Virus record (IMG/VR): IMGVR_UViG_3300037010_002464
Strand: one strand, 5' to 3'
Length of the DNA stretch: 64,000 nucleotides
DNA from: a virus
This document shows, piece by piece, positions 1 to 64,000 of this stretch; position 1 is the first letter of the stretch; each line of letters begins with the position of its first letter. A model generated the notes under the pieces. It did no database searches. It was not told the DNA's origin and worked only from the letters and a program-made list of their open reading frames with translations. The position numbers and the translations under genes were made by a program.

Positions 1-183
1 GGTTTGCCGGATGACAGTCTCAGGAGCCTTGACCGGCGCGACTTTGACTGGAGCCGGCGTGCGCGCAAACTTAGGTACGCTCGCCCACTTAGCCAGCATC
101 TGTTCATTGGAGTCATGCAGCGCCTGTTGCTTGCTTGTTAACTGATGCTTCTTTCGCTTCATACCTTGGATTGTATTCGGCAT
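1..183 (-). CDS. Hypothetical basic protein, 5' part only (runs off the window)
   Basis: ATG at 183, frame open to position 1 (MPNTIQGMKRKKHQ...); translated by hand. Confidence 0.5.
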   Translation of the reverse strand, partial: MPNTIQGMKRKKHQLTSKQQALHDSNEQMLAKWASVPKFARTPAPVKVAPVKAPETVIRQT

Positions 184-205
184 TAGCCGCTTTGTAAATA
201 CTTCC

Positions 206-1012
206 ATGCTTAAGACCTACATCATCCAACGTTCAATTCTCGAGCCTATCCCGTGCGAGCGCCTGCACCGTGTTGACTATGACGAGCTGCTCAAGACAAT
301 GCGCTTTCCGCTCATGTGGGTATACGAGCACTACCTGCAGGCATGGCTACCGCGCGAGGTGGATGAGCGCTTGATCTTGTCGATGACCGGCTATAGGCTC
401 GATAATGACCGGCTAATGCGCAGGCTAACAGTCCTGGGTTTGCTCGAGGTGCCACAGCTGCGATGGGAGGACCTCAAGGACCAGCTTAAAGCTGACGGCT
501 ATGTCAAGGTTCCAGGCATAGTGCCTGCGGGTTACTGCGCTCAGCTAGCTGACTACTTCTACCGTCAACCTGAAGTCCATGAGCGCTGGCCTGACATGCC
601 TGGCATCAAGCGTACATCGGTCAATGACTCGCCGTTGATGCGACTGGTCCATGAGGCTACGCTCAAGCTTGCACTCTACGTGCTTGACGCTGACATCAAG
701 ACCAGCTATAGCTTTACAGCAGCATATGAGGCAGGTACCGTGCTGCCGCGGCACACTGACAGGCCGCAGTGCGTTTACAACGCGTCCGTCATCTTAGGTG
801 TCGACCCGTCAAGCGCTGACCCTAAGGAGTGGCCGCTCTTCATCGAAGTCAACGGAGTGCCGCATGCTGCCAAGCTCAACGTAGGCGACGCTGTGTTCTA
901 TGCAGGTACCCGAGACCCACATTGGCGGAACGAGCTCCCAGCAAACATGCACCGGCTACTGGGAACCTTTTTCCACTACGTGCCGGCGGACTTTGCCGGC
1001 TCGCTTGCTTAG
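206..1012 (+). CDS. 2OG-Fe(II) dioxygenase, phage type
   Basis: YSFTAAYEAGTVLPRHTDRPQC (HxD), GDAVFYAG, distal HWR, FFHYV; TAAATA at 195-200, 5 nt before the ATG. Confidence 0.8.
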   Translation: MLKTYIIQRSILEPIPCERLHRVDYDELLKTMRFPLMWVYEHYLQAWLPREVDERLILSMTGYRLDNDRLMRRLTVLGLLEVPQLRWEDLKDQLKADGYVKVPGIVPAGYCAQLADYFYRQPEVHERWPDMPGIKRTSVNDSPLMRLVHEATLKLALYVLDADIKTSYSFTAAYEAGTVLPRHTDRPQCVYNASVILGVDPSSADPKEWPLFIEVNGVPHAAKLNVGDAVFYAGTRDPHWRNELPANMHRLLGTFFHYVPADFAGSLA

Positions 1013-2466
1013 ACCCAGTAGCCGGTGAATGTCACGATAGACGTGATCGACTGGGATGCGGTAGCCGTACCCACAAGCTGCTTGAAGTGGGTGTTGATGA
1101 ATTCACCCGGGTGGACAACGATCGGCGCGGACTGAAAGTCCATGACGAGGTCCGGCGCATAGACAGCGCCGATAGCAGCAGCGATAGGTACCGACTGGAA
1201 ACCGAGGAAGATGCGGCGGGGCGTCTTCGTTGTACCTGTGGCGAATGAACCAGTCTCAGCGGTTTGCATCGACACGGCGGTATGGCCATAGCCGATCGCC
1301 CACTGAAGAGTAGTCGGCGTGGTTACAACAGCAGCGCCCGTGTTGATTGACGAGATGCGAACGCCGGTGATGATCAAGTTACGACCCGTAATGTTGATCG
1401 TCGCTGCTGGCACCTGGTAGCTTGTTGCGATGTAGTCGGTGTTCGCGCCCGCAGCAGCCGTGATGACCGTGACGCCTCCCAAGCCCGTCGAAGCGGCGGC
1501 GGTGTTCGAGCCGGCAGCCGTTGTTGGGTTCGTTGACGAGCCGGTAGTAATCGTGCCGGTGGCTTGCGTTGAACCGACAGTCGTACCGTTCTGACCTTGG
1601 TAGGCCATTAGGCCTGCAAGAGCTTGCTGATGAGCATACGGCAGGTTGGTGTCCAGGTCCATCAGCGACACCGTTAGGTCCGAGACACGCCACGTGTTCG
1701 TGTTTGAGACCGTACCGGTGTTGTACTTCATCATGAATACAGGTAGCGAGCCAGCGATGAAGGGCTGTCCGTTGCCCGCTGGAACATTCAACGTGCCGAT
1801 TAGCACGTCATCCAACCAGAAGTATACGCTGTGCTCTGAGACAACGATCGTTGTCTTGAACATCGTACTGACCGTGAGCTGTGCGAGGGAGCGCATAACT
1901 GACGTCGTCGTCGTCGTGCCGTTAAACCTTACTTCACCGACCATGCCCACGGTAGTAATCCGAATCCAAGCACCGTCTGTCGGTTCCGTCGTGGCAGCTG
2001 TTGGGTTACCCAGGCCGAACATGACGTTCTCATTGGCTACGAGCGTTGCGGTGAAGAGCCCTTGGGTAAATTCCAGCGACAACGGCGCGGTGCCAACCAC
2101 CGGGAAGTACTGGAACGTCTTCATGTATGCGCCGTGCGATGAGGTCGTGCCTTGAACCGTGCCGAAGTTCAACGTGCCTGCGCCTGGCAAAGACGCTGTC
2201 AGTGTGTTGAAGGTGTATGACCAGTTGGACGTATTTTGCGCGGTTGCGTTGAACGTCTCGGTGAACAGCATCGTGTCCACGCCGATGCGCAGCCGATAGT
2301 CATTCGAGGTCTCAGGGCTACGCAGCGTCGCGGTGCCCAGGATCGTACCGTCATCGTTCTCGCTGAAGATGCGAGTCTTTGAGTTGTTGGTCAGGGCTAC
2401 TGACAGCTCGCCAGAGCTGCTAACTTCGGCGCCTTGGCCAGTGGATGGGGAGTTGATGATTGCCAT
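1009..2466 (-). CDS. Thr/Gly/Ala-rich virion structural (fibre/lectin-like) protein
   Basis: Beta-rich composition; late promoter TAAATA (2487-2492) and SD GAGGA upstream. Confidence 0.55.
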   Translation of the reverse strand: MAIINSPSTGQGAEVSSSGELSVALTNNSKTRIFSENDDGTILGTATLRSPETSNDYRLRIGVDTMLFTETFNATAQNTSNWSYTFNTLTASLPGAGTLNFGTVQGTTSSHGAYMKTFQYFPVVGTAPLSLEFTQGLFTATLVANENVMFGLGNPTAATTEPTDGAWIRITTVGMVGEVRFNGTTTTTSVMRSLAQLTVSTMFKTTIVVSEHSVYFWLDDVLIGTLNVPAGNGQPFIAGSLPVFMMKYNTGTVSNTNTWRVSDLTVSLMDLDTNLPYAHQQALAGLMAYQGQNGTTVGSTQATGTITTGSSTNPTTAAGSNTAAASTGLGGVTVITAAAGANTDYIATSYQVPAATINITGRNLIITGVRISSINTGAAVVTTPTTLQWAIGYGHTAVSMQTAETGSFATGTTKTPRRIFLGFQSVPIAAAIGAVYAPDLVMDFQSAPIVVHPGEFINTHFKQLVGTATASQSITSIVTFTGYWV

Positions 2467-2494
2467 GTAAGAGATCCTCTAGTTGCTATTTATG

Positions 2495-4990
2495 CTAGTC
2501 GACGATGCGCATCCAGCATCCCAAGCCTTCATCAACCGTTGAGTTGCCTGACATGGGCATTTGCATTACGGATGTGTCAAATGACAGGATGTAGGGTGTT
2601 GTTGTTAAGCCTATAGGCTGATAGAGACTTTGCTTCCAAAGGATGAGCTGATTGCCAGAGCCGATGGTAAGCGGGTATCCGCCTGTGATAGGTTGCCTAA
2701 ACACGTCCACTAAGGGCATGTTTAACGCATATGTCGGACCGTTCGGCGAAACTGCATACCGGCCGTAAGGTTCCATTATGTAGTTGCCGATGGTGTATTG
2801 GGCGTTCACTCGCAAGCCCGTCCGCGACACAGACCAGGTCGTCATATTATCTGTACTGGTGTAGCCGGTATATCGGTTTACGTCATATGTCATCCACGTG
2901 TTTGTAGGGATGTGATAAACAAGTGACTCGCAAGCGATTGATCCGGCAGCGGTAGACGCTGAAATCTCAGTGAACGAGAGCATGTTTGACGACTTGTAGA
3001 TGCCATACAAACATAGCACGTAATAGTCGCTGCCGATCTTCGTGATGTTATTGACCGCGCTAACCGTACCCGTAAGGGTTGTAATAAGCGTCCAGGAAGC
3101 ACCATGGTTAGTAGTTTGGTAAACACTCCCGTTATGACCAAGCGCCACAGTGCTAGACGACGACACCGATACAACCCGGTAATTTTGCACGCCAGGGTAA
3201 TTTGTAGGGTTGAGTGATGTCGCGGTCAAGGCGCCGGAGGGAGACGTGAACGTGTATACGACACCTTGATTGATGCTGTTTGTTGCGGCCAAGTAATATG
3301 TCGAGCCGTCATATGCGAGGCAACTTTGTGACGGTAAATTCAAGTCAGCATAGGCAACGCCGGCACCCGCAATTGTTTGCGCGACTGTCCATGTAGCGCC
3401 TTCATCAGTCGACGTGATAATACTGATGTCGTTTGTATTCGTGTTTACGTTTACCAACACGATTGTCGAGCCTGTATAGCAAGAGCCTAGGTGAACTGCG
3501 CCGAGTGCGGAGCGCTCGACCACCCCGCAAAAAGTTACATTGACTTTAGGAAATAGCGCCTTCAAGCTAGCTGATGCATTGCTATATGTCGATGAGCCGT
3601 CGCACTGTTTAAACTTGCCCTCAAGCGCAGTGCCATAGCCTGGGTTGTAATCCATGGTAGAATACCCTGGATAGTCTGCCGGGTTTACGTTGTCATCGAT
3701 TGCGATGTATGAGGCAGCAAAGTCAGAAAGCTGAGGGAACATCACAAAGCGTGATGGAAACACAGCATATGACTTAGCCTTATCGATTGTGAACTTTTTA
3801 AAGAAGCCAACGCCGACAGAGGGTGCATTGAACACACCGAACGTCGTGTCATCGAGCGTGACAGCATTGAAGCACAAGGACATAAAGCCTTCATATTGGA
3901 CATTAAGCGGTGTAACTTCAATGCCTGAAGCTTGAAGATTTTCCGTTAAGTCGCGAATCAAAATCCCTGTAACTGTACTATTGCTAAGAGACCCTGTGAT
4001 CACATATTTGTTTGACAAAGCCATCAATGCATTAGCTTCAAAGCCTTGCGCTAAATTTGCGTAGTTCTTGATCGTTGTGAAGTTATCATTAGTGATGTAT
4101 ACAGCGCCGTTTGTGGCAAGCATGTAAAATGAGTTGCCATATGACTTAAGCGGTCCTGTGAAGTCAGATGCTTGGAAATAGATTGACCCAATCAAATTAT
4201 GCCTAGTCCATGTACCCCCAACGGTAGAATTTGTGAAGAATGCCGTGTAGTTATAGTTGAGATAACTGCTATAGCTGGGAACTGCCGCTACTGCAAGCAC
4301 TCCCGCGTCATTGACAGCAAAGGCCCATGCCTTGCTAATAGTTGAATCAGATGCGTATGACCAAGACACGCAGTCGGATGATGACGCAATTACTGCTGTA
4401 GCATTTGTGTTGTAAGCAGCCGCAAATACATAAAAGGTACCAGCCTTAAAGATGAATTCGGACGTTGTCTGAGACAAGTCAGGTACCGTTACTGTACCTA
4501 CATATGACCAGCTAGCCCCTGTTGTAGACGTGTAAATCTCACCCGTAGTAGCGAGGATGTAATAAGCGGCGCTTGTAGCGCATACAGCTGAATACTGCTT
4601 ATCAGAAACAGTACCGATTGACCAAGATGAACCGCCGTCCGTCGAATATGTAACTTGAGTGATCGTATCGCTTCCATAGAGGTTATAAGGCACAGCTAAG
4701 ATCTTTAAGCTGTCTATGTTAGCGACCTTCCATTGATAGCCACCCGCAGCTATCGGCAAGGCAACGGAGGTAACAACCTCGGCCTTTTTGTTATAAATCC
4801 CAGGGGCGTCAAATGGCAGCTGTTCTCCTGGCAAGCGAATGCCGCCGTTGTATGCAGTAAGGCTATAGATGCCGTCGCCATAGCTGCCAGTGCGCTTAAA
4901 CTTGTTGGACGGCGGAGGCAGAGCAAAATAACTGCTTTCACCCTTGACGCTACGCTTCTTATTTGCTCCGTAAAGGCTCTTATGAGTCAT
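2495..4990 (-). CDS. Tail fibre/receptor-binding protein with two BNR (Asp-box) beta-propeller modules
   Basis: YSTDGGSSW, TSTDEGATW, TTNHGASW, TSTDNMTTW; tail-collar-like CDGSSTY...LKALFP. Confidence 0.6.
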   Translation of the reverse strand: MTHKSLYGANKKRSVKGESSYFALPPPSNKFKRTGSYGDGIYSLTAYNGGIRLPGEQLPFDAPGIYNKKAEVVTSVALPIAAGGYQWKVANIDSLKILAVPYNLYGSDTITQVTYSTDGGSSWSIGTVSDKQYSAVCATSAAYYILATTGEIYTSTTGASWSYVGTVTVPDLSQTTSEFIFKAGTFYVFAAAYNTNATAVIASSSDCVSWSYASDSTISKAWAFAVNDAGVLAVAAVPSYSSYLNYNYTAFFTNSTVGGTWTRHNLIGSIYFQASDFTGPLKSYGNSFYMLATNGAVYITNDNFTTIKNYANLAQGFEANALMALSNKYVITGSLSNSTVTGILIRDLTENLQASGIEVTPLNVQYEGFMSLCFNAVTLDDTTFGVFNAPSVGVGFFKKFTIDKAKSYAVFPSRFVMFPQLSDFAASYIAIDDNVNPADYPGYSTMDYNPGYGTALEGKFKQCDGSSTYSNASASLKALFPKVNVTFCGVVERSALGAVHLGSCYTGSTIVLVNVNTNTNDISIITSTDEGATWTVAQTIAGAGVAYADLNLPSQSCLAYDGSTYYLAATNSINQGVVYTFTSPSGALTATSLNPTNYPGVQNYRVVSVSSSSTVALGHNGSVYQTTNHGASWTLITTLTGTVSAVNNITKIGSDYYVLCLYGIYKSSNMLSFTEISASTAAGSIACESLVYHIPTNTWMTYDVNRYTGYTSTDNMTTWSVSRTGLRVNAQYTIGNYIMEPYGRYAVSPNGPTYALNMPLVDVFRQPITGGYPLTIGSGNQLILWKQSLYQPIGLTTTPYILSFDTSVMQMPMSGNSTVDEGLGCWMRIVD

Positions 4991-6192
4991 TTGATTCTCA
5001 GCTTAGCGCCCGAGTATTCAGTGGGCATGATGTCTTTTTTGATCAATGAAAAGTCGTGCTTAATAACAACCGAATGAGACGAATTTGAGATTGAATAAAG
5101 GTTATCATTAAGCATGAACGTTTCATTATAGCCGATGCCTAGCAAAACTCTTGCATTATCGTAGCTAGTCCATGTTTTAAGGTCGTATGACATGTATGGA
5201 CCAATAACGTAAATCGCCCGTCCGGTTGAGTCTGTTGTCTTAAACAGCTTGTTAGTCCCAAAAAAGCCTACGGTTGAATTCATTGAATTCAGCCTCACTT
5301 TAGTCCAGTTAAGCCCATCAGCTGACACTAGCATCTGGAGGGTATAAGACATTGATGTCCTGTACGCCGTGAACAGCTGACCGCTTTTATTGTAAGGCAG
5401 AGCTTCTACGACCCATCCATTTTCGAGCACCTTGGTGAAGGTTGACATGTCCTCTGTGTAATATGCATTGTCAACTATGACCCCCTTTGAAGTTGGGCCG
5501 GTACCTGTTATTTTAAAGCCCACCGGACCTACAATGGGGTTCCTGGTCATCGTCGGCGATGCTGACAATGGCTTATTGATTACTAACGGTATTCCCACTA
5601 CACCGCTGTCATTCTTCAAAGTAGTAAAGATCTTTGTTTGAGTAGCTGCTGACTGGATGCCATTGCCATATGATAGCAAAGCTTCTGTGATAGAAATTGT
5701 GAATTGCGTCCAACCCGACAACCCGTCCGCTGAATAGCAGCCAAATGTGCGAGTGTTGACAAAATCATAGCAGAACATTAGGTACTCGCTACCTGTCCAT
5801 AAAATGCTACCTGCAAACTGGGTGCTAGCCCACGCAATTGATGATGTCTCCCAATTAACAAAGTCAGCGGTTTTCCAAACTAGCAAATTCGCGCCGCTGG
5901 CGTCATAAGTGACTAGGAGGTATGCAGGGCCACCTATGCATACAATTGCGCCCGGCGCAAGGGTCAAGACATCAGTGCCAGGAACAAACAGCATGGGTGT
6001 AGAGTTAACTACACCGAAGCGCTGCTGTTGCAGCAACGTCATCTTAGACGTGTCAACGGGTTGCCCACCTTGGTTAAGGTCGATCTCGTCAGGATGCGTT
6101 AGCATTGAGTAGGTAAGCTTACCTACTTCACTGTTGGTTACATCGGCTGGATTCTTGTCGCCTCGAAAGCCGATTCGCTGACCCTTATTCAT
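4987..6192 (-). CDS. Beta-propeller fibre protein (paralogous architecture)
   Basis: TADFVNW, YSADGLSGW, VSADGLNW, SYDLKTW repeats; AT-richer than core genes. Confidence 0.55.
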   Translation of the reverse strand: MNKGQRIGFRGDKNPADVTNSEVGKLTYSMLTHPDEIDLNQGGQPVDTSKMTLLQQQRFGVVNSTPMLFVPGTDVLTLAPGAIVCIGGPAYLLVTYDASGANLLVWKTADFVNWETSSIAWASTQFAGSILWTGSEYLMFCYDFVNTRTFGCYSADGLSGWTQFTISITEALLSYGNGIQSAATQTKIFTTLKNDSGVVGIPLVINKPLSASPTMTRNPIVGPVGFKITGTGPTSKGVIVDNAYYTEDMSTFTKVLENGWVVEALPYNKSGQLFTAYRTSMSYTLQMLVSADGLNWTKVRLNSMNSTVGFFGTNKLFKTTDSTGRAIYVIGPYMSYDLKTWTSYDNARVLLGIGYNETFMLNDNLYSISNSSHSVVIKHDFSLIKKDIMPTEYSGAKLRIK

Positions 6193-7424
6193 CTGACCTT
6201 CACGTAAAGGTTGTTAGCTGTTAAGAGGTCCCAAGTAATTAACGGTACCTGCATAGTAGATGGATCGATGATAACTTCACCGATAAATGGAGCCGTCATG
6301 AATTCATCATCCGCTGAGTATTTAGTATACATGAATGCCCTGCTATTAGCAGCATACACTCCATTCAAAATCATCGGAACTTCGTAAAAGTCATATACTA
6401 CCGGAACTTGATCTAGCCCAGCGCTAACTGAAAGCAAGTTTTCGCCTTGGCATGGCACATCGTCATAGCCTGATCGTGCACTAATGTTGACAAAGGCTCT
6501 TAACCAATAGCTGCCTAGGCTCATCACCGGCGAATTTGCACACGCCAATATGTTGTCATCATCTCCCGCGGCTAGATTAAAGGTGCCTGTCCAGGACGTG
6601 CCGTTAGCCGATGACATCAGCCTACCATTTCGAGTAGAGACTACCCACGTGCTGTTAACATAGCAGAACGGGTGAGCGCTAGAAGCATATCCGGCACGAG
6701 TCCAAGTCACGCCATGGTCTGTTGACTTATAGATTTCGGTAGTACCTGGTACGGTAGTTGCTAAAAGCAATGAGCTTGTGCCGCTTACATGCTTAACGTC
6801 ACGACCGCTAAACACCGTTGTCCAAGTTGACCCGTTAGTCGACCTAATCATGCCACCATAATCAGTTTGGTATGAATCATGCTGCATGATGCTAGCGATC
6901 CAAGCTGTGCCGTCCCACAAGAGAGCGCTTATAAGCGCGCCTGTTGAAGCGCAAAAGCCAGTCAGCGTCGAACCTGCAGTCCAAGTTGTACCGGCTGTCG
7001 AATATGCTGTATAGACGCTGGCGCCAAGCGTGTCGAAGGGTGACCGTTTTCCTATAGCTGTGCCGATTACGACATACTGCGAGCCGTTATAGCCTAGCAT
7101 ACGCCAAACATAGCCTGTATTTGCAGGCAGTGTAACAGGCGATGACCACGTGATAAAGTCGGTTGTTGTTGAAAATTGAGTAGCGCTTATAGCCGCCCAC
7201 AACGACCCTGTCCAAATGATGTCGACAACCAAGAACGGGGTGAAGTGCTGTTTAAGCGTGATCTTGGGATAGATCCTCTTAAGATCCGCAGGTGCATTCG
7301 TAACATAGGTCTTTTGACCCATCACGGGTGCATAGTCCTTGTTCTGATAGTCGATGCCGTAAGTCAGCTTGCCAAAGCCGACAATAGGCCTTGCGCCTGC
7401 ACCCGCAAACACACCCTTGTTCAT
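6189..7424 (-). CDS. Beta-propeller fibre protein (paralogous architecture)
   Basis: STNGSTW, KSTDHGVTW, SANGTSW repeats; C-terminal MQVP...YVKVR resembles the neighbours' C-termini. Confidence 0.55.
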   Translation of the reverse strand: MNKGVFAGAGARPIVGFGKLTYGIDYQNKDYAPVMGQKTYVTNAPADLKRIYPKITLKQHFTPFLVVDIIWTGSLWAAISATQFSTTTDFITWSSPVTLPANTGYVWRMLGYNGSQYVVIGTAIGKRSPFDTLGASVYTAYSTAGTTWTAGSTLTGFCASTGALISALLWDGTAWIASIMQHDSYQTDYGGMIRSTNGSTWTTVFSGRDVKHVSGTSSLLLATTVPGTTEIYKSTDHGVTWTRAGYASSAHPFCYVNSTWVVSTRNGRLMSSANGTSWTGTFNLAAGDDDNILACANSPVMSLGSYWLRAFVNISARSGYDDVPCQGENLLSVSAGLDQVPVVYDFYEVPMILNGVYAANSRAFMYTKYSADDEFMTAPFIGEVIIDPSTMQVPLITWDLLTANNLYVKVR

Positions 7425-7807
7425 TAGAAGTCACCGGCCCGAGTCACAAGCACGTTGAAGGACTCAGCGTTGTGAGTGCTAGCGCGCAGCTTCCAGCCTG
7501 ACTTAATGATGAGCGCAAGGTCAGACACGCTATAGGACCAAGTGGCGTTGGTCGTTGACGGTGTATTTGCCGGCACCAGGATTTCCTTCCACAAGCGCGT
7601 GTTCGTGCCGTCTGAAACGAAGATGCGCACTACGCCGGCCGTGGTAGTACCTTGGGCCGTGACCGTCAGGTCATCAATGCGAGTACCGCTTGAACCACCG
7701 GTTAGCACGTCTACGATCGTGCCTGTGCCGTCACGGGCTGTGTTAGCGGCGCTGATGACAACGGCTGCGGCCGCAACGGTTGACGCATACTGTGCATATT
7801 GGGACAT
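7424..7807 (-). CDS. Small virion structural protein
   Basis: 127 aa, all-beta, translationally coupled within the late operon; SD GAGG. Confidence 0.5.
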   Translation of the reverse strand: MSQYAQYASTVAAAAVVISAANTARDGTGTIVDVLTGGSSGTRIDDLTVTAQGTTTAGVVRIFVSDGTNTRLWKEILVPANTPSTTNATWSYSVSDLALIIKSGWKLRASTHNAESFNVLVTRAGDF

Positions 7808-7816
7808 GGGAACCTC

Positions 7817-9529
7817 TTAGATGATGTTAGCCGCTTGGAGCGTGAAGTCAGGAACCGTCGGTTGACCCGACGTGATGAACATTTGCGATGTGCCGACCTT
7901 CGCCGTCACTTGGCAGATGCGTTGGCCTTTGATCGGGCTTGTAGACGTGCCTAGCAGCAGCAGCGTGTCAGCGGTTACGACCTTGCCGACCCATTGCAGC
8001 ACGCCGAACTCATGCTCGTCAAAGTAGACGCCGATTGGTGTGTAGCCTGAGGTGACACACTGCACACGCTGACCAACCTGTAGGCCTGCAAGGGAGATTG
8101 AGAACTGCTTAGCATAAGTTGGGATCGTGCCGAAGTCAACGGTCACATCAGTCGAGATTATGACTGTGCCGTTCTGGCTGATCTGCGTGAAGGCGAGGGA
8201 CGTGGTGTTAAGGGTGATCGGCTGGTAGGTGCTTAGCATCCACACCGTTGTGGCGTTTGCGGTGCCTTCAGCCACGGTTACCAGCAAGCCAGTGATCGCT
8301 TCGGCGCTTGAATCCAGGCCTGAGATGCGCGTCATCGTTGACGCTGAGCCGTTGTAAGTGTAGACGCCGTTTTGAGAGCCGGTGGTCTGATTCTTAACCA
8401 GCACCATGTCACCGCTCACCATGATGACACCGTCAATTGTCGGGCCAGGAGCTGTTAGGGTCAGGTTAGCTGTTGACGCCACGCGAGCGTTGATGCCTGT
8501 ACCGCCGCTTGAAGACGGTAAGACTGCCGGGTCGATCAAGTCTCCGCTTTGCATAACGGTCAAGCGACCATTCTTAAGCACAACAGGCTTTAAGCCGACA
8601 ACCACTGTCAAGGTAGCAGCCGTTGTTGTCGACGACCCGTTGCTATCCGTGACTACGCACTGGTACCAGTCGCCGTTGTTTGCGCTGCCACCTGTAACGG
8701 TCGCTGCAGCGGTTGTATAAGAGGCTGTCGTGCCACCAGTACCTGTTGAGACATTTGACCAGCTCGAACCGCTATTGACGCTGCACTGCCATTGATAAGT
8801 CAGCGAGCCTGCATTTGCGGTCGCGGTAACAGTAAATGTAGCCGTAACGCCTGCTGTTACAGTTACGCTTGATGGCTGGTTGTTGATCGTCGGTCCGAGA
8901 ACTGTAGCAGGCGCAGCAAAGTATGCGTCGAGCTCAGCTTGCGTGAGCGTACGCGACCAAACAGCGACATTCTTAAAACGCCAGCCGGTGTTAACATTGC
9001 CCGACGCTGTAGTACCGTCAAAGATCGAGCCGATAGTTAGGTACTTCGAGCTACCCGTAGGTGTAACCGATGTTGTATTAGCGGATGACAGCGTGCCACC
9101 CAGGTATACCTGACGACTTGTAGCACCGCCGTATACACACGCCGTGTTGTTATAAACAGCTCCAGAAAGAGCGGCGCTTAGCGCTTCATCCGCGGTGCCA
9201 CCGTTACGCGTCTTAGCGCTTGCTGTGTTTGTGCTACCGGTTTGATAAAGCTGCCAATAGTTACCTGCGCTTGTCGTGTAACCGATGAACGTGTAGTCAC
9301 CGCTTGCACCACCGTTAACGTAAGCCTGTACAGCTATAGTAAACGGCGTGCCCAATGTGATCGTGGTGCACAGCAAGTACGGATTCGTAGCTGAAGTTAC
9401 GGTCCAGCATGAATTTGTCGAGTCCCATGTCAAGCCGCCACCTTGTGAGAAGGTGTTGCCTCCGAATGAACCGACCAGATTGTTAGTCGTTAGCGGCCAG
9501 TATTCTACGAGGTTGGTATTGAGGGACAT
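7817..9529 (-). CDS. LamG/ConA-like + Ig-like + tail-fibre domain virion protein
   Basis: LamG end (VAVWSRTLTQAEL); Ig (QPSSVTV...YQWQ...YQCVVT); fibre motif RVASTANL..IDGV...VLVKNQTTGSQNGVY; TAAATA 5 nt upstream. Confidence 0.7.
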   Translation of the reverse strand: MSLNTNLVEYWPLTTNNLVGSFGGNTFSQGGGLTWDSTNSCWTVTSATNPYLLCTTITLGTPFTIAVQAYVNGGASGDYTFIGYTTSAGNYWQLYQTGSTNTASAKTRNGGTADEALSAALSGAVYNNTACVYGGATSRQVYLGGTLSSANTTSVTPTGSSKYLTIGSIFDGTTASGNVNTGWRFKNVAVWSRTLTQAELDAYFAAPATVLGPTINNQPSSVTVTAGVTATFTVTATANAGSLTYQWQCSVNSGSSWSNVSTGTGGTTASYTTAAATVTGGSANNGDWYQCVVTDSNGSSTTTAATLTVVVGLKPVVLKNGRLTVMQSGDLIDPAVLPSSSGGTGINARVASTANLTLTAPGPTIDGVIMVSGDMVLVKNQTTGSQNGVYTYNGSASTMTRISGLDSSAEAITGLLVTVAEGTANATTVWMLSTYQPITLNTTSLAFTQISQNGTVIISTDVTVDFGTIPTYAKQFSISLAGLQVGQRVQCVTSGYTPIGVYFDEHEFGVLQWVGKVVTADTLLLLGTSTSPIKGQRICQVTAKVGTSQMFITSGQPTVPDFTLQAANII

Positions 9530-9555
9530 GCTGCTATTTATTATCGAGCAAAGTA

Positions 9556-9583
9556 AAAGGCCTGGTCAACTGACCAGGCCTTT
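9556..9583 (-). terminator. Rho-independent terminator after the 97-aa gene
   Basis: AAAGGCCTGGTC-aact-GACCAGGCCTTT, followed by TTTTACTTT on the minus strand. Confidence 0.8.
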
Positions 9584-9628
9584 AGGTTTTAAGTTCGCAC
9601 TTAAGGGTAGCGCATCACCCGAACCAGC

Positions 9629-9922
9629 TTACGCGAGTTCGCCAGCGCCGTACTTGGTCGTGACAGCGCTTGAAGCGGCCGTGACCAGGTTAGCCAGCGT
9701 TGTGCTGGTTGCAGGCACCGAGCCGTTCGGGTAAGCGATCTTGACGGTGTACGTGTCATTGATCGTCATCGCGATGTCGTCCTTCGTGACCGAAGTTGCG
9801 GTAGCGGCGCCCGACTCATGGATGAAGTCGACTGCGGAGAACGAAACCAGGGTGATGACTGGTGAACCAGACGGGCCGGTGCGGTTGATCGTGATGGTGT
9901 GAACTTTTCCGGTGAGGGACAT
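9629..9922 (-). CDS. Small monocistronic late protein (candidate abundant virion/decoration protein)
   Basis: Own TAAATA (9976-9981), 5' hairpin, AGGAG SD and terminator. Confidence 0.6.
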   Translation of the reverse strand: MSLTGKVHTITINRTGPSGSPVITLVSFSAVDFIHESGAATATSVTKDDIAMTINDTYTVKIAYPNGSVPATSTTLANLVTAASSAVTTKYGAGELA

Positions 9923-9974
9923 GTGAGCTCCTAGGCGTGAGGGTTCGCACGCCTATGCGTGCATTGTTGTACCC

Positions 9975-10199
9975 TTATTTATCGGCCAGCAACCTGCTAA
10001 GTTCATTAAAGCCGCCGACCGACCGGTCTTCAGCGACGATGAACGGCACGGCTTTAACGGCTGGGTAAAGCTGACGGAAGGCTTCGAGTGTGATGTCAGC
10101 TCCGATCTTAACTGCTTGAAACGGCTCGCTCTTGGAGGTTAGCATGGCTTTTGCGCGGTCGCACTGGGGGCAGCCGTCTTTGGTGTAGACTGTGTACAT
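9975..10199 (-). CDS. nrdC: Glutaredoxin
   Basis: CPQC active site, VPFI, VGGFNEL; next to the RNR genes. Confidence 0.9.
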   Translation of the reverse strand: MYTVYTKDGCPQCDRAKAMLTSKSEPFQAVKIGADITLEAFRQLYPAVKAVPFIVAEDRSVGGFNELSRLLADK

Positions 10200-10533
10200 G
10201 GTTGGTTAGGGTTTTAGGGAGGTGGCCTATGATATAGGTATGGGCTAGGTCAACGGTAGCAAGGATGTTTTGAATCGGCTGATCGACCCTGAAAAAGCCT
10301 GAGCTGGTGACCTTTACGGCTATCCGCTCAACTTCGCGAAGGTTTAGCGCGTTAACCGCGATGTCTGAAACCACAGCCGCCGAGATGATGTAGTCGCCGA
10401 CTCGTGTGCAGCTTAACACTGACACGCATGAGGTTGCCCTGCTGCTTAGCGGAGCTCGTGTTGACGCGCCGATTTGCTTAAGGGAAGTATCTATCCCTGA
10501 GTCGACTAGCAGCTGCTGCAGCTTGAGGGCCAC
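10108..10533 (-). CDS. Hypothetical protein with N-terminal ALKLQQLLVDSG motif (ends uncertain, possibly frameshifted)
   Basis: ORF track; overlaps nrdC by about 90 nt. Confidence 0.4.
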   Translation of the reverse strand: MALKLQQLLVDSGIDTSLKQIGASTRAPLSSRATSCVSVLSCTRVGDYIISAAVVSDIAVNALNLREVERIAVKVTSSGFFRVDQPIQNILATVDLAHTYIIGHLPKTLTNHVHSLHQRRLPPVRPRKSHANLQERAVSSS

Positions 10534-10598
10534 AGCGCTTCTGGCTCTTGACCGGGACTATCCCGGACATGTACTCGCGCTGCAGTTCAAGCTCGTAG

Positions 10599-11687
10599 TC
10601 AGAGAGTCGGGAGTGTGCTGAGGTCAAGCTCATCGTCGAGGGCTCCGATGACGTAAGCGGTGGACTCGTTCTCCTGCAGCGCGGTCTGCTTCATCGAGGT
10701 GTTCGAGTGCTTGTTGAACCAGGGCAGCGGGTTGCTCTTCGGCACCACCGCGGTGTACTTGACGCCGATGGCCTTCAGCACGTCAATGGCTGTCCAATCC
10801 ACGAAGTCCTTCATGATCTGTGCATTCAAGCCTATGACCACGCCCTTCTTGAACAGGTAGTCAGCCCAAGCCTTCTCCTCAGCGATCACGTCGAGGTAAA
10901 GTTGGTAGGCCTTGTCCTTGCAGCGCTCCTTGGCGGCTTTGAACCGGTCATCATCCTTAACGCATTGGTTGATGATGTAGGCGGTCCAGTCCTTGTGCAG
11001 CAGCTCATCCTGCAGGATCAGGCTGATGATGTTGCCGTTGCCGATGAAGATCTTGTTCTCAACCATGCCGAGGCTGGTTGCGAATGAAACCATGAAACGG
11101 ATCGCCTCGAGCGCGTAGCTGGCGTTAAGGGCCATCCAGATGGCGTCGACATGCAGCTCTTCATGCACATGTTGGCCGGTAGCGATCAGCGAATTAAGCC
11201 GATGAAGCTCATCATAGTGCTCGCCGATCCTGGCAGCCATCTGCACGATCTCGACCGTGTCATGGATCTTGTTGAACTCATCCTTGGGCTGGCCGTAGAT
11301 GTTACGGATGATCCAGCTGTAGGCCTTCGAGTGGATGTTCGCCTCGAAGAAACCCCAGTTGTTGAACAACAGCTCAAGCTCAGGGATCGAAGCGATCGGT
11401 GTAAAGACCTGAGTTGGGCCTCGGCCCTGGATCGAATCGAGCGCTGTTTGCCGAAGGAGGTTACTCGTGAAGATGTGCCGAACGGCATCAGATGCCTCCT
11501 TAAAGTCGGTCTTGTCCTTCATTAAGGTGATTTCCTGCGGGCGCCAGAAAAACCCCTCCGCCGTGTCATTGAACTTCTCGATCTTTGGGTAGCGAACCTC
11601 CTCGAAGCGCTGAACGGTCACGCGACCGTCAAGGAACATCCGGCGGCTCAGGTAGTTTGTTGGCTTAGAAAAGTCGTAAGTGCTCAT
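10599..11687 (-). CDS. nrdB: Ribonucleotide reductase class Ia beta subunit
   Basis: FFWRPQEI, EANIHSKAY, ALEAIRFMVSF, DELLH, C-terminal QENESTAY. Confidence 0.97.
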   Translation of the reverse strand: MSTYDFSKPTNYLSRRMFLDGRVTVQRFEEVRYPKIEKFNDTAEGFFWRPQEITLMKDKTDFKEASDAVRHIFTSNLLRQTALDSIQGRGPTQVFTPIASIPELELLFNNWGFFEANIHSKAYSWIIRNIYGQPKDEFNKIHDTVEIVQMAARIGEHYDELHRLNSLIATGQHVHEELHVDAIWMALNASYALEAIRFMVSFATSLGMVENKIFIGNGNIISLILQDELLHKDWTAYIINQCVKDDDRFKAAKERCKDKAYQLYLDVIAEEKAWADYLFKKGVVIGLNAQIMKDFVDWTAIDVLKAIGVKYTAVVPKSNPLPWFNKHSNTSMKQTALQENESTAYVIGALDDELDLSTLPTL

Positions 11688-12053
11688 ACGAAGATATTGT
11701 CGGTGAAGAATCGGGCTACATCGCTAGCGTCAGCAAATGAAGGCGTGTCGGTGTAGAGGTAGTCGGTGGGGGTCAAGGGAGTCAGGATCGCTGGCTCGAC
11801 ACTGATACAAATCTCATTTTCATGGTTGTCAGGGGACATGCACCATGTAGCGAGTTTGCACATACGGCTTTATCGGGCCGTTGATGAGCACGAACACGCA
11901 AACATTTGTGATGTCACCGATGTTGGTCTTTGCGATCTACCAAGTCAGCTTGCTCGAGACCTCGTAGCCTGCATCAATGAGCAGCTGCTGGAGCCTGAGA
12001 GCCTCTTGCCTGGTGTTCCAGCCCTCAAGCAGGCTCTTGAAGTAGCTGATCAC
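11684..12053 (-). pseudogene. Disrupted hypothetical gene with EALRLQQLLIDAG motif
   Basis: GTG at 12053 coupled to the upstream stop; TAG at 11937; a second frame ends at a TGA overlapping the nrdB ATG. Confidence 0.55.
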
Positions 12054-12385
12054 AGTAGCCGTGCGTGAGCAAACGAGATCGCGATGTCGGACTTCGTCCG
12101 CAGGTCAAGCGACTCAAACGAACAGCAGTGGAGGTACCAGCACTCGCCCGTACCCAGGTCAACCTCCATGTCAAAGACGTTGTCATGCTCGTAAGCCTCA
12201 GCGATGGCCTCATTGGTGTCTTCGAAGCCGGCAATCGCCAATGCCCATCGCGGATTGGTCAGGTTCATAACACGCCCATCAGGCGATGCCTCGGTCGGAG
12301 GAATCATGACCTCTTGCTCGTCATATTCCATGGACGGACGCGACATGTAAGTAACAGTCGCTTTTAGCTTAGGAAGGGATGTCAT
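12050..12385 (-). CDS. Acidic hypothetical protein
   Basis: ATGA overlap with the nrdA stop. Confidence 0.6.
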   Translation of the reverse strand: MTSLPKLKATVTYMSRPSMEYDEQEVMIPPTEASPDGRVMNLTNPRWALAIAGFEDTNEAIAEAYEHDNVFDMEVDLGTGECWYLHCCSFESLDLRTKSDIAISFAHARLL

Positions 12386-14706
12386 AGTTTGCACGTCTCG
12401 CAATCATCTTCGAGCTCTAGCTCGGGAGTGGGTGTCATGGATGGGGCGACCTCAGCGTCAGCCTTGGCACCTTGCTTGTCAATCAGGCTGTAGTAGAAGG
12501 TCTTCAAGCCCCACTTGTAGCCCTTCATCAGGTTGCCGATGACCAGGTTAACAGGGACCTTGCGGTCCTTCTTCGGGTCATCGCTTCGGAAGAATTTCGG
12601 GTTGTAGAACGTGTTGGTGCTGATGGATTGATCGGTGTAAGCCGCAATGACCGCCACCGTTTTGAGGTACTGGATGCAGTCGGTCTGTTCCCACATCAGC
12701 TGATAGCGGTTCTTCAGCTTCGAGTACTCAGGCACCACCTGGATCAGCAGCGAGCCCTTGGACTCCTTGATCGAGATGAGGGCCATCGGCATCTCAACGC
12801 CGTTGGTTGAGTTGATGACCACGGAGGAGCTCTCAACCGGCGCCACCGCGCTGTTAGTAGCACAGCGCACGCCGTGCTGTAGCATGCGGTCGCGCAACGG
12901 CTCCCAATCAATCTCAGGCGAGAAGTCGGTCAGCTCGTTGACGCCGAAAGCTCGACGCTCCCAAGGGAAGACGCCGTGGCCGTAGTAGGTATGCTGTGAG
13001 CGAGTGCATGCGCCGCGCTCTTCAGCCAGGTCAACGGAAGCTTCTGTCAGGAAGTAGACCTGCTGCTCCATCCAACGCTTGACCTCGCCTAGGGCTTCAT
13101 CATCACCGTACTTGAAGTTGCGCTTAGCGTGCCAGTAAGCCAAGTTGGTGATGCCGACGCCTAACGGCCTGAACTCAAGGTTGGACAGTTCAGACTGGAC
13201 GGACAGGAAGTCCTGGTAGGAGAGCAGGTTGTCAAGCGAGCGGACCAGCACGCGGCAAGCGCGCTTCATGTCCTCCGGGTTGCGGAAGGCACCCCAGTTG
13301 ATCGAGCCCAAGGTGCACAGCGCGATCCGACCGTTCGGGTCATCAACGCGTTGGAAGGCGCGAGTCGGCAGCAGGATCTCTTGACAGAGGTTGGACTGGT
13401 AGATCGGGTCGAGCGTGGTGTCAAACGGGCCTTGCTTCTGCACGTTGTCGACGAACATCATGTAGATGCGACCGGTGTCGGTGCGCTCCTTGATGAAGAG
13501 CGCGCGGACAACCTGGTCAGCCGTCAGCACCTTCTTGGTAATGTCGGTACGACGTTCAGCCTCTACGTACAGCTTGTCGAAGAGGTCGATGTCCGAGTAG
13601 AAGGCCTCATACAGCTCGGGGACTTGGCTCGGGTCAAACAGCGTAATCGTGCCTTGGCTCAACAGGCGCTTCCAGAATAAGCCTGACAGCGCAACGCTGT
13701 AGTCCATGTGGCGGACACGAGTCTCGTCGGTGCCTTGGTTGTTCTTCAGGACGATCAGGTCTTCAAACTGCGCGTGCCAGATCGGGAAGGTGACCGTAGC
13801 CGAAGCGTTGCGGATGCCGCCTTGCGAGCATGAACGGAGGTCAGCGAACCACTTCTTGAGAAACGGAACCAGACCAGTGTGCTTGATCTCACCGCCTCGG
13901 ATTGCGGCTCCCAACGGGCGGATCCTACCAACTTCGAGGCCGATTCCTGCCCGCTTTGAGGCGTAGTCGGCCATCATTTCACCCGCCGCAAAGATGCTCT
14001 TCAGAGTGTCGTCGGACTTGATGAGAACGCAGGAGCTGAACTGCTTGGTCGGGGTGCCGAGGCCGGCGAGCACCGGCGTGGCCAGCGTGAACAGGCCGTC
14101 GGAGCCGCAGTTGTAGTAGTCCTTGACCCAGCGCATCCGCACGTTCTTGGCTTCAGCGTGGAAGGCCGTAGCGCCCGCAACTGCATAGCGGACCTGCGGG
14201 GTCTCGTACATCTTGCCGGTCACCCTGTTGCGCACCAAGTACTTGTCGATAAGCTGCTCGATGGCCGCGTACGAGTAGTCCTCATCCTTCTCATGGTCAA
14301 TGAAGGAGCCGATCTGGTCCCACTCCTCCTTCGTGTACCACTCGAGGAGGTCCTTGGTGTAGACGCCGGCCGCAACATTGGTGACCACAATGTCGTAGAG
14401 GCTAGGCGGCGTGTACCTGCCGTAGACCTCCTTGCGCAGGGTCGAGACCCGAAGCCGACCTGCTACGTACTGATAGTTGACATGCCCAACCGGGTCGGTA
14501 ATCAAGTTGACCGCTGAACGGATCAGCAGCTCGTCAATGGTCGTGGTCTCAATGCCATCAAAGAGCTCAATGTTGGCCCGCATCTCAACCAAGGATTGGG
14601 ACACGTCCGCGATGCCTGCGCAGGCCATCGCTACTTGCTTTTGGATCTTCTCAATCTGAAGCGGTACCCGCACCCCAGTGCGTTTGATCACCGTTATCTT
14701 TGTCAT
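12382..14706 (-). CDS. nrdA: Ribonucleotide reductase class Ia alpha subunit with ATP cone
   Basis: VIKRTG ATP cone, SSCVL, SNLCQEI, C-terminal CETCKL; no intein or intron apparent. Confidence 0.98.
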   Translation of the reverse strand: MTKITVIKRTGVRVPLQIEKIQKQVAMACAGIADVSQSLVEMRANIELFDGIETTTIDELLIRSAVNLITDPVGHVNYQYVAGRLRVSTLRKEVYGRYTPPSLYDIVVTNVAAGVYTKDLLEWYTKEEWDQIGSFIDHEKDEDYSYAAIEQLIDKYLVRNRVTGKMYETPQVRYAVAGATAFHAEAKNVRMRWVKDYYNCGSDGLFTLATPVLAGLGTPTKQFSSCVLIKSDDTLKSIFAAGEMMADYASKRAGIGLEVGRIRPLGAAIRGGEIKHTGLVPFLKKWFADLRSCSQGGIRNASATVTFPIWHAQFEDLIVLKNNQGTDETRVRHMDYSVALSGLFWKRLLSQGTITLFDPSQVPELYEAFYSDIDLFDKLYVEAERRTDITKKVLTADQVVRALFIKERTDTGRIYMMFVDNVQKQGPFDTTLDPIYQSNLCQEILLPTRAFQRVDDPNGRIALCTLGSINWGAFRNPEDMKRACRVLVRSLDNLLSYQDFLSVQSELSNLEFRPLGVGITNLAYWHAKRNFKYGDDEALGEVKRWMEQQVYFLTEASVDLAEERGACTRSQHTYYGHGVFPWERRAFGVNELTDFSPEIDWEPLRDRMLQHGVRCATNSAVAPVESSSVVINSTNGVEMPMALISIKESKGSLLIQVVPEYSKLKNRYQLMWEQTDCIQYLKTVAVIAAYTDQSISTNTFYNPKFFRSDDPKKDRKVPVNLVIGNLMKGYKWGLKTFYYSLIDKQGAKADAEVAPSMTPTPELELEDDCETCKL

Positions 14707-14766
14707 TTGTCTGTAGCTAGAAGAGTAAAATGCCGCTATGATATTGTAATCACGGCGGCATTTGCG

Positions 14767-14884
14767 AGGCTAATTAGCCTGGTAGAATTAGGTGTAGCTG
14801 CAGCGAGGGTAAATCATTTCGGTCTGCATTGCACTTAGCGTGAGCAGCTTTTCTCAAGAATGCTTGCAGCTACACTTGTATTTA
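14767..14884 (-). ncRNA. Candidate ~100-nt structured RNA or nrdA leader from a late promoter
   Basis: TAAATA (14884-14879), then perfect 11-bp inverted repeat (14792-14802/14865-14875); 14-bp palindrome AGGCTAATTAGCCT at 14767-14780. Confidence 0.35.
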
Positions 14885-14895
14885 CTAGTCAGCTT

Positions 14896-15129
14896 TCAAA
14901 GGACGTCAAATTCCGCTTGAGCTTGCTCGCGCCGACCGGTCATGATCTCGATCATCAGGTCAACGACCCGGTTGTACCCCTCATCGCCGAGGTAGGCGAT
15001 CTTGACTTGCTGCGGGTACATGTAACTGTTCCGGTCCCGAATGTTCCGCATGCTATTGATCTCGGTCTCGAGGTCATCGATGAGGCCTTGGAGGCCGACG
15101 GCTTTCTTCAACAGCTCAGCGTTCATCAC
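14896..15129 (-). CDS. Small coiled-coil protein (paralog of the next gene)
   Basis: MN.E.L..A..L...I start and ...A..EF..L end shared with 15126-15389. Confidence 0.65.
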   Translation of the reverse strand: MMNAELLKKAVGLQGLIDDLETEINSMRNIRDRNSYMYPQQVKIAYLGDEGYNRVVDLMIEIMTGRREQAQAEFDVL

Positions 15130-15389
15130 AAGTCCCTGAAGCCTTCCTTGGCACGGCCGAGCTTCAGCTCATACAGCGTACGTACCTTCTCGAGCGCAGC
15201 GATGAAGAACTCCTTGCCCACCTTGCCAAGCTCGAGGTTGAAGTTGACGTCGATTGACATTTGCGGATCGAAGACTTCAGGTTGGCGCTTGGCGCATTCT
15301 AGAGCTTCATCAAGGCGGCGGATATTGACCGATTGACAGTTAATCTCTTCCTTGAGGGCGAGGGCTTCAGCGAGGGTTTCGTTATTCAT
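15126..15389 (-). CDS. Small coiled-coil protein (paralog of the previous gene)
   Basis: Same shared termini; coupled start/stop. Confidence 0.65.
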   Translation of the reverse strand: MNNETLAEALALKEEINCQSVNIRRLDEALECAKRQPEVFDPQMSIDVNFNLELGKVGKEFFIAALEKVRTLYELKLGRAKEGFRDL

Positions 15390-15669
15390 AGTTTAGCAGC
15401 TGTTTTGGTGGGTTAAGCAGTTCTAGAAGCACGTCGCCGTGGCATGCCTTAGGCGCACAGTGGCAAACAAGCCACTTGCCGCGAAGCTCTTCAAGCTGTC
15501 CTAGGAGCTCTGGGTTATTCAACAGGTAGGTGCGGTACTTTTCGATGACTACCGTCCTCGTGCCGTCCTGGCCAAGGATGAACGGGTTGCCCCACTTCCC
15601 GGGCCGCCCGATATAGACCGAGTTGAGGGGCGCGGGCCCATCCTTCAAGTTTACTAGCGAGCGGCTCAT
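15382..15669 (-). CDS. DUF4326 family protein
   Basis: VYIGRPGKWGNPF...LRGKWLVCHCAPKACHGDVL. Confidence 0.85.
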   Translation of the reverse strand: MSRSLVNLKDGPAPLNSVYIGRPGKWGNPFILGQDGTRTVVIEKYRTYLLNNPELLGQLEELRGKWLVCHCAPKACHGDVLLELLNPPKQLLNYE

Positions 15670-15978
15670 GCGGTGTATACGGGTGGTGCTTAGGCTTGAT
15701 ATCAAGCAAGGGTACATAAGGGCAATAGAAATAGCCGTCGGCTATCGGGCCATCTTTTGCCTTGTACCCTAATGCTACTATCTCTTCAAGAGCTTCCTCG
15801 ATTGCTTCAGCTGCCGCTCGAGCAATTTCCTCGCTCAAGATCCTAGCAATTTCGTCCTCGAGATCCAGGCCATGCTCTTGCTGCTCTTGCTTTAGATCTT
15901 GCACCTGCTCGTCCAATTAGCCTTAAGCTTACGCGGAGCCACTTCGATTGACCAGGAGCTTATGCTGAAGGTTGACAT
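15666..15978 (-). pseudogene. Miniature major-capsid-protein (gp23)-like gene, frameshifted near 15912; 3' end approximate
   Basis: MSTFSI...EVAPRKLKANWT / EQVQDL...HGLDLEDEIARILSEEI...GYK...GYFYCPYVPL. Confidence 0.65.
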
Positions 15979-17213
15979 CAGAAGCTAATCAGCTTGCTCT
16001 CGCCGTTGATCTTATCAACGGTATGCTTGAAGTTGTTCTGCCAGACCACGTCGCCGTCGGTAAACGGTAGCCGACCTTCGAGGTAGTCAACCACACCGCG
16101 AGTCATGTCCGAAGCCGTGCAGACTGGGACATTCTGGCAGATGTGGTTGATGGTCTTCGTCACGAGGTTGAAGTCGTTTGGCAGGGCCATCATGTGCAGG
16201 CACTCACGGATGGTCAGCGAGCGGTGCTCATACGGGTGAGCCGCATCGGTGGTCCGACCGATCAGGGCGTTGAAGTTGACCTCAGGTAGGAAGATGGACG
16301 GCGAGTCGTCCCAGATGCCCTTGTCCTCAACAAACATCTTGTGATGGATGCGGTCAAAGTAGGCCGCGGCGCGCGGGTCAGCCGCAGCTTGCGCAGGCTC
16401 GGAATACCAGTCACGCATCTCTTTTGGCCGCTCGGGAGCCTTCGGGTCCTTCAACACAAAGTCTTGAACGGTCACCATCGTCTTGCCCTGCTCACGCATC
16501 CGCTCACGGATCACGTCAGGGAAGCCTTCGCCGAAGCGTGCGTGGGCAAACTTGGCGAAGCGAGTGGAGCGCAGCTGCTTGTAGGCGCGTTCCTTGTCGT
16601 CATCATGCTGGGTAGCGCCGGCCGGGATCTGAGCCATATACTCGCCCCAGGTTGGAGCCTGCTTGTGGTAGTACGGCATGACCGGCACGCGGCCTTGCTC
16701 GCGCCAGAAGAAGTAGAACGTGCGGTGACGCCGTTGCGGCACTCCATGCAGGTGGGTGCTGGTGAAGTAGAACGACATCGTGTAGCCGTTGTCGTCGGCG
16801 ATCTGCTTGAGGCGCTCACGGACAGACTCGCCGAGCTTGCTCTCATACATCGCAGGAGCGTTCTCGCCCCAAAAGACCTTCGGCTTTAGCGTGCCGAGCA
16901 CGTGCTTCGCTGAGGCAAACATCCAGCTGTTGGCGTTCTCACGCATCGTCGCATCGCCGGTGCCCAGCGTGGACAGGCCGGCACACGGGCAGAGAGCCGT
17001 GATGAAGTCAGCACCGGCGAGAGCAGCTTGGTCGCCGCCGTCATCCAGCACCTCATAAGGAACCTGCGGCATGTAAGCGCGGAGGTTCTTCTCATTGTCG
17101 GCGAAGGCCTTGTAGGTCAGCAATGCTTCAGGATCATAACCTAGCACGTTCCTCGCGGCAATCGTGTTCCCACCGATAAGAGGGACAATACTGCCGTATC
17201 GGTATATAGTCAT
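15978..17213 (-). CDS. C5 cytosine DNA methyltransferase-like protein
   Basis: Motif IV CPCAGLS, VI ENAP, VIII GVPQRRHR, X QNVP; motif I atypical (SIVPLIGG). Confidence 0.8.
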   Translation of the reverse strand: MTIYRYGSIVPLIGGNTIAARNVLGYDPEALLTYKAFADNEKNLRAYMPQVPYEVLDDGGDQAALAGADFITALCPCAGLSTLGTGDATMRENANSWMFASAKHVLGTLKPKVFWGENAPAMYESKLGESVRERLKQIADDNGYTMSFYFTSTHLHGVPQRRHRTFYFFWREQGRVPVMPYYHKQAPTWGEYMAQIPAGATQHDDDKERAYKQLRSTRFAKFAHARFGEGFPDVIRERMREQGKTMVTVQDFVLKDPKAPERPKEMRDWYSEPAQAAADPRAAAYFDRIHHKMFVEDKGIWDDSPSIFLPEVNFNALIGRTTDAAHPYEHRSLTIRECLHMMALPNDFNLVTKTINHICQNVPVCTASDMTRGVVDYLEGRLPFTDGDVVWQNNFKHTVDKINGESKLISF

Positions 17214-17609
17214 ATATTTCTGCTTAACAAATATACCATCTGGTATACAAAATTGTTGATCGTGCTAAGACTCGATCAAACAGTGGATATGTTGAAAACC
17301 ATCATGTAATCCCACTGTCGTTGGGAGGATTAGATGATGACTCTAATAAGGTTCAATTAACAGCCTGTGAACATTTTCTTTGCCATAGGATGCTTATCAA
17401 GATGACTCAAGGTAAAGCCAAAAACAAGATGTTGTTGGCAGTTCACATGATGCTTAACACAAAGAGCCGAACTCATGGAAGTAACCGTGAAGTTGACAAT
17501 GACGCCGGAACATCGTGCTCATCTTTCGATGATGGCAAAGAAGCGACCGCCTGTTTCAGCTGAAACTCGTCAAAAGATGCGCGAGTCTCACTTGGCCATG
17601 CGCTGTTAA
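17214..17609 (+). pseudogene. Degenerate HNH (MobE/SegD-like) homing endonuclease with NUMOD3 tail
   Basis: NKYTIWY / IVDRAKTR...ENHHVIPLSLGG...TACEHFLCHRML; SAETRQKMRESH in another frame; no start codon; AT-rich. Confidence 0.75.
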
Positions 17610-17620
17610 GAAAACAGTGA

Positions 17621-18112
17621 TCATTGCATATTGTCTGTGATGTGATGATCAACGCTAACGAACGCGATCTGTAGGAGCTTAGCTGACAGCTCCCGAGCCT
17701 CTGGCTGCTTAAGCTTCCCGATGTGGCTAATGTACTTATGGCTGCCCAGTTGAACCTCAAAACGCTCGTCTTGGCTCTCGCGAGTAAAGATTGAGTGCTG
17801 CACGGCATTAAGCATTGCGTGCTCAAACACGTAGAGGTCCTTGACGCCGCCGCCTTCTTTCAGCACCTTCATGCTCAAGGTGAACTGCGCGTTGCCCTTT
17901 TTGACCCAGGCGCGAATGGCTCCCATGACCTGGTTTGCCTCATCATCCTCGAGCCAGACGATGAGCGTGTGGGTCCGGTGATCAGTGCCGCCCGCTTCGT
18001 TGAAGAGCTCGGTGCCGAGGTCAACGGCGAGCACGTGCGACTCGAGAGCGGCTAGCTCCGGCGCGCCGGTAAAGGTGACGCTGAATGCGTCTCGCTTGAC
18101 GATATTTGTCAT
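17621..18112 (-). CDS. Possible divergent tail-tube (gp19-like) paralog
   Basis: LIVWLEDDEANQV...FTLSMKVL..GG.V...YVF..AML..V pattern recalls T4-type tube proteins. Confidence 0.4.
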   Translation of the reverse strand: MTNIVKRDAFSVTFTGAPELAALESHVLAVDLGTELFNEAGGTDHRTHTLIVWLEDDEANQVMGAIRAWVKKGNAQFTLSMKVLKEGGGVKDLYVFEHAMLNAVQHSIFTRESQDERFEVQLGSHKYISHIGKLKQPEARELSAKLLQIAFVSVDHHITDNMQ

Positions 18113-18150
18113 GATATGCTATTCTAATATGAAGGCCGCTAAAGCGGCAT

Positions 18151-19374
18151 TTATGAGTAGTAGGGAAAGCCGATCATTACGTCATCAAAGGTAGGCGCAT
18201 CGCTAGAAGTTGATGACGTGACCGTCACCGACGTGATCTTGTGGCCGCCGTTGCACTTGAAGCCCCAGAACGCACGGCTGCCTGTAGCCCCAGTCGTGGT
18301 GACAGGCAGCGTGAAGTTGTAAGTGGCTTGGGTCGTCACGACTTGGGCCGAGTAGGTTGTGCCTACGGTCTTGCCGTAGTCAAGCAGTGTCAAGCCGAAG
18401 GCCTTCATCGGGTTCGGGTTGAGCACCATCATGCCGCACGCAGTGATCACCTGATCAATGCCGTAGATGTCCACGGGTGTGGCACAGACTAGACGCACTC
18501 GGGTATACCGCTTGGTGGGGTTGGTGAAGCCAAAAAAGACTAGGTTGCCGTTAGTACCTGCCGTTGCCTTTGCCACCACAGACTCTTCAGCGCCGCCATC
18601 ATCAGGCAGCATGTAAAGCATTAGGGCTCCTTCAACGTCGCCAAGGTCCGTAGCATAGAAGCCAAAAGCCGAAATACCATAGTCGAAGGTGAAGACGACG
18701 TCTGTGCCCGATGTACATGCTAGGTACTTGCCGTTGGTGCCCAGGCCGCCGTCCACGTTGAACCTGCCAAGGGTCTGAGTTGCGGCAACGGTAGCGCCTG
18801 TGACCGTGCATGTTGTTGGGCTATAGATGGTTGGGGTGAAACCCGTGCCAGATTGGGTCGAGTAGTAGTTTGCAACGTCAATCGTCAGCGAGGTGGCGCC
18901 CGTAGTTTGACCTTCAAAGTTGACCACTGTGGGCGGTGCCGAGTTCATCGACGAGCCGATAGCCGCAAGGTAACGCTGCTTTGCCAAGTACGGGCCCCCT
19001 AGCACGTCAGGCACGCCTGGTGTTGGGCTTGCGGTCTCACCGAAGTAAGTGACCAGCGCCGTCGAGTAAGCGGGCGTGAACGTCGTGCTAGCGCTTGTGC
19101 TCACAAAGCCGTTAGCCGCTACAGCGCCGGCTCCTGCAATGGCAAACGTCACCCCGCCGGCGCCCGATGCGCTCGCTGTCAGCGGCGCGACCTGGCCGTT
19201 CTCAGCGGTAAAGTCCGCGACGGCGGCCGCCTGCATAGTTCTCTTTAAGTTAGCAAACAGCGCTTGCGAGGGTGTTGCACCTTCAGCAAAGCAGGTTGTC
19301 ACTGGCTCGATGAGGGCTGGACGAGGGGCGTGCCGCTCATACACGTCAAACTGGCTAATTGTAGTAAGTGTCAT
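18151..19374 (-). CDS. Virion protein with PEP-CTERM-protein-like beta domains
   Basis: GRFN...FTFDYGISAFGFYATDLGD...LVFFGF...IDQV. Confidence 0.55.
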   Translation of the reverse strand: MTLTTISQFDVYERHAPRPALIEPVTTCFAEGATPSQALFANLKRTMQAAAVADFTAENGQVAPLTASASGAGGVTFAIAGAGAVAANGFVSTSASTTFTPAYSTALVTYFGETASPTPGVPDVLGGPYLAKQRYLAAIGSSMNSAPPTVVNFEGQTTGATSLTIDVANYYSTQSGTGFTPTIYSPTTCTVTGATVAATQTLGRFNVDGGLGTNGKYLACTSGTDVVFTFDYGISAFGFYATDLGDVEGALMLYMLPDDGGAEESVVAKATAGTNGNLVFFGFTNPTKRYTRVRLVCATPVDIYGIDQVITACGMMVLNPNPMKAFGLTLLDYGKTVGTTYSAQVVTTQATYNFTLPVTTTGATGSRAFWGFKCNGGHKITSVTVTSSTSSDAPTFDDVMIGFPYYS

Positions 19375-19379
19375 ATCTG

Positions 19380-22300
19380 TTATAGCGAAGGTTGCTTGAT
19401 GGTGAAGCCATGCTGAGTGCCTGTCAAATTACGGTCGTCGACAATTTGGCAGAGGATGCCGTCATAGTTAACGCCGCCAGGCAGCGCTGGGTTGTTGCCG
19501 TAAAATGACTCGACGTATAACGTATGAGTGTTACCTTGAATGTCCCACCTGATGGTACCGAATGATGGGTCGCTGTAGTAGTACGGCCCAAAGAGCACCT
19601 CGCCCGACGGGTAGTGGGTCAACGTAACCATAGTAGTCCAGTCGCCGTTATCATACGTGCGTTCAAAGGCAGGCGCGCCCGCCGCATAGTACGTATAGGT
19701 CAAGTGGTAGTAGTCATTGCCGTTCTTACGAGCGATGACTCCGAGCTCAAGATCAGGTTGAACAAAGAACAGCGGCGTGATGTTGAAGTTAACAAACAGC
19801 GTGACATCGGGCGTTGATGTGCCCTTATCAAGGTAGACGCCGTAGCGCGTGTTGCCCACCTTTGAGGTGTCAACTTGAACTGTACCAGCGCCTGTTTCAA
19901 CAAGAGCTGTGTGGCTGTTGTTGCCGTACAGGTCAACCCAAGCACCGCCGTTGCTAGCACGAGAGCTGCCAATTGGTGACAGTGCTGAGGCGGTGAATGG
20001 GCTAGTAAGCGTTTGTACCAGCTGATTCAGCTGGCTCCGAGTGCCGACAAACAGGTCATCGATGCCCATGTCGCCGAAGGTAGTCGTGTTGCTGATCGTT
20101 ACGCTAACATACTCGTTGCCTGGGTGGTGGAAGCCGATGTAGTTCTGCAACCCGCTAGCTTGAGCCAAGCTATGCTTCAGCACGACCTCCTTAACCGTGC
20201 CCGTCGTGTCTGTCAACAAGAGCTTGACATAGCCGCCGTCACCGATGTCTGTTGTGTAGCAGCCAAATGCTGTAATTGGCGAGTCAAAGGTGAAGGTCGT
20301 TGGACCGCTAAGCGAGAGCCAACGTTGGCCTGCAACGGTAGTGTTACGTTGGCCTGTAGCCGACGAGCTAGCGATGACAGCTGAACCTGTAACCGTGCAG
20401 GTGATCAGCGAACCGTCGGCCTCATCGACAAAGTTGAGAACCAACGGGGTCGCCGACCCCGATGTGAAGCTTTCAAAAGTCTCTTCACGGAACTTGAAAT
20501 GCCTGTTACGCAGTGCGTTGCGCGCATCGCTAAACGTGCTCTGATCAGTAAAGACTTCGAACTTACCTTGAGTCAACAATGTTGTCTGGCGATAGATTAA
20601 CTGAGCGCCGCCGACAATGGCGTGACCCACACCCTTCAAGTTAGCCGCACCGTTACCCAGCGACTCGGCCACGATGTTTGCGCCGGCGCTGTCTGTTGCA
20701 ATTTGAAAGCGTAATGTCAGGAGATTATTGTATCGGTGATTGATGCCAAATGAACGAGGCACGTCCATCTTATGCCAGGTGTAAAGCTCCTCGCCTGCAT
20801 ATGCATCAGGGATATTAAAGCCGCTGGCGGGATCTTGCTCGCCGGCCGCTGACGAAACAGGGTAAGCACGGATCCACCGGGTTTGACCCTCAAATTCATA
20901 TGGGGTCTGAGCGGTGAAGGCTGCTGTCGGTAGGGTGTAAGCGCCGGTGTAACGCTGCGTGCCTCGAGTCAAACGCACGTCAGACAGGTAGTAGCTGAAG
21001 GTGCCTGTTCGGTCAGACTGACCAACGACAACGAGCGAGAAGTCAGGGTTCGAGTAGTTAACGCCGGTAACCGAGCCGGTTGCAACCTGCGCACCGTTAA
21101 CAAAGAAGGTCATGAACTGACCACCAGACCCGGCATTCAATGTAAATGCTACATGGTGGAACTGGCTATTAGCAACGGATATGCTGCCGATGAAGCGTTG
21201 ATTGAGCCAGGCTTCGAGCACTGTTTGACCTGGTGTCGTACTAGCATGAGCGTAGATGATGCCCATGCCTGGTGTGTAAGCCGAGCCTGTGCTGCTGGCA
21301 CCCTGGTTCCACGGCGTGCTGGTGTTACCATAGCCGTAGATCCAATACATGATGGCAGTTTTACCGTACGGCTCGGAAGCACCTACTTCAGGACGCACCC
21401 AAGCTTCAAGCGTGCCTACTTGCGATCGCAAGTAGAACATTGTCGGCCAAATCAGCTTGATGGCATGCTCACTGTTGTTCGGAGTCACGTGGAGCGATGA
21501 CGTGCCCCACTTTGAAGCATTAGTGCTCGCTGAACAGTTTGAACCTGTTGAGCTCCAGGTACCGCCTAAAGTGCCGCTGTTCGGGAACGCGGTTGCGCCG
21601 TCTGTTAGCCCGTCAAATGAGAACTGTACTAACGTACCTACGTTTGAATACGGCGTTGGCTCGCGCATCCAATGGCTAGCCGATGGGGAGAATTGGGTGT
21701 CTCGATAGATTAAACCGTCGGGTAGGAAAATGATCGGTGTTTCACTGTCATTGGTTAGTTGGTTTACACCTTCTACAATGTTTGTGGAATCTGAGTCAAA
21801 AATTTCAGGCGAAGGTACAGTGGGAATAATCGAGTTTGTTGATGAATAGCCAAAGCGCAAGCCATCAACAATAGCGGGATCGGTGTCAAAGGCAATCGAA
21901 CGGGCCCAACCCCCAAATGTAAACTTAGTGTAGCCTCCATCTGTATAGCTGTGCTGCACGTCGGGTGTACTTTGCAGTAATGTACCTGTACCGTTCAAGC
22001 CTGAGTAGACGCCTACAATTGTACCCATGAGCACAAACAGCGAGCATTCATTGATGAAGCCGTCAACTACATTGATGTACTTTGGGTCATTGCTAAGGTT
22101 CTGCAGCGCGGTCCAGCTGTAGATGCCTGGGTAGATGCCCTCGCCTGACTTGTAGTAAAAGTCAGGCGCAATCTCAGGGCCGTCAGAATAGCATGCACGA
22201 ACCCAGCTAGGAGCCTGCACGCCGTAAATGTGCGGGTACGGTGGTCCAGACGGTACTAGCGGGCCTGAAATGCCACGCGAATCTGTGCCATTGTTGAAGT

Positions 22301-23954
22301 AGTCGTCAACCAGGTTATCAACTGTCGGCAGCGCACCTGACAGCGGGATCGGGTAGCCATTGGTCAGGTTATCGACCATCATGTTCGGATCAGCGCTTGA
22401 GATAGTCAGCGAGTTGATCGTAGCGTTTTCGCTCTCAAGCCTGCAAAGCTTCCACTGGCAGTAGACATTGTCAACGTCAGGCAAGCTGCAAGTGCCTGTA
22501 GCAGGCAATGTTTTAGTGCCGACGCCAGCGATCAAAGTAACCGGAGAGGCTGATGCATAGTAGAACGAGATAGCACCTTTGGTGCTTGTGCTCGGCAACG
22601 CAATAGTCATGCTCGCCTGACCGGTCGCAACTTTCAGCGCCGTTTTGCCTAAGTTGAGCACCGCGCCTGACGGTGAGTCGAGCGTGCGAACGTTGAACTG
22701 GGCCGTGCCGCCGGTAGCCTTGGAGCGCACAGCTACCGCATTAGTAAAGACGGTGCCGGGGTACAAGCTATCGTAGAACGAGCCCACGCTGACAGGTGCA
22801 TAGGTGCCGGCAGAGGCATTAGCTCCTGGAATGAGGCCCTCAAAGTCCATGCCGTACTTAACACCGTCCCATTGAGACTGACTGCTTGTTGTCAACAAGC
22901 CGCCTAGCTCCCAGTTAAACGTGAGAATAGGAGCGTCAGGCAAGTCAGGCGGTGTGCCGAATTCCATGTGGTCAAAGAAGACCTCATTGTTGAAGCTGGC
23001 TTTGCCTGTTGTAACCTTAATCGAGCGAGCAACCCCCGAGAAGTAAAACACAGTTTGGTAGAACGCATTCAAGAGACCTGCCGCTACGCCGCTAGGTCCG
23101 GCGAGCAACGTGCCAGTGCCGTTAACACCCGAGTAGATGCTAATGATCGGCGTTGCGTTGCTTACTGAAAGGCAGGTCCACACCGACCAACGATCCTTGA
23201 AACCTGCAGGCACGTTGATGTAAGCTACGTTCTGGTCCTCAGGCGGTGAGGATGTGATGCACTGCGTCGGAGCGTTAACAAAGGAGCCTACGCCGTTATA
23301 GGGCAGCTTGATGCTGTCAAGCGTGCCGTATACCATGTCATCGAAGCCAACGAGCTGCTCGTTGCCAGCTGTGGTACCAGGCCCTTGTGTAACCGTGAAT
23401 CGAATCTCGTTGAACGGGTGGACATCGTTCGTGTAGCCGAAGAACAGCAGGGTTGCGTTGATCCCGCTGGTATCAGGGCCTACTTCAACGTTGAGGTCAA
23501 CTGGGAAGCCGTTGCTGTAGAAGCTGAGCTTGACCGTGCCGCCGGCCGCTCCTAGGTCGCCGAAGTCAGTTCCGTAGAAGCCAAAGGCTTGGGTGTGGCT
23601 AGTAAACTTTAGCGTGAACTCACCCGATGACTGCCACCACTTACCGTCTTCAAGCAGACCGCTACCTGAGTCAATGGTCGTGTTGAACCGACCTGGGAAG
23701 TCTTGCCCAACGGTCTTAATGCCTTGCACGTTGCCGTCAATCGGCGCGGCTTGTGTCAGCTGGCACGTGCTGCCGAAGAGGTAAAGCGTGAAGTCATCAG
23801 ACGGCCTGCTACCCGCAATTGAGAACTCAAAGGTCTCCACCTTGGAGGTGGCGAGAGCCGTCATGAACTCGGCTCGCTTAGCGGCTGCAAGGCTGGTAAC
23901 GGGGAACGTTCCGCCCGAGTTTGTATCTACGGCGTAGTAGGTAGTCGCGGTCAT
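19380..23954 (-). CDS. 1524-aa multidomain virion protein: repeated PEP-CTERM-like domains plus LamG
   Basis: Two AFG(F/C)Y.TD.GD domains; YINV..GF...YSG.NGTGTLL repeats; LamG TLEAWVR...HHVAFT...VRLTRG..RYTG; TAAATA 4 nt before the ATG. Confidence 0.65.
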   Translation of the reverse strand: MTATTYYAVDTNSGGTFPVTSLAAAKRAEFMTALATSKVETFEFSIAGSRPSDDFTLYLFGSTCQLTQAAPIDGNVQGIKTVGQDFPGRFNTTIDSGSGLLEDGKWWQSSGEFTLKFTSHTQAFGFYGTDFGDLGAAGGTVKLSFYSNGFPVDLNVEVGPDTSGINATLLFFGYTNDVHPFNEIRFTVTQGPGTTAGNEQLVGFDDMVYGTLDSIKLPYNGVGSFVNAPTQCITSSPPEDQNVAYINVPAGFKDRWSVWTCLSVSNATPIISIYSGVNGTGTLLAGPSGVAAGLLNAFYQTVFYFSGVARSIKVTTGKASFNNEVFFDHMEFGTPPDLPDAPILTFNWELGGLLTTSSQSQWDGVKYGMDFEGLIPGANASAGTYAPVSVGSFYDSLYPGTVFTNAVAVRSKATGGTAQFNVRTLDSPSGAVLNLGKTALKVATGQASMTIALPSTSTKGAISFYYASASPVTLIAGVGTKTLPATGTCSLPDVDNVYCQWKLCRLESENATINSLTISSADPNMMVDNLTNGYPIPLSGALPTVDNLVDDYFNNGTDSRGISGPLVPSGPPYPHIYGVQAPSWVRACYSDGPEIAPDFYYKSGEGIYPGIYSWTALQNLSNDPKYINVVDGFINECSLFVLMGTIVGVYSGLNGTGTLLQSTPDVQHSYTDGGYTKFTFGGWARSIAFDTDPAIVDGLRFGYSSTNSIIPTVPSPEIFDSDSTNIVEGVNQLTNDSETPIIFLPDGLIYRDTQFSPSASHWMREPTPYSNVGTLVQFSFDGLTDGATAFPNSGTLGGTWSSTGSNCSASTNASKWGTSSLHVTPNNSEHAIKLIWPTMFYLRSQVGTLEAWVRPEVGASEPYGKTAIMYWIYGYGNTSTPWNQGASSTGSAYTPGMGIIYAHASTTPGQTVLEAWLNQRFIGSISVANSQFHHVAFTLNAGSGGQFMTFFVNGAQVATGSVTGVNYSNPDFSLVVVGQSDRTGTFSYYLSDVRLTRGTQRYTGAYTLPTAAFTAQTPYEFEGQTRWIRAYPVSSAAGEQDPASGFNIPDAYAGEELYTWHKMDVPRSFGINHRYNNLLTLRFQIATDSAGANIVAESLGNGAANLKGVGHAIVGGAQLIYRQTTLLTQGKFEVFTDQSTFSDARNALRNRHFKFREETFESFTSGSATPLVLNFVDEADGSLITCTVTGSAVIASSSATGQRNTTVAGQRWLSLSGPTTFTFDSPITAFGCYTTDIGDGGYVKLLLTDTTGTVKEVVLKHSLAQASGLQNYIGFHHPGNEYVSVTISNTTTFGDMGIDDLFVGTRSQLNQLVQTLTSPFTASALSPIGSSRASNGGAWVDLYGNNSHTALVETGAGTVQVDTSKVGNTRYGVYLDKGTSTPDVTLFVNFNITPLFFVQPDLELGVIARKNGNDYYHLTYTYYAAGAPAFERTYDNGDWTTMVTLTHYPSGEVLFGPYYYSDPSFGTIRWDIQGNTHTLYVESFYGNNPALPGGVNYDGILCQIVDDRNLTGTQHGFTIKQPSL

Positions 23955-23982
23955 CGACTATTTACTACAGCCGATGGCCTGC

Positions 23983-24912
23983 TCAGAGAGTCAGCATGAG
24001 AGCTTGCTGAATGGTGACGCCCGAGTACACGCCGATGGAGTCGATGCACTTTGCGTCATTCGGGTTCAAGATCTCGACATAAGCTGTGTGCATGTTGGCA
24101 GAGCTGCCGATATTAGCGGACTGGCCTACTTGAGCGCCGTTCGCCATCGAGATAGTGGTTGACGCCGTGACATAGATTCCGATCTTGTTAGTGCCTGGCG
24201 TGAGCGGGAAGCGAGGCAGGTTGTTGTTGCCCGTCTCACCGACCTGCTTGATCTCAACGAGCCCGTCGGAAGCTACCGTTAGCTTTGTCTCAGACAATGA
24301 TGAACCGTACAAGCCGAACCGCACGTAGCTGGTGGCTGGGTTACCTGCGGTCTCGCTGTTTGTCGCGGTCATTGTAACGAAGTAAGGGAATGACGTGACG
24401 AAGGGCGTTCTAGAAGGCGTTGCATGACATTCCAGCAGCACAGGCAGGTTATCTATCGTCGCTGGGCCAAAGAGCGCCTTGTACATGACTTTCCCAGCGT
24501 TCTTGGCGTCACCTGTGGTTGTTACCCACTGTGACAGCCCAGTTACCACAGGGAAGGTAGTCAGGGTGCTGGTTGTCGGATCCGTGCCGTCAACCGAGTT
24601 GAACTGGTCATAAAGCAGTGCTGCTGGACCCACTGTTGAGATCGAGCATGAGGTTGACACGCACTTGTACCAGCCGTATGGGAAGCTGATGCCCCATGAC
24701 GGGCCAAAGACGCCGCCGATCTCAGTGCCGCCGTTATAGAACTCTTGGATCTGGTTTAGGTTGCCGGTTGCATCAGATGATGTGCCTGCAACCGGTCGTT
24801 CAGCATTAACCTGCCCGACATCATTGAAGATGAGCAAGCGGTATGGGATCGGCGGAATGTCGCCGGTTAGCTTCTTGACCCAGTAGGGGCCTAGCTTCTC
24901 CGGAGTTGTCAT
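23983..24912 (-). CDS. Virion-associated beta protein
   Basis: EFYNGGT..GG.FGPSWGISF resembles domain starts in the 1524-aa protein. Confidence 0.5.
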   Translation of the reverse strand: MTTPEKLGPYWVKKLTGDIPPIPYRLLIFNDVGQVNAERPVAGTSSDATGNLNQIQEFYNGGTEIGGVFGPSWGISFPYGWYKCVSTSCSISTVGPAALLYDQFNSVDGTDPTTSTLTTFPVVTGLSQWVTTTGDAKNAGKVMYKALFGPATIDNLPVLLECHATPSRTPFVTSFPYFVTMTATNSETAGNPATSYVRFGLYGSSLSETKLTVASDGLVEIKQVGETGNNNLPRFPLTPGTNKIGIYVTASTTISMANGAQVGQSANIGSSANMHTAYVEILNPNDAKCIDSIGVYSGVTIQQALMLTL

Positions 24913-25373
24913 ACGTGAACGACGGGAACGATGTCTCGATATGCTACAACGTTACGCATGTCGCCGGCAGCTGGGATAGCGATGACAGTCACCTTGGCTT
25001 CATTTGCACAGACAAGCTGCAACGTAAATGCACCGGTTGACGGGTCACTAACTGATGAGCCAACGACAGCGTTATTTGTTTGGCTGATTGCAATGACCGT
25101 GCGTGCAATGCCGGTACCCGCCCCGTTTTGTACGAAGCCGCGGAGCTCTTTAGTATTTGGGTACAGGTCAAAGGATGACCGATTGGCGTTATTGCCTAGA
25201 ACAAACTCTGGCCAACCTGTAGCTGTCCACAAGCTACCGCCAAAAGCGCCAGGGATTCGGTCAGTGTAGCCCTTTGTGAAGGCGCGTCCGATTGTTTGAA
25301 CAGCGCCAGCTTGCGTGACCTGCGCGGCGATTCGCTGGTCAAACGTTGTGCCGACATATGAAAGAGCTGCCAT
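24909..25373 (-). CDS. Small tail-associated protein (transthyretin/carboxypeptidase-regulatory-like beta sandwich)
   Basis: GFV.....IARTVIAI.......VGSSVSDPSTGAF. Confidence 0.5.
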   Translation of the reverse strand: MAALSYVGTTFDQRIAAQVTQAGAVQTIGRAFTKGYTDRIPGAFGGSLWTATGWPEFVLGNNANRSSFDLYPNTKELRGFVQNGAGTGIARTVIAISQTNNAVVGSSVSDPSTGAFTLQLVCANEAKVTVIAIPAAGDMRNVVAYRDIVPVVHV

Positions 25374-25376
25374 GGC

Positions 25377-26351
25377 TTACCAGGTATCGCTGATTTCAAT
25401 GAAGCACCGACCTGCTGTGCTGCCTGTGTACACAACAACGCAAAGCAGGGTCTTGCCAGCTACTACGCCGGTGCCGGTGATGATGTCGCCGTGCGAGCCG
25501 GCGAGAGACGAGATCGGAGCCCACATGCCTGGCATCCGCCCGCGCACGACATGGTAGCTGCTTGCCACAATCTCAGCAAGCTCAACCGACGTTAGTAAGA
25601 TGCCGCCTGTCAGTGGGTCGGGATACGTGTTTGACGAGCTAGACGCGCCCATCGTAGTTACGCTGGCATACTGGCCTGGAAGCCCCTTGTGGAACTTAAC
25701 GCCGCCCTGACCTTGGCCCAAGTAGCCACGGCAGATGTAGTGCCCGCTGGCTGCCGATGAGGAGATGCTGTTTGAGCAAGAGCCGAACTGTCCGGTACCG
25801 GCCGTTGTGTTCACAGGCCCGAAGATAGCCGTGTTGTATGTGTCGCCCGGACGGTAGCTAATGAAGTCACCGAAGAAGAACTGCCCGTTGCTCGAGTTTG
25901 TGGTGTTGGTCGAAGCCTCCCACGTAGTCGGGGTCGAGGTTGGCTCGATGAACATGTACATCGCGGTAGCCGATGTAATGATTACCCACGCACGAGCGGT
26001 AGCATCAGCGGTGCTGCTCTTCATGATCGGGTAGCCAGCCGCTTGCGAGAATGACGTGCCTAGGTCTTGTGAAAAATTATTGACTCCCACTGAGTCGCTT
26101 GACATCGTTTCATAGCCGTGGAAACGCGCTGGCGTAGCGTTTGAGTCATCCAGGCGCAGGTATCGTTGATTGCCGCCTGCAGTACGGTAAACAGCGATAT
26201 TGGTAGCGCTATACGGCTTGGTCCAACCAGAACCAGTAGACGAGCCATAGCCGCTAATGAGGACCGAATCTAGCAAGGCTAGAAGGCTACCGGTTGTGCC
26301 GGAAAGGGTCGGCGCACCTGCGTCGGACGAGCGATAAACGCGAACAGTCAT
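25377..26351 (-). CDS. Tail-fibre/structural protein, paralog 3 of 3
   Basis: Y.SSDAGAPTLSGTTGSLLALLD..L..GYG....GW...N.AVYR...R.YLR.DD. Confidence 0.7.
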   Translation of the reverse strand: MTVRVYRSSDAGAPTLSGTTGSLLALLDSVLISGYGSSTGSGWTKPYSATNIAVYRTAGGNQRYLRLDDSNATPARFHGYETMSSDSVGVNNFSQDLGTSFSQAAGYPIMKSSTADATARAWVIITSATAMYMFIEPTSTPTTWEASTNTTNSSNGQFFFGDFISYRPGDTYNTAIFGPVNTTAGTGQFGSCSNSISSSAASGHYICRGYLGQGQGGVKFHKGLPGQYASVTTMGASSSSNTYPDPLTGGILLTSVELAEIVASSYHVVRGRMPGMWAPISSLAGSHGDIITGTGVVAGKTLLCVVVYTGSTAGRCFIEISDTW

Positions 26352-26368
26352 ATGATCTCCTAAGCTAT

Positions 26369-27349
26369 TTACCAGGTATTGCTAGTCTCGAGAAAGGCTT
26401 TCCCGGTGACAGTTGTAGTTAGCGCGTTGTTGCGCGTGTAAGCGGTGACAACGAGATAGGTCTGTGAAGCGGTGCCATTGAACGTATCACCGTGGTTGAA
26501 GCCAGTCTGTTGCGGAGCCCACAAGCCAGGCAGGTAGCCGCGCGCCACAATTATGTCCGTGGCTAGGTTAGGATTTTGTTGCAACCCACGTTCAGAAATT
26601 TGAATCCGTTGCATCGTGATCATTCCAGAGACAGGATCAGGATACGATGTCACAAAGCCGTTCCACACGCCCAGGGCAAAGTCCGAGTAGTTATTGCTGG
26701 CAAGGTACCGCATGGCTGACTTATAGCAACCGATTGACCTCTTTAGCTGCAGGATGCCGCGGCAGATGTAGTGGCCAAGATGACCTGCAGCCGGTGAGCC
26801 GCTTGAGTTTAGCTGTGCAAAGTTACCCATGCCAGCGGTGCTCGAAGTTGAGCCGATGATCATTGTGTTGAACTGGTCACCAGAACGATAGCTAATAAAG
26901 TCACCAAAGAAGAACTGTCCGCATGATGAACCGGTTGTAGAACCTGCAGCCCACGCATTTCCAACCTCAGGGAAGAAGTAGAAGCAACGGTCATTACCCG
27001 CTAGGATCCAACCCGACGTGCCGCCGCTGGTCTTTCGCAAGTACAAGCCACCCGATACCTGCGCATCAGTTGGGAACTGGTTAAAGCCTGTGCTCAATCC
27101 GGTCATTGACTCAAAACCTACCACGCGTACAACTTGCGTGTCAGTATCGTCAACTCGGATGTAGTGCCTGTTACCGCCTGGTGCCCGGTAAACAGCAACA
27201 TTGGTACCTGAATAGTCCTTGGTCCAACCAAGGCCTGTTTTTGAACCGTACCCTGTGACCAAGCATGCGTCAAGCAGCGCGATGAACGAACCTGCGCTGC
27301 TTGTCAGAGTCGGCGCGGAGGCATCGCTGTCATAGAAAGTTGTTGCCAT
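26369..27349 (-). CDS. Tail-fibre/structural protein, paralog 2 of 3
   Basis: Same N-terminal motif; FFFGDFISYR; RGYLPGLWAP. Confidence 0.7.
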   Translation of the reverse strand: MATTFYDSDASAPTLTSSAGSFIALLDACLVTGYGSKTGLGWTKDYSGTNVAVYRAPGGNRHYIRVDDTDTQVVRVVGFESMTGLSTGFNQFPTDAQVSGGLYLRKTSGGTSGWILAGNDRCFYFFPEVGNAWAAGSTTGSSCGQFFFGDFISYRSGDQFNTMIIGSTSSTAGMGNFAQLNSSGSPAAGHLGHYICRGILQLKRSIGCYKSAMRYLASNNYSDFALGVWNGFVTSYPDPVSGMITMQRIQISERGLQQNPNLATDIIVARGYLPGLWAPQQTGFNHGDTFNGTASQTYLVVTAYTRNNALTTTVTGKAFLETSNTW

Positions 27350-28368
27350 TATGCGTACCAGTTATCCGTTAGTTCGATGATGAAAGGGGCAACACCGTTG
27401 CTGCTGGTATAGTAGAACGTAAGGCCTATAAACTGGCGACCTGCATACGCGCCTGTACCGTTCCAAATATAGCCTGAATTTTCAAGACCACCGTTGATAA
27501 CCGACGCAGCATATGTCAGGCCACCATAACCTCCTGGCAAACGGCCACGAATCAGCCATTGCACCAAATTGGTAGAATTTTCAGACTGCTCAGCAAGCTC
27601 AATGCCCACAATACCTACTTCGCCCGTACCCTGCTCAGGGAAACCCAAGAAGCCCGTAGAGTCAGGTGCCATGATAGTCATGCCGTTGACCATGCCGGTG
27701 ACTTGGCATGCACAAGGGTGAGAGATCTTAGCACCGTTGTAGTTGCGCGCCATCCAGTGATTGGACATCGTTGTCCCCCAGGTTGATTCAGAGCCTAAGC
27801 CTTGATACAGTGTATTTGTCAGGTTGGTCAGCAGGAAGCAATTGTACGTGTCCGTAGTCTGCTTGTGACTCTTGATCTCGCCAAAGAACCACATATCAAA
27901 CGCTTGGTTCAAGCCAGAACCGGTGATTTGTGTATAGACAGCCGACGAGCTAGCGCTGCCGCACATGAAGTAAAACGCGCGGTCATGAACGATGGCCATC
28001 CACGGGCGCGCGGTTGCGCTAACTGTTGAGCTTTTATTAACGGTCTGCCCGTTTGTTGCTTGAGCGACGCTTGGAAACGGATTCGTGCCATCATCCGTTG
28101 CGTCAGTCATTGTCTCATAGCCGCGCAGCTCGGCAAAGGCGGCTGTCACAAAAGTAGCTGAATCATCAACCATCAAGTAATAGCGGGTGCCGGTTGCTGC
28201 ACGATATGAAGCGGTGTTGGTACCTGCAAATGCTTTTGACCAGCCAGCGCCAGGCTGCGAGCCGTAACCGTTCACAAGCACAGCATCGAGCAGCGCGACA
28301 AGCGCGCCGGCGGTGCCGCTCAAGACCGGCGCTCCAGTATCTGTTGACTTATAAAGGCGAACTGTCAT
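27349..28368 (-). CDS. Tail-fibre/structural protein, paralog 1 of 3
   Basis: Same N-terminal motif; RGRLPG. Confidence 0.7.
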   Translation of the reverse strand: MTVRLYKSTDTGAPVLSGTAGALVALLDAVLVNGYGSQPGAGWSKAFAGTNTASYRAATGTRYYLMVDDSATFVTAAFAELRGYETMTDATDDGTNPFPSVAQATNGQTVNKSSTVSATARPWMAIVHDRAFYFMCGSASSSAVYTQITGSGLNQAFDMWFFGEIKSHKQTTDTYNCFLLTNLTNTLYQGLGSESTWGTTMSNHWMARNYNGAKISHPCACQVTGMVNGMTIMAPDSTGFLGFPEQGTGEVGIVGIELAEQSENSTNLVQWLIRGRLPGGYGGLTYAASVINGGLENSGYIWNGTGAYAGRQFIGLTFYYTSSNGVAPFIIELTDNWYA

Positions 28369-28529
28369 ACAGTAGGTGGTGTGTAGTTTGAGTTGGAAAA
28401 CTGCAGGATCAAGCTGTCACCGGCTTGAGGCGTATATGTCAGGCTGGTCTGCTTAAGCACCAAGTTGAGCGGCATGGTAGACAGCCGAAGTTCGGCTGAA
28501 ACTACAGCATTTGAAAAGCCATTGTTCAC
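28365..28529 (-). CDS. 54-aa structural peptide (below the ORF-track cutoff)
   Basis: GTGA and ATGA coupling at both ends; [18 protein letters not shown]. Confidence 0.6.
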
Positions 28530-29761
28530 GCTACGTCTCCTGTCACGTCCCAGGTATCTGAACCCACGTACATCGCTAGGATGACAGCGCCGCGGCGACC
28601 CGTCGCGCCCGCATACCCAACGGGGATGTTGAGCGTCACACCGCCTGCTGGTGAAAGCGTAATCTGACCTGTGCCGACTTGTCGAACGCTGATAAACTGC
28701 CCGAGCGTGAACGGCACGGTCGAGTTGAGTGGCACCGACACGATACCTGCACCTGACACATTGATGCGGATTAAGCCACCGGCGTCAGCAAGCAAGAAGC
28801 TCTCAGTTGTCGATGTAGAGTTCCGAAAGGCGATGGCTGTTGCCCCGCCTGCTGGACCGGTTGGGCCAGGACCTCCCATGCCGTTAGCGCCGGTCGGACC
28901 CGTCGGACCACCGAACGCTCCTGTTGGGCCAAGCGGGCCTGTTGGGCCGGTGACATTTGAAGCAGCGCCGGTTGGGCCGGTGACTGAGTCGCCGGTTGGG
29001 CCGGTGATGCTTAGGCCGTTAAGGCCGGTTGGACCTGCATTCCCGGTTGCGCCCTTAGCGCCAGTTGGGCCTGTCAAAGACGGTCCTGTTGGGCCGCGGG
29101 CGCCGGCAGGACCAGCCGGGCCTGTAGCCAGGATCGAGCCAGTGACCGAAACACCGAAGCCGAACAGGTTGCCCTCGATATCCCACTCGTTGGCACCTAC
29201 CTTCGTGACTGAGACCTTGCCGTAGCGTTGGCCGATCTGGAGGGTGCCGCCAGGCGAGTTGAGGGTAACCGAGCCGTTCTTTGGGGTGATAAATGTAGGG
29301 TCAGTGCCTACTTGCGACGCCACCACGGTCGTGCCGATGGGGAAGTTAACCGTTGCGTCATCAGGAATGACCAGCGATGCATTGACTCCACCTGTGCTGT
29401 TAAAGCGGAACAAGTAAGAGACATCCGTGATGACAAGCTCGTAGTTAACGGCCTTCGTGCGGATACGGGGCGACGACAAGTCAAAGTAGGTACCGCTGTC
29501 AACTACGGACGGGTATTCGATGGTGTCTCGGGTGGCGTTGTAACGTACAGGGCTCGAGCCGATAGGGATCCACGTGTCCCGGGCGGCGTTCATGATGTAG
29601 GCTACATCCTCCTCCAGGTCTGCAACGATCTGGCCACCGTAACGGCGAGGTGAAGTCAGGTAGTCGAGCCGCTCAGCCGTTGTCGCAAACGAGCTATCGA
29701 TGTCAATCGGAACTGAGTCCTGCCGCTTATACTGGAGCGGAAAGAGAGTAAGCGCAGCCAT
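28526..29761 (-). CDS. Collagen-like fibre protein, GPT repeats between two duplicated beta domains
   Basis: GPTG array; duplicated IP......F.IG......QVGT...VTLN...WD..G domain. Confidence 0.8.
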
Positions 29762-31674
29762 TAGATGAAGACCCTGTAGTGGTTCGTGATCGAGAAGGGC
29801 TCAACCGGGGTATAGGTGTAGACTCGGTAGGTTATGGGGCCGTACCCATTATTGCCGTACACTTGCATCGAGCTTTCTACAAAGTTGCCCTTAACTTCAG
29901 AGTCAGCGAGCTCTTGATAACGCACGGAGGCAACCGCTCGCCGGTCCGCTGGGTATGCAAAAGTTACGCTAGGTGAGCCAGGCGGGATCGTAATGACAAA
30001 GTTCGGAAGAATCGACCCACCGATGGCTACACCGGCTGAATCCACCGTAGCATTTACGTCTGAGCTAAACGTCGGTGTCAGGTTGTTTCGCACGTCGGCG
30101 CCGGTCATCGGCGCGCCTTCAGATGGCGAGCCATAGTATGCCAGCCATTTACCTACATAAGAGATGGAATTTGAGGGCGCTGTACCTGCAAGAATATGGC
30201 CAGTGCAATCCTCAACGCCCATGTTGTTGAGCTTGCAGTCGCCCTCGTTATAGCTCGTCGTACCCGAATAGACAACAGGCGAGAGCGTCTGTTGTATAAA
30301 ATTGTCGGTGTTCGGGTAGCTAGTTGCAAGCAGCACCGAGTTCTTTGACAGCGTAGTGCCGTTTTCAGGGCCACCGTCCCCTGGGTTGTAGCTTCGGTTG
30401 ACCTCGATGTCCAAGAACGTGCCGATCTCAGACACAGTAATTGAACCGATTTGATAGCTGTTCAGCAGCGGAATCTGAGATGACGGGTCCGGGTCAGGGA
30501 TGCTGTTGCCTGTGATGCCCATTGACGGCGCAACATAGCCAGGAGGCAGGGTACGCTGCGAGACTAGCAGCACAAACTGCGAGAATGTCAAGCCTTGAGT
30601 GAAGGTAAAGCCCTCATCGACCGCGCCGACGGAAGTGCCGATGACCTCAACGTCTTGGTCAAGCGGGCCCATGCCTTGACCGCCCATGCCTGCGGCGCCG
30701 AAGCGGTCAATGTCAAGCTGAATCGAGACCTCAGAGAGGATCGTGCCGACCTTTAGCTCGCCTAGCTGCGTTGCGTTGGACGGCGGACCCTGGTACAGCA
30801 CGCCGTTCACGCCGCAGAAGATGTCCTTGCCGAGCGAGAAGTCCCAGTTCCACTGGTCATTGTAAAGGATGCCGTCCTGCAGGTACTCGACCACGTCTCC
30901 GACGGCGGCTTCATGCGTAGAGATGCCGATCGGCCACTTCATGGCGTCAACGGGGCTTGCGAGTGCGGCGGTTGACAGGTTGATGTTGGTGACGCACACG
31001 AAGGCCGGAATCGGCTCTTGGGCGATCATCGCTGTCGAGCCAGCCTCGAGGTTGACCGGCGAGCTGTAGCGGCCAGTGTTGATGACGATGTTCGTCGCCG
31101 AAGTCAGCAGGGTGCCGTCGTCAAGCCTGATCGCTTTCAGGTCCTCGCCGTAGGTGATGTAACCCGCAGTGACGTTGACGTTTAAGCCCACCTGCGAGCC
31201 GAAGCTCCGGTGCGTGATGACTTGTGTGCTCGGGCCAAACGAAGCGGCGAAGACGCGGCAGCACTGCTTCCAGGTCGTCGAGTCCCAGTAGTACATGATG
31301 TGCTCGTTCGTGTTGAACCAGCACTGGTCAACACGTTGGCCTGTAGGCGCTGTCGGGCCGTAGGTGACCGACCACGGCGTGTAGCCCTTGGTCACATGAC
31401 CTGTAGCCAGGTTGATGTCCCAATACAGCTGATAGGTGATCAGCGAAGGAGGCGCGCCCCAAATAGGCAGCCAGTTGAACGGGCCCCATGACTGGGACTG
31501 GTTCACGCGCTCCTCGATGAGGTAATCCTTGTCACGATACGCGGCAGCCACGATCAACCACGGCGACGTGATGTTCACGTTTACGGTGCTATGGGTGTTG
31601 TTGTAGGTGAGGAAGTCGGGCTTGGACAGGATAGACCGAGCGCGAACGATGCCTTGACGAAAGTTGAGTTGCAT
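29761..31674 (-). CDS. Virion structural protein; N-terminal half paralogous to 33664-35031
   Basis: MQ..F.QGI...YWDIN.ATG.V..G.T; EPIPA...ND.W DUF2190-like domain. Confidence 0.65.
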
Positions 31675-31687
31675 AACTAGCCGCTAT

Positions 31688-33663
<1,976 letters not shown>

Positions 33664-33667
<4 letters not shown>

Positions 33668-35031
33668 TGTGGAACGATCATCCAAGAGATCAGCGATGTA
33701 TCAGCCGCCTGAACAGCACCGAGATAGTCTCGAGAGGTAATCGTGAAGCTGTTTTCAAGCTTCACGATTGAGTAGCTGCAACCGATGGTGCCGCCGTCTG
33801 ACAGCCGGTTGACAAACACAAGGTCAGAGTCGCCCATCGTAGCTGTGACTGTAGCCGTACCGTTGACAAGCGTAGTGATGCCGACGGTTGTCGTAGTTTG
33901 CGGCGCTGGGCCAGTCGGACCTTCGGGACCCGTTGGCCCAGCAGAACCGTCTGCCCCTGTCGGGCCAGCGGCTCCAGCTGGGCCGGTAGAACCTACACCC
34001 CCTAAGGCTCCGGTCGGGCCGGTAAGGCCGCGCGGGCCCGTCGGGCCTGCATCGCCGCCACCAGGGCCAGTAGGACCGACAACCGAAGACATGTTGTCCA
34101 GCATGAAGCTGAGCAACAGCGACTTGTGGCCTCGTACCACGCCGACGGCTTGCGCGATGCTATTGAACGGCCGGGAGGTCGTAACGGCGCCGCCTGAGTC
34201 GAGCCAAAGCAGCTTGCCGATGTCTTCATCATCGAAGTCAAACTGGTCATTGATGACCACGCCGCTCGACACGACATGTGCAGGCAGACCTGTGCCTGTT
34301 GCCTGCCGAACATAGCCAGACGCCCACCGATCAAGGTCAGGGTCAGCGACTACGAGTGCACCTGGCGCTTGAATGGCGACAAATGAGCCGGCTGGGATCG
34401 GCTCAGCGGCCAGCGTGTACTCCTGCTCGGCATCGAGCGAGACCACGTTGTCGAAGCCGCCGACTATGACCTTGAAGCCGTTGGCCGAGTTGATGAAGGT
34501 GCCGTCAAGCGGGTCTTGCACGCCGCGGCCGCTCAGGCCGTACACGATGTAGCCGGCGCTAGAAGGAGTGGCAAGACCTACCTGTGACGCAAACGGCCAA
34601 GGCTCTACGGCGAGGTTCAGCACGTGGCCAGCAAACACTCGGATCTTAGGGACCCAGGCGCCGTCGTAGCCGTAGTACATGACCTTTTCTGTCGTGTTGA
34701 AGTAGTGGAGGCCGTTCGTAACAGTCAACGGCATCAACGGGCCATACTGCGGCGCCGTAGTTGTGAAGCCGCGTGAGACAGCGGCTGTTGCGGTGTTGAT
34801 GTCCCAATAGAGCCATGCGTTGCCTGTTGTCGGCAGCGGGCCCCAAGCGTGCGAGACGTTATATGGCTCGTCAAGCAGGTAGTTTCGAGTCTTGTGAGCG
34901 GTCGTAGCGAGGAGCTTTTGATCCGTGACGTAGATGTCAACGTAAGCTCCGTCCATCTGAAGAAACAGGCGCGCATTGCCAGGCAGGGCGGTCTGTCCCT
35001 TAAGAATGCCTTGAATGTACGGTACCTGCAT
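33664..35031 (-). CDS. Virion protein with short GPT collagen segment
   Basis: N-terminus paralogous to 29761-31674; GPTG repeats near the C-terminus. Confidence 0.75.
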
Positions 35032-35057
35032 GAAGACCCTCTTAAAATGCTTCTATG

Positions 35058-35128
35058 TGACAGCCATAGATATAATGTCTGTCGGTCAATCCCTCTATTT
35101 ATGCATAGAGGGCTGACAGCTATAGAAT
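35058..35128. promoter_or_regulatory. Divergent control region between the collagen operon and the glycosyltransferase operon
   Basis: Direct repeat TGACAGCyATAGA (35058, 35114); TATAAT and TAGAAT boxes (+); TAAATA (-) inside hairpin CCCTCTAT/ATAGAGGG. Confidence 0.6.
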
Positions 35129-35137
35129 AGGATACAC

Positions 35138-36904
35138 ATGCCGTATAGCTCAGAATCGGGTAAGCCGATCATCAAAGCCGTCCTCCAACGGCTCGCAAGC
35201 CGTCGCAAGAATGAAGAGCTCAAAGCTCTCGACATTGGTGCGGGTAGTGGGACCTACCCGAAGCTCGTCAACCAGCTCTTTCCAAAGATCGCTTGGACAG
35301 GGGTTGAAATCTGGGAGCCGTATGTCGAACAGTTTGGCCTCAACGAGCTATATGACCAGCTGCTAATCCAGGACGCGCAGTCAGCCATGGCTTGGCTGCT
35401 CACCGAACAGCAGCATCTTCAGCGCTTCGACCTGATCTTCATCGGTGACGTGCTTGAGCACATGACACGACCTGTTGCGCTGTACGTGCTCAACATGGCG
35501 AAGCAGCTGCTCAGCGAACGTGGCATGCTGATTGTGTCGGTGCCTATCGGCGACTACCCCCAAGGCGAGTACTTGGGCAACCCGCACGAAGCGCACGTTG
35601 ACACCTGGTTGACCCTTAAGGAGCTAGAGCTGGCGTTAATGCCCGAGTCTGTCAAGAGCGGTCACATTGGGCCGTGGTCATCACGGGCTGTGCAAGATAA
35701 TGAGATCGGCGTGGGCTTCTACTACGCATCGCATATCTACGGCACGCTTCGACCTAGCATTGGCGCTTACCTGATTTGCAAGAACGAGGGTGAGTTCATC
35801 AATCGTTGCTTAGACAGCCTGGATGACTGCAATGTCGTTATCGCTTGCGACACCGGCTCGACCGATGACACGCTTGCCAGGCTCAATACGTATGCCGAGT
35901 CGCCTGACTTCGGCCCAGAGATGCAAGTGCACGAGCTTTGCGTCTCTCCTTGGCGCTTTGATGACGCGCGCAACGCCGCGCTCAGCTTCATGCCGAGCGA
36001 CATCGACTTGTGCATCTCAATCGATGCCGATGAGACTCTCGAAGGCTCATTCGTGCCTGACCTGCGCAAAGCGTGGTGGGACACCTTCTGGCAAGGTAAA
36101 ATCATCGACCGGGTCTACCACTCGTTTTCGACCCACTGGAACTGGGACAAGCCTGACGAAGCCCCGAACGTCTCGAACCACTTCCATGAGCGGATCCATA
36201 GCCGGTTCGGCTACCGCTGGTTCCACCCAGTGCATGAGAAGCTGGTAGCGAGCAATGAAGCTTGCGCGATCTGGCGCACTGGCCTGCTGATGAAGCAACA
36301 GCCTGACAATAGCAAGAGCAGGTCATCCTACTTGCCGCTGCTCGAACAGGCTGTCAAAGAGGACCCGACCGACTGGAAGCTGTGGTCCTTCTTATCGAGC
36401 GACCTCGCTGCAGCCGGACGAATTGATGAGGCTCTGGCAGCCCTTGAAACTTGCGGCCAACAGCCTGAGGCTGACAAGGCGTTCATCTGCTGGCGTAAAG
36501 CAGGCCTCTATGAGCACAAGGGCGACATCGACAAGGCCTTGGTTGAGCTCGAAAGCTCAACCAAGCTGAAGCGAATCCGTGAAAGCTTCGTGCTGTGGGC
36601 TGAGATGCTTGAACGGCATGCCAGGCCAGCACAGAACGCCTGGCATGCAGCTCTTCGCTGTGAACAACCCACCCAAGGCTACATGCGGCGCGAGGACGTG
36701 TGGACGCCTGAGTTCAAGGCGATGCTCGAAGAGAAGGTGGACTGGGAGCCACCTAACTTTGTCTACAATGCAGGCGGCGAGCTGCTCAAGCTCTATAACG
36801 CGGGCTCGATCGGCGCCGATGAGTACTTGTCGGTGATGAACGCGCTCGGCGCCGCCATCGATCCAGCAACATTCAAAGCCTCAGAGGCAGAACGGAAGAC
36901 CTAA
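35138..36904 (+). CDS. SAM-methyltransferase / GT2 glycosyltransferase / TPR fusion
   Basis: LDIGAGSG, GVEIW, GDVLEH; ICKNE, DTGSTD, PWRFDDARN, IDADE, VHE; helical TPR-like C-terminus. Confidence 0.85.
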   Translation: MPYSSESGKPIIKAVLQRLASRRKNEELKALDIGAGSGTYPKLVNQLFPKIAWTGVEIWEPYVEQFGLNELYDQLLIQDAQSAMAWLLTEQQHLQRFDLIFIGDVLEHMTRPVALYVLNMAKQLLSERGMLIVSVPIGDYPQGEYLGNPHEAHVDTWLTLKELELALMPESVKSGHIGPWSSRAVQDNEIGVGFYYASHIYGTLRPSIGAYLICKNEGEFINRCLDSLDDCNVVIACDTGSTDDTLARLNTYAESPDFGPEMQVHELCVSPWRFDDARNAALSFMPSDIDLCISIDADETLEGSFVPDLRKAWWDTFWQGKIIDRVYHSFSTHWNWDKPDEAPNVSNHFHERIHSRFGYRWFHPVHEKLVASNEACAIWRTGLLMKQQPDNSKSRSSYLPLLEQAVKEDPTDWKLWSFLSSDLAAAGRIDEALAALETCGQQPEADKAFICWRKAGLYEHKGDIDKALVELESSTKLKRIRESFVLWAEMLERHARPAQNAWHAALRCEQPTQGYMRREDVWTPEFKAMLEEKVDWEPPNFVYNAGGELLKLYNAGSIGADEYLSVMNALGAAIDPATFKASEAERKT

Positions 36905-36907
36905 GTA

Positions 36908-37462
36908 GTGTTTCATTACATCTACAAAACTACTTGTTTAGTTACAGGTCGATATTACATCGGCATGCATACTACCAAGAAGCTCGAAGATGGCTATTTG
37001 GGCTCTGGGAAGTTGATCCGTAGGTCTATTGAAAAATATAGATCGGATCAACATGCCAAGATCATCCTCGAGTATTGCCAGAGCTTAGATGAAGTAAAGC
37101 GACGTGAACGCGAAATCGTCACACATGCGTTAATTGCCGATGACCTATGCATGAATTTGAAAATCGGTGGTGAAGGTGGCGGTGAGCGCGGCGTTAAACG
37201 ATCAGCTGAAACGCGGGCACGAATGTCGGCTTCAATGAAAGGCATTCCTAAAAGCCCCGAGCATGCTGAGAAAATGTGGCAAGCTAAAATAGGCACAACC
37301 GCATCCGCAGAAACCCGTGCCAAAATGTCAACATCTCGGATAGGGAAGAAATTGCCCTTCAGTGCTGAGCACATTGCAAAACTAACAGAAGCACGCCAAA
37401 ACCGCCGCGATGAAGGTCGAGACAAGCATAATCTAGGACGTAAATTTCCAAGGACCGAATAA
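36908..37462 (+). mobile_element. Free-standing GIY-YIG (Seg-like) homing endonuclease with NUMOD3 repeats
   Basis: YIYKTT...YYIGMH...YLGSG; SAETRA(R/K)MS twice; AT-richer insert between the two GT genes. Confidence 0.85.
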
Positions 37463-38550
37463 TGAAAGTTTCTGTTTATACAATTGCCCTCAATGAGTCC
37501 AAGCATGTGAACCGCTTCATGGACTGCCTGGTCAATGAGGCTGATGATGTCTACGTGCTTGACACGGGCTCCACAGACGACACGGTAAAAAAGCTCCGAG
37601 CACGCGGCGCTATAGTCAAGACGGGCGTCTTCTCTCCGTGGCGCTTTGACACGCCGCGCAACGCTTCGCTCGCTATGGTGCCTGCAAGCACCGACATCTG
37701 CGTCTGTATCGACCTTGACGAGGTCCTGACACCCGGCTGGCGGGCGGCCGTGGAGAGGGCTTGGGTGCCTGGCACGACACGCCTACGTTACAAGTACGCA
37801 TGGAGCCACAACGCCGACGATACGCCGGCTACCACATTCTACTACGACAAGATCCACCAGCGCAAGAACTACCGTTGGGTCAAGCCTGTGCACGAAATCC
37901 TTCAGCTCTACAACGAGCCCGAGGTGCAAGCGTGGTCGGAGGAGTTCATGCTTCACCACTACCCAGACGTGTCCAAGAGCAGGTCATCCTACCTGCCGCT
38001 GCTCGAGCTAGCTGTCAAGGAGGAGCCGCATGATGACCGCAGCTGCCATTATCTGGGCCGTGAGTATATGTACTATGGCCACTACGACAAGGCTATCACA
38101 GAGCTGCAACGTCACCTGAGCTTGCCGTCGGCTACGTGGGCCTCCGAGCGCGCGGCATCGATGCGGTTCATCAGTCGCTGCCACATGTTCAGAGGTGACT
38201 ATGAGGCCGCCAAGGTCTGGGCGCTGAAGGCGTGCGCTGAAGCACCTAATGACCGCGAGCCGTGGTACGAGCTAGCCAAGGTCGCCTACTTGCTGAAGGA
38301 CTTCAACCTGCTATACAGCTCAGCCGAAGCAACCCTGAAGACCGGCGAGCAAGGCCGTACCTACATCAGCGATCCAGAGGCATGGGGCTACTTGCCGTAT
38401 GACTATGCGGCGCTCGGAGCTTGGAACATCGGCTTCAAGAGCAAGGCGCTTGAGCACGGCCGACTGGCTTATGAGCGGGCGTTGAAGCTGCAAGAGCCTG
38501 AGCAGGTTATTGAAAGGCTCAAAACAAACATCACATTCTACAACAGCTGA
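37462..38550 (+). CDS. GT2 glycosyltransferase with TPR repeats (SunS/SgtA-like architecture)
   Basis: YTIALNE, DTGSTD, PWRFDTPRN, IDLDE, PVHE, KSRSSYLPLL, YLGREY. Confidence 0.88.
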   Translation: MKVSVYTIALNESKHVNRFMDCLVNEADDVYVLDTGSTDDTVKKLRARGAIVKTGVFSPWRFDTPRNASLAMVPASTDICVCIDLDEVLTPGWRAAVERAWVPGTTRLRYKYAWSHNADDTPATTFYYDKIHQRKNYRWVKPVHEILQLYNEPEVQAWSEEFMLHHYPDVSKSRSSYLPLLELAVKEEPHDDRSCHYLGREYMYYGHYDKAITELQRHLSLPSATWASERAASMRFISRCHMFRGDYEAAKVWALKACAEAPNDREPWYELAKVAYLLKDFNLLYSSAEATLKTGEQGRTYISDPEAWGYLPYDYAALGAWNIGFKSKALEHGRLAYERALKLQEPEQVIERLKTNITFYNS

Positions 38551-38564
38551 ATACAATCAAATCT

Positions 38565-39407
38565 ATGTCTGAAATTGAACAAGCATTCCGCAAGATCTAC
38601 GCTGATGTCGCTGCCGGCCAAGAGTGCTCACCCCGTGGCCAGAAGGTCATCGAGGTCGAGAACTATGCTTACGAGCTGCCGCCTTATGCTCGCTTCGCCA
38701 ACTTTGACGCTCGCAAGCTGAAGCTTGGCTACGTCAAGAAAGAGCTTCTCTGGTACCTGAAGGCCGACCCGTTTGACCTCAGCATCGTGGACGCCGCCTC
38801 TCTCTGGCAAGAGCTGCCCAACCCCGACGGCACCATCAACTCGCACTACGGCGCTCACGTCTTCGGTCGTGGTGATGATCAGTGGCGCACGCCGTTGAGC
38901 ATCGGAGTTCCGTTGGCGCACAAGAGCCAGTTCTCGGCGATCATCGCTGAGCTGCAGCGCGACAAGGACTCTCGCCGTGCCTCGGCGACCATCCTCAATC
39001 GCAGCCACCTGCTCAACCCAGCGACCAAGGACTTTCCTTGCACCTACGCCCTCAACTTCCGCATCCGCGACAACGAGCTAAAGATGAGCGTGCACATGCG
39101 CAGTCAGGACGCTGTCTTCGGCATGGGCAATGACGCGCCGGCTTTCTCGTTGATTCAAGAGATGGTCTACGTCTGTCTGCGTGACTTCGCTTACCCTGAC
39201 CTGCAGATGGGCTCTTACCACCACATCGCCGACTCGTTCCACTACTACGAGAGGCACTTCGACATGGTGAAGGAAATCAATGCAGGCTCGGCCTTCACGC
39301 CCATCGAAGTACCCCGCATCCGTGACGCTAGCGAGGTAATCTACCTGCTAGGTAACATCAGCAAGGATTCCAAGCCGGGCGACTTCACCGCCTGGCTCAA
39401 CTCTTAA
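38565..39407 (+). CDS. dCMP hydroxymethylase-like thymidylate-synthase-fold enzyme (T4 gp42-like)
   Basis: DFPCT, MRSQDAVFGMGND (Asp at the base-specificity position), SFHYYERHF. Confidence 0.8.
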   Translation: MSEIEQAFRKIYADVAAGQECSPRGQKVIEVENYAYELPPYARFANFDARKLKLGYVKKELLWYLKADPFDLSIVDAASLWQELPNPDGTINSHYGAHVFGRGDDQWRTPLSIGVPLAHKSQFSAIIAELQRDKDSRRASATILNRSHLLNPATKDFPCTYALNFRIRDNELKMSVHMRSQDAVFGMGNDAPAFSLIQEMVYVCLRDFAYPDLQMGSYHHIADSFHYYERHFDMVKEINAGSAFTPIEVPRIRDASEVIYLLGNISKDSKPGDFTAWLNS

Positions 39408-39431
39408 CCTAACAGTATCGGAAATAACATC

Positions 39432-39707
39432 ATGAAGATCATCGCAATCAAGTTCCCGCAAGGTGACGAAATCATCGGCCGCCTGGCCTCCGAGACCGAT
39501 ACCACGGTCACCATCGAGTCGCCGCGAGCCATCGGCATTCAAGAGAATGAAAATGGTGTCGGCTTGGGATTCATGCCTTGGCTTTTGTCCGCTCCTGACG
39601 CCACGGTCACGATTGACCGTAACCAGGTGGCAGCCCTATTTGAGCCGCGTGCGGACATCGAGAAGGCCTACCTCCAACAGACCTCCCGCATTCAGCTGAT
39701 GGGCTGA
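39432..39707 (+). CDS. Small Sm-like-fold phage protein
   Basis: K...GDEIIG...P......G.MPW....P...IEKAY pattern typical of T4-like phages. Confidence 0.55.
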   Translation: MKIIAIKFPQGDEIIGRLASETDTTVTIESPRAIGIQENENGVGLGFMPWLLSAPDATVTIDRNQVAALFEPRADIEKAYLQQTSRIQLMG

Positions 39708-39711
39708 AATA

Positions 39712-40200
39712 ATGCATAAGATCTACCTTGCAGGCCCGATTACGGGCTGTTCTTGGGGAGAGTCCGAAAATTGGCGTGACAAGTTCAAAGCCTTCGAGAT
39801 TCCCAATGTCCAGTGCTACAGTCCGCTTCGGGGCAAGGAGTACCTCAAGGGTGACCGCATGATCGCCGACAGCTACATGCAGCATCGCATGAGCACAGCC
39901 AAGGCGATCATGGTCAGGGACGCCTTTGATGTGCGCAGCGCAGACGCCGTCGTGGTCAACTTCCAGGGTGCTCAACGAGTTAGCATTGGCACCGTCATGG
40001 AGATCGCTTGGGCTTGGGACCGCAACAAGCCTGTGATCGCCATCTTTGACGAGCCAGGAACGCCAGACCCAGCCGTCTACGCTCCTGGTACCGCACCGCG
40101 AGACATTCATGAGCATGCTATGCTAAATGAGGCAATCTCGTGGAAGGTGTACAATCTCGAAGACGCCGCTGAAATTTGTCGGCTGTTGTTCAACGCATAA
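39712..40200 (+). CDS. Nucleoside 2-deoxyribosyltransferase / nucleotide N-glycosidase family (DNPH1/MilB-like)
   Basis: IYLAGPI, RD..DV..AD.VV, SIGTVMEIAWA, KPVI. Confidence 0.8.
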   Translation: MHKIYLAGPITGCSWGESENWRDKFKAFEIPNVQCYSPLRGKEYLKGDRMIADSYMQHRMSTAKAIMVRDAFDVRSADAVVVNFQGAQRVSIGTVMEIAWAWDRNKPVIAIFDEPGTPDPAVYAPGTAPRDIHEHAMLNEAISWKVYNLEDAAEICRLLFNA

Positions 40201-40215
40201 AATATCTAATCGGTC

Positions 40216-40251
40216 AATGCCTTCTACAGATACATATTTGTAGGAGGTATT
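40216..40251 (+). promoter_or_regulatory. RBS-sequestering hairpin upstream of the endonuclease
   Basis: CCTTCTACAGA-tacata-TTTGTAGGAGG pairs over the GGAGG SD. Confidence 0.7.
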
Positions 40252-41157
40252 ATGCTATTAGAGATTATTGATACATCACAAAAGTTTGACAGAGCTATTA
40301 GGCTATGGAAAGTTGCTTGTGATGACTGCACAATAGAACAACTTAGAACATTCAATCAAATTCGTAACAGCGAACAACGATGGAACGGATTCCATATTTG
40401 TAAGCCTTGTGCAACACGAAGAACCAACAAGACCAAGACACAAGAGGATTATGCAATCGCTGGAGAGGCTGGGCGATTGGCAACCAAAAATAAACGCTTA
40501 GAAGAAATCGTGGGTGAGACTAAGGCAAAACGAATCAAAACGGAGTATACAGCTAAAAGATCTGGGAAAAATAATCCAAACTTTGGTGGCAAATTATCAC
40601 GCGGATTCGCGGATAGACCTCTCAGAGGAAAATGGGAGGATTTGTTCGGAATAGAAAAAGCAGCTGACATGAAACTTAACATGTCAATTCGCAATAGCGG
40701 TTCTGGCAATCCAATGTACGGTCAACCTACACCAAAGAAGGCCGGGTGTGGTATTAGCGGTCACTACAAAAACTTCTATTTTCGCAGCTTGCTTGAGTTA
40801 TCAATGATGCTCATGTTAGAAGCAAATAGCATAGTTTGGATATCAGCAGAGTCTAAAAATCATCGTTTCAAATATATGATAGACGGAAGAGAACGATCAT
40901 ACTTCCCTGATTTCTATCTACCGGCAACTGATGAGTACATCGAAATCAAACCGAAATCGCTTAGCAGATCTAGAGAGGTCCTAGCTAAACTTGATGCAGT
41001 ACGAGCTACTGGGAAGAGAATAAAATTGCTCTCGGATGAGAATGTGAATAAAATCTCATATGCTAAGTTGATAAAGTTGATGGCTGATCAAACAATTGTC
41101 ATTGACAATAGTAAGTTAAAAAGAGTTGAAAAATATGCTGCAAAACATAATTTGTGA
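40252..41157 (+). mobile_element. Free-standing homing-type endonuclease: NUMOD-like repeats plus TnsA-N-like PD-(D/E)XK domain
   Basis: GKNNPNFG, GSGNPMYG, FRSLLE, YFPDFY...IEIKP; markedly AT-rich. Confidence 0.75.
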
Positions 41158-41716
41158 AGGTTTGGACAGGCTTGGTAAAAGCACGCTTGTTGACAACCTT
41201 AAGCAACGGCTCGGCCACTTCACCAGCCTGCATTACAGCAAGCCTGAGCTGCTGTCCTACTACGAGCTACGAGTCGGGCGGGGCAAGGCGCACGAGTTCT
41301 ACCAGCGCGATTCCTTCGGTGGCATGTTCAAGCTTCTCGCTTCGGACGCTCGGGTCATCATGGACCGCGGCCACCTCGGCGAGATGGTCTATGCCCATCG
41401 CTATCGCGGCTATGACGGCAGCTACGTGCTCGACCTCGAGCAAGGCAAGGGCGTTGACAACACCCTGCTCGTCCTGCTCGTCAATCATGACGTGGACCTC
41501 GAAGCAAGGCTCGTCGATGACGGCCTCGGCTTTGACTGGGGCAAGCGCAAGGAGGAGCAAGAGGACTTCATCACCGCCTTCCGCCGCTCCAAGATCAGCC
41601 ACAAGGCGCTCATCAATGTAGGACGACAGGGCCACTTCATCGACCAAGCGGAGATCATCGATGCTGTCTCCCAAGCCTACCTCAAAGCCGCCTGGTACAC
41701 CAGCATCGATGCTTGA
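41135..41716 (+). CDS. Thymidylate/dNMP kinase family
   Basis: IICEGLDRLGKST P-loop; MDRGHLGEMVY...YRGY. Confidence 0.8.
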   Translation: MLQNIICEGLDRLGKSTLVDNLKQRLGHFTSLHYSKPELLSYYELRVGRGKAHEFYQRDSFGGMFKLLASDARVIMDRGHLGEMVYAHRYRGYDGSYVLDLEQGKGVDNTLLVLLVNHDVDLEARLVDDGLGFDWGKRKEEQEDFITAFRRSKISHKALINVGRQGHFIDQAEIIDAVSQAYLKAAWYTSIDA

Positions 41717-42107
41717 CTTCTCCCACGAAGCGGCTTACAAGCTGCTTCTTAGGTTTAGGCACGTACCGACGGCGATCAAGGGTTTCCTCGCCCTCACCTC
41801 GGCAAATGTGCACATCACGGATGCGAGCATGTCTCAGACGCTGATTGGCAGCACCGACGGCAACGTCCTGACCGGCACCGTACTGAACTTTAGCGGCGGG
41901 CCGTACGTTGAGCTGTTTGACGGCTTATGCGCGCTAAGCTCAAGCTCAACGCCGATGCTAACGGTTCACGAGCTAAGCTCATATGATACAATCGAGGCCG
42001 CCTACATAGACTCGAGGCTGGGCTCATTCTTGGTGAGCAAGGTTGCGTGCAGGACGCATCGAGGCCTCTCATTGACAGCTCACATCAAGTACCCAACATG
42101 GTGCTGA
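41709..42107 (+). CDS. Hypothetical protein
   Basis: ATG at 41709 overlapping the kinase end. Confidence 0.45.
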   Translation: MLDFSHEAAYKLLLRFRHVPTAIKGFLALTSANVHITDASMSQTLIGSTDGNVLTGTVLNFSGGPYVELFDGLCALSSSSTPMLTVHELSSYDTIEAAYIDSRLGSFLVSKVACRTHRGLSLTAHIKYPTWC

Positions 42108-42330
42108 TGCACTTTGACTCCAAGACCAAGTCGCCCAGCATGGCGGCGTAGCGCTCGGCTTGTTCGCTACCTCCGACAAGGTCTATGTCAGCTGTGCGCC
42201 TGAGTTCTGGCGCTACGGTAATGTCGAAATCGTCTGCCAACGGCATGGCATCCCGTTGCACCCAACCCTGCAAGAGCTGCTCGGCGCAACGCTGCCGCTC
42301 GTCCAAGGAGCCGGATTGTCATGGAGATAG
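42098..42330 (+). pseudogene. C-terminal remnant of a second nucleoside-deoxyribosyltransferase-like gene
   Basis: MHFDSKTKSPS / LGLFATSDKVYVSCAPEFWRYGNVEIVCQRHGIP across a frameshift. Confidence 0.6.
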
Positions 42331-42524
42331 GATTCCTCATCTTCATGGTCGCTATCCTAGGTTTTGAGATGGCGATCAGCATCAAGGCCCGCGACGGCTA
42401 TGAGCATGACAAGCGCATCAATGAACAGTTGCGTGCTGAGATTCGAGCAGGCTTGACACAGCTTGCCGAGAAAAATAGTGCCAAGCCAAAGCTGCGCAAG
42501 GTCAGCCGAAAGCGGCCGAGATAG
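42321..42524 (+). CDS. Small membrane-anchored protein
   Basis: N-terminal hydrophobic helix, basic tail, GGAG SD. Confidence 0.55.
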   Translation: MEIGFLIFMVAILGFEMAISIKARDGYEHDKRINEQLRAEIRAGLTQLAEKNSAKPKLRKVSRKRPR

Positions 42525-42555
42525 GTTTACACCAAGCCGCTTTAGCGGTTACAAT
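42525..42555 (+). promoter_or_regulatory. T4-type early promoter
   Basis: GTTTACA-18 nt-TACAAT. Confidence 0.65.
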
Positions 42556-42586
42556 CCTCATAGCTTAACTAACTGTGAGGATTGCG

Positions 42587-43833
42587 ATGCCAAAGATCAT
42601 CGTGATTGGCGGTGGGACATTCTCCCACGTACGAAACCACCTGAGCCTCTGCGCCTCTGCTTTCGGGGAGACGGCGCGTACGCTAGCCGAAACCCTCAGG
42701 GCCGAGGTCAGGAAGAGGGGCCAACGCTTCTACGGCGTTGACCTTTACCTGACCAAGATGGCGGACCCGACCTCGAAGCTGGTCACCAATGAGGATGTCG
42801 ACAAGCTGCTTGACAAGCTCATCGCCACCCTGATGTCCGCGCCATCATCTTCAACCCAGCGCTCGTGGACTTTGACGGCCATGTCGATGAACGCCGTGTC
42901 GCCTCAGGCAAGCAGAACGGCTTCGCACGGATGCCGGGGAGCAAGTGATGACGCTTCGGCCGGCGCCTAAGCTCATCGGCAAGATCCGCAAGACGCGCAA
43001 GGACATCTTCGTCGTCGGCTTCAAGACCACGACGGACGCCAATCCAGGTGAGCAGTATGCGGCAGACCTCAGGCTGCTGAAGACCAACTCGCTCAACCTG
43101 GTCCTGGCCAACGATACGATCACGAGGCGCAACGTCATCATCGCGCCTGAAGAGACCCAATACACACCGACCACCGACCGCACCTACGCTCTCAATACGC
43201 TGGTCGAGATCATGCTGTCTCGCATGACCAACACCTTCACCCGCAGCACGGTCGTGCCTGGCGATGCGGTACCCTGGAACTCTGAGCTGGTGCCTGTCAA
43301 CCTCCGCGAGGTCGTGGACTTCTGCAAGACCGTGCTCGGCAAGACCGCCGGCCACTTCGCCGTCAAGCTCAGCGACACCGAGGTGCTGACTAGCATCCGC
43401 AAGTCCAACTTTAACGAGCTGGCCAAGGTCGGCATGGTCAAGATCGTGAGCTCTGGCCATGACTCCGTCGTGGCACATGGCTTCAAGCCCTCAGTCGGTG
43501 GCCAGTCGCAGCGCATCGTCTTCAGCAAGCACCAAGACGTGGACTGCATCGTCCACTTCCACTGCCCCGCTAAGCGGACCTACGACATTGCCACTCGGTC
43601 CCAGTGGCAAAACGAGTGCGGCTCGCATCAATGCGGCCAGAACACCGCCGACGGGCTGCAGGTCGTTGACCTCGGCGACGGTGACCGGCTGAAGGTCGTC
43701 TACCTCGAGGACCACGGCCCCCAACATCGTCTTCGACCGCCATACGCCTGCTTGGAAGGTCAAGCAGTTCATCACCGACAACTTCGAGCTCGCCAGCAAG
43801 ACCGGTGGCTTGATTCCTGAAAGCGTGCAGTGA
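42587..43833 (+). pseudogene. CoaB/DFP-like domain fused to a class II aldolase-like domain; about 3 frameshifts
   Basis: IIVIGGGT..HVR.H, AL.DF, P.PKLI, VGFKTT, NLVLAND; then GHFA...IVHFH...HGPNIVF; breaks near 42828, 42920, 43720. Confidence 0.55.
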
Positions 43834-44102
43834 TGCTCAAGCTTGCCCAACTTCGCCCTGGCCTCATCCTCGAGAAGGATGACGCGCCTTACATCATCAA
43901 CACCCTGACGCTGGATGACGGTGACACCCTTTGGAACGTGTACCGCTACGACCAGGTTGACCCGGAGCCGTTCTTCACAGAGTCGGCTGACTGGTACATC
44001 GTCGTCGCCCGTGACACCCACAAGGGCTTCCTGTCCAAGGACTTGCTGCTCGTAGCGCTCAATGTCAACAGCTTCAACCTTGACCATGCCGAGATTGACT
44101 GA
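43833..44102 (+). CDS. Hypothetical protein
   Basis: Coupled start, phage-like codon usage. Confidence 0.55.
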   Translation: MLKLAQLRPGLILEKDDAPYIINTLTLDDGDTLWNVYRYDQVDPEPFFTESADWYIVVARDTHKGFLSKDLLLVALNVNSFNLDHAEID

Positions 44103-44424
44103 CTTCGGCAAGAGCGACGTCGGCGTCTTCCGCTACTCGCTCGTAGCGGTAGCTGACTTCAGCCGCATCGCCGAGCTCAAGGCCAGGGTGACGCTAACAA
44201 CCGGCGAGGTGCTGCCGCTCTCAGGGTCCCACGCCCTGGAAGCCGCCTACATCCTGCACCCGTCGGTGGTTGAAGGCCAACACCTTCGCTTCGCTCGCCA
44301 CGCATGGGCCTTGCATAACCTGCTCGGCCACCCGGTCATGCAGCTGCTCGCATTCTGCAAGCTATACAAGCAAGCGATGTGGGTCCATGAGGTCACCGTG
44401 CCTAAGTGCAAGAGCCCAGAGTGA
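44086..44424 (+). CDS. Hypothetical phage protein
   Basis: WALHNLLGHPVMQ motif; operon context. Confidence 0.55.
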   Translation: MPRLTDFGKSDVGVFRYSLVAVADFSRIAELKARVTLTTGEVLPLSGSHALEAAYILHPSVVEGQHLRFARHAWALHNLLGHPVMQLLAFCKLYKQAMWVHEVTVPKCKSPE

Positions 44425-44702
44425 CGCCGACGATGGCCGATGCCGAGGTGACGGCCCAGCTGCTGCTGAAGATCACCGAGATGTCACCGAGGTGTCGCAT
44501 TGCTCTTCAGTGGCTGTCGTTGAGATGTGAACCTCATTGATCTGCCGCCCGCTTTCCGATGCTGTACCGATTTTGACAACAGTAAAGCTCAGCTCAGCGT
44601 CAATGTCATCAACATCGCTCGGCTAGAAAAGCTTGAAGCTGAGGTGCTTGTGCTCAAGCGCATGAAGAACCAAGCCGTCATACACAAAGTTCCAAAAATC
44701 AG

Positions 44703-44736
44703 TGTACAACCAACGAAGGTTGGGGTACAATAAATA
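44703..44736 (+). promoter_or_regulatory. Early promoter with overlapping TAAATA, driving the NAD salvage genes
   Basis: TGTACA-17-TACAAT, then TAAATA. Confidence 0.6.
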
Positions 44737-44782
44737 TGTCTGACGCACAAAGAGCGCGTCAACCCACCAACGGAGAGTTCCA

Positions 44783-45970
44783 ATGGCATCAGTAATCCCC
44801 ACCAAGAAGCATGAGGTTAGCGCCGTGTTTAGGGACGTCATCGTCTACAACGGTCGCTTCAATCCCTTCCACCTCGGGCACGCCCATGTCCTGCAAGAAG
44901 CGCTCAGGCGCGGCAGGTTGGTCATCGTGCTTGTCGGTTCAAGTGGCCTATCCCGCTCGCTGAAGAACCCCTTCACGTTCGCCGAGCGGAAGCAGATGAT
45001 CGTCCAGTGGTATGAACGCAACATGCCGCTGGATGACAGCTGGGGCACGCTCTCCGTTCGGCCGTCGCGCGACTACCCGTACAACGACATGCTGTGGCAG
45101 CGCAGCGTCCAAAGCATCGTCAAGACCGCAATCGAAAGCCGGATGTGGAAGGAGCAAGCAGCTCCTAACATCAACCTGATCGGCTCTGATCGTGACGAGA
45201 GCACCTGGTACCTGCACGCCTTCCCGCAGTGGAAGACGATCTTTGTCGAGCCCTACCGGCAGAACGGCGTGCTCAATGTGAGCGCCACCGACGTGCGTTC
45301 GTGGCTGTTCGGCGGCGAGGGGACTCACATCCCGGATGTCGTGCCTGACACAACACTTCTCAACATGGAGCGCTTCAAGAGCACGCCCGAGTTTGCATCG
45401 CTGGTCGAGACCTACAAACACGTCTGCGCCTACAAGGAGCGCGCCAAAGCCTACCCGTATCCGCCGATCTACCAGACGGTGGACGGCGTCATCGTGCAAT
45501 CCGGTCACATCCTCACGGTGGTGCGTGGCCACGAGCCTGGCAAGGGTCTTTGGGCGCTTCCTGGCGGCTTTGTGAACGCCAATGAGCGCCTCCGTAGCGC
45601 ATGCATTCGCGAAGTGATCGAAGAGACCAAGATCAAGCTGACCGAAGGCAAGGACCCAGTCAAGGTCAAGAAGATCACGACTGACATCCTGCGCGGCTCG
45701 ATCCGTGCGGAGCAGGTCTTCGACAAGCCGGACCGTTCGGACCGTGGCCGCACGATCACGCACGCCTACTTCTTCCGGCTCGATGACATGAAGCCGTTGC
45801 CCCAAGTCAAGGGCATGAAGCAGGGCAACACCGATCCTGAGTGCGACGTGATCGAATGCTTCTGGCTGCCGATCAGCGAGGCGCTCGAGCGCATGGACAT
45901 GTGGTTCGAGGACCACCACGCAATTGTTGAATGGGCCATGGGCCACATCGACCGCGAGACGTTGACGTGA
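44783..45970 (+). CDS. nadM: Bifunctional NMN adenylyltransferase / ADP-ribose pyrophosphatase (NadM-Nudix)
   Basis: GRFNPFHLGH, KNPFT..ER, SATDVR; Nudix box GGFV...E......REVIEET. Confidence 0.92.
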   Translation: MASVIPTKKHEVSAVFRDVIVYNGRFNPFHLGHAHVLQEALRRGRLVIVLVGSSGLSRSLKNPFTFAERKQMIVQWYERNMPLDDSWGTLSVRPSRDYPYNDMLWQRSVQSIVKTAIESRMWKEQAAPNINLIGSDRDESTWYLHAFPQWKTIFVEPYRQNGVLNVSATDVRSWLFGGEGTHIPDVVPDTTLLNMERFKSTPEFASLVETYKHVCAYKERAKAYPYPPIYQTVDGVIVQSGHILTVVRGHEPGKGLWALPGGFVNANERLRSACIREVIEETKIKLTEGKDPVKVKKITTDILRGSIRAEQVFDKPDRSDRGRTITHAYFFRLDDMKPLPQVKGMKQGNTDPECDVIECFWLPISEALERMDMWFEDHHAIVEWAMGHIDRETLT

Positions 45971-46146
45971 TCTACTACTGTCCAGTTCATCGGCTGTAGC
46001 TCTGACGACTATGTTTCTTCGGCATCCTCATCATCCTCTTCTTTGCCGTGGACATCCCAATGCTGCTCATTGGCAAGATTCACGAGCTGATTCAAAAGTA
46101 TCGTGCCACCCAAGCGGCAGCACCGTTCTTCCTGATTGGAGCAATC

Positions 46147-47598
46147 ATGACAACCCTGCAATTCAACCCCATCCTGGACACCGACAGCTACAAGCTGTGC
46201 CACGCCTTCGCCTACCCTGAGTATGTGAGGGGCATGTTCTCCTACATCGAAGCCCGCACCGGCGGTCGCGACATCATGGTCCCGTTCGGCCTGCAAGTCT
46301 GGCTGCGCGAGTACCTGTCGGTGCAGATCACGCTCGAGATGATCGACGAGGCTGAAGCCTTCGCCGCCGCCCACGGTGAGCCTTTCAGCCGTGACGGTTG
46401 GCTCAAGGTGGTTAACAAGTACAACGGCTACCTGCCCCTGACGATCCGCGCCGTCCCTGAGGGCACGCCGGTCCGCAGCGGCAACGCCTTGGTCACGGTC
46501 AAGTGCGTCGACCCTGACCTCTACTGGCTGACCTCCTACATCGAGACCTCGCTGCTCCGGGCCGTCTGGTACCCGACCACCATCGCCTCCTTGGACTACG
46601 ACACCAAGCTCGAGATCAAGCGCTTCTACGAGGTCGCTGGCGCCGACCTCGGCTTCCTGCCCTTCTCGCTGCACGACTTCGGCGCACGCGGCGTCACCAG
46701 CCGCGGCCAAGCCTGCATCGGCGGCGCCGCCCACTTGGTCAACTTCATGGGCTCCGACACCATCGATGGCGTTCGGACCGCGAACTTCTACTACGACCAC
46801 TCGATGGCTGGCTTCTCGGTGCGCGCCACGGAGCACAGCGTTGCCTGCTCTTTCGGCCTGTCTGTCGAAGATGAGATCGCCTACATCGACCACGCCCTGA
46901 CCAAGTTTGAAGGCCAAGGCAACATCATTTCCCTGGTCGGCGACACGAAGGACATCTACCGCTTCGCTGAACAGCTGTGCACCGTCTTCAAGGACCGCAT
47001 CATCGACCTGCACACCCGCCTGGGCATGAAGCTGGTCTGCCGCCCCGACAGCGGCGACGCCCTCGAGGTGATCCCGCGTGTGATGCGCCTCTTCTGCTCG
47101 GCCTTCCCGACCACGAAGACCAGCAAGGGCTACGTCAAGATGTATCCAGGCATCGGCATCCTGCAGGGCGACGGTGTTGACCGCATGACCCTGAAGACCC
47201 TGCTGGGCAACCTGATGGCGATGAACTTCTCGCCCGACAACATCGTCTTCGGCTCTGGCGGCGGCCTGCTGCAGAAGGTCAACCGTGATACCTTCAAGTT
47301 CGCGATGAAGGCTTCGGCGATCCTTGTCAAGGACACGAATACGAACAACCCGATTGATTTTCCGAAGGACCTCTGGGTCGGCATCGTCAAGGACCCGATC
47401 ACGGACCCGGGCAAGAAGTCCAAGGAAGGCGTCTTGACGCTGGCTCGATCGAAGATGACCGGTGAGTACTCGACGGTACGCATCGATCAAGGCCCGCTGA
47501 GCGACGAGTTCGAGGACGTGATGGTGACGGTCTACGAGTACGGCGTGCTGAGCAATCAAACCACACTGGACGAAGTCCGCGCTCGCTGCGCTGTATGA
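46147..47598 (+). CDS. nadV: Nicotinamide phosphoribosyltransferase
   Basis: LDTDSYK, LHDFGARG, ATEHS, RPDSGD, LQGDG, FGSGGGLLQ, KDPITDPGKKSK; start at 46147 after GGAG. Confidence 0.95.
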   Translation: MTTLQFNPILDTDSYKLCHAFAYPEYVRGMFSYIEARTGGRDIMVPFGLQVWLREYLSVQITLEMIDEAEAFAAAHGEPFSRDGWLKVVNKYNGYLPLTIRAVPEGTPVRSGNALVTVKCVDPDLYWLTSYIETSLLRAVWYPTTIASLDYDTKLEIKRFYEVAGADLGFLPFSLHDFGARGVTSRGQACIGGAAHLVNFMGSDTIDGVRTANFYYDHSMAGFSVRATEHSVACSFGLSVEDEIAYIDHALTKFEGQGNIISLVGDTKDIYRFAEQLCTVFKDRIIDLHTRLGMKLVCRPDSGDALEVIPRVMRLFCSAFPTTKTSKGYVKMYPGIGILQGDGVDRMTLKTLLGNLMAMNFSPDNIVFGSGGGLLQKVNRDTFKFAMKASAILVKDTNTNNPIDFPKDLWVGIVKDPITDPGKKSKEGVLTLARSKMTGEYSTVRIDQGPLSDEFEDVMVTVYEYGVLSNQTTLDEVRARCAV

Positions 47599-47784
47599 GC
47601 TAGGGAGCTCACATGACCCATGTGGGTCCCGTGATAGCGCATAGCCTAGCGCCGTAGCCCTATCAAGCCGAGGGCAGAACGGCGAGCCATCAAGCCCGGC
47701 GACACTGCTGAGGTCCAGAACATCCTGCGCACGATAGTCAAGGAAATCTTCGATGAGCGGTCATAAGGATGATTCAATCAAATA

Positions 47785-48405
47785 ATGCAACCCAATCCCA
47801 TCCTCATTGACCAAGACGGCGTGCTCGCAGACTTCGTGCTAGGGCTCTACCAGGAGCTCGAGCGTCGCCTCGCACCAGCTGACTTCGCTCACATGCCTGA
47901 CATGAACACGGCAGAGACCTTCTACGTTGAGGACTGCATCAACAGCGGTGATCCTAAGTATGACATCTGGCTGAAGAACCAGGTCATCCATGTCGTGGAT
48001 ACTTGGGAGGGCATGTTCCGTGACATCCCACCGATTCCCGGCGCTGTTGAGCACGTCCAACTGTTGCAGGACCTAGCAGCCAAGCATAACATCGGCGTCC
48101 GCATCTGCACAGCGCCGCACGTCGAGCACAAGACGTGCCACTCCGACAAAGCGGCCTGGGCGGCCAAGCACTTGGGAGACACCTGGGCCAAGCAGATGAT
48201 CATGTCGCACGACAAGACCGTCGTCCGCGGCTTGGTGCTGCTCGATGACAAGCCCAAGGTGACCGGCTCGCTAGAGCCCATGTGGGAGCACGTGGTCTTC
48301 GGCGCACCCTGCAACCGACACACCGATCGAATCCGGGTGGATGGCTGGTCAGAAGCCAGCGTCATGACGATCCTCAACCGAGCTCTGGAGCGTAACCGTG
48401 AATAA
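47785..48405 (+). CDS. 5'(3')-deoxyribonucleotidase (HAD, NT5C family)
   Basis: IDQDGVLADF, PIPGA, ICTAP, DKT...LLDDKP. Confidence 0.9.
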   Translation: MQPNPILIDQDGVLADFVLGLYQELERRLAPADFAHMPDMNTAETFYVEDCINSGDPKYDIWLKNQVIHVVDTWEGMFRDIPPIPGAVEHVQLLQDLAAKHNIGVRICTAPHVEHKTCHSDKAAWAAKHLGDTWAKQMIMSHDKTVVRGLVLLDDKPKVTGSLEPMWEHVVFGAPCNRHTDRIRVDGWSEASVMTILNRALERNRE

Positions 48406-48557
48406 GGGCCTTGCCTCCCTCGGGCTATGCGTTGTCGCATGCTACCTGCTCTACCTTGACCACTGCCGCGGCCGATCCACGAGGTCGTGTTATTTCCCAA
48501 GAACCACAAGAAGCGCTGCACCCTCTACTACGAGACGCCAGCTGAAAGGGACTTGCC

Positions 48558-49236
48558 ATGAAGATCGTTGTCACCGGCGGCGCCGGGTCAGATAAATCCA
48601 CGCTCATCAAGAGCCTCCGAGAGGCGCTAGGTTCGACCTTTGCTTACGCCAACGTAGACGACGCTGTTTGGGCGAACCCGCAGATCCTCTTACAGCCGAG
48701 CGAGCTTGAGACCTTCCGAGGCATGGTCAACGGCAAGACCATGGAGCAGGTGCGTGAGCAGGTGTTCACCGACGAGCGCTTCAAGTTCAAGCTCGAGGAG
48801 GTCTTCAAGGGCGCCGTTCGGTACCAGATCGAAGAGGCCATGGAGCACCTGGACTTGGTGCTCGAGTCCCGCTCTTGTATGAGCGCTTCGACCGCGAGCT
48901 CTATGATCGGTTTGACGCGGTCGTCGTGGTCGAAGCAGGCTATGATAACAACAACGAGCGGAAGCAGCGACTCAAGGCTCGTGGCTGGCAGCCACGATCA
49001 AGGGTGTGTTCAAGTCACAGATGACTGACAGCGCTCGGCATGACTTCATCAGCGTCATCAAGAACGGCCTTAAGGTTTTCAGAGTCAACACCGGCAAGAG
49101 CGATGTATCTGCACCGCATGATCGGCTCCCAGCCAACATTCGCTTCATCGCCAACTGGCTAAAGGGTGAGAGCTACAAGCGGCGCTTACCTACAGCCAAA
49201 GTGGGCGTTGTCGCCGGCTCGTTTGACCCGGTCACC
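48558..49236 (+). pseudogene. Dephospho-CoA kinase (CoaE)-like gene fused to a truncated CoaD-like N-terminus; decayed
   Basis: VTGGAGSDKST (G>D), VREQVF, E/VPLLYE, R..RL.ARG, SQM; then VGVVAGSFDPVT; frameshifts near 48865 and 48990. Confidence 0.65.
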
Positions 49237-49507
49237 TCAAGGGTTGGGAGCTCATGCTTAAGGCTTACACCAGCGATCCAGTCTGGCGCTACATCCTTGA
49301 AACCTACGGGAAGGATCCTGATGACTTCCAATGACCCGAGGCTCGCCACCGTCTGGTATCGTCGGTCGGTGAAGGGCAAATATGAGCGAAACCACATCGA
49401 AGACGGCCGCGTGGTGAAAGCCACGCCGACCATCAAGCATCCCGACCAAAGTGGCAATGGGAGCACGCGTTCCTGACGAGCGATGTGCCTCCGAAGCTGG
49501 TGTCACG

Positions 49508-49537
49508 GTTTACATTAGTCTCGGCGCTGAATATAAT
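49508..49537 (+). promoter_or_regulatory. T4-type early promoter (leaderless)
   Basis: GTTTACA-17-TATAAT, GTG 6 nt downstream. Confidence 0.75.
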
Positions 49538-49543
49538 CCAACT

Positions 49544-49837
49544 GTGACTGACCTCTGCCCGCTCTGCCACCGTACGCTCGGCCTCGAGAACATCGACCGG
49601 CATCATCTGGTGCCGAAGTCTCGTAAGGGCAAGGTGCAGGAGCCCATCCACAAGATCTGCCACCGCAAGATCCACGCCACCTACACCGAAAAGGAGCTGG
49701 AGAAGCGGTTTTACACATGGGATGAGCTGCGCGCCCAAGAGCCGATTCAGGTCTTCATCGAGTGGGTCAAGGACAAGGACCCGGCGTTCTACCTGAGCAC
49801 TCGCGAGACCGTTGAGCGCAAGGGAAAGCGGCGATGA
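49544..49837 (+). CDS. Small HNH-family protein
   Basis: CPLC...HHLVPKS...CHRKIH...EL. Confidence 0.75.
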   Translation: MTDLCPLCHRTLGLENIDRHHLVPKSRKGKVQEPIHKICHRKIHATYTEKELEKRFYTWDELRAQEPIQVFIEWVKDKDPAFYLSTRETVERKGKRR

Positions 49838-50137
49838 GCGGCGAGCTGTCTGATATTATCTACGACTACATTCGCTCGGCTCGCGGCGGCTGTCGTTGTC
49901 AGGACCCGGGCGCCTACCCACCTTGCAACAATTGCACCCGGGAAGAGACCATCGATGAAGTTGAAGAGGCTATCGAACAATGTGTTGGTCATGATGGCGC
50001 TGACAACCTCTCCAATGACGAAGTAGGGCGCGCTGCGCTGGCTGATCGAAGCTGAGATGCCCAAGACCGACTTCCTCAAGCTGCAAACTTGGCTCATCGA
50101 CGAATGTGACTACGAAGGCAAGATAGCCCCACCATGA
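49834..50137 (+). pseudogene. Cys-rich hypothetical gene, probably frameshifted near 50025; C-terminal FLKLQTWLID motif
   Basis: CRC....PPCNNC; second frame RWLIEAEMPKTDFLKLQTWLIDEC ends at ATGA of the next gene. Confidence 0.5.
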
Positions 50138-50973
50138 CCAAGAGCAAGCGACCCGTCATCCGCGTGGGTGACCGAATCCGCATCGTCAACTCGCGCTTCA
50201 TTAAGCGGGTCGGCTACCCGGTCATCTGGACAGACATCGCTCAGGACGTAGCCAAAGACAAGCGTACGCTTGCAGCTTACAGGCTGCTCGATGAAACGCT
50301 CACCGTCAGCAAGGTCACGACAAAGCTGCACCTCGACGCCGATGATGACATGTACGCGAATGACCCGCACTATCGTCGGTTTGTCCGCGCCGTGGCGATG
50401 AAGCGTGTCGAGCAGATGCGCTTCGGCGGTAACGAGCGCACGCTGCACTACTACATGACCGTTGACCGGACAGGCATGGGCTTGGGCAACCTGAATGAAG
50501 ATCAAAGGCTGGACATGACGGGCGAGATCATGACCGTCATCGGCAAGAAGGTCGCCAAGACGGGCATCAGGTTTGCACCGTGGAGCGGCACCTCTGGCTA
50601 TGACGGCGAATATAACTACGAGCCTGGAGGTCTTGAAAATGAGGTCACCCACGTCCTGCTCGACACAAGCCATGGCTTGATCAGCCGTGACGATGTCGAG
50701 CTCCTGAAGGATAAGGCCGAGCGAGTAGCGGACGCGATCAATGCCGCTTTCGGCAGGCTCTACGAGCCGATCACCATGCGCAGGCTCCAGGAGCTCCTAC
50801 ACGTGTATGACCCCGAACTGGTGCGCGAGGTTGCCCTGAAGCAGATCGCCGCAGGGAAGCTCAAGGTTGACGAGGGGTCGCAGCTGCTGCCCAGGCTGAA
50901 TCGAATTCCATCGCTAGCTGAGCTGCGCGCTCGCTTCGCTGGCATCCCTGAGCTCTCAGGGAAAGTTCGTTAG
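50134..50973 (+). CDS. Hypothetical protein
   Basis: 279-aa ORF with phage-like codon bias. Confidence 0.65.
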   Translation: MTKSKRPVIRVGDRIRIVNSRFIKRVGYPVIWTDIAQDVAKDKRTLAAYRLLDETLTVSKVTTKLHLDADDDMYANDPHYRRFVRAVAMKRVEQMRFGGNERTLHYYMTVDRTGMGLGNLNEDQRLDMTGEIMTVIGKKVAKTGIRFAPWSGTSGYDGEYNYEPGGLENEVTHVLLDTSHGLISRDDVELLKDKAERVADAINAAFGRLYEPITMRRLQELLHVYDPELVREVALKQIAAGKLKVDEGSQLLPRLNRIPSLAELRARFAGIPELSGKVR

Positions 50974-50977
50974 CCGG

Positions 50978-51796
50978 TTACTGATCAGCCATGTGATTCA
51001 TGTTGGCGTCGATCAGCGCGTGCTGAAGCTTCAAGAACGCCTGCCGCTTGTTCTCTATCTGTAGGTGCTCGTTAAAGAGCTTGAGGATGTCGTCGCGGTA
51101 GCCGATGCCTTGAAAGACAATTTGCCTCAAGCCTGGCACGAGCACCAGCCTAGGCGAGAGCTTGTGAGCCTCATTCGCGCCGACAAAGAGTAGTCCCGAA
51201 CCCTGCATTACAGTTGTACGCGGGAATCGAATTACTTCGAGCTTCTCACACCCGTCAACTACTAGCATATGCAGCTCTTTGGGCATGCTTTCGAGGCTAA
51301 TCAAGCCATTGCAATTGTTGATGTGCAACTCGGCAGGCTTGTGGTCTTCGAGACCTTTCAGCGTTGTCAGCATGTGCATGTTGATCAGCTGCAGCTCATC
51401 ATTGACAAGCGGAGCGCCTGTTAATGATGTCATGCCACAGTCGACAAGCTTTAAATTTTCAACTTCGAGTGGCCCATGAGCCATGTTAGCTAAGCCTGCA
51501 CAACCGTATAGCTTAATGTTTCTTAGCTGCGGAGGTAGATTGGCTAATGACTTGAGCTTGCTGCCTTTGGTTACGGTAATAGTTAGGCCTGGCCAGGCAT
51601 TGAACTTGACCTTGGCCTCCTCCCAGTGCTGAGGTAGCGTGATCGCTCGATCTCCGATGTCCTTTATCGGGCTGATCGAGCCATCAGCTTCAATGACAAA
51701 GTCATCACCTTCGTCAATGTTCGTAAAAGCGGCTGACATTACCGCACGCACGGCGACTTTGTTTGTGACAGTTTCGCATAGTGTTGAAAGCAGCAT
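50978..51796 (-). CDS. Leucine-rich-repeat late protein
   Basis: LKSLANLP, MTSLTGAP, LTTLKGL, LISLESMP repeats; TAAATA 4 nt upstream. Confidence 0.75.
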   Translation of the reverse strand: MLLSTLCETVTNKVAVRAVMSAAFTNIDEGDDFVIEADGSISPIKDIGDRAITLPQHWEEAKVKFNAWPGLTITVTKGSKLKSLANLPPQLRNIKLYGCAGLANMAHGPLEVENLKLVDCGMTSLTGAPLVNDELQLINMHMLTTLKGLEDHKPAELHINNCNGLISLESMPKELHMLVVDGCEKLEVIRFPRTTVMQGSGLLFVGANEAHKLSPRLVLVPGLRQIVFQGIGYRDDILKLFNEHLQIENKRQAFLKLQHALIDANMNHMADQ

Positions 51797-51800
51797 TGGC

Positions 51801-51813
51801 TATTTATTAAATA
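51801..51813. promoter_or_regulatory. Back-to-back late promoters
   Basis: TATTTA-T-TAAATA in a 24-bp gap between divergent ATGs. Confidence 0.75.
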
Positions 51814-51820
51814 AGCCAGC

Positions 51821-52459
51821 ATGAAACTCGTCACCCTTCTCGAATCAAACAAACTAAGGGCCGAGGCTCTGAAGCTTCAGCAAGCGTTCATCGACGCATC
51901 CGACGGCTTGCTCGATATCAAGCTTGCGCCGTATGACGGAGGCATTCTTATCATTGCACGAAATCCTAAAAACAGGACGGCTCATGTTGAAGCGTGGGTG
52001 CATAGCTATGATAGCGACCCTGACACGGTGCTCATTAACAGCAGAGGCAATAGCTGGCGTACAACTGATGAGCGCTATGTCTTAAGACTAACACGTCAAA
52101 TTTTACGTTATACGCTCGGGTGGCGACTTGAAGAGTGCAAAAGCTTCGGCAGCAGTATGCTCAAGCTGCTAAAGACAGGTGACTGGGCTCTTGGCTTTAA
52201 TGACCGCTGGTACAGCTTTGGAGCCAGAGTCAAGCACGGTGACCTCAAAGTAGGCAGCGAGTACTTTGTCGGTATTCAAAATCAGATTCAGATTCACATA
52301 TCGTACACTTTTACGCCGGTGCGCTATGAAGCTGCCGCTGTTAAAGAGGGCGCGCGTTGGAAGACGCCGGCTAAGTGGATCAGGTTGTATGAAGGCGGGC
52401 CGTGGAAATGGCCTGAGTCAGCGACACCCATATTCTTTGAGATGGTGAAATATGGCTAA
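51821..52459 (+). CDS. Late hypothetical protein (candidate internal head protein)
   Basis: MKLVTLLE N-terminus plus EALKLQQAFIDA motif. Confidence 0.6.
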   Translation: MKLVTLLESNKLRAEALKLQQAFIDASDGLLDIKLAPYDGGILIIARNPKNRTAHVEAWVHSYDSDPDTVLINSRGNSWRTTDERYVLRLTRQILRYTLGWRLEECKSFGSSMLKLLKTGDWALGFNDRWYSFGARVKHGDLKVGSEYFVGIQNQIQIHISYTFTPVRYEAAAVKEGARWKTPAKWIRLYEGGPWKWPESATPIFFEMVKYG

Positions 52460-52988
52460 GTACCTTCAGCTTCAAAAGCTCTCCACCGACCTGGCAAGCA
52501 CGTCGACCCTGCTGATCAACCAAGAGGACATCCTGATTGTTGATACGGTAGGGATGCAGAACAAGGTCACTCAGCTGGTCGAAGTCGTCTCACGTGTCGT
52601 GCTGGTAGGCTACCCGTCCTACACCTTCTACACACGGACACCGATGGCTGCGTTCGAGGCCCAGCTCAGGGCTATTGACTTCACCGGAGGGATCGGCTCA
52701 GGCTCGTCATGCTCGATGCCAGGCGTGCTTGACATCGTCACCGTTTCAGCGACCTACCCATCAGTCAAGCTGCTGCGAGTCAAGAACAATACCGTCGTGG
52801 TCACCGACCCGCAGGTTGTCAACTTGAACTACCTCTACTTCGCTGAAGAGGTCCCGTTTGTCGACGAGGAGCTCAATGTCCAAGTGTCGGCCTTCATGCT
52901 AACGCTGAAGGGACAGCCGAATGAGCGCTTCTTGGCCAAGGTCACGCTCGCTGAGCTGCAAGCCGCGCTAGATCCTACCGTCCTATAA
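52452..52988 (+). CDS. Hypothetical protein with two similar halves
   Basis: L.G.P...F......(A/E)..A.L occurs twice. Confidence 0.6.
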   Translation: MAKYLQLQKLSTDLASTSTLLINQEDILIVDTVGMQNKVTQLVEVVSRVVLVGYPSYTFYTRTPMAAFEAQLRAIDFTGGIGSGSSCSMPGVLDIVTVSATYPSVKLLRVKNNTVVVTDPQVVNLNYLYFAEEVPFVDEELNVQVSAFMLTLKGQPNERFLAKVTLAELQAALDPTVL

Positions 52989-53025
52989 ATGTAAAGTCGA
53001 GCGAACCAAGGATATAATCTCGGCC

Positions 53026-53156
53026 ATGGCTGACCCGAACGCTCCAACCCTCCCCGCGGCTTTGAAGAAGATCATGATGCCCATGATCAAGAAGGTCGTG
53101 CCGGCGTTCAGCCCATGTCGGCGCATGTGTCTTTGAGACATATGAGGATGTTTTGA
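53026..53156 (+). pseudogene. Micro-gene resembling the gp23 Gol-peptide region, with internal deletion/frameshift
   Basis: KIMMPMIKKVVP, then GVQPMS in another frame; TGTAAA-17-TATAAT promoter 7 nt upstream. Confidence 0.5.
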
Positions 53157-53210
53157 CAAAGTTCCAGCTCGCCGCTGGTTTCTAAGCTCTCCCACCAGGA
53201 ATCCGTCTCC

Positions 53211-53771
53211 ATGAAAGTCAACTTTCAACAGCTCGTCGGCGAGCTTAAACACCTGGGCGACAAGCCCCTGTTCATCGTGCTGGTGGGGGCGCCTGCTTCA
53301 GGTAAGTCGTCACTGATCAAGGTGCTGCAGGAGCTGTTTCATATCACCATCGGCAGCACAGATGACCAGATCGACGCCTATGCCCAGCTGAACAACCTGA
53401 CCTACAGCCAGGCGTTCGACAAGATTAACTTCAAGACGCTGAAGCGTTGCATGGAGGAGACCGTCTTGAGCGCCGTCAAGGATGGGCGCAACGTCATCAT
53501 CGACCAGACCAACATGACCCGCAAATCGCGGTCTGACAAGCTTAAGTGGGCTAAGCAGGGTGACGGCCACGTCACGGTCGCCGTTGACTTCGAAGTCGAC
53601 GACAAGGTCCTGCTGGAACGCTTGGACGCTCGGGCAAAGGCCACGGGCAAGAGCATCCCGCGCAGCATCGTCTTCTCAATGCTGAAGGGCCACCAGGCTC
53701 CGACTCGTGACGAAGGCTTTGACTACGTCTTCACTTTGAACCGCTTATTTGCGGTTGACTGCGTGGTCTGA
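53211..53771 (+). CDS. P-loop kinase (AAA_33 / polynucleotide-kinase-like)
   Basis: GAPASGKSS, STDD, IIDQTN..RKSR, R..R...K.IP, P...EGF. Confidence 0.8.
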   Translation: MKVNFQQLVGELKHLGDKPLFIVLVGAPASGKSSLIKVLQELFHITIGSTDDQIDAYAQLNNLTYSQAFDKINFKTLKRCMEETVLSAVKDGRNVIIDQTNMTRKSRSDKLKWAKQGDGHVTVAVDFEVDDKVLLERLDARAKATGKSIPRSIVFSMLKGHQAPTRDEGFDYVFTLNRLFAVDCVV

Positions 53772-53774
53772 GCA

Positions 53775-54152
53775 ATGGCTGACATCGCCGACGTAGCAGC
53801 CGCTATACAGCGGACCGAGTTTGCCGGCGAGATCGCCTACAAATTTGGGTCCCGCATTGAGGAGACAGGCATCGTCAAGACCGAGCTCTTCAGGATCGAG
53901 TACAACCAGCTGGTAGTTGTCAAGGTTCGCGAGTACACGGAGCGGCGCACGCACTACTGCGTTGCGGCTACTCTCTCTGAAGCCGACCTCCTGGCCTTGG
54001 CGCTCAACGTACGCTTCCTGATGTACGGAGGCGCGGCTATCGCTTTTGGCCTCTCGGCCCTCCTTGACCTGTCACGCAACACACGCTGGTTCCTCTGCGC
54101 CGTCTTCGCTTGTACAGCGGCTATCTTCAAGTACTATGAGCTTCATCCGTGA
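53775..54152 (+). CDS. Hypothetical membrane protein
   Basis: Two C-terminal hydrophobic segments. Confidence 0.45.
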   Translation: MADIADVAAAIQRTEFAGEIAYKFGSRIEETGIVKTELFRIEYNQLVVVKVREYTERRTHYCVAATLSEADLLALALNVRFLMYGGAAIAFGLSALLDLSRNTRWFLCAVFACTAAIFKYYELHP

Positions 54153-54363
54153 CCTTAAGCGCTGTGTCAAGGAAGCTTGGCAGGCGCGTGGCTACCACCC
54201 CTTCTGGCGGCACCTGAGCCTGCAATGGCGGTACCGCGAGTACGATGACGACACCTGTTGCTGTGGGTCATACATAGGACAAGGCGGCGAAATCTGCTAT
54301 CATAACGGCTGCCGTAGCCAAAAAGAATATACTATCACATCACACTTCGAAGATCGCAAATGA
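54136..54363 (+). CDS. Small Cys-rich hypothetical protein
   Basis: TCCCG...C...GC; coupled to the next gene. Confidence 0.5.
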   Translation: MSFIRDLKRCVKEAWQARGYHPFWRHLSLQWRYREYDDDTCCCGSYIGQGGEICYHNGCRSQKEYTITSHFEDRK

Positions 54364-54812
54364 AAAACGAGCTCCGCCTCTACACCTCTGACAAGTGGGA
54401 CTGGCGCGCCTTTGATGATCAGGTCAATGACTACTGTCAGATGACCGAACCTTGGCCCGAGAAGAACCGCTTGTACCTGAATGCTCAGCAGGTGATCGTG
54501 GACCGCGCCGAGGATGAAGGCTTGCAGGTCAACACGATGCTGCGGCGCGGTCAGCATGGCAACGTCATGCTGCTCGCCAGGATCGCAAAGCCAGGCAAGC
54601 GCACGGTCAAGCTCAAGCTGTTCATCGACCGACAACGCCCCAATGACCTCTACACCGGCGTCTACTACATGCCGCCTAGGCCCGAGGACACGCCCGGCGC
54701 TCTCGAAAAGCGGTTCAGGTTTGCCTCGCCTACCTCCCTCATGCGCCAAGTCGCTGAGGAGTTTGACGAAGCACCTCCTATGGACTTCTGCACCGTTATG
54801 GGATGGGACTGA
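54360..54812 (+). CDS. Hypothetical protein
   Basis: 150-aa ORF with phage-like codon bias. Confidence 0.6.
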   Translation: MKNELRLYTSDKWDWRAFDDQVNDYCQMTEPWPEKNRLYLNAQQVIVDRAEDEGLQVNTMLRRGQHGNVMLLARIAKPGKRTVKLKLFIDRQRPNDLYTGVYYMPPRPEDTPGALEKRFRFASPTSLMRQVAEEFDEAPPMDFCTVMGWD

Positions 54813-55095
54813 CATGTACACGGACGCTGACTTAAAATTCCTCAAGAAGGCCATTGTGTAAATTACAATGCATGACCAGCTCAAGGGTTCCCGGTCGACG
54901 ACATGTATAACATGTACCCCCAATGACTTTCTGCAGGCGGCTACTCAGCCGCCCCAGCTGCTCGCGCTCAATGAGCGAGTGAAGCTAGCTGAGGCGTCCA
55001 CCTGCAAAGCTAGGCTCAAGCTCTTGGGTCGCGCGATGACGCGCTGCCTCCTGCTCAGGTTCCCAATCAGGGACTGACTTCATAACTTTCATAAT

Positions 55096-55410
55096 GCTCA
55101 TAAGCGACGTCGGCCCGAAGCGCCGTTAAGTGGTAACCTCATCGGTGGTTGAACTTCAAGAAAGTCGTTAAAGGCTGAGGGGCCCTTTAGTCCGCAAGGA
55201 CTGAATGCTCTTTTCCCTGTGTCAGGCCCGGGGACGGCAGGCGTGTAGGCGCCGCCGATAAACAGCTATGTCAGAGCCATCTTGCAAATTGCGGTAGTCC
55301 GCAGCTGATAACTCGTAGCGCAGCACGTGAGTGGTGTCCGTGCGTAAGCGTTGCACCTACTATGGGACCTCATCAAGGCTCCTCCCATAGGCTTGTCCGT
55401 GCTCATGAGC
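55096..55410. ncRNA. Candidate ~315-nt structured non-coding RNA
   Basis: No ORF of 60 aa or more on either strand; several GC-rich hairpins including a GCAA tetraloop; complementary ends. Confidence 0.45.
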
Positions 55411-55439
55411 TGGCACTTATACAACAGGACAGGCGCTCT

Positions 55440-55908
55440 TCATCTGCTCTCGCTAAGCATATGGTGAAGACAAGGGCCTGACTCAGCGTGTAAACTGTGT
55501 TTGCTCTTCGGCTCATCGGTGCAAGGTGTGCCTATGATAGGCTTGGTTCTAGGCTTTGAAATAGCTGCTCGATGGGCATCTGAGATGGGACCACGCGGAC
55601 GGATCGAATTCGCCTCAGCAACTCTCTTACGATCCATGGCATAGATCCGACGGCTCATGCTTCCTTTCCTACCCTTGCTCAATGAGCACCACGGGGTAAG
55701 CGAGAGCATTGTGCTTTGGGTAGATGCGACGCAGCAGGCGATGGGCGAACAGATGCTCATCTGGAAGGAGGTCAACAAGGTTATCTCGCTGATCCGTACC
55801 ACCTACACATTTAGGAACAATGTGATGCCGTTCTAGGTACGTTCCAGATGGAAGGGTTCGATCCAACGCCCGTTGAACCAGCGCATCGTAGCATCTTTGA
55901 TAGTCCAT
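55440..55908 (-). pseudogene. HNH homing endonuclease, frameshifted near 55690
   Basis: MDYQRCYDALV...YLERHHIVPKCVGG...NLV.L...EH..AH.LL; NUMOD-like ISDAHRAAISK; TAAATA 5 nt upstream. Confidence 0.75.
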
Positions 55909-55982
55909 ATGACTATTTAGCTGTTTACAAAGAGCCTAGTCTTGGATGTACAATCCATCATCCGAACCGACTGAGGTGAAAC

Positions 55983-56183
55983 ATGAGCAAGCTGAAGCTG
56001 TACCTGTTGCGTTGGATCTTGAAGGACGCGGTCTTCGAGCGTGACCTGAAGCGCGTCTTCACCATCGTTTTCGAAGAAGCGCAAGCCACCTACTACGAGG
56101 ACAATCAGCCGACGCTCTTGTCCTACGTTACCGAGCAATATGACGCTGCAGCTGCAGCAGCTCAGGCTTATGTCAACGCTTGA
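55983..56183 (+). CDS. Early hypothetical protein
   Basis: GAGGT SD; GTTTACA...TACAAT promoter near 55923-55954. Confidence 0.6.
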   Translation: MSKLKLYLLRWILKDAVFERDLKRVFTIVFEEAQATYYEDNQPTLLSYVTEQYDAAAAAAQAYVNA

Positions 56184-56373
56184 AGCTGAAGTGAACACGG
56201 TAACAGTTAAGCGAGCTGAGCTGTCCACGCTTCGCATGACAGCAGGCAACGAGAAGCGCTACCCGTTGGTCATCCTCGACGGCGTTGTCAAGGAGTGGAT
56301 CGGCTTCGGCTGGATCAATCTTCGTGACGCCGACGAAACGGACTTCAACAATCTTCCCGTAGTCGAGGACTGA
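56170..56373 (+). CDS. Hypothetical protein
   Basis: ORF in the early operon. Confidence 0.55.
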   Translation: MSTLEAEVNTVTVKRAELSTLRMTAGNEKRYPLVILDGVVKEWIGFGWINLRDADETDFNNLPVVED

Positions 56374-56376
56374 GCA

Positions 56377-56622
56377 ATGACTCTCGAGCTCAACAAGATC
56401 AAGCGCTCCATGCACATGGAGGTGTTGCAGTCCTTCAAGGACATGCTCGACCACATGCAAGAAGCAGCCGAGTGCACGCTTAACCACGAGCTGATGGCTA
56501 AGGTTGACCGCTACATCGGCCAGTGGAACCGGATAACCGGTGACAGCCGGCAATCACCATGGGTCAAGTGGGAGGCCGAGCAAGGTAAGCAGCTCGCTTC
56601 GTCAACATTTGATTGTGACTAA
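56377..56622 (+). CDS. Hypothetical protein
   Basis: ORF in the early operon. Confidence 0.55.
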   Translation: MTLELNKIKRSMHMEVLQSFKDMLDHMQEAAECTLNHELMAKVDRYIGQWNRITGDSRQSPWVKWEAEQGKQLASSTFDCD

Positions 56623-56724
56623 CAACTAGAAAGAGGGAACACATGAAAGAATTCTGGAACTCACCGTGGACATGGGTTGGCATCGCTGGCCTGATCATCC
56701 TGTTCGCTGTTGCTCAGGTGGTGT

Positions 56725-56994
56725 ATGCACCTGCACCCTGACGCGCCAATCGAACCTGATGCCGTTCCGGTCGCTGGACCTGGCATCGCGGTCTTCTCCT
56801 TGGACGAGACCGACACGCCGCACGTGCATCTTCTGGGTCCGACTAAGCTGTTGCTCGCGCTGACCTACGCTGAGACTCTTCGCAAGGCGGGCCGTCGGCA
56901 CGTGACCATCTCAACTGAGCTCGCCGAATCGGTGGGCAAGCCTGGCGTCGCTGAGGTACTGCCGGGCTATGACTGGAAGAAGCGCCACGTATGA
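56725..56994 (+). CDS. Hypothetical protein
   Basis: Ends SVGKPGV...YDWKKR; coupled to the next gene. Confidence 0.5.
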   Translation: MHLHPDAPIEPDAVPVAGPGIAVFSLDETDTPHVHLLGPTKLLLALTYAETLRKAGRRHVTISTELAESVGKPGVAEVLPGYDWKKRHV

Positions 56995-57422
56995 AGAACG
57001 CTTACCTGACCAAGCATGCTCAACAACGTCTGCGGGAAAGGCATGATCGTCACCTCCTGCCGTACAACGATGAGGCTTCCTTCCTGTACAGCTGCCTCGA
57101 GCTGTTCAACGGACGTGCTACGGAGACCAATCGGCACCTCAATGACACGGCGTTGATGCTGCACCTACGGGAGCAGTACGGCTACGAGCACAACTACACC
57201 TTTCGGGTCTACGAGAACGCGCTATTTGTGATCGTGGATACCTCGTGCGTGACGGTGTTGGACACGGACATCCACAGCTACAGCCGGCAGTTCAACGCAC
57301 CTGCGGCTGCGCCTACTGGCCGGACGGTCAAGCGCCGGTTGCCGGACAGCAAGTTTTCACGAGTTCAGCTGCGCAGCACGGTTGAGCGGTCACAACGGTA
57401 CATCGAAGAGGATGCCATGTGA
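56991..57422 (+). CDS. Hypothetical protein with LTKHAQQRLRER start (RelE-like/DUF4258-type motif)
   Basis: T.HA..R..ER...VTV motif. Confidence 0.5.
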   Translation: MKNAYLTKHAQQRLRERHDRHLLPYNDEASFLYSCLELFNGRATETNRHLNDTALMLHLREQYGYEHNYTFRVYENALFVIVDTSCVTVLDTDIHSYSRQFNAPAAAPTGRTVKRRLPDSKFSRVQLRSTVERSQRYIEEDAM

Positions 57423-57696
57423 GAGTTCATCAACGGTGCTTCTACGGCTCCGTCAGCAACACCATGCTTGGCTTGATGGAGGCCACTCGACGCCTCTATA
57501 GCCCAGTGCTTGACGGCCAAGGCTGGACCGGTCGGCGAGTCACGGGCTACAAGCTGCCAACCTGGCAACGGCCCGAAGTGTGGACCGACGAGCCCTGGGA
57601 TACCATGAGGATTGAGAAGATGTGATATAATGTGCCGTCAAGCGGCTGGCTCAGGTTGGCTATAAATACACGCTTAATTACCTTTTATAATGGTTT

Positions 57697-59661
57697 ATGA
57701 GCAAGTCAATCGAACAAAAGTTTAAGCGGTTAACCGACGTTGAGCACGTGCTGCTCCGCCCCGGGCGATACATCGGCTCGGTCAAGCCCCACACTGCCAA
57801 CACTTACCTCGCCGACATCGCGCTCGGTTACGACAATCCGAAGATGCTTCTCAAGGAGGTGACCTGGAACCCAGGCCTCCTCAAGCTCTTCGACGAGGTC
57901 ATCTCCAACTCAGTCGACCACAGCAAACGACCTGAGGGCAAGCATCTCGACACGATCAAGGTCGACATCGACCAAACAACGGGCGTCATCTCGGTCTGGG
58001 ACAACGGCGGCATGCCGGTCATCAAGCACAGCGAGTATGACGAGTACATCCCGACCTTGGTGCTCGGCTACCTGCGGTCCGGCTCCAACTTCGATGACAC
58101 TGAAGACACCGATGTCACCGGCCAAAACGGTGAAGGCGCCTCGCTTACCAACATCTTCAGTACAAAGTTCGTTATTGAGACGTGCGACGGCAAGAAGGTC
58201 TTCAAGCAGATCTTCTCGAAGAACATGATGGAGAAGACCAAGCCCTCCATCATCGAGCTGGAAGGCCCAGGCTACACCCGCATCACTTACGCGCCCGACT
58301 ACGCCCACTTGGACACCAGCCTGGACGAAGGCAACTACGCCAAGCTGATGAAGCGGGTCTATGACGTGGCAGGCTGCAACCCGCATCTGAAGGTGTACTT
58401 CAACGGCCGTCGCTGCCGCATCGACTCCTTCAAGGACTACGTCAAGCTCTACACCGACCTGTTCGAGTATGACGAGTCGCCTGACTGGCAGGTCGCCATC
58501 GCGGCCTCCGATGAAGGCTTCAAGCAGATCAGCTTTGTCAACGCCACAGAGACGGTGATCGGCGGCACGCACATCGACTACGTCATTGACCAGGTCATCG
58601 ACAAGCTGCGGGCCTACTTCAAGACCAAGCACAAGGTCGATGTCAAGCCGGCTGAGATCAAGCAGCACATGAAGCTGTTTGTCAACGCCCGCATCATCAA
58701 GCCTCGCTACGACTCGCAGACCAAGGAGAACTTGATCACCGAGCCGAAGGAGTACAAGACGGTCTACAAGGCCTCCGAGAAGCTGATCCAACGCTTGCTC
58801 AAGTCTGAGATCATCCAGCGCGTGTTGGACTGGGTCGAAGCCAAGGCGCTCGCTCGCGAGATGCAGGATGTCCGAGACAAGAACAAGAACCTGGACAAGA
58901 CCAACCCGAAGCGGATCCTCAAGCTCGAGGACGCCAACTTGGCTGGCAAGAAGCCTGAGCTGTGCTACTTGTTCATCGCCGAAGGTGACTCTGCCAAGAG
59001 CGCCATCGTGTCGGGCCGCGACGCCAAGACCATGGGCGCGCTCGCTCTTCGAGGCAAGCCTCAGAACGCCAACTCGGTCACGTTGAAGAAGCTGCTGGGC
59101 ATCGAGGAGAAGGACAAGGAGGCCAAGCGCAAGGAGGAGACCGAGTTCGTCAACATCTGTGCGGCTATGGGCCTCCAGGTTGGAGTACCTGTCAAGTCCG
59201 TCAAGGACCTGCGCTACGGCCACCTGGTCATCACCACTGACGCCGACGTCGACGGCTCGCACATCGCGGGCATCATGTGCAGCAACCTCCACAAGTTCTG
59301 GCCTGAGCTGTTCACCCTCGGCGTCATCCATCGGTTCTACACCCCGATGATCAAGATCTGGCTGAAGGGCAACAACAAGGAACCGGTCTCCTTTGACAAC
59401 CAGGACGAGTATGATCAGTGGGTCAAGAAGCCTGGCAACGCTGACAAGGTCAAAAACTTCAAGTACTACAAAGGCCTGGGCACCTCATCGCCTGAGGAGT
59501 TCGAAGAGTACTTGTCCGACCTGCCCAAGCACTTGGTCAGGCTCGAGGTTAACAGCAAGGCGGACGGCGACATCATCAACTTGGTGTTTGGCAAGGAGGA
59601 CGGCTCTTCAGATCGTCGAAAAGTCTGGCTCGACTTGAGCGTAGACGCAATCGTGATCTAA
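57697..59661 (+). CDS. DNA topoisomerase II large subunit (fused T4 gp39+gp60 type)
   Basis: EHVLLRP..YIGS, FDEVISNSVD, GSNFDD, GQNGEG, AEGDSA, LRGK, DADVDGSHI, YYKGLGT. Confidence 0.96.
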   Translation: MSKSIEQKFKRLTDVEHVLLRPGRYIGSVKPHTANTYLADIALGYDNPKMLLKEVTWNPGLLKLFDEVISNSVDHSKRPEGKHLDTIKVDIDQTTGVISVWDNGGMPVIKHSEYDEYIPTLVLGYLRSGSNFDDTEDTDVTGQNGEGASLTNIFSTKFVIETCDGKKVFKQIFSKNMMEKTKPSIIELEGPGYTRITYAPDYAHLDTSLDEGNYAKLMKRVYDVAGCNPHLKVYFNGRRCRIDSFKDYVKLYTDLFEYDESPDWQVAIAASDEGFKQISFVNATETVIGGTHIDYVIDQVIDKLRAYFKTKHKVDVKPAEIKQHMKLFVNARIIKPRYDSQTKENLITEPKEYKTVYKASEKLIQRLLKSEIIQRVLDWVEAKALAREMQDVRDKNKNLDKTNPKRILKLEDANLAGKKPELCYLFIAEGDSAKSAIVSGRDAKTMGALALRGKPQNANSVTLKKLLGIEEKDKEAKRKEETEFVNICAAMGLQVGVPVKSVKDLRYGHLVITTDADVDGSHIAGIMCSNLHKFWPELFTLGVIHRFYTPMIKIWLKGNNKEPVSFDNQDEYDQWVKKPGNADKVKNFKYYKGLGTSSPEEFEEYLSDLPKHLVRLEVNSKADGDIINLVFGKEDGSSDRRKVWLDLSVDAIVI

Positions 59662-59671
59662 GGAGACAGCC

Positions 59672-61063
59672 ATGGCAACTAAGCACATCAACATCGAACA
59701 ATTCTTTGGCACCGACGTCCGTGAGTACTCGGTCCACGCCAACGTCCGCGCCATCCCCGACCTGATTGACGGCTTCAAGCCCTCACAGCGCAAGGTCATC
59801 TTCGGCACGCTGAAGAAGGCGAGCACCATCCCCGAGACCGGCATCAAGGTCTCCCAGCTCGCGGCCGCTATCGCGCTCGTCTCTGCATACCACCACGGCG
59901 AGGCCTCGCTCGAGTCGACCATCGTCAAGCTGGCTCAGGACTACCCAGGCGCCAACAACCTCAACTACCTGATGCCCATCGGGCAGTTCGGGTCACGGCT
60001 GTCCGACGCCAACGCCGCAACACGCTACATCTTCACCAACCTCGAGCCCTGCTTCCGCAAGCTCTTCAAGCGTGACGATGACCTGATCCTCAAGTACCTG
60101 ACTGAAGATGAGGAGGAGATCGAGCCTGAGCGCTACCTGCCGATCCTGCCTAACGTGCTGGTTAACGGCGCCAACGGCATGGGCACAGGCTTCGCGACCA
60201 ACATCTTCCCGTACAACCCGGAGGACCTCCGCAAGTACATCACGGACAAGCTGAAGACCGGCAAGACCAGCGTCAAGCTGGTTCCCTGGTTCCGCGGCTA
60301 CACAGGCAAAGTTGAGCGCCTCGCGACGGGCCAAGTGCAATGCACCGGCAGGTTCGAGAAGGAGGCTTCGACCAAGATCGTGGTCACCGAGCTGCCGATC
60401 GGCGTTCAGCATGACGCCTACAAGGAGGTGCTGTTTGGCCTGCAGGATCTGGAGCTGATTAAGGGCTTCGAGAGCGAATCCACGGTCAACGGCTTCCGCT
60501 TTGTCCTGGACGTGCCCCGTACCACTGGCTACATGACGGACGCTGAGCTGCTGCTCAAGCTGAAGCTGATCTCGAAGAACACCGAGAACCTGACCGTTTG
60601 GCTGCCGAGCGGCAAGCTCAAGTGCTTCAAGACGCCGGAGGCTCTGGTAGACGCCTTCCTCGAGTACCGTCTCGAGCGCTACGAAGACCGGCGCCAGGCT
60701 CGCATCGCTGAGCTGCAGGCTAGGCTCGAGCTGATGAACGAGAAGGTGCGCTTCATCGAGATGTACCTGACTGACGGCATGGCAGGCGCCTTCTCGAAGA
60801 TGAAGAAGGTTGACCTCGAGCAGTTCCTGACGGCCGAAGGTTTCAAGCATGTCACGGACCTGCTCGACATCAAGATCTACAACCTGACCCAGGACAACAT
60901 CGACAAGCTGTTGGCCGAAGTGCAGCTCCAGCTCCAGCTGATTGACTTCTTCAAGAAGAGCACCAAGGAGTCCCTCTACTTGAAGGACCTTCAAGACTTG
61001 GACCTGAAGGATGACCTCAAGCCTAGGCTGAAGGTCCTCAAGGACAAGAAGAAGGGCAAGTGA
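59672..61063 (+). CDS. DNA topoisomerase II medium subunit (gp52)
   Basis: RAIP..IDGFKPSQRK, YHHGE, G.FGSR, AATRY, LVNG..G.GTG. Confidence 0.96.
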   Translation: MATKHINIEQFFGTDVREYSVHANVRAIPDLIDGFKPSQRKVIFGTLKKASTIPETGIKVSQLAAAIALVSAYHHGEASLESTIVKLAQDYPGANNLNYLMPIGQFGSRLSDANAATRYIFTNLEPCFRKLFKRDDDLILKYLTEDEEEIEPERYLPILPNVLVNGANGMGTGFATNIFPYNPEDLRKYITDKLKTGKTSVKLVPWFRGYTGKVERLATGQVQCTGRFEKEASTKIVVTELPIGVQHDAYKEVLFGLQDLELIKGFESESTVNGFRFVLDVPRTTGYMTDAELLLKLKLISKNTENLTVWLPSGKLKCFKTPEALVDAFLEYRLERYEDRRQARIAELQARLELMNEKVRFIEMYLTDGMAGAFSKMKKVDLEQFLTAEGFKHVTDLLDIKIYNLTQDNIDKLLAEVQLQLQLIDFFKKSTKESLYLKDLQDLDLKDDLKPRLKVLKDKKKGK

Positions 61064-61230
61064 TGAAGCAGCGCTGTGACCTCCCGCCTAAGGGCCAGAC
61101 GTGCGGCCGGCTGCCTGGCCATCCAGGGCCGTGTGCCGCCCGGCCAGACACGCTTTGGCTCAAGCTCAAGTGGTGGATCCTGACCTTCCGTTAATTGCTT
61201 GAGTGCGCAGCAAGGCCGTATAATCACGGC

Positions 61231-61470
61231 ATGCTGTTCATCATCTTTAACGCCCTCATGGTCGGCTGCCTAGTCCTCGCCCTATTCCACGGGTGGAGGT
61301 ACTGGGATGATAAGCAGGAGCACGCCATCAGCGCGTTCATTGCGGTCATCTCAGGCAGCGTCTTCTCATTCTATGTCATCGCGTTAGGGATCACGACAGC
61401 AGGCTCCGCTTTGCTGGAGGGCTTCAGGCTCTCTGTCAGCGCCGTTAAGGCGCTGTTCACTCACCTCTAA
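61231..61470 (+). CDS. Small membrane protein
   Basis: Two hydrophobic helices; TATAAT 6 nt before the ATG. Confidence 0.55.
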   Translation: MLFIIFNALMVGCLVLALFHGWRYWDDKQEHAISAFIAVISGSVFSFYVIALGITTAGSALLEGFRLSVSAVKALFTHL

Positions 61471-61476
61471 CACTTC

Positions 61477-62046
61477 ATGATCATCGGGATCCACGGCCCG
61501 CTTAACGCCGGCAAAGACACTGTAGCTGACATTATCCAAGAGCTACGGCCCAACAAGTACAAGCGCTACGCCTTTGCAAGTCCGCTGAAGCGGGCGTCCA
61601 AGGAGCTCTTCGGCTTCACCGATCAGCAGCTCGAAGACCGTGTCCTCAAAGAGGCCGTTGACCCGTTCTGGGGCTTCACGCCGCGCAAGGCTTTGCAGCT
61701 CCTCGGCACCGAGTACGGGCGAGACATGATGTGCAAGGACATCTGGATTAAACGCGCACAGCTCGAGATCACCAAGAACCAAGCCGCCGGCTTTGACACG
61801 ATCATCACCGACGTGCGGTTTGAGAACGAGGCTGAGTGGATCCGCTCGCGCGATGACGCTGTGCTAATCTACATCGAGGTGCCCAACCTGGTCAAGGATG
61901 GTGAGCGCTACGCGCACGCCTCCGAAGTAGGCATCACGCATGCGGCGACCGACATCAATCTGGTCAATGACAAGAGCAAAGGCTTCGACCCGCTCTACGC
62001 AAGCATCCACGAGATCCTGCAAAAGTTGTTGCCGCAAGGGATCTGA
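61477..62046 (+). CDS. Deoxynucleoside monophosphate kinase (T4 gp1-like)
   Basis: G...AGKDT, FASPLK, TPR..LQ..GTE.GR, ITDVRFENE, HASE. Confidence 0.92.
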   Translation: MIIGIHGPLNAGKDTVADIIQELRPNKYKRYAFASPLKRASKELFGFTDQQLEDRVLKEAVDPFWGFTPRKALQLLGTEYGRDMMCKDIWIKRAQLEITKNQAAGFDTIITDVRFENEAEWIRSRDDAVLIYIEVPNLVKDGERYAHASEVGITHAATDINLVNDKSKGFDPLYASIHEILQKLLPQGI

Positions 62047-62100
62047 TGTTTTACAATGGTTTGGCTTTAAGATAGAATCCCGATGCAAAACGGAGGTCCT

Positions 62101-62433
62101 ATGTCAGTCAAGCCCATCTCGCCGCAGAAGGCCCAGGAGGCCAAAGCGTTCTCGATCCCCGAGTACGTGATTGCGGCTGTCAACGAGCTGCTCGTTAAGA
62201 AGGTCCACCCGACCGCTAACGTGCAGCATGTCGTGTTGAAGCAAGATACGGTGGTTGAGGCCATCATCGCAAAGGCCGCTGAAGGCGGCCTCGATGTCAC
62301 CGCACAGTATCTGTTCGACGAGCACTACCTTGATTTCGAAGCGCTCTTCAGCTCCGCTGGCTGGAGGGTCGTGTACGACAAGCCTGGCTACAACGAGTCC
62401 TACGAAGCCTTCTGGAAGTTTGATTCCAAGTAG
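62101..62433 (+). CDS. Phage hypothetical protein
   Basis: GGAGG SD; IPEYVI.AVN.LL...GW.V.YDKPGYNESYEA; TTTACA-17-TAGAAT promoter upstream. Confidence 0.7.
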   Translation: MSVKPISPQKAQEAKAFSIPEYVIAAVNELLVKKVHPTANVQHVVLKQDTVVEAIIAKAAEGGLDVTAQYLFDEHYLDFEALFSSAGWRVVYDKPGYNESYEAFWKFDSK

Positions 62434-62508
62434 TCTTGCTGGTTTTATACTGAAGCCGAATAGGTGTACAATCATTCTATCGGCAACAGTGATACTTAGG
62501 AGAACGGC

Positions 62509-62769
62509 ATGGCAGTTGACGCAACGGTTCACGTGATCGGCGCTGTTGAGTACGGCCTGGCAAAGAAGTTCACAATGACTTTCGCGGCAAAGCCCGAAAC
62601 CGATGACCTCCTTCGTATGCGGATCCGCATCGGCCACAAGGTGCACGGCTTCAACTTCCGAGTGGGTGCCGTTTGGCATGAAAGCAACGGCGATGCCAAT
62701 GCAGCTTTGATTGTCAACATAGCGCTGACGTCGCTCTTCAACCCAGCAGCCGAGCCTTCGGCCGTCTGA
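62509..62769 (+). CDS. Hypothetical protein
   Basis: AGGAG SD; TTTATA-17-TACAAT promoter upstream. Confidence 0.55.
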   Translation: MAVDATVHVIGAVEYGLAKKFTMTFAAKPETDDLLRMRIRIGHKVHGFNFRVGAVWHESNGDANAALIVNIALTSLFNPAAEPSAV

Positions 62770-62802
62770 TCTTCCACCAATTAGCTAACGCAGAAGGCAG
62801 CT

Positions 62803-64000
62803 ATGAGCAAGTTTCCGATCATCACCCACCTGACGCCCTTCAAGGAGGCCGTCGGCGACAAGCCTGAAATCAAGCACATGGTACAGAGCAACGGCATGAC
62901 CGTCAGCTCCTATGTCGTGTCGATGGAATCCACCTGGGACAACGCGCACGCCATTGAATGCCGTGGCTTGGTCTTTGACCAGCAAGAGCGACTGGTCGCC
63001 CGACCGTTGCACAAGTTCTTCAACCTGAACGAGAAGGACGGCGCTCGCCCGCATGACTTTAACTGGTCTAAACTGGCTCGTGTCATGGACAAGCGCGACG
63101 GCTCGATGATCCACACGGTCAAGGTTGACTGCCGAGTGGCGCCTTTCAGCAGCCAGGAGATCAAGGACGGCATGCCCATCGACCAAGACACCATGTCCTG
63201 TGGCGCGCGTATCAGCAACTTCACGCTGAAGTCCAAGAAGAGCTTCGAGTCGGACGTTGCTGTGCAAGCTCGTGCCTGGATGACGACACGCAAGAACTAC
63301 ATCGACTTTTGCGAAGCGATCATCGAGCAGGATTGCACGGCCATCTTCGAGTGGACATCGCCGACGGCTCGCATCGTGCTGCCGTACCAAGAGGACCTGC
63401 TGACGCTGCTGCACGTGCGCGACAATCAGACTGGCCAGTACTGGCCGATGGGCCGCTTGGACCTGAACGCTCACATGTACGGTGTCCCGATCGTTGAAAG
63501 CGAAGGCTCGAAGTCGCATCAGCGTGACTACACGGACTCCATGTTCGCCAAGATGTTGGGCGAAAAACGTGACCCTGCACATGTGCTGCGGTGCGTCCTC
63601 GAGCTGCAAGAAACCATCACGGACATCGAGGGCTGGGTCTTCCAGTTCGAGGACGGTCAGATGGTCAAGGTCAAGACCAAGTGGTACATGGAGCGTCACC
63701 GTGCCATGACCAACATGCGCGAGCGCGACATCGTCAAGATGGTGCTGCTGGAGGAGATCGATGACCTGAAGGCCATGCTGGTCGGTGAGGGCGTGGACGT
63801 GACCGAGATCGCGGCCATCGAACAGCACACCGTTGAGGAGCTGTTGGCCATCGAGCGCGTGCTCGACGCCTATGTTCTCAAGGCCCAAGGCATGGACTTC
63901 AAGGAAGCGGCGCTGACCTTCGGCCCGAAGGGCGAGGACTTCGAGTACTTCGCTCTGCTGATGGCCAAGCTGCGCGGCAAGGAGCCGAACCTGAAGGAGC
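62803..64000 (+). CDS. rnlA: RNA ligase 1 (T4 RnlA/gp63 family), runs off the window
   Basis: Hand translation: ECRGLVF, KFFNLNE, KRDGSMI, FEWTSP..RIV..Y, RDN.TG.Y, EGWV, VKVKTKWY. Confidence 0.9.
   Translation, partial: MSKFPIITHLTPFKEAVGDKPEIKHMVQSNGMTVSSYVVSMESTWDNAHAIECRGLVFDQQERLVARPLHKFFNLNEKDGARPHDFNWSKLARVMDKRDGSMIHTVKVDCRVAPFSSQEIKDGMPIDQDTMSCGARISNFTLKSKKSFESDVAVQARAWMTTRKNYIDFCEAIIEQDCTAIFEWTSPTARIVLPYQEDLLTLLHVRDNQTGQYWPMGRLDLNAHMYGVPIVESEGSKSHQRDYTDSMFAKMLGEKRDPAHVLRCVLELQETITDIEGWVFQFEDGQMVKVKTKWYMERHRAMTNMRERDIVKMVLLEEIDDLKAMLVGEGVDVTEIAAIEQHTVEELLAIERVLDAYVLKAQGMDFKEAALTFGPKGEDFEYFALLMAKLRGKEPNLKE

Follow-up and report, generated by a model that had tools for sequence, protein, structure and literature searches.

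A phage locus that pairs Thr-rich collagen-like fibre genes with candidate protein O-glycosyltransferases

Does a phage that builds Thr-rich collagen-like fibres also encode the enzymes that glycosylate them? The locus that raises this question comes from a large uncultured T4-type phage whose record is only 37% complete, and we analysed one stretch of it, the window, at its full length of 64,000 nucleotides.

Layout of the locus

An ORF check of the window returned exactly the coordinates of the initial annotation, which had placed three collagen-like genes head-to-head with two GT2-TPR genes, the first of them a SAM-MTase-GT2-TPR fusion; ORFs, Pfam matches and triplet counts all confirm this arrangement. 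Four fibre genes (three collagen-like and a fourth, paralogous one) occupy the minus strand at 28526–35031 and face two GT2-TPR genes on the plus strand across 106 bp. We call the 588-aa enzyme GT-A and the 362-aa enzyme GT-B, labels that are separate from the fold names.

28526–29761, minus strand: fibre protein, 411 aa, with a broken Gly-X-Thr collagen-like segment (~aa 214–299) and a globular C-terminal domain
29761–31674, minus strand: fibre-module protein, 637 aa, without collagen repeats
31688–33685, minus strand: main collagen-like fibre, 665 aa, with a Gly-X-Y array at aa 123–551 (window 32033–33319)
33664–35031, minus strand: fibre protein, 455 aa, with an N-terminal attachment-type domain, Gly-X-Y repeats and a K1-lyase_C-type C-terminal domain
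35032–35137: divergent gap of 106 bp between the start codons of the 455-aa fibre and GT-A
35069–35076, plus strand: GATATAAT box, facing the GT genes
35096–35102, minus strand: ATAAATA box, T4 late-promoter-like, facing the fibre genes
35138–36904, plus strand: GT-A, 588 aa; class I SAM-methyltransferase, GT2 and TPR (Pfam)
36908–37462, plus strand: GIY-YIG/NUMOD3 homing endonuclease between GT-A and GT-B (PHROG 314 at 3.5e-38)
37462–38550, plus strand: GT-B, 362 aa; GT2 and TPR (Pfam, PHROG 13126)
38565–39407, following the GT genes: thymidylate-synthase homologue of the T4 gp42 (dCMP hydroxymethylase) type, starting 15 bp after the end of GT-B

The array of the 665-aa fibre spans 429 aa and 130 triplets, 31% of them GPT, with Thr at 55% of Y positions and Pro at 42% of X positions. 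With 153.5 bits (1.2e-45) against Pfam Collagen (PF01391; gathering cut-off 27.2) the protein is a member of that family, and the Thr residues at Y are its predicted acceptor sites. Homologues are present in the related loci L313 and L005. The 455-aa fibre, encoded by the first gene of the leftward block, carries 19 Gly-X-Y triplets (aa 319–376, window 33904–34077; Thr at Y 0.42) and scores 21.6 bits, under the same cut-off. The 411-aa fibre, for which the Pfam search gave no match to Collagen, has 25 triplets with Thr at 0.32 of Y positions, and since none of their runs exceeds 7, a triple helix is doubtful here. It matches PHROG tail-fibre families, and over its last 100 aa it shares 41% identity with the end of a fourth collagen ORF, which lies elsewhere in the genome. 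The initial annotation spoke of three late genes with Gly-Pro-Thr arrays, one of about 430 aa; three genes are indeed collagen-like and one array has 429 aa, and the term "late" derives solely from the ATAAATA box on the fibre strand. It made no mention of the 637-aa protein, whose first ~300 aa are paralogous to the start of the 455-aa fibre (303 aa aligned at 30% identity), likely as a shared attachment domain, and which has homologues in L313 (69%), L315 and L317.

L313, L315, L317 and L005 preserve the association of fibres, gap and GT pair, with protein identities of 38–71%. Two further genes went unmentioned in the first description, the homing endonuclease between the GTs and the thymidylate-synthase homologue at 38565. 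The former is missing at this position in L313, L005 and L315; it is a selfish insert and no working part of the glycosylation system.

A shared divergent control region of about 100 bp had also been proposed. The gap is real, and ATAAATA (8 in the window, 1.8 expected) and GATATAAT (3 in the window, 0.6 expected, every one preceding plus-strand genes) both have their gap copies conserved in five relatives. Since these boxes are of two different promoter-like types, co-regulation is not supported, and from its sequence the gap is better read as a putative pair of separate early/middle and late promoters.

Fold and family of the two enzymes

GT-A consists of a SAM-methyltransferase (~aa 1–170), a GT2 domain of GT-A fold (~aa 205–392) and TPR helices (~aa 395–535). 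DTGSTD and D-x-D-E motifs lie in its GT2 catalytic domain, and the catalytic columns are invariant across 33 fused homologues. GT-B has a GT2 catalytic domain of GT-A fold at aa 1–170 and ~7 TPR-type helix pairs; the corresponding Pfam spans are aa 4–93+ and aa 178–273+. The GT parts of the two proteins share 35% identity, and the nucleotide-binding and D-x-D-E motifs are intact in the GT enzymes; O-GlcNAc transfer to Thr is predicted by analogy only.

Foldseek searches with the AF2 model of GT-A (pLDDT 90.5) lead to SunS/ThuS at E 1e-17, and those with the model of GT-B (pLDDT 95), in which a GT-A-fold sheet is joined to helix pairs, lead to the same proteins at E 2e-14 and TM 0.64. The profile of GT-B matches the GT domain of GmaR at 9e-9. 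Predicted fold and sequence thus support a place for both enzymes among the protein glycosyltransferases SunS, ThuS and GmaR. The earlier view that GT2-TPR enzymes are of the protein-glycosylating kind agrees with these folds, with the GmaR match and with SgtA, which has an equal architecture. Membership of the SunS family itself was rejected: the two enzymes score 22.8 and 19.3 bits against the NCBIfam model (TIGR04195; cut-off 350) and are fold relatives only.

According to Foldseek, the methyltransferase part of GT-A resembles the small-molecule/peptide methyltransferases BamL, SgvM and RedM. MTase–GT fusions occur in 180 homologues; FkbM-type and Methyltransf_11 domains have been joined to the GT independently, PF04488 takes part in triple fusions, and a stand-alone Methyltransf_24 gene adjoins the GT in 22 actinophage loci. 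The repeated fusion of this GT family to three methyltransferase families and one more sugar transferase domain is consistent with methylation of the glycan. The O-methylation that had been suggested as possible is compatible with these fusions, and the data do not separate sugar from peptide as the methyl target.

Desulforamulus and Brevibacillus carry the MTase-GT/GT cassette as well, and SH-aLRT support is 100% for the GT-A clade that joins these genera with the phage lineage. The cassette is shared by this lineage and spore-forming Bacillota and has probably been exchanged between cellular and viral genomes.

Collagen linkage and alternative substrates

We surveyed 80 viral and 80 Bacillota loci with GT homologues, the number of evaluable loci varying by test. 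In the two sets, a co-directional collagen gene lies just upstream of the GT in 56–65% of loci, versus 2–12% downstream. In viral loci a collagen ORF is found at most 5 kb upstream in 28 of 50 cases, versus 7 of 60 downstream; 68 of 71 collagen ORFs are co-directional with the GT and far-downstream 1-kb bins contain one in 0–2%, counts that are not independent because many of the loci represent one WhiB-bearing actinophage group. In Bacillota, 37/60 loci have a collagen ORF in the first kb upstream of the GT (1/71 downstream), and 30 of 46 bacterial loci have a collagen-like gene just upstream; some of the Bacillota partners are BclA-type, with the BclA C-terminal domain. Metagenome contigs of ~130 kb show the pairing in five of six cases. 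Gene order is divergent in the window and co-directional in most homologous loci, and overall the linkage appears in three different gene orders and several unrelated lineages. The co-occurrence across genomes that the initial annotation proposed to check is borne out by these counts.

The partner collagens are also distinct in composition. GT-linked collagens have median Thr-at-Y fractions of 0.59 and 0.60, whereas the median of 79 viral collagen ORFs taken as background is 0.13 (p 5e-10 and 2e-12, with ORFs counted as independent and kinship ignored). In Peptostreptococcales (genomes of 3.9–4.3 Mb), GT homologues of 358–366 aa (22–26% identity, E 1e-14 to 1e-17) lie directly upstream of 640–780-aa collagen genes with Thr at Y of 0.70–0.76. 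This is the published sgtA–bclA3 layout (PMC7157674), and judged by sequence these homologues are probably SgtA orthologues.

Since Thr-rich fibre genes here abut GTs of the kind kept beside bacterial spore-coat collagens, the phage probably glycosylates its own fibres. We give a probability of roughly 70% to the reading that both GT2-TPR enzymes are SgtA-type cytoplasmic protein O-glycosyltransferases acting on the phage's own Thr-rich collagen-like fibres. The earlier proposal that the phage makes glycosylated collagen fibres is in line with the comparative evidence from linkage, Thr-at-Y enrichment and predicted fold.

It is unlikely that the enzymes serve another protein or glycan, such as the virion capsid or tail tube (as in mycobacteriophages), host flagellin or pilin, or an envelope polymer against superinfection. 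GmaR-type GT2-TPR enzymes do have flagellin as substrate, and the GT genes of the window appear under a different promoter class from the fibre genes. Furthermore, collagen genes are absent from the surroundings of roughly a third of homologous loci, the most similar Bacillota cassettes (L098, L128) included, and homologues in PaBG and other jumbo phages show no collagen neighbour. Because such bacterial cassettes lack a collagen gene in their neighbourhood, family members may serve other substrates; nucleotide-sugar genes come after one collagen-free Bacillota cassette, and a gene for a Thr-rich Ig-domain surface protein comes after another. Against this stand the strong, directional and repeated linkage, the Thr-at-Y enrichment specific to GT-linked collagens, and the fact that within the window's phage lineage the GT pair is found only beside collagen fibres.

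A serious rival, which we nevertheless consider very improbable, is that the pair puts sugars on phage DNA. Gp42-type enzymes are defined by the catalytic Cys, Asp at ThyA N177, an acidic residue at L143 and D169 (PMC13326640). A HMMER alignment of the 38565–39407 product to T4 dCMP hydroxymethylase (1B49) pairs DFPC/DFMC, RSQD/RSND and GND/RND, giving the signature DFPC (L143D equivalent), a kept D169 equivalent and N177D, and by sequence the protein is assigned to this type. Because such a gene follows GT-B, the phage DNA likely carries 5hmC. The GTs would then act like T4 alpha/beta-GT or RB69 arabinosyltransferases, with the gp42-type enzyme making 5-hydroxymethyl-dCMP and the dNMP-kinase-like gene that follows it feeding the polymerase. 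The gp42-type gene opens a nucleotide-metabolism block into which the GT genes lead, and this adjacency is conserved in L313, L315, L316, L317 and L005. GTs beside ThyA homologues and dNMP kinases are a hallmark of DNA-glycosylation clusters (PMC13326640; bioRxiv 10.1101/2023.12.21.572611), such a cluster houses the DNA glycosyltransferases of RB69-type phages (PMC13326640), and authors working on freshwater actinophages have presumed that this GT glycosylates DNA or the cell wall (PMC10202952). The available 134 kb of the 37% complete record contain no further GT; a complete 345-kb relative, however, has six more GT genes elsewhere that could serve DNA.

Several observations nevertheless argue against DNA as the substrate. 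No GT2-TPR gene within 10 kb, nor collagens, accompany the gp42-like gene in 11–12 of 17 loci; the pair occurs only where collagen fibres flank, as in all four evaluable pair-bearing Thy-centred loci. Homologues of ~50% identity adjoin BclA-type genes in bacteria, and bacteria lack 5hmC. TPR domains and SunS/ThuS/GmaR-type folds are signs of a protein substrate, whereas known DNA GTs are GT-B-fold or JGT-like GT-A-fold enzymes without TPR (10.1101/2023.12.21.572611), and the methyltransferase fused in GT-A is unlike DNA methyltransferases. The initial annotation had named tracking with DNA-modification genes as evidence against a collagen substrate; a Thy homologue lies near only 1 of 174 GT loci, and the linkage is to collagens instead. 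With this count, top folds that are protein GTs, and no match to PF09198 or PF00534 in a profile search of the available 134 kb, we did not assign the enzymes to the phage DNA 5hmC/5hoC glycosyltransferases.

Proposed pathway and comparison with known systems

For glycosylation of the phage's own fibres, we infer the following steps from the observed sequence features. Rightward transcription of the GT genes would start at a TATAAT-type promoter and would precede, or be independent of, that of the ATAAATA-driven late fibre genes, so that the enzymes would be present when fibre chains appear. The TPR superhelix would grip the extended Gly-X-Thr chain, and the GT-A-fold domain would take a sugar from the UDP-sugars of the host and attach it to the hydroxyl group of Thr at Y, with DTGSTD serving the nucleotide and D-x-D-E the metal. 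By analogy with SgtA, the sugar may be a HexNAc. GT-A, as second paralogue, could extend the glycan or serve another set of sites, and its fused SAM-methyltransferase would methylate the product, most likely a sugar hydroxyl, capping the glycan. In trimers, the chains would then form the glycosylated collagen stalks of the virion. What the phage would likely gain is a triple helix that is stable without hydroxyproline, plus protease or adsorption shielding; any role of the fibres in stability, adhesion or shielding is speculation. A broader view, which we regard as tentative and rather doubtful, is that Thr-O-glycosylation capped by O-methylation replaces hydroxyproline as collagen triple-helix stabiliser across a very broad range of viruses, among them T4-type jumbo phages and freshwater actinophages, with the cassette being exchanged with the exosporium machinery of spore-forming Bacillota; two overlapping opposed promoters would give enzymes first and fibres later, fibre folding thus depending on prior glycosylation.

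The closest precedent is SgtA (CD3350) of C. difficile, a 358-aa enzyme (GT domain 1–260, TPRs 262–358) that adds beta-O-GlcNAc to Thr of the BclA3 collagen repeats with UDP-GlcNAc and Mn2+ and whose gene adjoins that of BclA3, a Thr-rich collagen-like exosporium protein (PMC7157674). GT-B has the same ~360-aa size, N-terminal GT-A (GT2) domain and C-terminal TPRs, and the window GTs are likewise linked to Thr-rich collagen-like genes, three of them across the 106-bp gap; this likeness rests on architecture and context, taken from the description of SgtA. In contrast to SgtA/BclA3, the window system is viral and divergently arranged, with two paralogues and a fused methyltransferase. The clostridial homologues in the sgtA–bclA3 layout, 22–26% identical to the window GT, form a separate deep branch, and the window enzymes fall in a different subfamily, with ~50% identity to other enzymes of Bacillota (45–51% between GT-B and those adjoining BclA-type genes). 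The SgtA–BclA3 type of pairing was already known; the present instance has a tandem GT pair and a methyltransferase fusion.

The best structural matches, SunS and ThuS (PDB 7MSN, 7MSK), are peptide-directed GT2 enzymes with a GT-A fold and helical repeats, but identity is 15–18% and SunS modifies Cys of a small bacteriocin rather than collagen Thr. Listeria GmaR (PDB 7X9R and a GT-domain entry) also has GT2 followed by TPRs and, as flagellin O-GlcNAc transferase, acts in the cytoplasm, where it O-glycosylates Ser/Thr residues of a filament protein. Unlike the window GTs, it is a longer protein that acts on flagellin and is also an anti-repressor. To our knowledge, the virion glycosyltransferases of mycobacteriophages have no TPR. 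These phages, too, decorate their own structural proteins with phage-encoded GTs, at C-terminal tails of capsid and tail-tube subunits rather than collagen repeats (Freeman et al. 2023, as cited in PMC12619734). The T4 alpha/beta-GT and RB69/DLP3 clusters share with the window GTs that lie beside an N177D ThyA homologue and a dNMP kinase (PMC13326640; bioRxiv 10.1101/2023.12.21.572611). Those enzymes, however, have a GT-B or JGT-like GT-A fold without TPR, whereas the window family tracks collagens and not the Thy homologue. Finally, Mimivirus encodes both collagen-like fibre proteins and glycosylating enzymes, among them the hydroxylase-glucosyltransferase L230, whose chemistry proceeds via hydroxylysine and requires an oxygenase; the window system has no oxygenase, and its predicted acceptor is Thr.

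Gene layout, divergent gap and lineage

The gene layout of the initial annotation was borne out. Four fibre-module genes, including the collagen fibre genes, lie on the minus strand, and two glycosyltransferase (GT) genes lie on the plus strand. We name the two enzymes GT-A and GT-B; the fold classes of the same names are always written "GT-A fold" and "GT-B fold".

Features of the locus (window coordinates, strand, description)
25377–28368, minus: three tandem paralogues of 324, 326 and 339 aa, PHROG 9600/9998 ("tail assembly protein"), adjoining the fibre genes on their downstream side
28526–29761, minus: 411-aa fibre, collagen array interrupted
29761–31674, minus: 637-aa fibre-module protein without collagen; its N-terminal ~300 aa are in common with the 455-aa protein
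31688–33685, minus: 665-aa fibre; residues 123–551 comprise 130 Gly-X-Y triplets (GPT 31%, Thr at Y 55%, Pfam Collagen 153 bits)
33664–35031, minus: 455-aa fibre, 19 triplets, K1-lyase_C end domain
35032–35137: 106-bp gap between the divergent genes
35138–36904, plus: GT-A, 588 aa, SAM-MTase/GT2/TPR fusion
36908–37462, plus: GIY-YIG/NUMOD3 homing-endonuclease gene, exactly between the two GT genes
37462–38550, plus: GT-B, 362 aa, GT2/TPR
38565–39407, plus: thymidylate-synthase homologue
41126–41716, plus: dNMP-kinase-like gene

The three PHROG 9600/9998 paralogues may be fibre chaperones or additional fibre parts. A fourth collagen-like ORF (386 aa) lies outside the window at C1:118808–119965 of the same genome with no GT adjoining, and its C-terminal domain and that of the 411-aa fibre share 41% identity.

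The fibre strand of the gap carries ATAAATA, which resembles the core of the T4 late promoter. The window has eight copies of this box where 1.8 are expected (2487, 9535, 9976, 31685, 35096, 44730, 51801 and 57662), mostly just upstream of same-strand gene starts. Certain copies lie a mere 6–12 nt ahead of the start as annotated, which may therefore be mis-set in some cases. The GT strand carries GATATAAT, which is present three times in the window (0.6 expected), each time before a plus-strand gene. Five relatives with protein identities of only 40–70% keep both boxes. A scan of the gap for sigma-70 two-hexamer promoters found nothing, the conserved element being a −10-like box alone. In the simplest reading, the fibres would be transcribed from a T4-late-type promoter and the enzymes from a −10-type early or middle promoter, with 5′ ends nearly overlapping. 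The divergent control region of about 100 bp proposed initially thus exists as the 106-bp gap, but its two different conserved boxes give no support to shared co-regulation. A perfect 8-bp inverted repeat (CCCTCTAT / ATAGAGGG, 6-nt loop) surrounds the ATAAATA box at 35091–35112 and is partly kept in relatives.

The window represents 64 kb of a 133.9-kb IMG/VR record (CheckV completeness 37%). The relative G403, complete at 345 kb with terminal repeats, encodes a T4-type gp23 capsid protein, and on the basis of G403 we assign the lineage to the T4-type jumbo phages. The record of the window itself was dropped as a basis for this affiliation, since it holds a mere capsid-gene remnant: its sole gp23-type match is short (about 15698–15784) and scores 15 bits alone and 25 bits with in-frame neighbours. 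The part of the genome absent from the record must contain the true capsid gene. A blastn search of the GT region against isolated phages gave nothing useful; the closest metagenomic homologues include P0001, with 90% identity.

Architecture of the transferases and the methyltransferase fusion

GT-A and GT-B are 35% identical in their GT part, and their AlphaFold models are confident (pLDDT 90.5 and 95, respectively). For both enzymes, the top matches among solved structures are SunS and ThuS (E 1e-17 for GT-A and 2e-14 for GT-B), which align across the catalytic and the helical domains, and the family profile also matches the GT domain of GmaR. SunS and ThuS are glycocin S-glycosyltransferases and GmaR is the flagellin O-GlcNAc transferase of Listeria; all three are directed to proteins or peptides. 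The nucleotide-binding motif DTGSTD and the metal-binding motif D-x-D-E are invariant across both paralogue families. Membership of the SunS family was rejected because both enzymes score far below the requirement of the curated SunS model, and we therefore regard them as fold relatives only.

At residues 266–354 of GT-B (window about 38257–38523), the family profile has a weak match (E about 4e-4) to the TPR-like domain with which collagen prolyl 4-hydroxylase binds its substrates, proline-rich collagen peptides. Since designed TPRs score far better, this match was set aside as non-specific and probably reflects generic TPR similarity.

The fusion with a methyltransferase is common (180 proteins at E ≤ 1e-5), some members having a third, PF04488 sugar-transferase domain. 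It is kept in a closer phage relative (L313, 53% identity), and another relative (L005) is without the methyltransferase domain. Other family members have an FkbM-type methyltransferase fused C-terminally or a Methyltransf_11 domain fused N-terminally, and in 22 actinophage loci a separate Methyltransf_24 gene adjoins the GT. A fold search with the methyltransferase returned generic small-molecule and peptide methyltransferases, compatible with sugar or peptide methylation alike. As the fusion to a glycosyltransferase recurs, we favour methylation of the glycan.

GTs form tandem pairs at 33 of 192 loci. The two-gene cassette of the window is also found in Brevibacillus fluminis and in Desulforamulus aeronauticus, where nucleotide-sugar genes come next. 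At the latter locus (L098, 11209–16738), the genes that come after MTase-GT, GT and GT encode a nucleotidyltransferase, a 4,6-dehydratase, a TPP-dependent enzyme and an aminotransferase, a set suggestive of the biosynthesis of an unusual branched or amino sugar. A quick maximum-likelihood search gave a tree in which the MTase-fused GT-A clade joins Desulforamulus and Brevibacillus with the phage lineage (100% SH-aLRT), GT-B falls in a clade that is rich in viruses and is nested among branches of Bacillota, and the SgtA-like tier splits at the base. Because the midpoint root is arbitrary, we make no claim as to direction of transfer or donor. The homing-endonuclease gene is absent from the corresponding spot in three relatives (L313, L005 and L315), and by this comparison we regard it as a recent selfish insertion.

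Association with collagen genes and with DNA-modification genes

The GT family is large (>5,680 proteins at E ≤ 1e-10). Since a scan of IMG/VR with a single protein yielded only two loci, we used the family alignment as query and gathered 80. The co-occurrence with collagens that the initial annotation had proposed to look for was found in viral, metagenomic and Bacillota loci. Of the IMG/VR loci with sufficient flank, 28 of 50 have a collagen-like ORF in the 5 kb upstream of the GT and 7 of 60 have one downstream, raw counts that overstate independence because many viral loci belong to a single WhiB-bearing actinophage group. Nearly all collagen ORFs (68/71) are co-stranded with the GT, and 1-kb bins 5–10 kb downstream contain one in 0–2% of loci. 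Metagenome contigs of about 130 kb have collagen upstream in 5/6 cases and downstream in 0/5. The isolated actinophage DSL-LC01 has the order collagen, collagen, YHYH protein, halogenase, GT. In this phage (L001, 6004–9004) and in many IMG/VR actinophage loci, a YHYH-domain protein and a flavin-dependent tryptophan-halogenase homologue are encoded between collagens and GT; these and the Methyltransf_24 product are possibly further fibre-tailoring enzymes.

Eighty loci from Bacillota genomes encode an enzyme 45–53% identical to GT-B, with a collagen gene in the first kilobase upstream in 37/60 and downstream in 1/71. Several of these collagens terminate in the BclA C-terminal domain, for which control genomes gave no match anywhere. 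The 401 sampled Peptostreptococcales genomes revealed a second, distant tier (22–26% identity) in which the GT is directly upstream of a 640–780-aa collagen gene with Thr at Y of 0.70–0.76. This layout is the published sgtA/bclA3 arrangement, and SgtA was recognised there from context alone. SgtA has 358 residues (GT-A fold at 1–260, TPR at 262–358) and attaches beta-O-GlcNAc to Thr in peptides from the collagen repeats of BclA3 (PMC7157674). The linkage of GT and collagen thus recurs in three gene orders and several unrelated lineages.

The linked collagens are also rich in Thr at Y, with a median of 0.59 in viruses (n=52) and 0.60 in bacteria (n=58). The median is 0.13 in a background of 79 collagen-like IMG/VR ORFs drawn by a Thr-neutral pattern (p = 5e-10 and 2e-12 for the excess, with relatedness ignored). 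Values of at least 0.4 are reached by 92% of viral and 83% of bacterial linked collagens and by 23% of the background. Two of the 79 background ORFs have a GT2-TPR gene in the surrounding stretch examined, and their values are 0.75 and 0.82.

A role of the pair in glycosylating 5hmC in phage DNA, rather than fibres, is suggested by the neighbourhood, as GT-B ends 15 bp ahead of the thymidylate-synthase homologue. In an alignment with T4 dCMP hydroxymethylase, this homologue has DFPC for DFMC, RSQD for RSND and GND for RND, corresponding to L143D, retained D169 and N177D, the signature of 5hm-dCMP synthases (PMC13326640). The dNMP-kinase-like gene then follows, and to judge by sequence the phage probably makes DNA with 5-hydroxymethyl-C replacing C. 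Since such clusters contain the DNA glycosyltransferases in RB69-type phages (PMC13326640), we tested the adjacency from the side of the synthase homologue. Among 17 viral loci encoding it (45–66% identity), the GT pair adjoins in five, and collagen fibres lie on the far side in all four evaluable loci with the pair; in 11–12 of the 17, both GT pair and collagens are absent within 10 kb. The initial annotation had held that GT homologues tracking with DNA-modification genes rather than collagens would count against fibre glycosylation, but the opposite was seen, the synthase homologue occurring in just 1 of 174 GT loci. Moreover, DNA glycosyltransferases described to date have a GT-B fold or a JGT-like GT-A fold, and the survey text never mentions TPR (10.1101/2023.12.21.572611). 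G403 also has six further GT genes elsewhere, clustered with a sulfotransferase and a Methyltransf_24 gene, and the lineage therefore holds alternative candidates for DNA modification. We consider DNA glycosylation by GT-A and GT-B very improbable; a gp42-type neighbour does not by itself make a GT a DNA glycosyltransferase. The second glycan cluster of G403 (L330, C1:58000–74000) comprises the sulfotransferase, three or four GT2, one GT1 and Methyltransf_24, with an NTP-transferase and a CofD-like gene nearby, and may target DNA, virion or host.

Predicted fibre glycosylation and known systems

We favour, with a probability of roughly 0.7, a reading in which SgtA-type enzymes O-glycosylate Thr of the phage's own Gly-X-Thr fibre arrays in the cytoplasm and the second transferase and the methyltransferase elaborate the glycan. 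In the freshwater-phage literature consulted, these GTs are credited with modifying DNA or the cell wall (PMC10202952, PMC7029224). If fibre glycosylation is correct, this annotation would change, and many aquatic phages would carry sugar-coated collagen fibres, with a bearing on host recognition, virion stability and shielding from antibodies or proteases. Enzymes this compact that glycosylate (Gly-Pro-Thr)n would also be attractive for recombinant collagen materials.

Mycobacteriophages are known to glycosylate their virions, at the capsid and tail tube; the collagen-fibre glycosylation predicted here would be a distinct modification. In the literature searched, we found no description of a viral collagen-directed form with tandem GT pair and methyltransferase fusion. 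Collagen glycosylation of this kind is already known from spore biology (sgtA/bclA3), whereas the system predicted here is viral and combines a tandem GT pair with a methyltransferase fusion.
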